This document shows, in pieces, positions 1-32,000 of a stretch of DNA of 32,000 nucleotides. The notes under the pieces were generated by a model that saw only the letters and a list, made by a program, of their open reading frames with translations, searched no databases and was not told the origin of the DNA. Numbering within the stretch: position 1 is the first letter of the stretch; every line of letters begins with the position of its first letter. A program made the translations under genes and the position numbers. The DNA is from Promethearchaeum syntrophicum (GTDB lineage Archaea; Asgardarchaeota; Lokiarchaeia; Sigyniarchaeales; Promethearchaeaceae): the NCBI RefSeq assembly GCF_008000775.2, contig NZ_CP042905.2, forward strand, positions 4,110,001-4,142,000, written 5' to 3'.

Positions 1-209
1 AATAGAACAAATAAAAATCTATAAGTTGGGAAATGAAATATATATAAGATTAGAAAATAATGAAGATCTGAATCTAATTAAAGAGATTTCGCATATTATT
101 AATGCTAAAATTGTTATTTAATATATAATAATCTAAACTTCCATGAAAAATGACTGGTCAAATTCAACATCAATTCCTTTATTACGATAATTATCTTTAA
201 TTTATTTAA

Positions 210-986
210 ATGACACTTATTGATGAGTATGCAAATCAGATATTTCCGCTTATCAGGAAATGCAAGAAATGTCGTAGGTTACGATTAAGGAATTTACCTC
301 ATGAGTGTGCTTTGATTGGACAGAATTATGAACATTCACCAATCCGGTTATTGATTATTGGAAAGGCTCCAAATGCAGATAATGACACAAGAGAAGCTAG
401 AGCAAATAATGAACTTCCTAAGGAATATTCTTCATATTCTCAATTTTTAACAGTAGAAGGTCTTCGATTTTCTGAATATGAACCTCTACACCATGCAGAT
501 CACTACTGCACAATTTCAAATATTCTTTCCCAAATAACCAATCAATCTCCTCAATTTTCATTTACCATGGACAATATCACCTTTACAAATCTTACACATT
601 GCTATAACAAAAGTAAAAAGAGGTGGAATGATCAAACTCAGGTAAAAAAAATGATCAAAAAGTGTAAACTGCACTTCTATCATGAATTCGAATTACTTAA
701 ACCTCAATTAGTCATTGGCTTAGGCGAAGAAGCTAGAGAGTGTTTTATAAAACTGGGAAAAAACGAAAGCAATCATTTACTCACGATAGAATATCATGAA
801 AAAATAAGAAATGCAGATTACTATTACACCCTTGATAACACGAGAAAATCATGCTTGTTTATGTCGTTTTACCATCCTTCTTATTTATCAACATATGGTC
901 GTAATAAAAGAGCTGATTATCGGGCAGAATTTGACCAAAAAATATCTGTAATCGTTAATTTTCTTCGAAGAACTTCAACAAGATAA
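210..986 (+). CDS. Uracil-DNA glycosylase superfamily protein (family 4/5-like, divergent)
   Basis: 258-aa ORF with ATG start. N-terminal Cys pair CKKCRR, then LLIIGKAPN where family-4 UDGs carry G-E-A-P-G, and a C-terminal FYHPSYLS matching the HPS motif B. Motif A is altered (K for E, N for G). Confidence 0.5.
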   Translation: MTLIDEYANQIFPLIRKCKKCRRLRLRNLPHECALIGQNYEHSPIRLLIIGKAPNADNDTREARANNELPKEYSSYSQFLTVEGLRFSEYEPLHHADHYCTISNILSQITNQSPQFSFTMDNITFTNLTHCYNKSKKRWNDQTQVKKMIKKCKLHFYHEFELLKPQLVIGLGEEARECFIKLGKNESNHLLTIEYHEKIRNADYYYTLDNTRKSCLFMSFYHPSYLSTYGRNKRADYRAEFDQKISVIVNFLRRTSTR

Positions 987-1055
987 AATTTCCTTCGTGA
1001 AATACTTAAAATAGGCGTAGCCGGCCGATCTCAATAGAGCGAGTGTTTGGACTGG

Positions 1056-1093
1056 AAAAGGTTTGTTTCCTTTTGGATCTTGAACAATTTTTT
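1056..1093 (+). terminator. Hairpin plus T-run downstream of the UDG-like gene
   Basis: AAAAGG (1056-1061) / TTTGTTT loop / CCTTTT (1069-1074), followed by T6 at 1088-1093. It sits just after a GC-rich patch (1004-1055) and 70 nt past the stop at 986. Confidence 0.25.
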
Positions 1094-1298
1094 AATTTAA
1101 TTCATTCAAAATCTGACTTTCTGGAAAATTATCTATATTATTATTCGAAGTCTCTTCAAATTCGGATTTTTTCCTTGAGAATGTTAAATTTGGGAATTTT
1201 TGATCTATATTCAAATAAGAACGCAATGCATCAATAATTGGATAGTTCTCAGAAATTGAAAGGAAAGTGCCTTCCGAATCTAAATTATTATTTTTCAT
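1092..1298 (-). CDS. Small acidic hypothetical protein (68 aa)
   Basis: ATG start with an A/T-rich box (GGATAAAAATGG on the minus strand) about 30 nt upstream. Its composition is more protein-like than the overlapping + strand ORF 1043..1237, which starts with GTG. No recognisable motif. Confidence 0.3.
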   Translation of the reverse strand: MKNNNLDSEGTFLSISENYPIIDALRSYLNIDQKFPNLTFSRKKSEFEETSNNNIDNFPESQILNELN

Positions 1299-1397
1299 TC
1301 ATATAAGGGGAGATTTTTTCCATTTTTATCCGCATAGTTCAGATTCTTAGAATCATTCAAAAAAAAAAAATTGGAAAAAAAATACCCTTTCATTAAA

Positions 1398-1565
1398 TTA
1401 CAATTTCTCTAGTTTTCTTTTTGCTCTTTTTGCTTCTTCTTCTAATTCACGTGCTTTTCTACGTAGTTCTCTCTCAGCAGCTTGAATTTTATATCTTTGA
1501 GATCGAAGCTTGCTTTGAGCTGATCTCAATTTGCTCCGATATGATGATGCATTGAAACGTACCAT
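1398..1565 (-). CDS. Small basic coiled-coil protein (55 aa), below the ORF-track cutoff
   Basis: Hand translation of the minus strand gives MVRFNASSYRSKLRSAQSKLRSQRYKIQAAERELRRKARELEEEAKRAKRKLEKL, then stop. ATG at 1565, TAA at 1398-1400. A TTTAAATA box is centred about 29 nt upstream, giving leaderless-type geometry. Confidence 0.4.
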   Translation of the reverse strand: MVRFNASSYRSKLRSAQSKLRSQRYKIQAAERELRRKARELEEEAKRAKRKLEKL

Positions 1566-1590
1566 AATGATAGCTTAGATACAACACAGA

Positions 1591-1598
1591 TATTTAAA
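1591..1598 (-). promoter_or_regulatory. TATA-box-like element for ORF 1398..1565
   Basis: The minus strand reads TTTAAATA, matching the archaeal TTTAWATA consensus, about 26-33 nt upstream of the ATG at 1565. The AT-rich background makes false positives likely. Confidence 0.3.
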
Positions 1599-2197
1599 CC
1601 TCTCCAAATTATCGTCAACCTAGGCCTACATTTCGTTTCAATCCGACAAAATTATTACATTTAATTTAACTTCCAAAAGAAAAAGTATTGGGAATTATCT
1701 GGTCATAGAGGAAATAAGGTTTTCCAAAACATCACTAATCTAAAATGGGGTAGGCTTTTGAATCGTTTAATTGCATAATATTATAATATTATAATTTAAA
1801 TAATAAGAAGAAAAATAAAGAAATTCTCATAAAATTCTAATCCAATACCATTCCTTTCTTTGATTTTTTAGTCTTTGAAGATTTCTTGAAAGGTATTTTC
1901 TTTCTTTCCAGAATAAATATCATAAACGCAATATTTGCAGAATAAAAGGAAGTGATTTTCAAAATAAAGAAGTGGTATGGTGCATCTCCGATCCTAGCCA
2001 AAAAAATTGTCATTACCTGTTACAAATCGTAAATCCTGAAAGAATAAATAAATTAAAGAATAAATGAACCAAAATGAATTAGTATTGAAATAGAATTGTG
2101 AATTTTTCTAAATGAACTTTACAATCCTTATAAGAACAATAAATTATGATATATTAATAGATATCTGCATCAAATTAGAAAAAGTCTGATAAAAAAC

Positions 2198-2776
2198 ATG
2201 ACAAATCGGGATTATGAAGAAAATTATTGTCATTCTTGTAGACAAGTGTGGAAAATCACATTGAATTATCCCCTATGTGACATGTATTTTAAACAAAATG
2301 GAAAACATTGTAATTGCATAAGGTGTAGAGAAGAAGGATTTCATGCTCATCAACGAGGACAAGCTAAAAGAGATGCAAATTTAACCAATGTTGAATTGCT
2401 TACGTTAGAATATGAAGCTTCTGGTGGTCAAGAAATATTCCTTTCATATGAAAACACTGAAGAAAATTATTTAGTTGGATTTTTACGATTAAGATTTCCA
2501 TCAAAACTTGCTCATCGCTCTGAAATAAAAAGTAAAAAAACTGCTATTGTAAGAGAAGTGAGAGTTGTTGGGGAAATTGTTAAACATCAAAGTACTCCTA
2601 AAGCACGACAAATTCAACATCGAGGATATGGAAAAGCGCTTATGAAAAAAGCGGAAGACATTTCTAGAAGTAAAGGATGCACAAAATTATTAGTAATAGC
2701 AGGTTTAGGAGTAAGACCTTATTTTTATGACCTTGGATACCAAGTAGATGGCCCTTATGTTTCAAAACAACTCTGA
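2198..2776 (+). CDS. Elp3-derived protein: Zn motif plus KAT/GNAT acetyltransferase domain only (radical SAM domain absent)
   Basis: 192 aa. It carries HCNCIRCRE (the Elp3 CxCxxC zinc motif), EYEASGGQEIFLSYE, LVGFLRLRFP, an acetyl-CoA-type motif QHRGYGKALMKKAE, and the C-terminal GYQVDGPYVSKQL typical of Elp3 C-termini. Full-length Elp3 is more than 500 aa. The 600 nt upstream is full of stop codons. Confidence 0.7.
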   Translation: MTNRDYEENYCHSCRQVWKITLNYPLCDMYFKQNGKHCNCIRCREEGFHAHQRGQAKRDANLTNVELLTLEYEASGGQEIFLSYENTEENYLVGFLRLRFPSKLAHRSEIKSKKTAIVREVRVVGEIVKHQSTPKARQIQHRGYGKALMKKAEDISRSKGCTKLLVIAGLGVRPYFYDLGYQVDGPYVSKQL

Positions 2777-2779
2777 AAA

Positions 2780-3406
2780 TTACATTAGAGATGCAAATTT
2801 TTGTAAAAATTCTATTCCTTGTTTCTTTACATCTTCCCTAGCTGAAGTTTCAGGATGAAATTGAACACCGTAAATTGGGCGGTTTTTATGTTTTATTGCT
2901 TGAATTTTACATTCTTCACTCGAAGCATATAAATCAAATATCTCTTCGAACCCCTCTGCAAATTTGATCTCTTGTTTGTGATTTTCATGCACGTTCATAC
3001 TTTTATATTCTAAGAGTGGGGGATTAAAATCCAAAGAGATAATTTTATCGGATTCAGAATCAATTGAATCTAAATAATCTATTTTAAATCCAAATAAATG
3101 GCCAATCAAATGATGCCCAAAGCAAATTCCTAAAAGTGGTTTATTAAACTCTTGAATTAATCTAAGGACATTCTCCATTTTCTTTTGATCTTCAATAGTG
3201 CTTAAATACAATCTTGAGCCAGATAAGATTATTCCATCTGATTTTAATACGTTTTCATAAATATCTTTGTTTTTTAAATCAGTAAAGTGAATAAACTCAT
3301 ATTTCAACCATTTTAAAGCATTAAAAGCCAAAATTATGCTATTTTTCCTATAACTTGGTATGTCATCTTTGTAGTTATTTATTATGACCAATTTTTTCAT
3401 TTTCAT
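2780..3406 (-). CDS. Class I glutamine amidotransferase (GMP-synthase-like GATase1 domain protein)
   Basis: 208 aa. Nucleophile-elbow motif LLGICFGHHLIG and catalytic His/Glu motif GVQFHPETS. Confidence 0.75.
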   Translation of the reverse strand: MKMKKLVIINNYKDDIPSYRKNSIILAFNALKWLKYEFIHFTDLKNKDIYENVLKSDGIILSGSRLYLSTIEDQKKMENVLRLIQEFNKPLLGICFGHHLIGHLFGFKIDYLDSIDSESDKIISLDFNPPLLEYKSMNVHENHKQEIKFAEGFEEIFDLYASSEECKIQAIKHKNRPIYGVQFHPETSAREDVKKQGIEFLQKFASLM

Positions 3407-3423
3407 ATATGTTCAAATATTAT

Positions 3424-3595
3424 CCATTTTTAATTAAATCTCATAATGAGCGAGTTAAAACACAAGCGATTAATTGAAACTTTTTTTCCTTCAAATATTA
3501 TAAAACCAGTTGCATTAAGAGAAAAGAAGGATCGACCACCAATTTTCGCATTACATTATTATTGGATACGTAAACCATTGGCGGTAATAAGAACC
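3424..3595 (+). repeat. Direct repeat copy 1 (promoter-proximal region plus first ~50 codons of the DUF1156 methylase)
   Basis: Aligns base by base with 5605..5773, e.g. shared ccatttt(t)aattaaatctcata, ttaattgaaactttttttcc, attattattgga. Diverged, roughly three quarters identical by eye. Confidence 0.8.
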
Positions 3596-3628
3596 TTTCG
3601 TGGATTATTTATATTAATTTGTTCCTGA
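3446..3628 (+). pseudogene. Truncated duplicate of the DUF1156 methylase N-terminus (60-aa remnant ORF)
   Basis: MSELKHKRLIETFFPSNIIKPVALREKKDRPPIFALHYYWIRKPLAVIR aligns with MYERKKQRLIETFFPSNLINPIAIREKKGRPPIFALHYYWTRKPLAVIR of ORF 5625..7739. After that it diverges and terminates. Confidence 0.65.
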
Positions 3629-3740
3629 TTTTAGGAGTATTTTCCGATTATTAAAAATTAAGAAATGGAAAAAAAATTATTTATACAACATTGTACTACA
3701 AATTTTTCTCGGTCTAAGAATATTTATTTGTTTGTTTTAC

Positions 3741-5435
3741 CTACAGGTTTTTGATTTTGACAATATTTACTATGGATTTATTCTGTTTTTTAATAATAAT
3801 CGCTGAGATAAGTCCTATTACACCAATTAATAAAACCAAATTATATCCTGAGATCAGTACTGAATCTTTCTTTATAATCTCAAAATAGTTGCTATAATCG
3901 TAGATGGCAGGATTTACTGAATCAGAAATTTTAATTTGATAGAGAGTAGAATTTTCTAAACTGGAAGGTATTGCCCAGGAAAAATAACCATTATTAGATG
4001 CGGTTGCTGCTATTTCCATAACAAATACGTCATTTTCATATAGTTCAATTATTACATTCGAGATACTTCCAATTGATGTCCAAGTTATGGTATAGTTATT
4101 ATTTATTTGCCACGTACTGCTTGAAGTTGGATTGGTCACTGTTAACTCCAATAATTTGTATTTTATTAGGACCATATCACTTCCTCCGGAACCAAAACTA
4201 TCTGTATATCCTGTGATATAAATGTTATTTGAAGGATCAAATTTAATCTCCATTGCAACATCTATTTCACTTCCTCCCCAGGTTGCATTCCATTGCTGCT
4301 CACCTAAGTTGTCATATTTCACAAAAACCATATCCATCTCTCTAGCACCAGAACTGTTTGTTTTTCCCGCAAGATAAATATTATCTGAGGGATTAATAGC
4401 AATTCCTTGTCCCGAATCTTCACCACTTCCACCCCATGTTGCGTTCCACTGTTGAAATCCCGAGCTATTATATTTTATAAGAACTATATCTGATATCATT
4501 GGGTTGAATGGACTAAATAATGGGAAATTTGCAGCTCCCGTAATGTAAACGTTATTTAAAGAGTCCAAACCTATACTATATCCAAGATCATGATTAGCTC
4601 CTCCCCAAGTTGTGTTCCATTGCTGTTCTCCCAAACTATTATATTTAACAAGAACTATATCATTATTTCCAGCACCAAAACTCGTTGTCCAACCCACCAC
4701 ATAAATATTATCAAAGGGATCGACTATAATCTCATTACCCGTATCACTAAGATTCCCACCCCAAGTAGTGTTCCATTGCTGCTCTCCTAAATAATTATAT
4801 TTCACAATGACCATATCCCCACCTTCCGCACCAAAATTCCATGTTCTTCCCGTAAGATAAATATTATTTGAAGAATCTACTGCAATGTTTGAACATATAT
4901 CCGAATTAATTCCTCCCCATGTTGTATTCCATTGCTGTTCTCCCAAATTATTATATTTTACAAGAACCATATCAAAATCCATACTTCCATGTCCAAAACT
5001 CCTTGTCATTCCCCCCAGATAGATATCTTCTGAAGAATCCAATGCAACTGCTAATCCGCTATCCATATCGCTTCCGCCCCAAGTTGTGTTCCATTGTTGT
5101 TCTCCTAAACTGTTATATTTCACAAGAACCATATCTAAATCTCCAGCACCAGAACTATTTGTAAATCCCGAAAGATAAATATTGTTGGATGAATCTAATT
5201 CCATATCTGAAGCCCTATCCCTTCCATTTCCTCCCCATGTTATATTCCACAGTTGTTCAATGGGATAAATTGTAGAATCTTGATACCCTTTGATTGGAGT
5301 ATTTATTCTGTCTTGTTTATAATAGAAATTTGAACTTCCGACTATTAAGAAACTTAGAAATAGAATATAAACTATGCATATTAACATTATATTACTAACT
5401 TTTTTTCGTCTTAGATTTTTGATTTTTTTCTTCAT
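3741..5435 (-). CDS. Membrane-anchored surface protein with SBBP-type beta-propeller repeats
   Basis: 564 aa. N-terminal signal-anchor helix (IMLICIVYILFLSFLIVG). At least 7 repeats of D-(M/I)-V-L-V-K-Y-N-x-L-G-E-Q-Q-W-N-T-T-W-G-G...D-S-S-N-N-I-Y-L-x-G. A Ser/Thr-rich beta-sandwich-like segment follows, then a C-terminal hydrophobic helix plus basic tail (LVLLIGVIGLISAIIIKKQNK). Confidence 0.75.
   Translation of the reverse strand: MKKKIKNLRRKKVSNIMLICIVYILFLSFLIVGSSNFYYKQDRINTPIKGYQDSTIYPIEQLWNITWGGNGRDRASDMELDSSNNIYLSGFTNSSGAGDLDMVLVKYNSLGEQQWNTTWGGSDMDSGLAVALDSSEDIYLGGMTRSFGHGSMDFDMVLVKYNNLGEQQWNTTWGGINSDICSNIAVDSSNNIYLTGRTWNFGAEGGDMVIVKYNYLGEQQWNTTWGGNLSDTGNEIIVDPFDNIYVVGWTTSFGAGNNDIVLVKYNSLGEQQWNTTWGGANHDLGYSIGLDSLNNVYITGAANFPLFSPFNPMISDIVLIKYNSSGFQQWNATWGGSGEDSGQGIAINPSDNIYLAGKTNSSGAREMDMVFVKYDNLGEQQWNATWGGSEIDVAMEIKFDPSNNIYITGYTDSFGSGGSDMVLIKYKLLELTVTNPTSSSTWQINNNYTITWTSIGSISNVIIELYENDVFVMEIAATASNNGYFSWAIPSSLENSTLYQIKISDSVNPAIYDYSNYFEIIKKDSVLISGYNLVLLIGVIGLISAIIIKKQNKSIVNIVKIKNL
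4146..5273 (-). repeat. Tandem coding repeats (period about 154-173 bp) inside the propeller gene
   Basis: The + strand motif ccccaWgtWgtgttccattgctgYtctcc recurs near 4277, 4432, 4605, 4759, 4917, 5078 and 5233. Confidence 0.8.
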
Positions 5436-5590
5436 TTTTTTTTTACCTTCAATTATTTCATTTTAGCAAATTTTCTTCATTTTTGTTTTAAATCTAATCT
5501 TCAATTTAACAATTTTAAATTTGGTTTATTTAAATCTTTGTAAATCTTGTTACATATTGGTACAAAGTACCACTTTTTTCATTTTGGCAT

Positions 5591-5600
5591 ATTTAAAATA
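5591..5600 (+). promoter_or_regulatory. TATA-box-like element for the methylase gene
   Basis: ATTTAAAATA lies 25-34 nt upstream of the GTG start at 5625. The upstream region is partly conserved in the duplicated copy at 3424. Confidence 0.3.
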
Positions 5601-5604
5601 TAAC

Positions 5605-5773
5605 CCATTTTATTAAATCTCATAGTGTACGAACGCAAAAAACAGAGGCTAATTGAAACTTTTTTTCCGTCAAATTTAATTAACCCAATTGCCATAAGAG
5701 AAAAAAAAGGGCGCCCTCCAATTTTTGCACTGCACTATTATTGGACTCGAAAGCCTTTAGCAGTCATAAGGCC
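5605..5773 (+). repeat. Direct repeat copy 2 (5' end of the intact methylase gene)
   Basis: See copy 1 at 3424..3595. Confidence 0.8.
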
Positions 5774-7739
5774 AATTTTACTTGCAAGTATTCTACCTTC
5801 ATCATTTAATCATGATGAATATCTTAAATTATGTGGAATTTCTTCAAATGTTGATGAACAAGAAGCAATATACAAAATTACTCCGAGTAAAGAAGATTTA
5901 GAACTATTAAAAAATAAAACAGATTTCGATTTATCACAGTTTCTTCTTATGGATCCTTTTGGGGGAGGTGGATCTATTCCCTTTGAAGCTTTAAGATATG
6001 ATTTAAATGTAATCGTAAATGAATATAATCCTTTAGCATGGTTAATATTGAACGCAACTTTGAAATACCCGAATCTTCTTCCAGATAAATTTTTTGAAGA
6101 TTTTGATATGTATTTTAATACAATATTTCAACAATTAAAAGAAGAATTTGGTGATCTTTTTCCTGATTTTGATGAAGAAAAAGTCGGAGCGTATATTTAT
6201 TGTTGGAAAGTGATATGTCCATATTGCGAAAGAGAAACACCATTAATTTCCAATTGGAATTTATCTTCTAAAAAGAATTTGCAGAAATCTTTGGAACCTA
6301 TAATTAAAAACAATCAAATTTCTTATAAAATTAAAGATTATTTATCAAAAACAAATGCAACCTGCAAAAAAGCAGTAGGAATATGCATATTTTGTAAGAA
6401 AAAAATTGATAATTCCGAAATTATAAAGCAATTAAATCAAAACTCTAAAGAACAATTGTTATCAGTAATTTCGATCAAAAATACAAAAGGCAAGGCTTAT
6501 TATATTCCAAGAAATAAAGATTTCTATGCTATTCAGAAAGCAAAAGAGATTTTTAATCGTAAGAAAGATGGTTTTATTTCTAAAGGAATTCTACCTGATG
6601 AAAATATGGAAATGCACACAATTAGAGCAGCCAAATATCTAATCAAATGGCAAAATTTGTTCAACTCACGGCAATTACTGGTCATTTGTCAATTTGCAGA
6701 ACTAATTAAGGAATTAAGTGAAAAATTAATTGAGGAAAAAGGAAAAAAATATACAGAGATTGTTACAGTTTATTTGAGTTTTCTTTTGGGAAAATTTATC
6801 AATAGAAATAGTCGTTTATCAACATGGGATCGCCCGGGAGAAAAAATAATGCATGCCTGTTCGAATAAGTTAAATGCTTTACAATGGGATCATAGTGAAA
6901 TCAACCCTTTTGCCCATGTTTCTGGATCTCTTCAATATGGGTATAGAGATGTTGTAAAAGCTATAAAATTTGCACATAACAATTTAAAGACACATCCTCT
7001 CGAAATTTTAAATTTTGATTTCCTTTCCTTACAGAAAAAATCCTTCAAATCATCTAAATCACATAATGTCCAACTGATAATTACAGATCCTCCTTATTTT
7101 GATGACGCCCCCTATTCTGAATTAAGTGAATTCTTCTATGTTTGGTATAGTAGATTGTTAAAGAACATTTTTACTGAAAACCCAAATTTCAAATCTTTTC
7201 AAACACCAAAGAAAGCGGATATTTCTGTTTCACATACACGAAATGCAGTTGATTTTGATAAAAAATTTATAATGATGTGCAAGCAATTTCATTCTTTTTT
7301 AACTGAAGATGGTCTTCTGGTAATGTTTTTTGCTCATCCCAAATTAAAAACTTGGAAAACGGTATTTGATGCACTCATACAAGCAAAATTTCATGTTACG
7401 GCTACCTGGCCCGTAACTACAGAATCGAAAGGGCTCGCAAATGTAAAAAAAAAGGGTTCTTTGCTCTCTTCTTTAATAATTGTTGCTAGAAAAATAACTT
7501 CTAAGCAGTCATTTGATGCATTTGATTCATCTTGGGATAATTTTGAAGGATTATTTATTGAAAAATCTTTTCTAAAACTAAAAAAACTGGTAAAAGAAGG
7601 TATCCAACAATCAGACTTAAATATTGTTGCACTTGGAATTGCGTTAGAAATACTAACAAATCCACAGATGGATTTTTCTTCAATTAGTATTGAAAAGGCG
7701 ATTTTACTGACTGAAAAAACTGTTAAATTAATTTTTTAA
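5625..7739 (+). CDS. DUF1156/COG1743-type DNA methyltransferase with internal Zn-ribbon (N6-adenine/N4-cytosine class)
   Basis: 704 aa with a GTG start. DUF1156-like N-terminus (LIETFFP...REK...PPIFALHYYWTRKPL), SAM motif I LMDPFGGGGSIPFEA, Zn-ribbon CPYCERE...CIFCKKK, and catalytic motif IV IITDPPYFDD. Confidence 0.85.
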   Translation: MYERKKQRLIETFFPSNLINPIAIREKKGRPPIFALHYYWTRKPLAVIRPILLASILPSSFNHDEYLKLCGISSNVDEQEAIYKITPSKEDLELLKNKTDFDLSQFLLMDPFGGGGSIPFEALRYDLNVIVNEYNPLAWLILNATLKYPNLLPDKFFEDFDMYFNTIFQQLKEEFGDLFPDFDEEKVGAYIYCWKVICPYCERETPLISNWNLSSKKNLQKSLEPIIKNNQISYKIKDYLSKTNATCKKAVGICIFCKKKIDNSEIIKQLNQNSKEQLLSVISIKNTKGKAYYIPRNKDFYAIQKAKEIFNRKKDGFISKGILPDENMEMHTIRAAKYLIKWQNLFNSRQLLVICQFAELIKELSEKLIEEKGKKYTEIVTVYLSFLLGKFINRNSRLSTWDRPGEKIMHACSNKLNALQWDHSEINPFAHVSGSLQYGYRDVVKAIKFAHNNLKTHPLEILNFDFLSLQKKSFKSSKSHNVQLIITDPPYFDDAPYSELSEFFYVWYSRLLKNIFTENPNFKSFQTPKKADISVSHTRNAVDFDKKFIMMCKQFHSFLTEDGLLVMFFAHPKLKTWKTVFDALIQAKFHVTATWPVTTESKGLANVKKKGSLLSSLIIVARKITSKQSFDAFDSSWDNFEGLFIEKSFLKLKKLVKEGIQQSDLNIVALGIALEILTNPQMDFSSISIEKAILLTEKTVKLIF

Positions 7740-7853
7740 GAAGTGCAAAAATGTTTTATTATTAAAAAACTATAGATTAAAAGGGTACTTTTACGACATT
7801 AATGATTAGTATGATAAGATTATCTGTTTTTTCGATTGAATTCGGGTGAAATC

Positions 7854-8555
7854 ATGGAAAACCAAAAAATAATTGATAGTATGGAATATACGTACAAACA
7901 GAAGAAAAACAAGATTAATTTCTATCAAAATAGAATAAATATTCCAGAAAATTTAATTATGCAGGTACATAAGACCAAAAGAAACTTCTTTTTAAAAAAT
8001 AAGATAATTCTTCTCGAATCCAATAGATATTTTATAAATTTTTCTGGAGAATATGAATTACAATTAAAGATTCGTAAAAACCTGTTAAAAGGAACTTATG
8101 AAGTCATCATAGCAATCGATTATGAGTTTTATTACACTAAGGTTGTCACATTTAAAAATTTGGAACACAGAAAATATGAGCAATTACTCCAATTGTTTAG
8201 AAAATCAAATATTTTTAACGAATTAATATTGAAAGATTTTGAAGATGGTGCAAATAAGTACGTAGAATCGATGTTTAATTCAAGTGTAGTTTTTTGGTCA
8301 TTTTTTTCATTATTTCCTTTGGTGGCGTTTAACTTAGTCTTATTTATTGAATTTAGAGAAACCTATGGCCCTCTGGTTACATTCTATTTGATTTTTACTG
8401 TATTAGATACAATATTTAATTTTATCATTGCAATTATAAAAATTGACAAAGAAGATACAATCAAACAAAGAAATCTCCTTTTTTCCTATAATTTCATAGG
8501 TTTCTTTTATATAGTTGTTAACATCATTATTATTACTTATTTGTTTACTAGATAA
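7854..8555 (+). CDS. Hypothetical protein: soluble N-domain (~150 aa) plus 3-4 C-terminal TM helices
   Basis: The ORF track starts at TTG 7836. ATG 7854 is preceded by GGTGA 4 nt upstream. Hydrophobic segments include VVFWSFFSLFPLVAFNLVLFI, LVTFYLIFTVLDTIFNFIIAII and FIGFFYIVVNIIIITYLF. No known motif. Confidence 0.5.
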   Translation: MENQKIIDSMEYTYKQKKNKINFYQNRINIPENLIMQVHKTKRNFFLKNKIILLESNRYFINFSGEYELQLKIRKNLLKGTYEVIIAIDYEFYYTKVVTFKNLEHRKYEQLLQLFRKSNIFNELILKDFEDGANKYVESMFNSSVVFWSFFSLFPLVAFNLVLFIEFRETYGPLVTFYLIFTVLDTIFNFIIAIIKIDKEDTIKQRNLLFSYNFIGFFYIVVNIIIITYLFTR

Positions 8556-8633
8556 AATTGGAGAAAAAGTGTGATCGAGGGAGAATTTAATTCAGAGCAT
8601 TCTTAAAGGTGAAAAAAAGTTAGAAATGTGGAC

Positions 8634-8852
8634 TTATAACACTTTTTTTACTTGAATCTGTTTATCTCCTTTTTTATCTTTCTCAACGAAGAAAAAAATA
8701 ATTCCGATGAAAAGGAGGACCACTGCAAAAAACAGAAAAAATTTGTAAACAGCAAGAGTAGGTAACGGGAGCCAATCAACTCGCTCGATCACCAGATCTG
8801 GAAAGAAGTTAAAGATTAATATACTGATAAGACAATAAATTCCTCCACCCAC
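8634..8852 (-). CDS. Possible small membrane protein (72 aa)
   Basis: Two hydrophobic helices, a GTG start, and no recognisable RBS or motif. Confidence 0.25.
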   Translation of the reverse strand: MGGGIYCLISILIFNFFPDLVIERVDWLPLPTLAVYKFFLFFAVVLLFIGIIFFFVEKDKKGDKQIQVKKVL

Positions 8853-9210
8853 GATATAGATTGCACCAGTAGAAAAATTTTTTTGAAGTTTTGAGAAAAA
8901 ACGCTGTTAAAATTTTCCCAATTCAATTATCTCCTTATGTAAATAACCATTATTGAGCTTAATAGCACAAAAAGGATATTTAAATATTGGCGAATCTATT
9001 GCGAGAATGTAGTTGTGGTTATGGAAAATGAAATGATATTTATTATATTTTTATTTAGAAGGAAATTTGAAAAGTAGAAAAAATGAAATGACATCTTCGG
9101 GAACAAAATAATCTAAAACATTTTTGATATATATTCAAAATGATATTATAAAACTAATATTTTATATTTTTCTTACGACTTTATAAATTTTGAATTGTTA
9201 TTTTAATTGA

Positions 9211-10161
9211 ATGGCTAATTTAGATCACTTTGATGCAAATCCATATCATTTTCTCCCAGATGAGGGAAAATGGGCAAAAATAAGCCGACTCCAAAGAGGT
9301 TATTCTCCGATAAGAAAATACTATCTCGAAAATCATAATAGAACAACCTTTTTACTCCAAGTGGCGATTTCATCCCAAATTCAACTTCTCTCAAGAGTTT
9401 TTAAGCATATCAAATATCTCTTTCTTCAGTCTGTTCCGGTTCCTGAACCAATTTCTTTAAAATATAGTGTTAATAGCCAATATTTATTTGGTTTATTTAA
9501 ATGGATACCAGGAAACGACGCTGAATATGGCATCTCTCAATACTCTCCAAAAATTCAATATAATTTAGGAATAAAAGCGGGAAAAATTTTATCCAAAATT
9601 CATACTCTCCCAAGTCTTGAAAAACATAATGCAGAATATGGCTCTGAAGTTAATAAAATTCAACAGAAAATCGAGGAATATTCAAAATGTGGTTCAAAAT
9701 TCCAGTATGATTTGAGTGTTAAAAATTTCCTCCTAAAAAACTTACAATTGGTAGAAAATCGTCCAGTTGTTATTCGACATGGTGATCATAATATCGCAAA
9801 TTTGATTATTACCCCTTCTCATGATATTGCTTTTATCGATTTTGGTCAATTATGCTATGGAGATCCGTGGGATGATTTTAATAGAATGGTTTATTCATGG
9901 CGAGTCAGCCCAGTTTTTGCTAATGGACAAGTTCATGGATATTTCAATGAAAACATTCCTGACACCTTTCTTCCAATAATGGCGATATATACTGCACGTG
10001 GGTTGCTCGGAGCATTACCATGGGCAAAGAATCATGGTGATGAAACCATAAAACGTGTTCGTTCTCTAATCCAACAAGTACTCAAAAGTTATAACTATTT
10101 TCAAAATGTCCAACCTGAATGGTATAAATCTCCAGCTGAAATTAAAGCCCAATTAGAGTAA
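9211..10161 (+). CDS. Phosphotransferase-family kinase (APH/choline-kinase-like fold)
   Basis: 316 aa. Catalytic-loop motif IRHGDHNIANLI (HGDxxxxN) and metal-binding segment FIDFGQLCYGDPWDDF. Confidence 0.75.
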   Translation: MANLDHFDANPYHFLPDEGKWAKISRLQRGYSPIRKYYLENHNRTTFLLQVAISSQIQLLSRVFKHIKYLFLQSVPVPEPISLKYSVNSQYLFGLFKWIPGNDAEYGISQYSPKIQYNLGIKAGKILSKIHTLPSLEKHNAEYGSEVNKIQQKIEEYSKCGSKFQYDLSVKNFLLKNLQLVENRPVVIRHGDHNIANLIITPSHDIAFIDFGQLCYGDPWDDFNRMVYSWRVSPVFANGQVHGYFNENIPDTFLPIMAIYTARGLLGALPWAKNHGDETIKRVRSLIQQVLKSYNYFQNVQPEWYKSPAEIKAQLE

Positions 10162-10190
10162 GGTAAAAAATTTTTTCTGTTAATTATAAT

Positions 10191-10210
10191 GGCGCCTCTC
10201 GAGGGGAATC
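10191..10210. repeat. 20-nt GC-rich direct repeat, copy A (ggcgcctctcgaggggaatc)
   Basis: 18/20 identical to 14188..14207, with an exact 15-mer core ctctcgaggggaatc. On the minus strand it reads GATTCCCCTCGAGAGGCGCCA, which resembles a tRNA T-loop/acceptor 3' end with CCA. It lies 142 nt downstream of the last gene of the TetR operon. Confidence 0.7.
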
Positions 10211-10217
10211 GGAGTGC

Positions 10218-10302
10218 ATGTAATGCAAGTGTATTACGCTTAAATATTGAGACAAAATCGTCAAATTATGAGTAATTATAATGTAATACACTTGTATCAC
10301 AT
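10218..10302. repeat. Imperfect 20-bp inverted repeat with a 45-nt spacer between convergent genes
   Basis: Arm atgtaatgcaagtgtattac (10218-10237) pairs with arm gtaatacacttgtatcacat (10283-10302). 18/20 positions are complementary. Confidence 0.6.
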
Positions 10303-10351
10303 TATTTTTAGAAAAATAAGAAATTCAAATTTTACTTAAGAAGAAAAAAAA

Positions 10352-10948
10352 TCATGATATTACTATAAAAAGTAAATTAATCATGAAAATAATCAAACCT
10401 AAAACGAACGGGATAGATCCTAAGACTATTACTCGTTTTGATGGAAAAACTTCAGTATTTTCTAATGCTAGCCATTTATTTTTGCCACCATCCTTGTTCG
10501 CAAGGTTCTTCGCCATATTCAGAAAATCCCGTTTACTCCGATATCGAATTATTGCTATTTGATCCCATGTAATTGATTTGTCATTATATATAAATTTCCC
10601 AATTATTTTACTCATAAAAATCGGAAAAGATCCACGTTTAAGCAGTTCTGGCATGACTTGCCGTGAATATTTTTTATGGGCTTTCATGGCTTCACTTTCA
10701 GGATTATTATCTCGGAATTTCATTAAATTTACCATTAAAAACTCTTTTCCATCATCTTGAGTGGTTATCTCTCGAAAAGCATTAAATAAATGATTTTCCC
10801 TTTCACTCGTAATATTACTTGTTCTTTTTATTTCTTCAATAATGTTTTCGGTCTCTGACGGGCTGAGTGGTTTTCTGAAACCCTTATACCATATTAGAAA
10901 AAGTATATAAAGAATACCTGAAATACTGATTAATATTATTTTATTCAT
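10352..10948 (-). CDS. Membrane-anchored protein with DUF1330-like (dimeric alpha/beta-barrel) central domain
   Basis: The internal ATG (MNKIILISISG...) removes the 53-nt overlap with the upstream gene. There are N- and C-terminal TM helices. The central segment LMVNLMKFRD...KKYSRQVMPELLKRGSFPIF...WDQIAIIRYRSKRDFLNMA follows the DUF1330 pattern as I remember it. Confidence 0.45.
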   Translation of the reverse strand: MNKIILISISGILYILFLIWYKGFRKPLSPSETENIIEEIKRTSNITSERENHLFNAFREITTQDDGKEFLMVNLMKFRDNNPESEAMKAHKKYSRQVMPELLKRGSFPIFMSKIIGKFIYNDKSITWDQIAIIRYRSKRDFLNMAKNLANKDGGKNKWLALENTEVFPSKRVIVLGSIPFVLGLIIFMINLLFIVIS

Positions 10949-10964
10949 ATCTAAATCACCTTTT

Positions 10965-11822
10965 TTACTCTTTTTTGCAAAATTTGACCAGAAGTTCACT
11001 TGTCTTCTCTGCTTCATCTTCTAACACCCAATGAGAAGCATTTTCAAAAAACTTCACCTGTGCATTTTGACACATTTTGGCAGATTCGGGTGCCATCTCC
11101 CACATTAAATGCGGATCTTTTTTCCCCCACACAATCATTGTTGGGTTTTCGATGATTGAATAATTTTTCTTCGGATTACGTTCTTTTAGCATGCATCGAT
11201 ACCAATTTAACATCGCTGTAAGTGATCCCGGTTGTTTCCATGCAATTTGATAACGATTTAGTATATCCTTTGAGAATGAATCTTTCATAGCAGATGATAG
11301 CATTTTCATATTTGTTAATCGGATCAATATCTCAGGTAACAAGGGAATGCGGAAAAAAAATGCATACCATGATTTTTTTCGCTGTGTTTTACTATTTTTT
11401 AGAAATTGTGCTAGAATTTGGGGATGGGGAACATTAAAAATGATTAATCGGTTAACGCGCGCAGAATATTTTTCCATCAAATTCCATGCGACCATTGCTC
11501 CAAAATCATGCCCCGCCAAATAGAATTTGTCAATATTTAGTGCATCAGCAAGGTAAATTACATCCTCTACAAGTAAATACATTTTGTAATTGGATTTTCC
11601 TTTCGGTTTATCACTTAGATTATATCCACGTTGATCTGGAGCGATTACAAAAAAATTACTGGCTGTCAATGCATGAATTTGTTGTTCCCAGCCAAAATGA
11701 GCATCTGGAAATCCATGTAGTAAAATAATTGGTTTTCCGAAGTGATTTCCCGCTAAAGCAACATGTAATCGAATCGAGCCTACCGAGATCATTTTGTATG
11801 AAATTTCAGCCGGTTTTTCCAT
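10965..11822 (-). CDS. Alpha/beta hydrolase, epoxide-hydrolase/haloacid-dehalogenase-like subfamily
   Basis: Oxyanion motif LLHGFPDAHFGW, nucleophile elbow AGHDFGAMVAW (Asp nucleophile type), and a C-terminal His in NASHWV. Start is ATG 11822, or GTG 11831, which overlaps the upstream stop as GTGA. Confidence 0.8.
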   Translation of the reverse strand: MEKPAEISYKMISVGSIRLHVALAGNHFGKPIILLHGFPDAHFGWEQQIHALTASNFFVIAPDQRGYNLSDKPKGKSNYKMYLLVEDVIYLADALNIDKFYLAGHDFGAMVAWNLMEKYSARVNRLIIFNVPHPQILAQFLKNSKTQRKKSWYAFFFRIPLLPEILIRLTNMKMLSSAMKDSFSKDILNRYQIAWKQPGSLTAMLNWYRCMLKERNPKKNYSIIENPTMIVWGKKDPHLMWEMAPESAKMCQNAQVKFFENASHWVLEDEAEKTSELLVKFCKKE

Positions 11823-11827
11823 ATTTA

Positions 11828-12736
11828 TCACTTAATCTTCCTTCTGTAATTATAAATTTTGATCCGTGTATAGATAAAAGCCACAATACAAATTGCAAAA
11901 TAGCCTATCATCATATATTGGCCTAATAGCTGGGATTCAGGCTCAATCCCCATGATTCGTAAATTAATTCCCCCCAGGAAATACATAATAGGTATTAGTA
12001 ATAATATAACCTCCGAGTTTTTCGGAACTTTACGAGCAATAGTTATGTGTAATAACCCTGTTGTGATATTAGATATACCGAAAGCCACCATTAGTATTAA
12101 TAAATCATCAATATGGGGATCTGTAAAATCATATCCTGCAATGTTCGCAGCTGCATATGATATATTTAATGTATGCGCATATGCCCGAACAAGGTCCACG
12201 CATCCAAGAATAATGAGTATGATCGGTGCAAGTTTCGGGAGATATTCATGCGATTGGTTACTTTCTTTATAGTCAACTAGGTTGGGATCATCGTTTTTCT
12301 TGTGTGTAATCATATACAGTTTACTGACGATAAATGCGAGAAGGCAAAGTCCTATATAAGCTAACATAATATACTTGCCGAGAAAATCACTTGTGTTTTC
12401 AATATTATTTATAGGAATAGAGATAAATCCGATTATATGAGAAATGACCAGATATAAAAGCGCAATGTCGGCATATTTTTTCGCTTTGAGGGCTACAATA
12501 ATAAATAGAATACCACTGATGATATTCGAAATTCCTAAAGTATTCATCTGAAATAATTGATCGGAGATATTTGTGGCTGAGTAGTCTAGGTGTGCAAATG
12601 TTGCAATGGCTTGTTCCATAAAAAATGTATGCATTAATCCTCGGACAATATCAATAATTCCAATAATTAGGAGGGTAATCCATGTAAATTTTGGTGGCAT
12701 GGGTTTATTTTTATGATTTTTGTTCAAATGAATCAT
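11828..12736 (-). CDS. Polytopic membrane protein made of two tandem homologous 4-TM halves
   Basis: 302 aa. The halves align, e.g. IIGIIDIVRGLMHTFF...LGISNIISGILFIIVALK against ILGCVDLVRAYAHTLN...FGISNITTGLLHITIARK. Both halves are homologous to ORF 12765..13268. Confidence 0.6.
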   Translation of the reverse strand: MIHLNKNHKNKPMPPKFTWITLLIIGIIDIVRGLMHTFFMEQAIATFAHLDYSATNISDQLFQMNTLGISNIISGILFIIVALKAKKYADIALLYLVISHIIGFISIPINNIENTSDFLGKYIMLAYIGLCLLAFIVSKLYMITHKKNDDPNLVDYKESNQSHEYLPKLAPIILIILGCVDLVRAYAHTLNISYAAANIAGYDFTDPHIDDLLILMVAFGISNITTGLLHITIARKVPKNSEVILLLIPIMYFLGGINLRIMGIEPESQLLGQYMMIGYFAICIVAFIYTRIKIYNYRRKIK

Positions 12737-12764
12737 CTCGTATGTAGAAGCTGTAAAAAAAAGG

Positions 12765-13268
12765 CTAAGATGTCTTTCTTTTAACTGGGAAGAAAGACCA
12801 TATTAACATTCCTAAGGCAAGCGGAACAAGAATTAAATTTACGAGCGCACCTGGTGGAGTACCAGTGAGGACATCGCCCATCGGTTTCATGATTCCGGTA
12901 ACGAATCGCATTACATATTCAATTATCATGAGGGTGAACATCATTGGTATTAGATTCTTGTATTTCATAAGTACAATAATATATATTAATCCGATCAAGA
13001 GTTGGGACAACCCCCAAAGAGAAAAAATATGATAGATAACATTATTGGGATCAGGAGATCCGCTAAAGACCACAATTGTCGCGATAGAATTTGCACCACC
13101 ATCAGGTGCAAATATATGGATGAGACTTCTAACAATTGTAAAGATGGTTAATACTCCAAAGATATATACAATTATCTTGTTGAACTTGACGTCATTATTT
13201 ACATTATCAGGCAATAACGTTTTTAATATTGATTTTGATTTTGGTGTAATTTGTTGTTTTTCTGACAT
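12765..13268 (-). CDS. 4-TM membrane protein, single-domain paralogue of 11828..12736
   Basis: 167 aa. IFTIVRSLIHIFAPDGGANSIA and LWGLSQLLIGLIYIIVLMK match the repeat unit of the neighbouring gene. Confidence 0.6.
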   Translation of the reverse strand: MSEKQQITPKSKSILKTLLPDNVNNDVKFNKIIVYIFGVLTIFTIVRSLIHIFAPDGGANSIATIVVFSGSPDPNNVIYHIFSLWGLSQLLIGLIYIIVLMKYKNLIPMMFTLMIIEYVMRFVTGIMKPMGDVLTGTPPGALVNLILVPLALGMLIWSFFPVKRKTS

Positions 13269-13279
13269 TTTTTTTTCAT

Positions 13280-13870
13280 TTAAGTTAGTTTTTTGATTCC
13301 TGTAAAAAATAAGGCAATTGAACTTCTTATGTCGGCTAAAATCAATTTGAGATCTGGCTCTTCTTTGTGAATTAGCTGATTAGATGTGATATTTCGCTTT
13401 AATCCTTCAAGTAAGTGAAAAAATGTTGTTACAATCTGTTTTGTATTTAAATTTCGAATTTCACCCTTAGATATACCTTCTTCAATAAGGTTGCTAAAGA
13501 ATTGGTATTCATATTCGCGTACCTCGACGATTCTATAAAGAATATTTTTTGATAATAATTTGAAATCTAAGGAAATTAACTGAGAAAATAACGAGTTCTT
13601 TAAAAAAAACTTTAGATGATATTCAAAAAATAAGTAAACTTGTTCTTGAACAGAAAGCGGTTGTGAGATCGTTGTGAATTGATCTTTATATCTTTGAAAA
13701 TTGAGTAAAAGAACTTCTATAAAGAGATCTTCCTTATTTTTAAAGTAATGGTAAAGAGAAGTTTTATCTAAGCCAACTGCTTCCCCAATATCCTTCAAAG
13801 TCGTTTTTTTGTATCCAAATCGCTCGAAAATTTCTTGTGCTGTGACAATGATCTCACTTTTTTCCATCAT
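13280..13870 (-). CDS. TetR/AcrR family transcriptional regulator
   Basis: 196 aa. Classic N-terminal HTH: AQEIFERFGYKKTTLKDIGEAVGLDKTSLYHYFKNKEDLF. First gene of a tightly packed five-gene minus-strand operon (gaps of 11, 28 and about 5 nt). Confidence 0.85.
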   Translation of the reverse strand: MMEKSEIIVTAQEIFERFGYKKTTLKDIGEAVGLDKTSLYHYFKNKEDLFIEVLLLNFQRYKDQFTTISQPLSVQEQVYLFFEYHLKFFLKNSLFSQLISLDFKLLSKNILYRIVEVREYEYQFFSNLIEEGISKGEIRNLNTKQIVTTFFHLLEGLKRNITSNQLIHKEEPDLKLILADIRSSIALFFTGIKKLT

Positions 13871-14163
13871 ATATAATGCAATAATCCAACAATCAATTTA
13901 ATAGTTTGATTTTTGGAATATAAGTTTTCAATATTATCTTACAAATTTCAAGAATTCGAAAAGATATTACTTAATTTAATTGATTTTGACAATTCCTCGT
14001 AAATTATCAGATTTTTTTGGATTCTGGATAAACAAAGTAAAATAATATATTCTGTTAAAAGAGATAATTGGAAATTCCAAACTTATGGTTTCAATAAAAA
14101 GATGTAACACAAATTTCCAGTTTAATTCAATAAATTTGCTTTGGAAGTGAAGAAAAATGAATT

Positions 14164-14254
14164 GTAACCCAAATGGGTTACAAATAGAGCGGCTCTCGAG
14201 GGGAATCAAACCTCCCATTTGTTGAAGATCTTCAAATCGGGGAGTGTGGACAGC
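14164..14254 (-). ncRNA. GC-rich structured element downstream of gatD-1, with a tRNA-like 3' portion but not a canonical tRNA
   Basis: The minus strand reads GCTGTCCACACTCCCCGATTTGAAGATCTTCAACAAATGGGAGGTTTGATTCCCCTCGAGAGCCGCTCTATTTGTAACCCATTTGGGTTAC. It contains a nested hairpin (CTCCC...GGGAG enclosing the palindrome TTGAAGATCTTCAA), a degenerate T-arm (GGAGG TTTGATT CCCCT), and a perfect 7-bp hairpin GTAACCC-ATTT-GGGTTAC followed by a T-run. It is a GC island in AT-rich DNA. My cloverleaf attempt failed: only ~64 nt, no D-arm, 5/7 acceptor pairs. Confidence 0.3.
14188..14207. repeat. 20-nt GC-rich direct repeat, copy B (agcggctctcgaggggaatc)
   Basis: Pairs with 10191..10210, in the same orientation and 3997 bp apart. 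It lies 79 nt downstream of the gatD-1 stop and 317 nt upstream of the TetR gene start. Confidence 0.7.
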
Positions 14255-14285
14255 TATTAAAAATATTGGTTTTTACAGATATCTT

Positions 14286-15710
14286 TTATCGAAATGCATC
14301 AAATCGGGGATTTGGATCCAATTTTCTCATCATTTCATCAATTCCTGGTTCTACTCCTTGAAATAATAAGTAGCCCTTATTAGGTTCTCGTGTAATCATT
14401 TCTCCTCGAAGATTGGTTTGCATTAATTTTCTTACTTCATTATAATCTCTTGTATGTCCTAATATCCAAATCATTTTTGCATAAGCTGCACAAGGAATCA
14501 TCGTACCACCTTCAATCACACCCCGTGCTAGCATATCTCTCCCAGTCTCATAAACACGTAAATTTGTACTTCCAAACAGAGGTTCAACAACCATTGCAAT
14601 GGGGATTTCTGCTTCTTTTGCTCGATCTAATGCTGGAAACATATAAGAACTCACGTGTCCTAACCCTGTACCAATCATAATTATTCCATGATAATCTTTA
14701 TCAATTGCAGATTCGAGAATATCGTTATCCATTCCTGGGTAGAAATAGAGAATAGCCACTCGCTCATCCATTTTAGCATCCAACCATGTATCTTCAATTT
14801 TGCCACGTTTTCGAATATCATTTTTCAAGAAATTAATGTTTTGGTTTGCATCTATAGTTCCTAAAGGAATATCACTAATTGTTCTGAAAGCATCACGTCG
14901 ACTGGAATGCATTTTACGAACACGTGTTCCTCGATGAATAAGATTGTATGCATCATTTGAATTTCCATGCATGCAAATAACAACTTCAGCCAGATCAGCA
15001 TAACCTGCAATTTTGCTAGCATTAATAATGTTTAAAGGACCATCACTTGAAGGTCTATCACTTGATCTTTGAGAGCCGACGAAAACTATAGGGGCGGCTA
15101 AATCTTGGAATGCAAATGAAAGAAAAGCTGATGTGAATGACATTGTGTCAGTTCCGTGACCAATTATTACTCCATCTGCTCCACTATCAAATTCTTTCAT
15201 CACTGCTTGGGCAGTTTTTACCCAGAATTCCGGTTTAAAATTCTCTGAGAGGATTCCATAAATTTTTTTGGGGGTTAATTGGCAGATATCCATTAATTCA
15301 GGGACTGCAGAGAATAATTCTTGAGGTGTGAATGCAGGTAAAACAGCTCCAGTTCGATAATCTAACCGAGAAGCTACTGTACCGCCAGTTCCCAAAAGAG
15401 TCACCTTTGGTAAATTCTTATTCATACGCACAGTTACATCAGGAAGTTTATATTCTCCTTTCTTAAACCCAATTTCTTCTATTGAACATTCTTCCGTTAG
15501 ATAAATCCCGATATTATAACCTGTATCAACCTTGATGACTAGATAATTCTCAGAAGTGTTTTCTGATCTGGGGAGAACTACACCTTCATAAATCGCGTTT
15601 CCTTTCTTAACACGGACCATACTCCAAACCCCAATATTCTCTCTTACTAGCCATTCACGTAATGCGCCTTTATAACCAGTTGGGTCTCTTAATTCAGCTT
15701 CATTTGTCAT
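14286..15710 (-). CDS. gatD: Glu-tRNA(Gln) amidotransferase subunit D (asparaginase-like), copy 1
   Basis: Motifs LLGTGGTVASRLDY, GHGTDTM, VGSQRSSDRPSSDG, HRGTRVRKMHSS. ATG 15710 lies 1 nt after the gatE-1 stop and is preceded by GGAGG. The ORF-track start at 15746 would overlap gatE-1. Confidence 0.9.
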   Translation of the reverse strand: MTNEAELRDPTGYKGALREWLVRENIGVWSMVRVKKGNAIYEGVVLPRSENTSENYLVIKVDTGYNIGIYLTEECSIEEIGFKKGEYKLPDVTVRMNKNLPKVTLLGTGGTVASRLDYRTGAVLPAFTPQELFSAVPELMDICQLTPKKIYGILSENFKPEFWVKTAQAVMKEFDSGADGVIIGHGTDTMSFTSAFLSFAFQDLAAPIVFVGSQRSSDRPSSDGPLNIINASKIAGYADLAEVVICMHGNSNDAYNLIHRGTRVRKMHSSRRDAFRTISDIPLGTIDANQNINFLKNDIRKRGKIEDTWLDAKMDERVAILYFYPGMDNDILESAIDKDYHGIIMIGTGLGHVSSYMFPALDRAKEAEIPIAMVVEPLFGSTNLRVYETGRDMLARGVIEGGTMIPCAAYAKMIWILGHTRDYNEVRKLMQTNLRGEMITREPNKGYLLFQGVEPGIDEMMRKLDPNPRFDAFR

Positions 15711-15711
15711 C

Positions 15712-17709
15712 TTATTTATCCTCCAAGTGTTTTCTGACAAATTCATTCATATTTTTTCCAGAATGAGCTCTTTTTATTTTTCTCATCAAGATACCAGTAA
15801 TTTGGTTTATTTTATATTGTTTGTTTAAGTCCACAAACAGTTGCTCTTTTAATTTAATTTTGTTTTTCTTTAGTTGGTTCTTATTATATTCATCCAGAGC
15901 ATCAGTAAACATTTTTTCAAGTTCATTTTCTCCAATTTTTATAATATCTAAATCAGATAAAATCTGTTGGACACTTTTTTCTGAAGATTTAACTTTTTCT
16001 TTTAAGATTTTTGGAATCACACTATTATCGTATAACTCTTGTTGTGCTCCTTTAATTACTTCTTTAATATTTTCAAATGAAATTTTATTTATCTCAATCC
16101 CTTCTCTTTGGAGAGCTTTTAGGGTTTCTTCAAGAATTTTATAGACCAATTTAGGATTAAATCCATTTTCCATTAATTTCTCAAAATCTTTGAGTCGATT
16201 AGTTCTAATAAGCTGTTTTAATTGTTCAAAAGTCAATCCATATTTCTCACAATATTCGTTTTCAATTTCCCACGGTCTTTTTCCAACTTTTTCTTTCAAT
16301 GCATAGACTTTATCCATATCCATATCGATAATTGGGGTATCGGTATCAGGATAGAGGCGATCTTTGCCATGGATTACGCGTAGGAATTCAGAATTCCCAT
16401 CAAGCAATGCTCTTCTAGTTTCTTGGGGGACTCCATTTGGAGCAATCTTTATTCGTTCTATGATCTTTTTCAACCCATGTATACACCATTTTTGGGATCC
16501 AAGAACTAAAGCGTAGGCATCACCATTTTTAACGTTAAGTGCTAATTTTATTTCTTTATCTAGTTCTTTAGTCATATTTGAGAAAAAGAAATTATCTGTA
16601 GCATTTTTATGTTGTTTTCTTAGAGAGTTTAGATTCATTTCATCTGAACTAAACATATTTTTCATTAGAAGTCCAGTAATCAGGGCTGTCTTCTCAAATA
16701 TATCTTGAATAAAATCCTTTTTAGGTTGAATTTCCAAACCCAAAATCCCATCTAACTTAGGTAATCGTATACCCATTACAATAAAATCATCTGGAATTTT
16801 AGCAGCTTTAAACTTATCTGTGAGTTCAAAATACGTATGTTCTACTTCATTAATATCAAAATCTCGATCTTTTAACATTTGTGCAATTTTAATAAGCATA
16901 TCTTGGCGGAGGCATTCATGTGAACACCATTTTTGGAATAATGATAGATCTTGAACTCCTTTTAATTCTACCCTATCTCCTCCCGCTATGCTTATATTAA
17001 CATCTTGTCTTGCAGAACCAATCCCTCTTCTCCCAATACCGCTCAATCTTAAAGTTAATCCAATTATCTCAGCTAATTTTAATAAATCCTTAGGATTATC
17101 ACAATCTCGATGATCCGTAATGACTTCTACTAAAGGTATCCCCAATCGATCTAAATTATAGTATACCGTACGCCCGTAATTTTCTGTTTTAATTCGCCTA
17201 GCTGCATCTTCTTCGATTGTGAGGTTGGTAATCCCCATTTTTTTATCATTAACATAGGTATAACCATCACGAGCCACAATTGTAGTTCGTTGAAACCCGG
17301 TTGTTATAGATCCATCAAGATATTGTTTTCGAGCGAAAATAATTTCATCAACCATAGCAGACATATCAAACCAATGAGCTAATTCATAGCCTTTAAGTAT
17401 TGCTTCTTCATCTGGCCAATATGGTGGCATTTCATCTTGTTCATAAATACAATCCACATCTTCAAACGCATGATAAATACAACGATAACCCTTTTCGTAC
17501 TCTATTAACATTCCAGGATCATAATCCCCCATTTCACCTAATACAGGGCGAAAATAGCGTTCAAATCTATAATCTGGTTCAGTGGTGCTCTTTACCATTT
17601 CGGGTTTACAATTACAAAATAATTTTCTCTTTGTCTTAATCTGATGATGTACTTCAAGCCCCGCATGAAAACCGAGACTTTGATAATCTAATTCTTTTGG
17701 ATCCAGCAT
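15712..17709 (-). CDS. gatE: Glu-tRNA(Gln) amidotransferase subunit E, copy 1
   Basis: Motifs LGFHAGLEVHHQI..KLFCNC, GFQRTTIVA, IEEDAARRIK, RQDVNISI, VELKGVQ, GVPQETRR, RLYPDTDTP, with a C-terminal YqeY-like tail. ATG 17709 (MLDPKELDYQSLG) is preferred over the TTG at 17760. Confidence 0.9.
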   Translation of the reverse strand: MLDPKELDYQSLGFHAGLEVHHQIKTKRKLFCNCKPEMVKSTTEPDYRFERYFRPVLGEMGDYDPGMLIEYEKGYRCIYHAFEDVDCIYEQDEMPPYWPDEEAILKGYELAHWFDMSAMVDEIIFARKQYLDGSITTGFQRTTIVARDGYTYVNDKKMGITNLTIEEDAARRIKTENYGRTVYYNLDRLGIPLVEVITDHRDCDNPKDLLKLAEIIGLTLRLSGIGRRGIGSARQDVNISIAGGDRVELKGVQDLSLFQKWCSHECLRQDMLIKIAQMLKDRDFDINEVEHTYFELTDKFKAAKIPDDFIVMGIRLPKLDGILGLEIQPKKDFIQDIFEKTALITGLLMKNMFSSDEMNLNSLRKQHKNATDNFFFSNMTKELDKEIKLALNVKNGDAYALVLGSQKWCIHGLKKIIERIKIAPNGVPQETRRALLDGNSEFLRVIHGKDRLYPDTDTPIIDMDMDKVYALKEKVGKRPWEIENEYCEKYGLTFEQLKQLIRTNRLKDFEKLMENGFNPKLVYKILEETLKALQREGIEINKISFENIKEVIKGAQQELYDNSVIPKILKEKVKSSEKSVQQILSDLDIIKIGENELEKMFTDALDEYNKNQLKKNKIKLKEQLFVDLNKQYKINQITGILMRKIKRAHSGKNMNEFVRKHLEDK

Positions 17710-17970
17710 ATTTATACCACCATTATATCCTTGAATTTGGTTTTTGATAATGGTATACAACTTTCCTTGATTTGGAAAGTTATTGCTTTTTTAAAAAGTC
17801 GTGGTTTTTTCGTAATTATCAGTATGTGGAAGAAAAAAGATTTTTTTTCGTAACGTTTAGTACAAAAGAGAATATTAATATACTTTGATGATGATAGTTT
17901 AACGACACGTTTATTTCAAATTTAATGGAAGTTTTTACCGAAATAGAACGTGTAAGGTAGGAAATTAAAA

Positions 17971-18363
17971 ATGCCGATTGTAACACTAATAGAATATTGG
18001 CCTGCAAAATATTTTGGCTCTGAAGAAGAACAAGCTTGTATGGAACATGAATTTAAATTATATGGTCCAGTAGAAATGAAAGAAAAAGAATGGGGAATTG
18101 AACGTCTAGTCGTCTGTAGTCAATGGGAAGGTAGTAATGCCCGAACTATAGGAGTATATAAAATTCCTCCAACACATCTCAATGATTGGATTATGGATAA
18201 TGCTAAACGAAATTCCATCTACTACATGAAATTGGATGGGTTCGATTCAGAATATGAAATATGGGCTTCTGGCGAAGAATTGAATGATGTATTTAAAGAT
18301 GAACCATTTTATAAGAAAAGAATGGCTAATTACCAAGTATTATTTGAAAAATATAGTAAATGA
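17971..18363 (+). CDS. Hypothetical cytoplasmic protein (130 aa)
   Basis: ATG start, protein-like composition, no motif recognised. Divergent from gatE-1. Confidence 0.5.
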   Translation: MPIVTLIEYWPAKYFGSEEEQACMEHEFKLYGPVEMKEKEWGIERLVVCSQWEGSNARTIGVYKIPPTHLNDWIMDNAKRNSIYYMKLDGFDSEYEIWASGEELNDVFKDEPFYKKRMANYQVLFEKYSK

Positions 18364-18514
18364 GATTATTTCATATATCTTTTTTTTATTTTTAGATTTA
18401 TTAGATCTACTTTTCTGGGGTTTAAACTAACTATAAGTATTTTGAATCGAGAAAAACTTTTATAAGAATAGAACGAATGTAAAATAATTTACGGATTATT
18501 ATGGAGACAATATT

Positions 18515-19057
18515 ATGAATTCAGAAGAAGTAAAAGAAAAGACAAGTTTTGCAATTCAATTGCAAAAGAGACAGATTAAATTTGCAATTATTTGTATATT
18601 CTTTAGTGGATTAGCGGGTGTATTTTTCCGCGAATTTGGGCGTGCTTTTTCTAGTGGACTTTCGAGTTTAGAAGCAATGCATGCGACATTAGCTTTGAGT
18701 CAAACTCATGGACACCTTTTAAATATTGGATTTCTAGTTCCATTAGGATTAGCACTGATCACTTTCTTTGTGAAAGATAAATTAGATGAAAAAGATATGA
18801 AAAAATTAAATCTATGGTTTACAATTTCTATGATAGCAGGTATAGGAACGATTCTTCTCTTGTTCTATAAAGGTATTCATTTTGTGGTTTATTCCAGCTC
18901 ACAATTTGACTTTTCAATCACCGAAATTGATGATTTACTCTATGGAGGAAGTAAAATGATTAGAGCTATGTTAAACGCTATATTTCATACGAGTTATGGA
19001 GGTTCTATTCTTCTTTACACAATTCCAATATTAAAGAGTTTGAAAAAATTGAAGTGA
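18515..19057 (+). CDS. Hypothetical polytopic membrane protein (180 aa, ~5 TM)
   Basis: Hydrophobic helices include FAIICIFFSGLAGVFF, LLNIGFLVPLGLALITFF and ISMIAGIGTILLLFY, plus a conserved-looking QTHGHLLN segment. No confident family assignment. Confidence 0.55.
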   Translation: MNSEEVKEKTSFAIQLQKRQIKFAIICIFFSGLAGVFFREFGRAFSSGLSSLEAMHATLALSQTHGHLLNIGFLVPLGLALITFFVKDKLDEKDMKKLNLWFTISMIAGIGTILLLFYKGIHFVVYSSSQFDFSITEIDDLLYGGSKMIRAMLNAIFHTSYGGSILLYTIPILKSLKKLK

Positions 19058-19161
19058 ATTTTACCTTTATTCTTAATAATAATACCTGATGTGAAAAATA
19101 CCAACTGATATTTTAACATCTTATTTCTATATTGCATTTTCATAATAGGCTTATTCAAAAA

Positions 19162-19989
19162 CTATAAATCAAAATTGATAATAGACTTATTATAGTGATC
19201 ATAAGGATGATGATTCTTACTTCTTATCGACCAAATAGCTGTGGTTGGGCATAAATTAACACAACCATTACAACCAACACATTTCCATTCATTAAATTTT
19301 GGTATTTTTGAAACTGTGAGGGTTATTGCACCACTTGGACAGATTGTAGTAGCACAAAGCCCACACATTTTGCATTTTGATTTATCTACATGTTTTAATC
19401 CAACAGTTAATGCCATTTCCCAGCGCCAAGTAAAAAATATTGACCATATTGAAGTTACTATCTGAAAATTAGGAATCCACTTCTTATTTTTCGAAAAAGA
19501 ACTCAAATTTTTGATTTTTTCCAAACGATCCAGAATTAAATTCCCAAATTGTTGCGCTTGTTCACAATCCCCATGATTTAATCCCCAAAATTTTGGTTTT
19601 GGACTTGAAAGTTTGGGCATCCAAGATCGAATATTTGTAATTCCGATTCCATCTATAAAACCTAAACAATACCCCCCCGTTCGCTTAACACTCTTATAAA
19701 GATTCCATAATGTATTACCTGGCATTCCACCACTAGTACAGAAGAGAAAAAAAGGTTTTTTCTGGAAATCTTGATGGTGTAAAATCCTAGTTACCAATCG
19801 AGGAGCGCGAAACGAATATGTTTGAGAACCAATTCCAACAATATCATATTTTGTTAGATCTACTTGTAAATCACTTTTGATGCGTATTAAATCTACAACA
19901 TTTTTATGATATTGAAATCCTTTGGCAATTTCGGTAGCGAAATTTGCAGTAATACCAGTCCCGGAAAAAAATAAAAGAGCAACTTTCAT
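19162..19989 (-). CDS. Flavodoxin-like domain fused to a 2x[4Fe-4S] ferredoxin domain
   Basis: The N-terminus MKVALLFFSGTGITANFA is a flavodoxin-type phosphate loop. The C-terminus has two CxxCxxCxxxCP motifs: CKMCGLCATTICP and CVGCNGCVNLCP. Confidence 0.75.
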   Translation of the reverse strand: MKVALLFFSGTGITANFATEIAKGFQYHKNVVDLIRIKSDLQVDLTKYDIVGIGSQTYSFRAPRLVTRILHHQDFQKKPFFLFCTSGGMPGNTLWNLYKSVKRTGGYCLGFIDGIGITNIRSWMPKLSSPKPKFWGLNHGDCEQAQQFGNLILDRLEKIKNLSSFSKNKKWIPNFQIVTSIWSIFFTWRWEMALTVGLKHVDKSKCKMCGLCATTICPSGAITLTVSKIPKFNEWKCVGCNGCVNLCPTTAIWSIRSKNHHPYDHYNKSIINFDL

Positions 19990-20120
19990 TATATTTCAAA
20001 AACTTTGATCATTTATTAAAATAAATGAATTGTAAATTAAGAAAAAAAAATTCATCCATGTTTGAGTACAAGCATAGTGAATATATAATAATTTTTTATA
20101 ATTGAACGAATTCAATAAAG

Positions 20121-20486
20121 TTAATTTATTTCTAATCTTTGGGCATCTTTATAGGGATCAGGGCAATCAACTGGAACATCTACTGTCAATATCCCATTAT
20201 CATATCTTGCAATCGATTTTTCATCTAATTTGGCCGTACAAGAGAATAAATATTCTGAAACAAAGTCTGTACTCTCATTGCGATGAGCAATCATCCTAAT
20301 TCTGTCTTTTGTGACATCCAAATGAATTTTATCCTTTTCTACTCCAGGAATTTCGAAAGTTAATGTTTCGACATTCCCTTTATCATCTTCATCTGAGCAC
20401 CCACAGTCACAAGTCGGACAAGCTGGTACCCATATTTTTCTTTTAAAAGTGGTTTTTTTCGTTTCTTTAGTTTTTTCTTTATCCAT
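20121..20486 (-). CDS. Hsp20/alpha-crystallin-domain protein with N-terminal Cys cluster
   Basis: 121 aa. TLTFEIPGVEKDKIHLDVTKDRIRMIA and SIARYDNGILTVDVP match the ACD beta-strand pattern. The N-terminal CPTCDCGC cluster is unusual for sHSPs. Confidence 0.6.
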   Translation of the reverse strand: MDKEKTKETKKTTFKRKIWVPACPTCDCGCSDEDDKGNVETLTFEIPGVEKDKIHLDVTKDRIRMIAHRNESTDFVSEYLFSCTAKLDEKSIARYDNGILTVDVPVDCPDPYKDAQRLEIN

Positions 20487-20730
20487 TATTTTTCACCTTA
20501 GAACATTTGGAATTTTCGGATATATTAATAGATTTCACCAAAAACTCATTCAAATAGATACCTCTTACAGTTTAAAAGGGGAATAAGCGAATAACTAATA
20601 AAAAATTATTAATGATTTTAATCAAGGATAGTATTATCAAAAGTCTACATTTTTTTTTCAATAACGTTTTGTAAATTTTAATAATTTTCAATTAAATTTG
20701 TACTCGAAAAAAAAAATTTTGCATCTTTCA

Positions 20731-21057
20731 CTAGCCACCACCCACTGGAGGAAAAATAGCTACAATAGACTTATTCTTAGTAATCGGAGTATCTAAAATA
20801 TTTTCTCCCATCAAAATTCTCCCGTCAATTAATATTTTTACATATGGAAGAATATCATTTTTCTCAAAATCAATGATGTTTCGAAGAAACTCAGGTCCAT
20901 TAGGATATTTTTCGTTAATAATATGCAAAAAATCTCTAATTGAAGATCCTTTTAAGATATCTATGAAAACTATCTTGAATCCTAAAATATCGCGTAGATT
21001 TGCGAATATCCTGAATTCAATTTTAATTATTTCTTGCATAATCCTATCAATTGTCAT
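20731..21057 (-). CDS. MoaD/ThiS-family ubiquitin-like sulfur-carrier protein
   Basis: 108 aa ending in ...AIFPPVGGG-stop (C-terminal di-glycine). It starts 15 nt downstream of the radical SAM gene stop. Confidence 0.7.
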   Translation of the reverse strand: MTIDRIMQEIIKIEFRIFANLRDILGFKIVFIDILKGSSIRDFLHIINEKYPNGPEFLRNIIDFEKNDILPYVKILIDGRILMGENILDTPITKNKSIVAIFPPVGGG

Positions 21058-21072
21058 AATTGTTTTAAAATT

Positions 21073-22377
21073 TTAAAATATACAATTCACTAAGCCAACA
21101 CTATAAAGACATTCATTACACCCTGGACTATTCCCATAACAATCAGAATCGTTGTTTGAAACAAAAAAACAGTTGGTTGTTGAATAAAGACAATCTCCAG
21201 ACCAAGGAATATTTTTTGAGATATTTAGTAATATTTTTCGAAAATTATAATAGTCTTTCCCTTGAACAATTTCATCTAAAGATTCAGTGTGTAAATTACC
21301 AAATGACAATTCCTTTACATATCTTTCATGATTATTTATAAAAACCTTATGATTATGGAGGAAATTATAACATGTTGCAACATCACCATTAACTCTAACA
21401 ATAATTGCATTTCGACTAACATATGGACACACTCTCTTACTAAGCATTGGAAATATCTCGGGTAGTTCTAAATAAACCTTATTTTTTTTTGCTAATCCCC
21501 TTGTTTTATTAAAAACTCTTTCCGTTTCAATAGCTAAATCAAATTTTTTGCTGGCATCAAAAATAAGAGGAGGATTGGTTTCGATTCCATGTTCTCGAAT
21601 TCTTTTCCAAATATCTTCAACATTATTAGTTGCCTTTATTAACGCATCTGTAGATACTTCTGCTCCTACGGGATCAAACATAGTTTTTTGGAAGATTTCC
21701 CATCCTTTACCAACTATCTCTTGTGAAATTTCCCAAGATTCTTTTGATACTGTAAAATAAAGGGTTTCTAAAAGCATACTTTCATCATATGGTAAAACAT
21801 GCGAAACATAAATTGAATCAACATTAAATTCGGAACAATATTCAATAAGATATGGGAGATCGTGCAGATTTGATCGCATAATTACAGTTTCAATAGCTAA
21901 TTCTGCTATTTTTCCTTCTTTTCTTTGTTTGGATAGATATTGAAAATTGCTTGTAATCTGATCTTCTTGGATCCCCGAACGAATTTCTTTTAGTTTCATA
22001 AAATTCGAGGTATCGAATGAAACAATAATTTTATTTATGTTATTCAATAAAATTTTATCAATTTTCTCGGGGGTTAATAAGGATCCATTAGTTGTAAAAT
22101 CAATTTTGCCATCTTTAGGTAGATATTTCCGAGAATATTTGACAAGTTTTTCAAAATCTGGATGCATTAAGGGTTCTCCATGACCATAAAGCACAACTTT
22201 TTTTATTTTTGGAAAAATCTGTTCAGCCATTGCTTCAAATTGCTCAAGAGGCATATTTTGATAATGACCTTTCTGAAAATTTCGTAAACACATTTTGCAA
22301 TGAAAGTTGCAGTTGGTTGTAATCTCTATTTGAACAATATCGGGATAAAAAGGAGATTTTTCTTCAAAATATTGCAT
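21073..22377 (-). CDS. Radical SAM / SPASM-domain protein (tungsten-cofactor oxidoreductase maturase-like)
   Basis: 434 aa. CX3CX2C motif TNCNFHCKMC near the N-terminus. C-terminal Cys-rich auxiliary-cluster region (CPYV...NGDVATC ... CLYSTTNC ... CYGNSPGCNECLYSVGLVNC). Located between AOR and MoaD-like genes. Confidence 0.8.
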   Translation of the reverse strand: MQYFEEKSPFYPDIVQIEITTNCNFHCKMCLRNFQKGHYQNMPLEQFEAMAEQIFPKIKKVVLYGHGEPLMHPDFEKLVKYSRKYLPKDGKIDFTTNGSLLTPEKIDKILLNNINKIIVSFDTSNFMKLKEIRSGIQEDQITSNFQYLSKQRKEGKIAELAIETVIMRSNLHDLPYLIEYCSEFNVDSIYVSHVLPYDESMLLETLYFTVSKESWEISQEIVGKGWEIFQKTMFDPVGAEVSTDALIKATNNVEDIWKRIREHGIETNPPLIFDASKKFDLAIETERVFNKTRGLAKKNKVYLELPEIFPMLSKRVCPYVSRNAIIVRVNGDVATCYNFLHNHKVFINNHERYVKELSFGNLHTESLDEIVQGKDYYNFRKILLNISKNIPWSGDCLYSTTNCFFVSNNDSDCYGNSPGCNECLYSVGLVNCIF

Positions 22378-22454
22378 TAATAACTCACAGACTCCGATTC
22401 CTTTTTAAATAATTCATTAAAAGTTAAAAAAAAAAAGAAAATTTAATTAATTTT

Positions 22455-24308
22455 TTATAAACTCAATTCAAGTTCCAGCAATTTTTCAGGTGTAGGAATA
22501 CCTTCAGAGGTCCACCCTCGTAATTTATAATATTCAGGTAACATTTTCCCTAAATCTTCAATTTCTCCTTTTGATGGTCCATCAGGTAATGGAACTTCTA
22601 ATAAGCGCTTGGGCAGAGTATCTTGATTCTTGATACCTAGTTTACCCATAATTAGCCGTTCTAAGTTGTAAATACGCTCCCCTATGAGTAATACATCAGA
22701 ATCTTTAATATCCCAGCCAGTTGTTGTGGTTAAAAGATCTCCAAAATCAGCAGCCCCCAAAGCAAATGTTGTAAATAAGCAATTCACAACAGAATTTACG
22801 GTGCTAGTAAAGTCTTGGAAAATTTTTACCCAAAGTGCTTTACCTTCATAAGAAAGGCGATCTAATTGTTCGGGTAAGCCCACTACTTCCGGAGCAATAG
22901 TATAACCCGTAACATGGCAGCCTCCTCGATTTGATGTAGCATAATTTAATCCAATTCCTTTAACTCCCCTCGGATCATAGGCAGGAGCTTCTAAACCTTT
23001 CATAGACATCGATAGTTCTGGATGTCCATACATTGTCGCTAATTTTCGGGAACCTAAAGCTAATTTTTTACCAAATCCGGAGTTCAATCCCATTAATTTA
23101 ACACTTTCCACTAATCCAGCCCCACTTCCAAATTTCAAATCAAGTCCTGCATAATCTTCTGCAGGAATATATCCTTTTTCTGCAAGTTCCATTGCACACG
23201 CAATAGTTGAGCCAGCAGTAATAGTGTCAAGACCATATTTATTACATAAATGATTTGCCATAATTATTGCAGCTAAATCCATGACACCACAAGAATTCCC
23301 AAATGCCCAAATGGATTCATACTCAGGTCCTTCAGAATAATCAAGTTTGAAAGGACCTTCTTTAACTGATACAACCCTTCCACAACTAATAGTGCAACCC
23401 CAACAAGGCATATTCTTAATCAAATAATCTTTTGCGAGAGTTTCTCCACTAATCATATCGGCTTTTTCATTATAAGCACTTTGCCAATTATTAAATGGAA
23501 GAGCTCCAATATTATTTATTATATTTACTAAAACTGCAGTTCCATAAGTTGGAAGCCCCGTCCCAGTTACACCATTTTCTTTTAACGATGCATAACAACG
23601 TTTTGAAATTTCTTTAAATGCCTCTGGTTTAGCTATTTCAACTTTAGCTTCTCCACCAACTATAATCGCTTTCAAATTTTTAGAACCCATTACAGCCCCT
23701 ACACCAGTTCTACCCGCAGCCCGATGTTCATCATTGATAATACATGCAGTAGGGAGCAAATTTTCCCCAGGTTGAGCTATGCATGAAACGCTTAAATTTA
23801 AACCCTCAATATTATGTTTCTCTTTAAGGAGAGCATCCGTTTCAAATGCATTTTTACCCCATAATTCGGAAGCATCTTCAAGTTTTAATTCTCCATTAAT
23901 TACAACAAGATATTTTGGTGTCTCTGCTTTTCCTTCAACAATAATTCCATCATATCCTGCCATTTTCAAGTATGCCCCCCAGCTTCCTCCTGAATTTGCC
24001 GAACCAATTGAACCTGTTAATGGAGCCTTAAGTGTCATAACATGATGTCTTCCAGAGCATGGAAATCCGGTGACTGCAGTTCCTGGTCCTGTAGCAAAAA
24101 CGAGGAGATTATCCGGTGAGAGTGCATCTAATTCAGCTATGTTAATTCCTTTTGCTTCAAGTTTTTTTAGGTGATCCCAGATTAATCGAGTCCCAATCCC
24201 TTTCCCACCTAAGAATTTCTTGAAGTAATTTTCATCTATATCTGCGATACCAATTATTCCCTTACTTAAATTTACCGTCGCAAATTTTCCCATAAAACCA
24301 TTTGCCAT
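22455..24308 (-). CDS. aor: Aldehyde:ferredoxin oxidoreductase family tungstopterin enzyme
   Basis: N-terminus MGKFATVNLSKG...FLGGKGIGTRLIW, [4Fe-4S] motif CWGCTISCGR, and pterin-region motif SNRGGCHVTGY. The ATG at 24308 or 24293 is preferred over the TTG at 24344. Confidence 0.9.
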   Translation of the reverse strand: MANGFMGKFATVNLSKGIIGIADIDENYFKKFLGGKGIGTRLIWDHLKKLEAKGINIAELDALSPDNLLVFATGPGTAVTGFPCSGRHHVMTLKAPLTGSIGSANSGGSWGAYLKMAGYDGIIVEGKAETPKYLVVINGELKLEDASELWGKNAFETDALLKEKHNIEGLNLSVSCIAQPGENLLPTACIINDEHRAAGRTGVGAVMGSKNLKAIIVGGEAKVEIAKPEAFKEISKRCYASLKENGVTGTGLPTYGTAVLVNIINNIGALPFNNWQSAYNEKADMISGETLAKDYLIKNMPCWGCTISCGRVVSVKEGPFKLDYSEGPEYESIWAFGNSCGVMDLAAIIMANHLCNKYGLDTITAGSTIACAMELAEKGYIPAEDYAGLDLKFGSGAGLVESVKLMGLNSGFGKKLALGSRKLATMYGHPELSMSMKGLEAPAYDPRGVKGIGLNYATSNRGGCHVTGYTIAPEVVGLPEQLDRLSYEGKALWVKIFQDFTSTVNSVVNCLFTTFALGAADFGDLLTTTTGWDIKDSDVLLIGERIYNLERLIMGKLGIKNQDTLPKRLLEVPLPDGPSKGEIEDLGKMLPEYYKLRGWTSEGIPTPEKLLELELSL

Positions 24309-24619
24309 ATTTATCACTAAAATTAATTTTGTATAATTATTCAAAAAAAAATATTACCGTTTTTTATATTAAAGGAATGCAAATAAAAGTCTTATTACAT
24401 TTTATGTATAATTTTGACGTTATGGTTAAGTAAACATATCGGTAAAACGATGACTGTAATAAAAAAGGGTAGTGTAGTTACATATTTTTGATCGGAAGTA
24501 AAACAAACGTGATGAAAAAACTGCATTCAATTTTTTGTAACTGTTTTGAAAATTTTAACAACTTTCAAATATAATTTATATATATTAAAGTAAAGATTTT
24601 GTTAGAAAGGTCGTTTAAA

Positions 24620-26560
24620 TTGAAAACAGATTTTAATTATGAATCACTTGGGCTAAAAATTGGATTGGAAATTCATCAACAACTCGATTCAAAAAAGAAA
24701 CTCTTTTGTAATTGCCCAAATGAATTACAGGGAACTCGGGCACCTGATTTTACTATTTTAAGAAAACAGAGACCAGTTTTGGGGGAAGAAGGAAAATTCG
24801 ATAAGGGAATGCTGGTAGAATTTTTAAAAAAAGGATCAATAGTCTACGAGGGATATTATGATTGTACGTGCACATATGAGTTGGATGAGACCCCACCGTT
24901 CCATTATGATGAAGAATGCTTAGATATTACTTTGGAAATCTGTGCACTCTTCAAAATGGAGATAATTCGGGAAGCGCATGTATGCCGAAAAAACTATGTA
25001 GATGGTAGTGTTCCCGCGGGATTTCAAAGAACTATGGAAATTGGACAAAATGGAAAGCTTCTCTTAAAAACTGGAAAAGAAATTGGAATTGAAAACATTT
25101 TTCTTGAAGAAGATGCAGCGCGAAGGATTAAAACTGAGGGAAAAACATCATACTTTCGAGTTGATCGTCTTGGGGTTCCGTTAAATGAAATCACCACAGC
25201 ACCAGAAATTCATACCCCAGAAGAGGCAAAAGATGCTGCCTATCGTATAGGATTATTATTGCGGTCTGCAAATAAAGTTAAACGTGTGATTGGTTCTACT
25301 CGTCAGGATATTAATATTTCAATAAAAGGAGGAGAAAGGATAGAGATAAAAGGTGTTCAAAAATTGGATTGGATACCCTTATTAGTAAATTTTGAATGTC
25401 AACGTCAGTTATCCTTAATTGAAATTAAGAAAAATCTTAAAAAAAAGAATTTAAAATCGAGTGTTATTAAAAAAGAGACAAAAGATTTATCGAAATTTTT
25501 CAAAAATACTCCATGTAGGTTTGTTAAGAAAGGAATAAAAAATGGGCAGAAACTAATAGCGATGAAAATACCTGGATTTAAGGGAATATATGGAAAAGAA
25601 TTAAATCCAAAAAGGCGATTTGGTACGGAAGTGGCAGAAAAAATAAAAATTCTTACAGGATTACAAGGTTTGATTCATTCTGATGAAGATTTACAAGGGA
25701 AATATAAATTTACTGAAAAAGAAATTAAGAAAATTAAAGCAGAATTGAAAATTGAAGAAAATGATCTTTTTATTTTACTATTAGCAAAAGGAAGACCACT
25801 AGATGATGCATTAGATATTATTATCGAGAGAACTAAACAAGCATTCAACGGAGTTCCGGAAGAAACTCGACGAGCGCAAGATGATGGTACTCATATATTT
25901 TTAAGGGAGCTTGGTGGTGGAAAACGGTTATATCCTGATACAGACACTCAGTCATTTATAATATCTGAAGAGAGAATTCAAAAAATAAACCAATCTATTG
26001 GTGCTTATCCATGGGATATTATTGATGAATATTCGAAAAAATATAAATTATCAGGGGAACTCTTTGAAAATCTAATAATGACGGGAAAGCTACAATTATT
26101 TGATAAATTAATAAAAATTTTACCTGATAATCCTACTTTAGTCATTAGAACAATTACAGATATGCTCAAAGTCCTACACCGAGAAAATAGAAATATAAAA
26201 CAATTAACAGAAAAACATTTTTCAACCCTTCTTAAAGGACTTAAAAAGGGAGTAATTGCCAAAGAAGCTCTCGAATCAATTTTACGAATTTGGATAGATT
26301 TTCCCGAATTAACGCTAGAAAAGGCTAAGAAAAAAGCGGGAATCACAAGTTTTGATCTTAAAAATCTGGATGAAATTATTCAAGATATTATTGATAAAAA
26401 TATTGATTTAATAAAAACACGCGGAAAGGGTGCAACAGGACCATTAATGGGAGATGTAATGAAAAAAATAGGGCGAGGGGTTGTAGATGGTAAAATTTTA
26501 TCCTCTAAACTACAAGAATTAATGATTCCTTATCTTACTAATAAAAAAGGAGGCAAATAG
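24620..26560 (+). CDS. gatE: Glu-tRNA(Gln) amidotransferase subunit E, copy 2
   Basis: Motifs LGLKIGLEIHQQL..KLFCNC, GFQRTMEIG, LEEDAARRIK, RQDINISI, IEIKGVQ, GVPEETRR, RLYPDTDTQ. No in-frame ATG lies upstream of the conserved core, so the start must be TTG at 24620 (AGGT 8 nt upstream; N-terminal length matches copy 1) or TTG at 24599 as in the ORF track. Confidence 0.9.
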   Translation: MKTDFNYESLGLKIGLEIHQQLDSKKKLFCNCPNELQGTRAPDFTILRKQRPVLGEEGKFDKGMLVEFLKKGSIVYEGYYDCTCTYELDETPPFHYDEECLDITLEICALFKMEIIREAHVCRKNYVDGSVPAGFQRTMEIGQNGKLLLKTGKEIGIENIFLEEDAARRIKTEGKTSYFRVDRLGVPLNEITTAPEIHTPEEAKDAAYRIGLLLRSANKVKRVIGSTRQDINISIKGGERIEIKGVQKLDWIPLLVNFECQRQLSLIEIKKNLKKKNLKSSVIKKETKDLSKFFKNTPCRFVKKGIKNGQKLIAMKIPGFKGIYGKELNPKRRFGTEVAEKIKILTGLQGLIHSDEDLQGKYKFTEKEIKKIKAELKIEENDLFILLLAKGRPLDDALDIIIERTKQAFNGVPEETRRAQDDGTHIFLRELGGGKRLYPDTDTQSFIISEERIQKINQSIGAYPWDIIDEYSKKYKLSGELFENLIMTGKLQLFDKLIKILPDNPTLVIRTITDMLKVLHRENRNIKQLTEKHFSTLLKGLKKGVIAKEALESILRIWIDFPELTLEKAKKKAGITSFDLKNLDEIIQDIIDKNIDLIKTRGKGATGPLMGDVMKKIGRGVVDGKILSSKLQELMIPYLTNKKGGK

Positions 26561-26562
26561 AT

Positions 26563-27954
26563 ATGAGTAATTCAACAAAAAATGAGTTTGAAGGATATAA
26601 ACCGCAATCTATTAAAATTTTGAAGAAATTTGGCGCAAAAACTTGGAGTAAAATTCGAATAAAAACGAAATCAAATACAATTCCATCAGAAGGAATTATT
26701 TTACCACGAAATCAGTTTGCTCCAGATGGATTCGTGGAAATTAAACTTAAAAACGGCTATAACATCGGAATCCCTTTGGATTCGACTACAGAAATTGAAG
26801 TATTAAGTCAAGAGCCTAAAATGGAAGTTAAATTTGATCCTACCAAAATATCCAAAAATAAGAAATTACCCAATATTGCATTATTAGGAACTGGAGGAAC
26901 AATTTCTTCAAGATTAGATTATGTAACTGGGGCTGTTATTCCAGCGTTTGAACCATCTGAACTATATACAGCTGTTCCAGAATTAGCAAATGTTTGTAAT
27001 CTTGAAACCGATGTTGTGTTTAAAATTTTCTCTGAAAATATGAAACCGAAATATTGGTTGAAATTAGCAAAAAATATTGCTAAAAAAGTTAATGCGGGTG
27101 TCGATGGTATAATGATTGCACATGGAACAGATACACTTGCTTATTCATCTGCAGCACTATCATTTCTATTAAGCGATTTAAAAGTTCCAGTAGTTCTTGT
27201 TGGTTCCCAGAGGTCAAGTGACCGACCATCTTCGGATGCAGCGATGAATTTATTAAATGCAGCTACAGTAGCCGGAAACGCGGATTTAGCGGAAGTTGTA
27301 GTTAGCATGTTAGGATCATCGGCTCATGATTATGGATTAATTCATCGTGGAACTCGCGTTCGAAAAATGCATTCCTCGACCAGGCATGCTTTTCGTTCAA
27401 TTGATTCTTCACCATTGGGTATGGTTCGTGATGGAGAGATTAAATTCTTTACAGAAGATATAAAAAGAAGACCTAATAACGATATTGAAACAACTGCTGC
27501 AAAAAATATTGAAGAGAAGATTGGATTAATTTATGGATACCCTGGAATATCTTGTGAATTAATTGATTTTTATGTAGATAAAGGATATAAGGGTCTTGTT
27601 TTAGCAGGTACTGGATTGGGTCATTTTCCAAATGATACTTTCAACTCTCTTAAACGCGCAGTGGATGAAGAAATTCCTGTAGTGATGACCGTTCAAACAA
27701 TCTGGGGTTATACTGGAATGGATGTTTACGAACCTGGAAGGAAAATGCAAGCTATTGGTGTGATACCAGGACAGAATATGATTCCAGAAGTCGCTTTTGC
27801 AAAATTATCGTGGATATTGGGGAATTATGATAACCCAGTAGAGATTAAAAAATTAATTACAACTGATATTGCCGGTGAAATTACAGCAAGAGAACCTATG
27901 AATGGATATCAGATCCTTCAAGGAGTGGAAGATCAGATAAACTTTTTAAAATAG
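26563..27954 (+). CDS. gatD: Glu-tRNA(Gln) amidotransferase subunit D, copy 2
   Basis: Motifs LLGTGGTISSRLDY, AHGTDTL, VGSQRSSDRPSSDA, HRGTRVRKMHSS. The ATG lies 2 nt after the gatE-2 stop, with GGAGG embedded in the gatE-2 3' end. Confidence 0.9.
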   Translation: MSNSTKNEFEGYKPQSIKILKKFGAKTWSKIRIKTKSNTIPSEGIILPRNQFAPDGFVEIKLKNGYNIGIPLDSTTEIEVLSQEPKMEVKFDPTKISKNKKLPNIALLGTGGTISSRLDYVTGAVIPAFEPSELYTAVPELANVCNLETDVVFKIFSENMKPKYWLKLAKNIAKKVNAGVDGIMIAHGTDTLAYSSAALSFLLSDLKVPVVLVGSQRSSDRPSSDAAMNLLNAATVAGNADLAEVVVSMLGSSAHDYGLIHRGTRVRKMHSSTRHAFRSIDSSPLGMVRDGEIKFFTEDIKRRPNNDIETTAAKNIEEKIGLIYGYPGISCELIDFYVDKGYKGLVLAGTGLGHFPNDTFNSLKRAVDEEIPVVMTVQTIWGYTGMDVYEPGRKMQAIGVIPGQNMIPEVAFAKLSWILGNYDNPVEIKKLITTDIAGEITAREPMNGYQILQGVEDQINFLK

Positions 27955-27956
27955 GT

Positions 27957-28229
27957 TTAGGATTTAACAATTTTCATTTTTTTCCCGCATTTTCTACAAA
28001 TAAAATCTTCATCAGTTAATACTCTTTTTTTTAATGTGCGTTTATACCCACATCTTGCAGTACAAGATAAATGGAATTTTTTTCTCTCTAATTCAAGTTT
28101 TGAAGTTTGTATATCTGATTTTTTTTTTTTACTTGTTGATTTTTTAGCTTTAGCTTTCTCAGTTGCTTTACTTTTAGTTGTTTTCTTTGATACCTTTTTT
28201 TTTGGTTTCGTAAATCGATCTAATGACAT
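27957..28229 (-). CDS. Lys-rich small protein with C-terminal Zn-ribbon
   Basis: About 90 aa. It has a highly basic tail (KPKKKVSKKTTKSKATEKAKAKKSTSKKKK) and then CTARCG...CRKCG (CxxxC...CxxC). ATG 28229 is preceded by AGGTGA; the ORF track starts at GTG 28238. Confidence 0.55.
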   Translation of the reverse strand: MSLDRFTKPKKKVSKKTTKSKATEKAKAKKSTSKKKKSDIQTSKLELERKKFHLSCTARCGYKRTLKKRVLTDEDFICRKCGKKMKIVKS

Positions 28230-28245
28230 TATTTTCACCTATTTA

Positions 28246-29511
28246 TTAAGATTCAACCTCATTATTTTGATCTTCTATTTCGTTCTGATCTTGCTCTTCT
28301 CTCTGTTCTTTCTCTTCTAACTCATCGGTTTTTTCTTTCTTTCCTTTCAGTTTCCCAACTTTACTATGAATTTTTTTAACGATTTTTAGATCTTGAATAT
28401 GAAAGGATGGTTCCTGAGTTTTTTGTGCCTTTATTTCTTTTTTTTCTATTTTGTTTTTTTCTTTCTCATCTTGTTTAATTAGAAGTTTTTTAGCTTTTTC
28501 TTTTGCAAGCTCGGATTGAAATTGTTTTTTATCTGCTTTCAATTCATGTCGCTCAGCGCGTAGCTCAGATTTTCTTTGGTATTTATCCCCTTTAATACGC
28601 CTAATCTCAGCTTTTTCAAGAGATTTTAATGCACCCAAATCTTTTTTAGCACTTTTATGAATTAAATGAACAACTCTTCGACCTTTTAGTTCAATATCAT
28701 CAGGAAATGCCTCAACAATTTCTTTATACCCCTTAACTTTGGCTCTTTCTTCTGAGGTTAGCTCGTCTTTCTCACGGAATTTATTTTCTCGATATTTTTG
28801 GGCAGGACTGCCCATATACACCCATCCACTTTCAAGTTCTTGGGATATTTGGGTCGTTGAAAGAGCCCCTAAGATAACATTATCTTGCACGATAGTTCCT
28901 GGTGCGATTACGCAATGCCCCCCAATTAAACTATTTTTACCAATTTTTACTTTCTTTATTATTAGAAATTCAGTTGTAATCATCGATGTCATGATCACCG
29001 CCCCTTGCCCTACAACAGTCCCCCTCCCTATTTCTAAGAATTCAGCATCTACCCATGCATCATAAATAGGAGTCGAAAATTTTACTTGGTTTCCGAACAC
29101 TTTAAAAGCCAATACATCGGCCCATGGAACGGGAAAATTATGACAAATCCATATTGGGTATTTTTTAATAACAGATCTTTTAATCCAAGCCCTATAATCC
29201 TTATTTTTCATTGTTTTCGGAAAAACTCCTTCTTTGGGAAAATGAAAAAAATTGACAATTCTTAGAGCTACCCACGAAAAAAACAAGGCAGACAACATGT
29301 ACAGCAAATAAACGACTAGAATTATTATAGGAAAAGTTATGAACAAAATCCAATTGAAATCCATGATAGAAATTAAGAATAATATTAAGAAGAAATCGGG
29401 AATAATTGAAAGCCAGATTAATAAGATATAAATAAATAAATACCTCGTTGCGGGAAGTGAATTAGTTGTAGTAGGCCCAACTTTTAAACTTGCGGGAATT
29501 ATGCTTGACAT
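28246..29511 (-). CDS. Membrane-anchored left-handed beta-helix (hexapeptide-repeat) protein with long Lys/Glu-rich C-terminal tail
   Basis: 421 aa with about 3 N-terminal TM helices. Hexapeptide region IGRGTVVGQGAVIM...VKIGKNSLIGGHCVIAPGTIVQDNVILGALS...WVYMGSPAQ, followed by about 170 aa of charged, coiled-coil-like sequence. Confidence 0.7.
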   Translation of the reverse strand: MSSIIPASLKVGPTTTNSLPATRYLFIYILLIWLSIIPDFFLILFLISIMDFNWILFITFPIIILVVYLLYMLSALFFSWVALRIVNFFHFPKEGVFPKTMKNKDYRAWIKRSVIKKYPIWICHNFPVPWADVLAFKVFGNQVKFSTPIYDAWVDAEFLEIGRGTVVGQGAVIMTSMITTEFLIIKKVKIGKNSLIGGHCVIAPGTIVQDNVILGALSTTQISQELESGWVYMGSPAQKYRENKFREKDELTSEERAKVKGYKEIVEAFPDDIELKGRRVVHLIHKSAKKDLGALKSLEKAEIRRIKGDKYQRKSELRAERHELKADKKQFQSELAKEKAKKLLIKQDEKEKNKIEKKEIKAQKTQEPSFHIQDLKIVKKIHSKVGKLKGKKEKTDELEEKEQREEQDQNEIEDQNNEVES

Positions 29512-29540
29512 TATATTGTACCTTGTATTTTTTTCTTCTA

Positions 29541-30419
29541 TTAATTATCTTGAGTTATCCTATAGGCTTTTTTCTTGTTTTTAGTTTCATAAACCAGATC
29601 TTTCTTATCATCTGGAATTTGTATCATTTTCAAATAACGTTTTGTAGATAACCTACTGATAGGTAATCCAAAATATTTCGCAAATCCCTTAATTTTAGAA
29701 AATTTGATCACACCACTCATCGGGAGAAATTCTGTGTATGGTTCCATATAAGTCCCAGGGGCAATAGCATTATGGGCACCAACAACCGAGTTATCCCCAA
29801 GATACACCTTTTTCAGTGTGATTGCCCCATATTTACCCTCTACAGTATGACTAGTAACACCAGAGGCTTGCCCGATATACACATTTTTCCCTGTTTCTAT
29901 ATATTCTTTACAAAAAACATGATCCTCCATTGTTGTTCCTTTTCCAATTTTACAATCTCCTACGAAATTTAATGCCCAATTCATTAACCAAGGAAAAGCA
30001 CTCTTTACAATTGACCAAACTACAATTCTAAGAATAACTCCTCGTAGATGATATGCGTTAACTACACGAGCTTCTTCCTTTCCAATTCCTTTTGCAGACA
30101 CTAATTCTTTCTTGGGAGAAATTAAATTGATTAATGAGATTGAAATTTTACCTAGGATTGCTAAAGAGAATATACGAAAAACATATAAAAATATGGCAAA
30201 TAATGGTGTTAAAACTGAAATTAGAACATATTTCCAACTCGTGAATATTAAAAAGAAATCAAGAAATATGTGTTGTAAAGGAAAAATGCAGATCTTGTAA
30301 TAATAATAACCCATAATTATCGAAGGAACCCAAGAATACCCCCACACAAATAAAATAACAAAAATATACTTCTCCATTTCAATTTTTGCACTTGGAGGAA
30401 TACGTGGATCTCTCTTCAT
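29541..30419 (-). CDS. Membrane-anchored left-handed beta-helix (hexapeptide-repeat) protein, paralogue-like neighbour
   Basis: 292 aa with about 4 N-terminal TM helices. Hexapeptide region VGDCKIGKGTTMEDHVF...VYIGQASGVTSHTV...VYLGDNSVVGAHNAIAPGTYM. Same architecture as 28246..29511, and only a 29-nt gap. Confidence 0.7.
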   Translation of the reverse strand: MKRDPRIPPSAKIEMEKYIFVILFVWGYSWVPSIIMGYYYYKICIFPLQHIFLDFFLIFTSWKYVLISVLTPLFAIFLYVFRIFSLAILGKISISLINLISPKKELVSAKGIGKEEARVVNAYHLRGVILRIVVWSIVKSAFPWLMNWALNFVGDCKIGKGTTMEDHVFCKEYIETGKNVYIGQASGVTSHTVEGKYGAITLKKVYLGDNSVVGAHNAIAPGTYMEPYTEFLPMSGVIKFSKIKGFAKYFGLPISRLSTKRYLKMIQIPDDKKDLVYETKNKKKAYRITQDN

Positions 30420-30479
30420 TATGCACTTAAAATAAACTAAAAATAAAAATCATTGTTAATGATTTTTTTTAATGATTTT

Positions 30480-30923
30480 TTAATCTGAAACCGCTTTTCG
30501 TTTTGAAAAGAGGGTCTTCAACTCATCCATTATTGATCCACGTAGGGATACAGGCCCTGCTGGAGCCCCCCCTTTTGGAGGAGGTGCTCTTCCAGGAGGT
30601 GGTGGTGGTGCTCCAGGAGGTGGTGACCCAGGTGGCGGTGGTGGTGCTCCGGGACCAGATGCTACTGCTGGAACAGCTAAATTTGCTCCTGCTGCAGCGG
30701 CAACTCTAGATTCTACTTGCACTATTCGACCCTCCATTGCTTTTAATCGACCATCGAGACCATTAATTTGATTTGATAGTACTTGGATACTTTGATCTAC
30801 CATCTCCGGAATCCTTAACGTGATTGTCATAATCTTCTCGATTACATCGCCCAATCCTTCGACTCGCTCTTTCAATGGTGCTTCACTGTAGCTATTCATT
30901 ACGGAAAAGAATTCTTCAGCCAT
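30480..30923 (-). CDS. Coiled-coil / polyproline / WH2-like C-terminal motif protein
   Basis: 147 aa from ATG 30923 (the ORF track uses TTG 30968). No TM or signal peptide. Coiled-coil-like QSIQVLSNQINGLDGRLKAMEGRIVQVESRV, then GPGAPPPPPGSPPPGAPPPPPGRAPPPKGGAPAGP, then SLRGSIMDELKTLFSKRKAV. Confidence 0.65.
   Translation of the reverse strand: MAEEFFSVMNSYSEAPLKERVEGLGDVIEKIMTITLRIPEMVDQSIQVLSNQINGLDGRLKAMEGRIVQVESRVAAAAGANLAVPAVASGPGAPPPPPGSPPPGAPPPPPGRAPPPKGGAPAGPVSLRGSIMDELKTLFSKRKAVSD
30555..30656 (-). repeat. Low-complexity GC-rich Pro/Gly codon tract
   Basis: The + strand shows reiterated ggtggtggtgctccRgga units. This is a local GC spike caused by CCN/GGN codons. Confidence 0.8.
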
Positions 30924-31017
30924 TTTAATTCGACCTAAAAATATTAAATTCAATTTACTGGTAAGCAAATTGATTATTATGTAGTACTATTGGTAAAACG
31001 ATCTTAAATAATTTTAT

Positions 31018-31635
31018 TTAAAACTCCAGAAATCCAGTGTCACCCAAAATTTCCTCAATTTTTGCCCGTCTTTTGGGTTTTTCACTAACCTTACTTTCCC
31101 CTTCATCGTATGGATTATCTTCGTTTTCTTCATATATGTTTTCGAGAGTGGCATCTTCAATAAGACCAGAATCTAGTTGTTCTTGGAGTCTTTTTCCATT
31201 TTCAACGTATTTGGCTGCAGTCGCTTTCCACATCTCTGCTTGTTCCAAATCTTTTGGGTCTTTATTTTTTTGATATTCTTCAAGAGCTTTTGTGGAATTA
31301 ACATTTGCATTATCAGCTAAAAATGAATAGACTAAGGTTAATTCAGTAAATTGTTTCTTTTCCCAAAGTTTTTCTTCACGAGATGTGAGTCTAGCATATT
31401 CTTGGTCTTTATAATATATATCAATGAAATCTCCAAATGCATCAACGGGTTCTGTGAGGTCATTCTTGGAAACTTTCTGAGATACACCACAATGTCCGCA
31501 AATTACTTCGACATCTTCTTCTTTTGAAGTTACTTTCGCTTTGACTGTCTTGTGTCCGCATTTTGGGCAGGTAAAGATCTTGGGAAGTGATCTTACTCTT
31601 CTATAAACAATTTTTTTTCTTTTGCGTCGACCCAC
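31018..31635 (-). CDS. elf1: Elf1-type transcription elongation factor zinc-ribbon protein with long C-terminal extension
   Basis: GTG start. MGRRKRKK basic N-terminus, then FTCPKCGH...VICGHCG...LTEPVDAFGDFIDIYY, matching the Elf1 pattern (basic tail, C4 ribbon, L-x-E/x-P-I/V-D). About 130 extra C-terminal residues are acidic and helical. Confidence 0.75.
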   Translation of the reverse strand: MGRRKRKKIVYRRVRSLPKIFTCPKCGHKTVKAKVTSKEEDVEVICGHCGVSQKVSKNDLTEPVDAFGDFIDIYYKDQEYARLTSREEKLWEKKQFTELTLVYSFLADNANVNSTKALEEYQKNKDPKDLEQAEMWKATAAKYVENGKRLQEQLDSGLIEDATLENIYEENEDNPYDEGESKVSEKPKRRAKIEEILGDTGFLEF

Positions 31636-31789
31636 GTTAACTCGTATAAAATAAAGAAACCTAATGCAATAAATTTTATGGTCTTATTTTAGAAAGATTT
31701 TTTGGTCATGCTACATTGAATAAATTAAGTTTTTGCAATACATTTTTCGCAAATGAGTGATATTTCGCCATGAATAATAGGAGATCAAT

Positions 31790-32000
31790 ATGACAGAAGA
31801 CCACACAACCTTAGATTTAGAATATGATAGAATGTTATTAGAAGACGTATTTGATTCCCCAAATCTCAGGTACGTATCGTTGTATATGTATATAATTCGG
31901 AAAGATTTATTCCAAGATTTACTGGATGATGATGTCATTGAACAATTTGAAACTATAACATCACTAGATGAACCAACTGTGGAGGATATAACTAGAATAT
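31790..32000 (+). CDS. Partial ORF running off the window (5' part, hypothetical acidic protein)
   Basis: ATG at 31790 is preceded by AGGAG 7 nt upstream. The frame stays open to the window end (MTEDHTTLDLEYDRMLLEDVFDSPNLRYVSLYMYIIRKDLFQDLLDDDVIEQFETITSLDEPTVEDITRI). It is absent from the ORF track, presumably because it has no stop. Confidence 0.45.
   Translation, partial: MTEDHTTLDLEYDRMLLEDVFDSPNLRYVSLYMYIIRKDLFQDLLDDDVIEQFETITSLDEPTVEDITRI

Follow-up and report, generated by a model that had tools for sequence, protein, structure and literature searches.

Our analysis indicated that two adjacent genes of a closed, 4.32-Mb Lokiarchaeial (Asgard) genome, here called B and C, probably form the two-gene core of a hetero-oligomeric, Pls-like membrane acyltransferase, and that the flanking genes A and D are not obligate parts of it. 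A probability of about 0.6 was assigned to this reading as a whole.

The window, a stretch of 32,000 nucleotides from whose first letter all positions below are counted, contains four minus-strand open reading frames, identified both in the ORF list and in the sequence: A (30480..30923), B (29541..30419), C (28246..29511) and D (27957..28229). The close packing described in the initial annotation was borne out, with intergenic gaps of 60 nt (A-B), 29 nt (B-C) and 16 nt (C-D). Gene A encodes 147 aa when read from its ATG, and an upstream TTG at 30968 is an unlikely start because A orthologues begin MAEEFF. Similarly, the start of gene D (90 aa) was placed at the ATG at 28229 and not at the GTG at 28238, because D orthologues begin MSLD. 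Gene B encodes a stand-alone module of 292 aa of the His-bearing type 1 and is the presumed catalytic subunit, and gene C encodes 421 aa comprising a module of the non-His type 2/3 and a charged helical tail.

Hydropathy analysis found hydrophobic N-terminal segments in B (residues 18-101) and in C, and none in A or D. In the AlphaFold2 model of C, which has pLDDT values above 85 across residues 20-245, two long helices (residues 22-49 and 55-89, pLDDT 83-95) form a membrane hairpin (residues 22-89; 29245..29448, minus strand) and are followed by a strand, two helices and a left-handed beta-helix (LbH) at residues about 140-245 (28777..29094, minus strand). The same module order was seen in the AlphaFold2 model of a natural fusion, which is of low confidence (pLDDT 61). 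Three to four N-terminal TM helices had been proposed for both proteins; the hydrophobic N-termini stood, but the model of C has two long helices. As modelled for C and as read from the sequence for B, each protein is a single module composed of a two-long-helix membrane hairpin, two short helices and an LbH. The segment after helix 2 of C carries nine Lys/Arg residues, and by the positive-inside rule the LbH and the tail of C would therefore be cytoplasmic.

The LbH domain itself was recovered by several approaches. The Pfam Hexapep model, with a cut-off of 27 bits, matched C above this value (35.3 bits) and B below it (20.9 bits). For C, AlphaFold2 and Foldseek agreed on the LbH fold of the hexapeptide-repeat acyltransferase superfamily; among the structures that Foldseek retrieved were maltose/galactoside O-acetyltransferases (TM about 0.56 on the target, rmsd about 3 A) and gamma-carbonic-anhydrase-like trimers. 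The LbH of B is strongly diverged and had no significant match in the PDB by sequence. Bactofilin, named in the initial annotation as a control comparison, gave no match: the bactofilin/DUF583 profile hit neither B nor C in Pfam at E values up to 1. Among the outcomes that the same annotation had named as counting against its proposal was the combination of LbH domains resembling ordinary O-acetyltransferases with unsupported TM helices; the first part was found, as the LbH parts match ordinary sugar O-acetyltransferases and gamma-carbonic-anhydrase-like proteins, but the TM helices were supported.

The tail of C (residues 246-421; 28249..28776, minus strand) comprises 176 residues, 27% of them Lys+Arg and 23% Glu+Asp, and was modelled as one 87-residue helix (278-364). 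Its charged composition and long helix agree with the Lys/Glu-rich coiled coil proposed earlier, but the coiled-coil label is uncertain because no clear heptad pattern is present. The tail is confined to g1, g2 and g4, the genera in which the C orthologue is an ORF of 403-443 aa, and the C orthologues in g3, g71, g72 and g73 are shorter (260-313 aa), which would make the tail a lineage-specific cytoplasmic appendage.

Pls is the epsilon-poly-L-lysine synthetase and PosA the delta-poly-L-ornithine synthetase. The likeness to their polymerising region, noted in the initial annotation, was corroborated by profile and BLAST searches. TIGR02353 was the top NCBIfam match for C (E 5.2e-15, 54.8 bits, residues 25-262 against model positions 19-235), in an alignment that passes through the membrane hairpin and so extends beyond generic LbH similarity, and it was also the top match for B (E 5.8e-6, 24.9 bits). 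These scores are far under the family cut-off (54.8 versus 423 bits for C); neither B nor C, with one module each, is a polypeptide with three tandem modules scoring above 423 bits, and for some modules TIGR02353 matches no better than the model of a soluble heptaprenylglyceryl-phosphate O-acetyltransferase. A tblastn search of C against 72,556 plasmid-collection records returned as top matches, covering residues 106-262 of C, an Acinetobacter baumannii protein, known here only as an adenylation-domain protein, and a Streptomyces gene annotated as belonging to the Pls/PosA family. In direct BLAST comparison, C matched all three modules of the Streptomyces Pls (E 1e-11, 1.5e-5 and 5e-3). These comparisons showed, at the level of sequence, that the modules of B and C are homologous to single modules of the C-terminal "polymerisation" domain of Pls/PosA. 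The order of two long membrane helices, two helices and LbH in the C model also matches the module architecture in the AlphaFold/RoseTTAFold model of PosA, in which the membrane domain is a pseudo-trimer (PMC10522769). No experimental structure of the Pls/PosA membrane domain was found in that report or in a PDB fold search, and the literature searched gave neither a mechanism for this domain nor a catalytic residue.

In 13 of 14 family genomes, representing 6 of 7 genera, the gene just upstream of C is B, and the adjacency holds wherever both genes were found on one contig. In the genomes compared, the B-C gaps measure 1-44 nt and contain no T-runs, and in the source genus the gap contains a Shine-Dalgarno (SD)-like AAGGT. 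Natural fusions were found with a B-type module followed by a C-type module (P0037, P0043 and P0049) and in the reverse order (G008). These features, namely the kept adjacency, the SD-like spacing and the fusions, clearly argue that B and C work together. Two well-supported clades separate the B-type and C-type modules in the module tree, with B falling in the type-1 clade together with the N-modules of the natural fusions. The source-genome locus has two genes. Three modules are usual in the other Asgard sets, where they are arranged 2+1 or 1+1+1 and consist of one His-bearing type-1 module and two modules of non-His types. No description of this Asgard TM/LbH module family was found in a literature search.

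A conserved histidine distinguishes the two types. The alignment column of B His191 (motif TSH; codon at 29847..29849, minus strand) contains His in every type-1 module aligned and Ser, Ala or Phe in the C-type modules, with Ser176 at this position in C (codon at 28984-28986, minus strand). The N-module His is invariant in the alignment of the fusions (H199), and own_L002a, a long-branch paralogue, lies outside the type-1 clade yet carries the His. B His191 aligned with the catalytic His115 of LacA in one MAFFT run and was three residues off in another. We infer that B His191 is a candidate catalytic base. In the Streptomyces Pls, His occurs at this column solely in module C3. The three Pls modules cluster together in the tree, apart from the Asgard modules, so the one-His-in-three pattern common to the Pls and Asgard sets may be convergent or a long-branch or compositional artefact.

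It is also conceivable, though unlikely, that B and C are two independent membrane-anchored O-acetyltransferase homotrimers that act on lipids or lipid-linked sugars and are neighbours by tandem duplication only. Such enzymes would account for the LbH matches to maltose/galactoside, WcaF/WbbJ-type and heptaprenylglyceryl-phosphate O-acetyltransferases, and for the expansion of the module family, which in the sister family reaches 17 matches in a single genome, as expected of surface-modifying enzymes; in Harpocratesius, a glycosyltransferase adjoins the locus. However, the module types are old, well-separated clades that are still paired, or fused in both orders, and the similarity to Pls also takes in the hairpin and the helices ahead of the LbH. 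Furthermore, a homotrimer of C would be without His, because the C-type modules do not have the His that all type-1 modules keep.

LbH acyltransferases act as trimers. Because of this, and because of the pseudo-trimer model of Pls/PosA and the three-module sets of other Asgard archaea, B and C most likely would form a hetero-oligomer, with a probable stoichiometry of one B with two C. This complex would have a single active site centred on B His191 and a six-helix membrane bundle. A thioester on the cytoplasmic side would supply the acyl group to be transferred, and the acceptor would lie in the membrane or be crossing it. Candidate donors are acyl-CoA or a carrier-bound acyl group, and candidate acceptors are a lipid, a lipid-linked glycan or a growing polymer.

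In a different reading, B-C would act as the C-terminal domain of Pls does, as an outright polymerase and exporter: a carrier- or CoA-bound monomer would be supplied in trans, and the resulting polyamide or related polymer would pass through the helix bundle to the outside. The module homology and architecture common to Pls/PosA, and the occurrence of one His in three modules in the Streptomyces Pls examined, are consistent with a polymerase, as is a free-standing carrier protein with an adjacent 503-aa ORF, judged by eye to be acid-activating-ligase-like, at 734-736 kb. We consider it distinctly unlikely, however, on the basis of the genes present and of the tree. As the initial annotation had observed, the modules stand alone: no AMP-binding match was found in B or C with Pfam or NCBIfam, and inspection of ORF N-termini found no adenylation-like ORF beside any of the three TM/LbH loci of the genome. 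No donor-activating enzyme was found near B-C and no thiolation domain in or beside it, and the single PF00550 match in the genome is the carrier protein, an 80-aa ORF at 735.6 kb, which sits inside a sugar-modification cluster 3.4 Mb from B-C. The T domain of Pls is joined covalently to its membrane domain, and the Pls modules are not interleaved with the Asgard module types in the tree.

The product of gene A is helical in its N-terminal half and has a coiled-coil-like stretch and three proline runs. Its C-terminal motif, SLRGSIMDELKTLFSKRK, is conserved, and the alignment gave for it the consensus [LM]x[GSD]ELKx[LA][FL]xxR[KR]. Of the polyproline/WH2-like character proposed earlier, the proline runs were confirmed but the WH2 part was not, as no match to Pfam WH2 (PF02205) was obtained at E values up to 1 and the motif is without the canonical LKK[TV] at WH2 spacing; PDB searches returned generic coiled-coil matches only. 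Of 301 Asgard genomes, 201 carry a member of the A family, in most cases at a great distance from any TM/LbH gene; a different neighbourhood is conserved around it in family f2 and genus g3. Its proline runs are confined to the source order, and the other Asgard members have Pro/Ala-rich linkers. Further proteins of the source genome, namely an Arf-like GTPase, a tail-anchored membrane protein and one of 251 aa, likewise combine a Pro-rich tract with an LRG..M.ELK.LF helix, and from this recurrence the combination appears to behave as a portable binding module. Oligo-T runs follow the A stop codon in four of four genomes compared. In the window, the A-B spacer (30420..30479, minus strand) contains a T5AT5 run, which may serve as an archaeal termination signal, and, ahead of B, an A/T-rich stretch that resembles a promoter; the local hairpin is no more stable than shuffled sequence (z -0.32). 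The A family is thus Asgard-wide and independent, and A probably has a transcript separate from that of B-C.

The product of gene D begins with the conserved MSLD, continues with a disordered stretch rich in Lys and has a CX3C...CX2C zinc ribbon at its C-terminus. Its description as a Lys-rich Zn-ribbon protein proved correct, with 33 Lys/Arg in 90 residues and two Cys pairs (C56, C60, C78 and C81), of which C60, C78 and C81 are invariant in eight orthologues. Profile matches were weak (TFE-alpha ribbon, E 1e-3; AccD N-terminal ribbon, E 0.02). D occurs in 36 of 41 genomes of the order. A C-D gap of 16-17 nt with a conserved ATAGGTGA before the ATG is found in the source genus only, and the gaps in g2 and g4 measure 97-187 nt and contain T-runs. 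D is probably co-transcribed with C in the source genus, yet is no obligate partner. In several further genera, D also adjoins TM/LbH genes but is oriented differently, and some functional tie may therefore exist.

Three genera of one family share the arrangement Elf1-A-B-C-D, and a proposal that the four genes encode one machine follows from the initial annotation. In such a machine, the tail of C would dock B-C to D and A, and A might bring in profilin-actin by way of its proline runs and WH2-like C-terminal helix. In addition to the common gene order, the tail of C is present in exactly those three genera, a paralogous B/C-like pair in the source genome is preceded by a coiled-coil protein ending in a zinc ribbon, the Pro-rich tract and helix of A resemble a portable binding module, and, according to the literature, Asgard archaea have so far yielded no actin nucleation machinery (PMC9433394). 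Nevertheless, this proposal is very unlikely. The B-C pair is conserved as described above, but the full string does not extend beyond the three genera: the orthologous B-C pairs of g3, g71 and g72 lie in unrelated contexts with A and D absent nearby. A is found across Asgard archaea in other conserved surroundings and is followed by T-runs in all genomes compared, its resemblance to WH2 is not upheld by Pfam or by spacing, and its proline runs are restricted to the source order. Moreover, the co-occurrence of tail and string is a single phylogenetic event and not repeated evidence. Judged by gene order, the A-B-C-D string is a peculiarity of one lineage of three genera, in which the genes came to be neighbours, and does not amount to a conserved system. 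A combined reading, in which B/C and their three-module relatives form a Pls-like pseudo-trimeric synthase-translocase that the tail, D and A couple to actin at the membrane, appears extremely unlikely; it would export a polymer or an acylated membrane component, the tail, D and A having been gained in the Prometheoarchaeum/Lokiarchaeum lineage.

The preferred reading, a B-C acyltransferase core, has practical consequences. The split of B and C offers a handle on the Pls/PosA membrane domain, as the subunits are small, only one type bears the His, and they would be easier to study, since separate subunits permit expression and mutation one at a time and mixing. The Asgard TM/LbH modules probably mark a piece of Asgard membrane or envelope biochemistry. 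The locus is also a caution regarding synteny, as a tidy four-gene string kept in three genera can be a juxtaposition and not a system.

In comparison with known systems, gene A resembles the polyproline and WH2 modules of eukaryotic actin-assembly proteins of the WASP/VASP/formin type in the order of its oligomerising helix, proline runs and short amphipathic helix with a basic end, but differs from them in having no Pfam WH2 match, in a spacing that departs from LLxxIxxGxxLKK[VT], and in proline runs that are not kept outside the source order. B and C share the LbH fold and hexapeptide repeats with soluble hexapeptide acyltransferases (E. coli LacA; WcaF/WbbJ; the B. subtilis-type heptaprenylglyceryl-phosphate O-acetyltransferase model NF058585), and, depending on the alignment run, B has a His at, or within three residues of, the position of the catalytic His115 of LacA. 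However, these acyltransferases are soluble and homotrimeric, with three equivalent active sites, whereas B and C have a membrane hairpin and are two diverged types kept paired, of which C is without the His. The C1-C2-C3 domain of Pls/PosA has three modules in tandem, unlike the Asgard modules, which are separate proteins or two fused; B-C is archaeal, has just two genes at the locus, scores far below the TIGR02353 cut-off, is without adenylation or thiolation domains in its proteins or adjoining genes, and includes the 176-residue Lys/Glu tail of C. B-C and Pls/PosA are nevertheless alike in their paired long membrane helices, two helices and five-turn LbH, in sequence similarity to each of the three modules of one Streptomyces member, and in the presence, in the one Pls examined, of a His at the B-His position in one of three modules.

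The ORF list and the sequence confirmed four minus-strand ORFs separated by gaps of 60, 29 and 16 nt, as the initial annotation had described. These are gene A (30480-30923, 147 aa), which encodes a coiled-coil/polyproline protein; genes B (29541-30419, 292 aa) and C (28246-29511, 421 aa), which each encode transmembrane (TM) helices joined to a left-handed beta-helix (LbH); and gene D (27957-28229, 90 aa), which encodes a Lys-rich zinc ribbon. The genome is a single contig of 4.32 Mb, with the window at 4,110,001-4,142,000, and homologues carried the labels Promethearchaeota, Lokiarchaeum ossiferum and Harpocratesius. An Elf1 homologue (31018-31635, minus strand; Pfam E 7e-18) lies upstream of A, and gatE-gatD lies downstream, convergent with the four-gene string. 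The Elf1 homologue bears an acidic helical C-terminal extension of ~130 aa and is found near A, in varying orientation, in both Lokiarchaeial families.

Conservation of this neighbourhood was partial. L. ossiferum, with a tandem duplication of B-C, and Harpocratesius retain the whole Elf1-A-B-C-D order, and coordinates indicated the same string in further genomes of three genera, whereas B-C orthologues in three additional genera of this family stand beside unrelated housekeeping genes, with A and D absent. Sampling of 301 genomes across the phylum detected the A family in 201, and D was present in 36 of the 41 genomes of the order. The earlier proposal of a four-gene system is not supported, because B-C occurs without A or D in three genera while A is phylum-wide and D order-wide. 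Neither A nor D is obligate to the B-C unit.

All four genomes compared have oligo-T runs after the A stop codon, and the A-B spacers measure 50-151 nt; together these features suggest transcription of A apart from B-C. A hairpin in the A-B spacer was no more stable than shuffled sequence, leaving the T-runs as the sole signal, and a bacterial promoter/terminator scan, which is not built for archaeal signals, gave nothing above chance on the gene strand. Genus g3, one of those with B-C alone, and the sister family share another conserved arrangement, in which A follows a gene for a conserved 206-aa coiled-coil protein that begins MPI.T.ED, and Elf1 is on the opposite strand (L021:5281-8373, L019, L020 and L022); in the sister family an orphan protein of ~590 aa with no Pfam match is encoded between A and Elf1. 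The gene for the 206-aa protein in this genome is at 16853-17473, ~200 kb from A.

Across the phylum, members of the A family share a helical domain at the N-terminus, a linker rich in Pro and Ala, and a C-terminal motif in which Glu-Leu is invariant; true proline runs are limited to this order. The description of A as WH2-like found no Pfam WH2 match, and a PDB profile search with A returned generic coiled coils only. The pairing of a proline-rich tract with a following LRG..M.ELK.LF-type helix, present at the end of A, recurs elsewhere in this genome. The three further proteins that have it are a 383-aa small GTPase of the Arf/RagA family (Pfam Arf E 8e-24), a 697-aa protein with a membrane anchor at its C-terminus, and one of 251 aa that contains GPPSGPP repeats and ends LKELERLKKIM, encoded on the genome contig at 2084517-2085668 (-), 1209810-1211903 (+) and 2657157-2657912 (-). 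The combination behaves like a portable binding module.

Gene D usually neighbours a ~410-aa gene, which is SAM synthetase-like by its N-terminal motif alone, and two genes for zinc-finger proteins. Outside this lineage the pairing of D with the ~410-aa gene is consistent (L033:12565-14269, L034:516-2193, L036:9169-11069 and L037:3083-4716), and the two zinc-finger proteins near D are ~320-340 aa long and carry an HRLPENH motif. D adjoins TM/LbH genes convergently in some genera only. A C-D gap of 16-17 nt with a conserved ATAGGTGA is confined to this genus, and the gap in the other two full-string genera is 97-187 nt, with T-runs inside. A PDB profile search with D gave a weak match to the AccD zinc ribbon.

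The Lys/Glu-rich tail of C is confined to the three full-string genera. The coincidence of tail and string is a single evolutionary event, not independent evidence. The tail was modelled as one long helix with no heptad pattern; a coiled-coil reading was tried and rejected, as the best heptad frame placed hydrophobic residues at only 8 of 25 a/d positions, and a coiled coil is no more likely than a single charged helix. In two other genera a charged extension is instead present at the N-terminus of B, which indicates that such charged appendages are variable. The tail-bearing C subtype is new from this window, as is the flanking-gene test with its mostly negative outcome.

B and C are tightly linked. 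An orthologue of B was present in 14/14 family genomes (seven genera), and B lies immediately upstream of C wherever both are on one contig, i.e. in 13 of these genomes and six of the genera, the exception being genus g73, in which B and C are on separate contigs and C is at a contig end. The B-C spacers are 1-44 nt long and free of T-runs, and in this genus an SD-like AAGGT precedes the C ATG. In other Asgard archaea, fusion proteins of ~608-636 aa join a B-type module to a C-type one, in that order; a 524-aa protein of a sister family is a fusion in the reverse order, and several lineages have three consecutive modules or a fusion plus a third gene. A maximum-likelihood tree set B apart from C with support of 100/96: fusion N-modules and the first genes of triplets fell with B in one clade (type-1 modules), outside the clades that held C, the C-modules of fusions and third modules.

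Further copies were observed within and beyond this genome, which encodes another tandem TM/LbH pair and one solitary type-1 gene. The second pair (259 and 282 aa, overlapping by 4 nt; L002:316-2990, genome positions 2059565-2062239) is preceded by a gene for a 272-aa coiled-coil protein with a terminal CxxC...CxxC zinc ribbon, echoing the coiled-coil/zinc-ribbon theme of the window locus, and each member of the pair forms a long branch of the tree. The duplicated L. ossiferum genes are arranged B-C-B'-C' (L014:1887-6173), and the T-run-rich 68-nt spacer between the pairs makes each pair look like its own unit.

All type-1 modules have a His within an (S/T)H motif, at a column occupied by Ser, Ala or Phe in C-type and third-type modules. 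One long-branch paralogue outside the type-1 clade (own_L002a) likewise has His. In one alignment the type-1 His falls on His115, the catalytic residue of E. coli LacA, and in another it lies three residues off; it is likely to be catalytic. We infer that B and C form a hetero-oligomer with one active site, and since only two genes are present at the locus, one B plus two C would be the simplest stoichiometry.

B and C were previously described as having 3-4 TM helices per module; membrane helices were indeed predicted, but they are better read as two long ones, probably bent. Confidence in the AlphaFold2 model of C is high across residues 20-245, and the model contains, in order, long helices at 22-49 and 55-89, a short strand, helices at 104-124 and 131-138, and the left-handed beta-helix. 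Nine Lys/Arg residues in the stretch after helix 2 would, by the positive-inside rule, place the beta-helix and tail of C on the cytoplasmic side.

The LbH parts of B and C are similar, too, to polysaccharide O-acetyltransferases and to a model for heptaprenylglyceryl-phosphate O-acetyltransferase, and loci for related modules in other Asgard archaea adjoin lipid-related genes and genes for a CxxCxxCC protein, an alcohol dehydrogenase and a hydrolase. B-C is probably a membrane-embedded hetero-oligomeric acyltransferase, which would use a cytoplasmic thioester as donor and a membrane-associated or exported acceptor. A polymerase like the poly-lysine/poly-ornithine synthetases (Pls/PosA), fed in trans, is possible but unsupported: inspection of ORF N-termini near all three TM/LbH loci in the genome revealed no adenylation or carrier gene and nothing resembling an acid-activating enzyme, and the sole PP-binding ORF of the genome is 3.4 Mb away in a sugar-modification cluster. 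That cluster is of the surface-sugar type (genome positions 723463-737212), and the N-termini of the carrier ORF's neighbours are aminotransferase-like, soluble LbH acetyltransferase-like, acid-activating ligase-like and WecA/MraY-like transferase-like. Literature searches found no paper on these Asgard proteins, and none tying Asgard archaea to membrane hexapeptide proteins or to TIGR02353, the Pls/PosA C-terminal domain model.

The likeness of B and C to Pls/PosA noted in the initial annotation was borne out at the level of the single module. TIGR02353 was the best NCBIfam match for both proteins; Pfam Hexapep was above its cut-off for C and slightly below it for B. The TIGR02353 match to C (E 5.2e-15) aligned over residues 25-262 and thus covers the membrane hairpin along with the beta-helix, and plain acetyltransferase models reach only about residues 133-265. 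The top matches to C residues 1-262 in a tblastn search of 72,556 plasmid-collection records were annotated as an "amino acid adenylation domain-containing protein" (A. baumannii) and a "Pls/PosA family non-ribosomal peptide synthetase" (Streptomyces), and each aligned over residues 106-262. In Haloferax volcanii, a control genome, TIGR02353 matched at E up to 1e-10, below the family cut-off, so stand-alone module relatives may occur in haloarchaea too and, if present, would offer a tractable host.

Sequence and fold searches of the PDB found no solved Pls membrane domain, and literature searches yielded no cryo-EM paper on Pls; the fold search returned soluble LbH trimers, i.e. gamma-carbonic-anhydrase-like proteins (complex I subunits included) and maltose/galactoside O-acetyltransferases. 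An AlphaFold/RoseTTAFold model of PosA packs three modules in a roughly threefold-symmetric way, as in trimeric sugar-nucleotide acyltransferases (PMC10522769), and C has the same module plan. The 1378-aa Streptomyces Pls is matched by C in all three modules (E 1e-11, 1.5e-5 and 5e-3), and in this one family member His occupies the type-1 column in module C3 only, C1 having Tyr and C2 Ala. When Pls was included in the tree, its modules grouped together on long, compositionally biased branches, and no Asgard module type paired with an individual Pls module; the one-in-three His pattern common to both could be inherited or convergent, and we rank neither first. Unlike Pls/PosA, B and C lack A and T domains, as the initial annotation noted, comprise one module per protein, and score far under the TIGR02353 cut-off, and full membership of the family is not well supported. 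The profile match, the structural model and the Streptomyces module matches nevertheless make homology of B and C to Pls/PosA well supported at the module level.

What the first reader, a model, noticed from the sequence alone, without database searches (positions are those of the whole stretch)
30480..30923. Archaeal protein with coiled coil, polyproline tract and WH2-like tail, the domain order of eukaryotic actin-assembly factors
The ORF has no signal peptide or TM segment. It encodes a coiled-coil-like N-terminal half and an Ala-rich linker. Three proline runs follow (GAPPPPPG, SPPPG, APPPPPG, then RAPPPKGG). Directly after these comes a short amphipathic helix plus basic patch at the extreme C-terminus (SLRGSIMDELKTLFSKRKAV). 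In eukaryotes, a polyproline tract that recruits profilin-actin, followed directly by a WH2-type helix plus LKKV-like basic motif, characterises WASP/WAVE/WIP/VASP-type regulators and resembles formin FH1 logic. The helix aligns plausibly with WH2 (IMDEL against LLxxI; KRKAV against LKKTV), but the canonical Leu of LKKV is not clearly conserved. The neighbouring gene is Elf1, another eukaryote-like factor, which fits a lineage that may also encode actin and profilin homologues. I do not know of a described archaeal polyPro+WH2 nucleation or elongation factor.
Basis: partly seen in the sequence, partly recalled or inferred. Interest (0 to 1): 0.78.

Follow-up and report, generated by a model that had tools for sequence, protein, structure and literature searches.

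The report
Asgard coiled-coil, polyproline, VASP-like tail protein
This small gene belongs to an unnamed protein family found across Asgard archaea; it joins a pairing helix, proline tracts and a very conserved end helix, which makes it the best candidate so far for a missing archaeal actin-assembly factor, though nothing here shows that it binds actin.

Summary
Window 30480-30923 (-) encodes a 147-aa protein with a helical N-module and heptad coiled coil (res 1-80), an Ala/Pro linker with APPPPPG tracts, and a C-terminal helix. It belongs to an unannotated family found in at least 116 Asgard species genomes, including Lokiarchaeum ossiferum.

The tail (SLRGSIMDELKxLFxKR[RK]) is the most conserved part. 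It fails as a canonical WH2: Pfam gives no hit and the LKKV leucine position is an invariant Lys. It resembles the Ena/VASP F-actin-binding block better, but about 1 in 4,000 background windows score as well.

Context adds three things:
- In 74 of 85 loci the upstream gene encodes a 207-aa protein whose model matches BAR domains, arfaptin best.
- The whole module is also fused to Arf-like GTPases.
- The N-module also occurs fused to gelsolin (actin-binding) domains in GTPase-linked genes.

Elf1 adjacency is a lineage-specific rearrangement.

My best reading is an oligomeric adaptor linked to membranes and GTPases that delivers or tethers actin, loosely like Ena/VASP or MIM (confidence about 0.4). 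No binding was tested. The probable L. ossiferum orthologue is abundant but absent from the held part of a Lokiactin co-IP list.

The parts
30480..30923 (-). Complete ORF, 147 aa plus stop. It is a member of an unannotated pan-Asgard family.
   Evidence: ORF listing and sequence. 38 homologues at 28-90% identity, named only 'hypothetical protein'. 116 species genomes.
30684..30923 (-). N-module, residues 1-80. It comprises the conserved MAEEF N-terminus, a short helix (2-13) and a long helix (17-80) with invariant E29 and P39. A heptad coiled coil spans about 42-77, with a/d = V,I,L,I,L,L,M,I,V,V,A.
   Evidence: AF2 pLDDT 85-98 over residues 1-70. Heptad register. Invariant columns. The same module occurs C-terminal to Arf-like GTPases and fused to gelsolin domains.
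30549..30683 (-). Predicted disordered Ala/Gly/Pro-rich linker, residues 81-125.
   Evidence: pLDDT <50 for 81-96 and 99-121. Across the family the linker has a median length of 50 aa, is 36% Pro and ranges from 7 to 86 aa.
30576..30647 (-). Polyproline tracts, residues 93-116: APPPPPG-SPPPG-APPPPPG-RAPPP. These are the XPPPPP-type motifs that bind profilin in eukaryotes (my own knowledge).
   Evidence: Sequence. P94-P98, G99 and P106 are invariant or nearly so. 116 of 166 stand-alone family members have a run of 5 or more Pro; 15 have none.
30483..30554 (-). C-terminal tail, residues 124-147: P-V-S-L-R-G-S-I-M-D-E-L-K-T-L-F-S-K-R-K-A-V-S-D. It is a predicted helix (127-146) and the most conserved element of the family. 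I take it as a candidate partner-binding (actin-binding) motif.
   Evidence: Invariant P124, L127, I131, M132, E134, L135, K136, L138, K141. Helix at pLDDT about 92. The motif is conserved in the GTPase-fusion paralogues. hhalign to Ena/VASP FAB gives prob 73%, with 0 of 200 shuffles as good. PSSM score is 9.9 bits, per-window p about 2.5e-4.
30938..30949 (-). Possible archaeal TATA-like box (TTTAATATTTTT), about 19-26 nt upstream of the ATG. It suggests the gene has its own promoter rather than depending on Elf1.
   Evidence: Read directly from the sequence. This is inference only and was not tested.

Best explanation
The protein is a small oligomeric adaptor of the Asgard actin and membrane system.

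Its parts would work as follows:
- The N-module, a helical segment plus four to five heptads of coiled coil, pairs or bundles chains. Each particle then carries two or more flexible arms.
- Each arm has XPPPPP tracts that could capture profilin (or profilin-actin) or another proline-binding partner.
- Each arm ends in a conserved amphipathic, basic helix. That helix would bind actin as the Ena/VASP F-actin-binding block, or the helix half of WH2, does.

This would tether filaments or feed subunits to their ends.

In most Asgard genomes the gene sits directly behind a BAR-like (arfaptin-like) gene. The same module also ends Arf-like GTPases. I therefore infer that the activity is placed at curved membranes and switched by small GTPases, comparable in logic to MIM/IRSp53 (I-BAR, Pro-rich region, WH2) or Ena/VASP.

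Shown here: the architecture, its conservation, its distribution, the synteny and the domain fusions. Inferred: oligomerisation, actin and profilin binding, and the link to the BAR protein.
For: 1. The tail is the most conserved segment across Loki-, Thor-, Hermod-, Odin- and Hod-labelled genomes, and it recurs in about 100 Arf-like GTPase fusion clusters. That fits a highly conserved partner.
2. 79% of stand-alone members carry a run of 4 or more Pro just upstream of the tail.
3. The tail profile aligns over 14 columns with the Ena/VASP FAB, IMDELKTLFSKRKA against [14 protein letters not shown]. hhalign gives prob 73% and no column shuffle out of 200 reaches the score. The human FAB sequence was verified in PMC10340426. 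EVL FAB was the best non-family hit in a 309,000-residue background.
4. Fusion evidence: P0137 and P0410, from two independent samples, join the N-module to gelsolin-homology domains. The N-module matches family members at E about 1e-22. The gelsolin domain matches Loki 2DGel 7whg at E = 9e-11 and human gelsolin at 1.7e-5. These genes lie within or next to small-GTPase genes.
5. The upstream neighbour is conserved in 74 of 85 loci at about 130 nt spacing. Its model has three long helices at pLDDT 84.6. Its top PDB matches are arfaptin, SNX-BAR, endophilin, IRSp53 and MIM (TM up to 0.68).
6. All named sources are Asgard, apart from one probably mis-binned contig. This is the only prokaryotic group with a regulated actin, profilin and gelsolin system.
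7. The probable L. ossiferum orthologue, GNAMCCOK_02219, is detected in the proteome at mean log2 intensity 18.47, listed in part 6 of about 25 parts of the abundance-sorted Proteome sheet.
Against: - No actin or profilin binding was tested, and no co-fold could be run.
- No Pfam WH2 or VASP hit in any of 32 members, and no PDB hit with the tail profile.
- The FAB resemblance is weak statistically. HMMER gives 5.6 bits. 66 of 266,918 background windows score at least as well as human VASP FAB. I also picked the comparison after seeing the sequence.
- Polyproline is absent from 71 of 97 GTPase-fusion tails and from 9% of stand-alone members, so Pro tracts are not essential to the tail's function.
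- Loki and Odin profilins were reported not to bind polyproline, and Heimdall and Thor profilins bind only weakly.
- GNAMCCOK_02219 does not appear in the held part of the Lokiactin co-IP table. That table is truncated and the identifier mapping is inferred.
- No actin, profilin or gelsolin gene lies in the window or in the conserved neighbourhood.
Confidence: 0.4

Rival explanations
1. A GTPase/BAR-linked membrane-trafficking adaptor with no direct actin role. The N-module joins a small-GTPase or BAR complex. The conserved tail binds some other conserved Asgard protein, for example the BAR-like neighbour, a GTPase regulator, or a longin/roadblock protein. The proline linker is only a spacer.
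For: The module is fused to Arf-like and Ras-like GTPases. A BAR-like neighbour is conserved. Most GTPase-fusion tails lack polyproline. Longin/roadblock-like weak hits occur nearby in some loci. The probable orthologue was not seen in the held part of the actin co-IP list.
Against: This does not explain the gelsolin-domain fusions. It also does not explain why 70% of stand-alone members keep runs of 5 or more Pro of the profilin-binding type. No alternative partner has been identified.
Confidence: 0.3
2. The C-terminal helix is a membrane-targeting amphipathic helix, like the tails of MinD or FtsA. It would anchor a coiled-coil protein, and the GTPase fusions, to the membrane.
For: The position is at or near the extreme C-terminus after a flexible linker. 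The helix has a hydrophobic face plus a basic cluster, with core 11-mer hydrophobic moment 0.55 and net charge +2. The context is membrane-related: a BAR-like neighbour and Arf-like GTPases.
Against: Membrane-targeting helices are usually conserved in character, not in sequence (my knowledge). Here Glu134, Lys136 and Lys141 are invariant and position 133 is usually acidic. In P0147 the motif is internal, followed by a zinc ribbon and LRR. The hydrophobic moment does not separate it from WH2 or FAB helices.
Confidence: 0.13
3. The tail is a structural element that folds back onto the N-module, within one chain or across a dimer, to form a helical bundle. The protein would then be a passive scaffold of unknown role.
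For: The tail helix has high AF2 confidence (about 92) although it lies beyond a 40-residue disordered linker. Both ends of the protein are conserved.
Against: The N-module exists without the tail in the gelsolin fusions. It also tolerates other domains following the tail. Model coordinates and PAE could not be inspected, so no contact was actually shown.
Confidence: 0.08
4. A transcription-linked factor working with Elf1, or an ESCRT client whose tail is a MIT-interacting motif.
For: Elf1 lies 95 nt upstream on the same strand in the window and in L. ossiferum. Elf1 is present within 6 kb in 68 of 85 loci. The tail is a C-terminal helix, as MIM1 motifs are.
Against: In most loci Elf1 is on the opposite strand and convergent. 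The target appears to have its own TATA-like box. The MIM1 consensus (D/E)xxLxxRLxxL(K/R), recalled from my own knowledge, does not fit in any register by inspection. A CHMP2A tail scored about 0 bits against the tail HMM.
Confidence: 0.04

Closest known systems
Ena/VASP EVH2 region (polyPro, G-actin-binding site GAB, F-actin-binding site FAB, tetramerising coiled coil)
   Same: (G/A)PPPPP tracts are followed by a short basic helix that aligns position by position with the FAB, [LI]M[ED]E[ML].x[ML][LF][AS][RK]R[RK]. Both also have an oligomerising coiled coil. The inferred logic is the same: several flexible arms per particle.
   Different: There is no EVH1 domain and no GAB/KLRK site. The coiled coil is N-terminal instead of C-terminal. 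The whole protein is only 147 aa. Pfam finds no match. Sequence similarity is within the range of chance for K/E-rich proteins.
WH2-domain proteins with adjacent proline-rich regions (WASP/WAVE VCA, WIP, thymosin-beta-4 type)
   Same: A polyproline tract is followed by an amphipathic helix. RGSIMDEL aligns with RGALLDQI. A basic patch follows the helix. Some family members add an acidic tail (poly-Asp) or a Trp (AWENE), which recalls the C-A region.
   Different: The LKK[TV] motif is missing, and an invariant Lys sits at the Leu position. hhalign gives 3% probability, with 10 of 200 shuffles as good. No Pfam WH2 hit and no PDB WH2 chain is recovered.
MIM/ABBA and IRSp53 (I-BAR domain, Pro/Ser-rich region, C-terminal WH2)
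   Same: A BAR-fold protein combined with a Pro-rich segment ending in a short actin-binding-type helix at the extreme C-terminus. IRSp53 and MIM I-BAR domains are among the structural matches of the neighbour gene's product.
   Different: Here the two halves are separate adjacent genes, and that neighbour is not in this window. The best structural match is arfaptin, a classical BAR, not an I-BAR. No interaction between the two proteins has been shown.
Asgard gelsolin-family regulators (ProGel, 1DGelX, 2DGel)
   Same: Same organisms. The family's N-module is found fused to gelsolin-homology domains. 1DGelX likewise pairs an actin-binding domain with a predicted coiled-coil 'domain X' that was proposed to bind filament sides.
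   Different: The window protein has no gelsolin domain. No homology between domain X and this N-module was demonstrated.

Membership tests
WH2 domain (Pfam PF02205) | Significant match to the family profile | tested here: not met
   No WH2 hit for the window protein at E<=1. WH2 is not among the families matched by the 32 members at E<=10. The tail profile finds no WH2-containing PDB chain at E<=10.
WH2 domain (Pfam PF02205) | N-terminal amphipathic helix with an LLxxI-type hydrophobic pattern | tested here: inconclusive
   IMDEL aligns with LLDQI in hhalign, but at 3% probability, and 10 of 200 column shuffles score as well.
WH2 domain (Pfam PF02205) | LKK[TV] motif with a conserved Leu a few residues after the helix | tested here: not met
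   The family consensus after the helix is LFxKR[RK]. The position equivalent to the Leu is the invariant K141.
WH2 domain (Pfam PF02205) | [quoted passage not shown] | not testable with these tools
   No complex prediction or binding assay was available.
Ena/VASP | N-terminal EVH1 (WH1) domain | tested here: not met
   No Pfam WH1 hit. The N-terminus is an all-helical module.
Ena/VASP | Central (G/A)PPPPP profilin-binding repeats | tested here: met
   GAPPPPPG and GAPPPPPG lie in residues 92-111. 116 of 166 family members have a run of 5 or more Pro. Binding to profilin was not tested.
Ena/VASP | FAB block ([17 protein letters not shown]) | tested here: inconclusive
   hhalign gives prob 73% and score 17.8, with 0 of 200 shuffles as good. 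The PSSM score is 9.9 bits; 4 of 5000 shuffles reach it, but so do 66 of 266,918 background windows. HMMER gives only 5.6 bits for EVL.
Ena/VASP | C-terminal tetramerisation coiled coil (VASP_tetra) | tested here: not met
   No Pfam hit. The coiled coil here is N-terminal. The oligomeric state is unknown.
Formin (FH1-FH2) | FH2 domain following the proline-rich FH1 | tested here: not met
   No FH2 hit was found. Only 31 residues follow the last Pro tract.
WASP-family VCA | C helix followed by an acidic region with a conserved Trp | tested here: not met
   hhalign to the WASP C helix gives 2.5% probability. Poly-Asp tails or a Trp occur only in subsets of the family, and the window protein ends in KAVSD.
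ESCRT-III MIM1 motif | (D/E)xxLxxRLxxL(K/R) at the C-terminus | tested here: not met
   No register of the tail fits the consensus, by inspection of the alignment. The consensus is from my own knowledge. A CHMP2A tail scores about 0 bits against the tail HMM.
MinD/FtsA-type membrane-targeting sequence | C-terminal amphipathic basic helix, conserved in character rather than in sequence | tested here: inconclusive
   The core 11-mer is amphipathic (moment 0.55). However, sequence conservation is unusually strict and includes an invariant Glu. Lipid binding is not testable here.
BAR domain (applies to the conserved neighbour cc207, not to the window ORF) | Three long antiparallel helices with structural similarity to solved BAR domains | tested here: met
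   The AF2 model has helices 7-72, 79-149 and 154-206 at pLDDT 84.6. The Foldseek top hits are arfaptin 1i49 and 4dcn (TM 0.60-0.68, prob 1.0, E about 0.01), followed by SNX-BAR, endophilin, IRSp53 and MIM. One of eight members scanned gave a sub-threshold Pfam FCH hit at 5.7e-4. Dimerisation and membrane binding were not tested.

The most novel reading that the evidence does not exclude
Asgard archaea already possess a dedicated actin-assembly or tethering factor built on the eukaryotic principle: an oligomer, profilin-recruiting polyproline and a short actin-binding helix. It would operate with a BAR-domain protein and be duplicated onto Arf-like GTPases. If so, GTPase-switched, membrane-coupled actin polymerisation predates eukaryotes, and the Ena/VASP FAB or WH2-type helix has an archaeal antecedent or a striking convergent twin.
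Probability: 0.3. Interest if true: 0.92.

Novelty: new variant of a known kind. Interest (0 to 1): 0.74.

Why it matters
The papers I read name only profilins and gelsolins as Asgard actin regulators. They state that polyproline-bearing nucleation or elongation machinery has not been found. That leaves open what Asgard profilin-actin is delivered to, and how the actin-filled protrusions of Lokiarchaeum are built at the membrane.

This family is small, soluble and present in cultured L. ossiferum, where it is apparently well expressed. It has clear, separable parts, so the question can be tested directly with peptides and recombinant protein.

The BAR-like neighbour, the Arf-like GTPase fusions and the gelsolin fusions give a concrete set of partners to test. 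If the tail turns out to bind something other than actin, the result is still a new, very conserved Asgard interaction motif attached to small GTPases.

Tried and rejected
- **Pfam and PDB searches on the target.** Pfam scans of the protein and of 32 family members gave only sub-threshold coiled-coil or proline noise: PARG_cat_N, Baculo_PEP_C, DEC-1_N, Mito_fiss_reg, BLOC1_2, HSBP1. PDB sequence searches with the protein and the tail profile found nothing meaningful. A gelsolin-Cobl-thymosin hybrid chain at E = 0.25 was not examined further, because its alignment was not among the three printed.
- **Fold search of the target model.** Nothing was found, as expected for one long helix plus disorder.
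- **Window gene content.** I looked for actin, profilin or gelsolin genes in the window and found none.
- **Published Lokiactin co-IP table.** I tried to find the L. ossiferum orthologue there. I mapped it tentatively to GNAMCCOK_02219, because its neighbour Elf1 matches GNAMCCOK_02218 by mass (24.01 against 24.03 kDa). It is in the proteome sheet but not in the held part of the co-IP sheet.
- **The co-IP 'Arf GTPase'.** I tried to test whether this 38.1 kDa protein is one of the module fusions, but could not obtain its sequence.
- **Exact-sequence look-up.** Both the window protein and the L. ossiferum protein failed this look-up.
- **GTPase-fusion neighbourhoods.** No cytoskeletal genes were present.
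- **Rejected readings.** The antisense ORF 30503-30709 (+) is a by-product of the Pro codons. The longer TTG start at 30968 is unlikely. An operon with Elf1 is not the general case.

Full report
**Observation.** The minus-strand ORF 30480-30923 encodes 147 residues.
- No hydrophobic segment is long enough for a membrane span. The maximum Kyte-Doolittle 19-residue mean is 1.16, in the Ala-rich stretch.
- The N-terminal half is helical. The AlphaFold2 model built on a 32-sequence alignment gives helices 2-13 and 17-80 at pLDDT 85-98. Residues 81-121 are disordered, and a confident C-terminal helix spans 127-146.
- Positions a/d of a heptad register from V42 to A77 are all hydrophobic.
- Residues 85-125 hold 20 prolines in 41 positions, in a window of about 31% GC.
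- The longer TTG reading frame to 30968 is unlikely to be used, because nearly all homologues begin at MAEEF/MADEF.
- An AT-rich TATA-like element lies about 19-26 nt upstream of the ATG (inference only).

**Family and distribution.**
- A word-indexed search found 38 proteins of 120-162 aa at 28-90% identity. The only names are 'hypothetical protein' from Promethearchaeota and Hodarchaeota MAGs, and none has a Pfam domain.
- A profile search of 1.84 billion cluster representatives gave 404 hits at E<=1e-3.
- A scan of one genome per species found relatives in 116 genomes. These include Promethearchaeum sp. (82-85% identity, the closest), Lokiarchaeum ossiferum B35, Harpocratesius, and MAGs labelled Hermod-, Thor-, Odin- and Hodarchaeota.
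- One contig is labelled as a Nanopelagicaceae bacterium MAG and is probably mis-binned.
- Invariant columns concentrate in the tail: P124, L127, I131, M132, E134, L135, K136, L138 and K141. The consensus is P-V-S-L-R-G-S-I-M-[DG]-E-L-K-x-L-F-x-K-R-[RK].
- Of 166 unique stand-alone members that carry the tail, 116 have a run of at least five prolines, 131 a run of at least four, and 15 no PPP. The linker varies from 7 to 86 residues.

**Is the tail a WH2?** By the tests I could run, it is not.
- No member hits Pfam WH2.
- A profile of the tail finds no WH2, WASP, thymosin, Cobl or Spire chain in the PDB at E<=10.
10 of 200 column shuffles score as well.
- The position of the hallmark Leu of LKKV is the invariant Lys141.

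**Resemblance to the Ena/VASP FAB.** While reading the alignment I noticed a closer, position-by-position resemblance to the F-actin-binding block of Ena/VASP: IMDELKTLFSKRKA against [14 protein letters not shown].
- The human sequence 259[20 protein letters not shown]278 was verified in PMC10340426. The EVL and Mena sequences are from memory.
- hhalign gives 73% probability and a score of 17.8, which none of 200 shuffles reached.
- EVL's block was the best non-family hit of a tail HMM in a 309,000-residue background.
- The absolute scores are small, however. HMMER gives 5.6 bits. A softened PSSM gives 9.9 bits for human VASP; 4 of 5000 shuffles match that, but so do 66 of 266,918 windows from neighbouring Asgard ORFs.
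- I also chose this comparison after seeing the sequence. It is therefore a lead, not evidence of homology.

**Genomic context.**
- In the window, Elf1 (Pfam 7e-18) ends 95 nt upstream on the same strand. Two membrane-anchored hexapeptide-repeat proteins follow downstream. L. ossiferum and a close JGI relative share this order.
- Across 85 loci this order is the exception: 7 loci have Elf1 upstream and co-directional. In 74 loci the gene directly upstream and co-directional is a roughly 207-aa protein, at a strikingly constant spacing of about 130 nt.
- That pair sits inside a larger conserved block. Upstream lie a nucleotidyltransferase, two radical-SAM proteins, a GNAT and Pelota. Downstream lie a convergent Elf1 and then several unknown proteins.
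- The 207-aa protein has 533 database clusters, all 'hypothetical'.
- Its AF2 model (pLDDT 84.6) has three long helices. Its top Foldseek matches in the PDB are almost all BAR domains. Arfaptin, alone and with ARL1 or Rac1, is best (TM 0.60-0.68, probability 1.0, E about 0.01). SNX-BAR, endophilin, FAM92A, IRSp53 and MIM follow. One of eight members scanned also gave a sub-threshold FCH hit.
- A preprint on L. ossiferum lists a 24.7 kDa 'Bar1' that was detected but not significant in a Lokiactin co-IP. The size fits this protein, but I could not verify identity.

**Domain fusions.** The profile search revealed that the module is mobile.
- Proteins of about 405-430 aa carry an N-terminal region (one member has a weak Pfam HHH_5 hit), then an Arf/RagA-like GTPase (Pfam Arf 1e-19 to 1e-24). 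They end in the whole module: helical segment, coiled coil, linker and tail.
- This fusion family has about 100 clusters from Loki-, Thor- and Odin-labelled MAGs. It keeps the tail ([AS]R..[VI][LM].ELK[DE]LF.K[KR]) but mostly lacks polyproline; 71 of 97 have no PPP.
- Other variants exist. One places the tail internally before a zinc ribbon and LRR domain. Another links a Ras-like GTPase to the N-module.
- The most telling variant is P0137 (266 aa). It joins the N-module to a gelsolin-homology domain. The N-module matches family members at E about 1e-22. The gelsolin domain matches Lokiarchaeota 2DGel 7whg at E = 9e-11, Thor 2DGel3 at 5e-6 and human gelsolin at 1.7e-5.
- P0137's gene overlaps the end of a small-GTPase gene.
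- A second sample encodes the same arrangement as one 560-aa chain: Ras-like GTPase, gelsolin domain, N-module, gelsolin domain, zinc ribbon.
- In these proteins a proven actin-binding fold occupies the position that the polyproline-plus-tail arm has in the window protein. The N-module also functions without the tail, which argues against the tail being merely part of the N-module's fold.

**Literature and proteomics.**
[quoted passage not shown] I found no paper describing this family.
- In the L. ossiferum data set, GNAMCCOK_02218 has the mass of the Elf1 neighbour (24.01 against a calculated 24.03 kDa). The target is therefore probably GNAMCCOK_02219.
- That entry is in the proteome sheet at mean log2 18.47, listed in part 6 of about 25 parts of that abundance-sorted sheet. 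It does not occur in the held, truncated part of the Lokiactin co-IP sheet. This is a weak negative, given the inferred mapping and the low affinities typical of such motifs.
- The co-IP did enrich an 'Arf GTPase' of 38.1 kDa, too large for a plain Arf. I could not obtain its sequence.

**Interpretation.** I commit to the following reading at about 40% confidence.
- The protein is an oligomeric adaptor of the Asgard actin and membrane system.
- Its flexible arms present proline tracts and a terminal actin-binding helix.
- It works beside a BAR-like protein and has paralogues on Arf-like GTPases.
- In logic it resembles Ena/VASP or MIM/IRSp53, but it is not a member of those families.

The main rival, at about 30%, keeps the GTPase and BAR context but gives the tail a non-actin partner. 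A membrane-targeting helix (about 13%) and a fold-back structural role (about 8%) are less likely. The reasons are the strict conservation of charged residues, the internal position of the motif in one variant, and the tail-less gelsolin fusions. An Elf1- or ESCRT-linked role is unlikely.

**Limits.** The following were not available or not done:
- No complex prediction, binding data or model coordinates.
- Clade labels of MAGs are as deposited.
- The source genome of the window itself was not identified.

Noticed in passing
not in the window; e.g. L006:9251-9874, L058:5229-5864 (P0290): A roughly 207-aa, very conserved (about 80% identity across many MAGs) hypothetical protein lies directly upstream of the target in 74 of 85 loci. 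Its model is a three-helix BAR-like fold, closest to arfaptin. It may correspond to the 24.7 kDa 'Bar1' of L. ossiferum.
   Followed up: yes
P0099, P0185-P0278 (e.g. L088:8001-9278, L089:4812-9287): A family of 405-430-aa Arf/RagA-like GTPases ends in the same coiled-coil module and tail. In one locus (L089) three paralogues lie in tandem. Two of the three loci examined have TFIIB and PAP2 genes nearby; the third has inositol-phosphate synthase and kinase genes nearby.
   Followed up: partly
L091:3762-4562 (P0137) and P0410: The family's N-module occurs fused to gelsolin-homology domains and a zinc ribbon. In one sample this forms a single 560-aa chain that begins with a Ras-like GTPase. This is a multi-domain GTPase-gelsolin architecture that I did not find described in the papers read.
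   Followed up: partly
window 31018-31635 (-): Elf1 is 205 aa, but only residues 2-75 match the Elf1 zinc ribbon. The rest is a long acidic extension ending in GFLEF, and L. ossiferum shares this ending. The protein of matching mass in L. ossiferum (GNAMCCOK_02218) is mildly enriched in the Lokiactin co-IP (log2 1.36, adjusted p 0.034).
   Followed up: partly
window 14286-17760 (-) and 24599-27954 (+): There are two GatD/GatE-like gene pairs in one 32-kb window. The GatE-like protein of the first pair (15712-17760) matches only GatB_N and lacks the GAD and GatB_Yqey hits of the second, so it looks like a diverged paralogue pair.
   Followed up: no
window 28246-29511 (-) and 29541-30419 (-): Two paralogous hexapeptide-repeat (left-handed beta-helix) proteins with hydrophobic, probably membrane-embedded N-terminal regions lie directly downstream of the target. 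The first has a long Lys/Glu-rich C-terminal tail. The pair is syntenic in L. ossiferum and a close relative.
   Followed up: no
window 30503-30709 (+): This 68-aa antisense ORF, rich in Val, Leu and Gln, is a mirror image of the proline codons and is not a gene.
   Followed up: yes
family alignment A1; P0009, P0010, P0014-P0016, L010:6001-6459; P0020, P0022, P0024, P0026, P0034: Subsets of the family extend the tail with poly-Asp (up to 11 Asp) or end in ...RRAWENE. These acidic or Trp-containing endings recall the acidic region of WASP-family VCA. The window protein lacks them.
   Followed up: no
L016-L087, both sides of the target: A conserved Asgard block surrounds the gene. Upstream lie NTP-transferase, radical SAM, GNAT, Pelota and radical SAM genes. 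Downstream, beyond Elf1, lie unknown 366-aa, zinc-ribbon 322-aa and 379-aa proteins, plus an AAA ATPase in some loci.
   Followed up: no
L066 (DATKTW010000134.1): A contig carrying this Asgard-specific gene and its neighbours is deposited in a MAG labelled as a Nanopelagicaceae bacterium. This is probably a binning error.
   Followed up: no
window 3741-5435 (-): A 564-aa protein with SBBP beta-propeller repeats and a Kre9/KNH-like Ig domain lies in a stretch with strongly negative GC skew.
   Followed up: no
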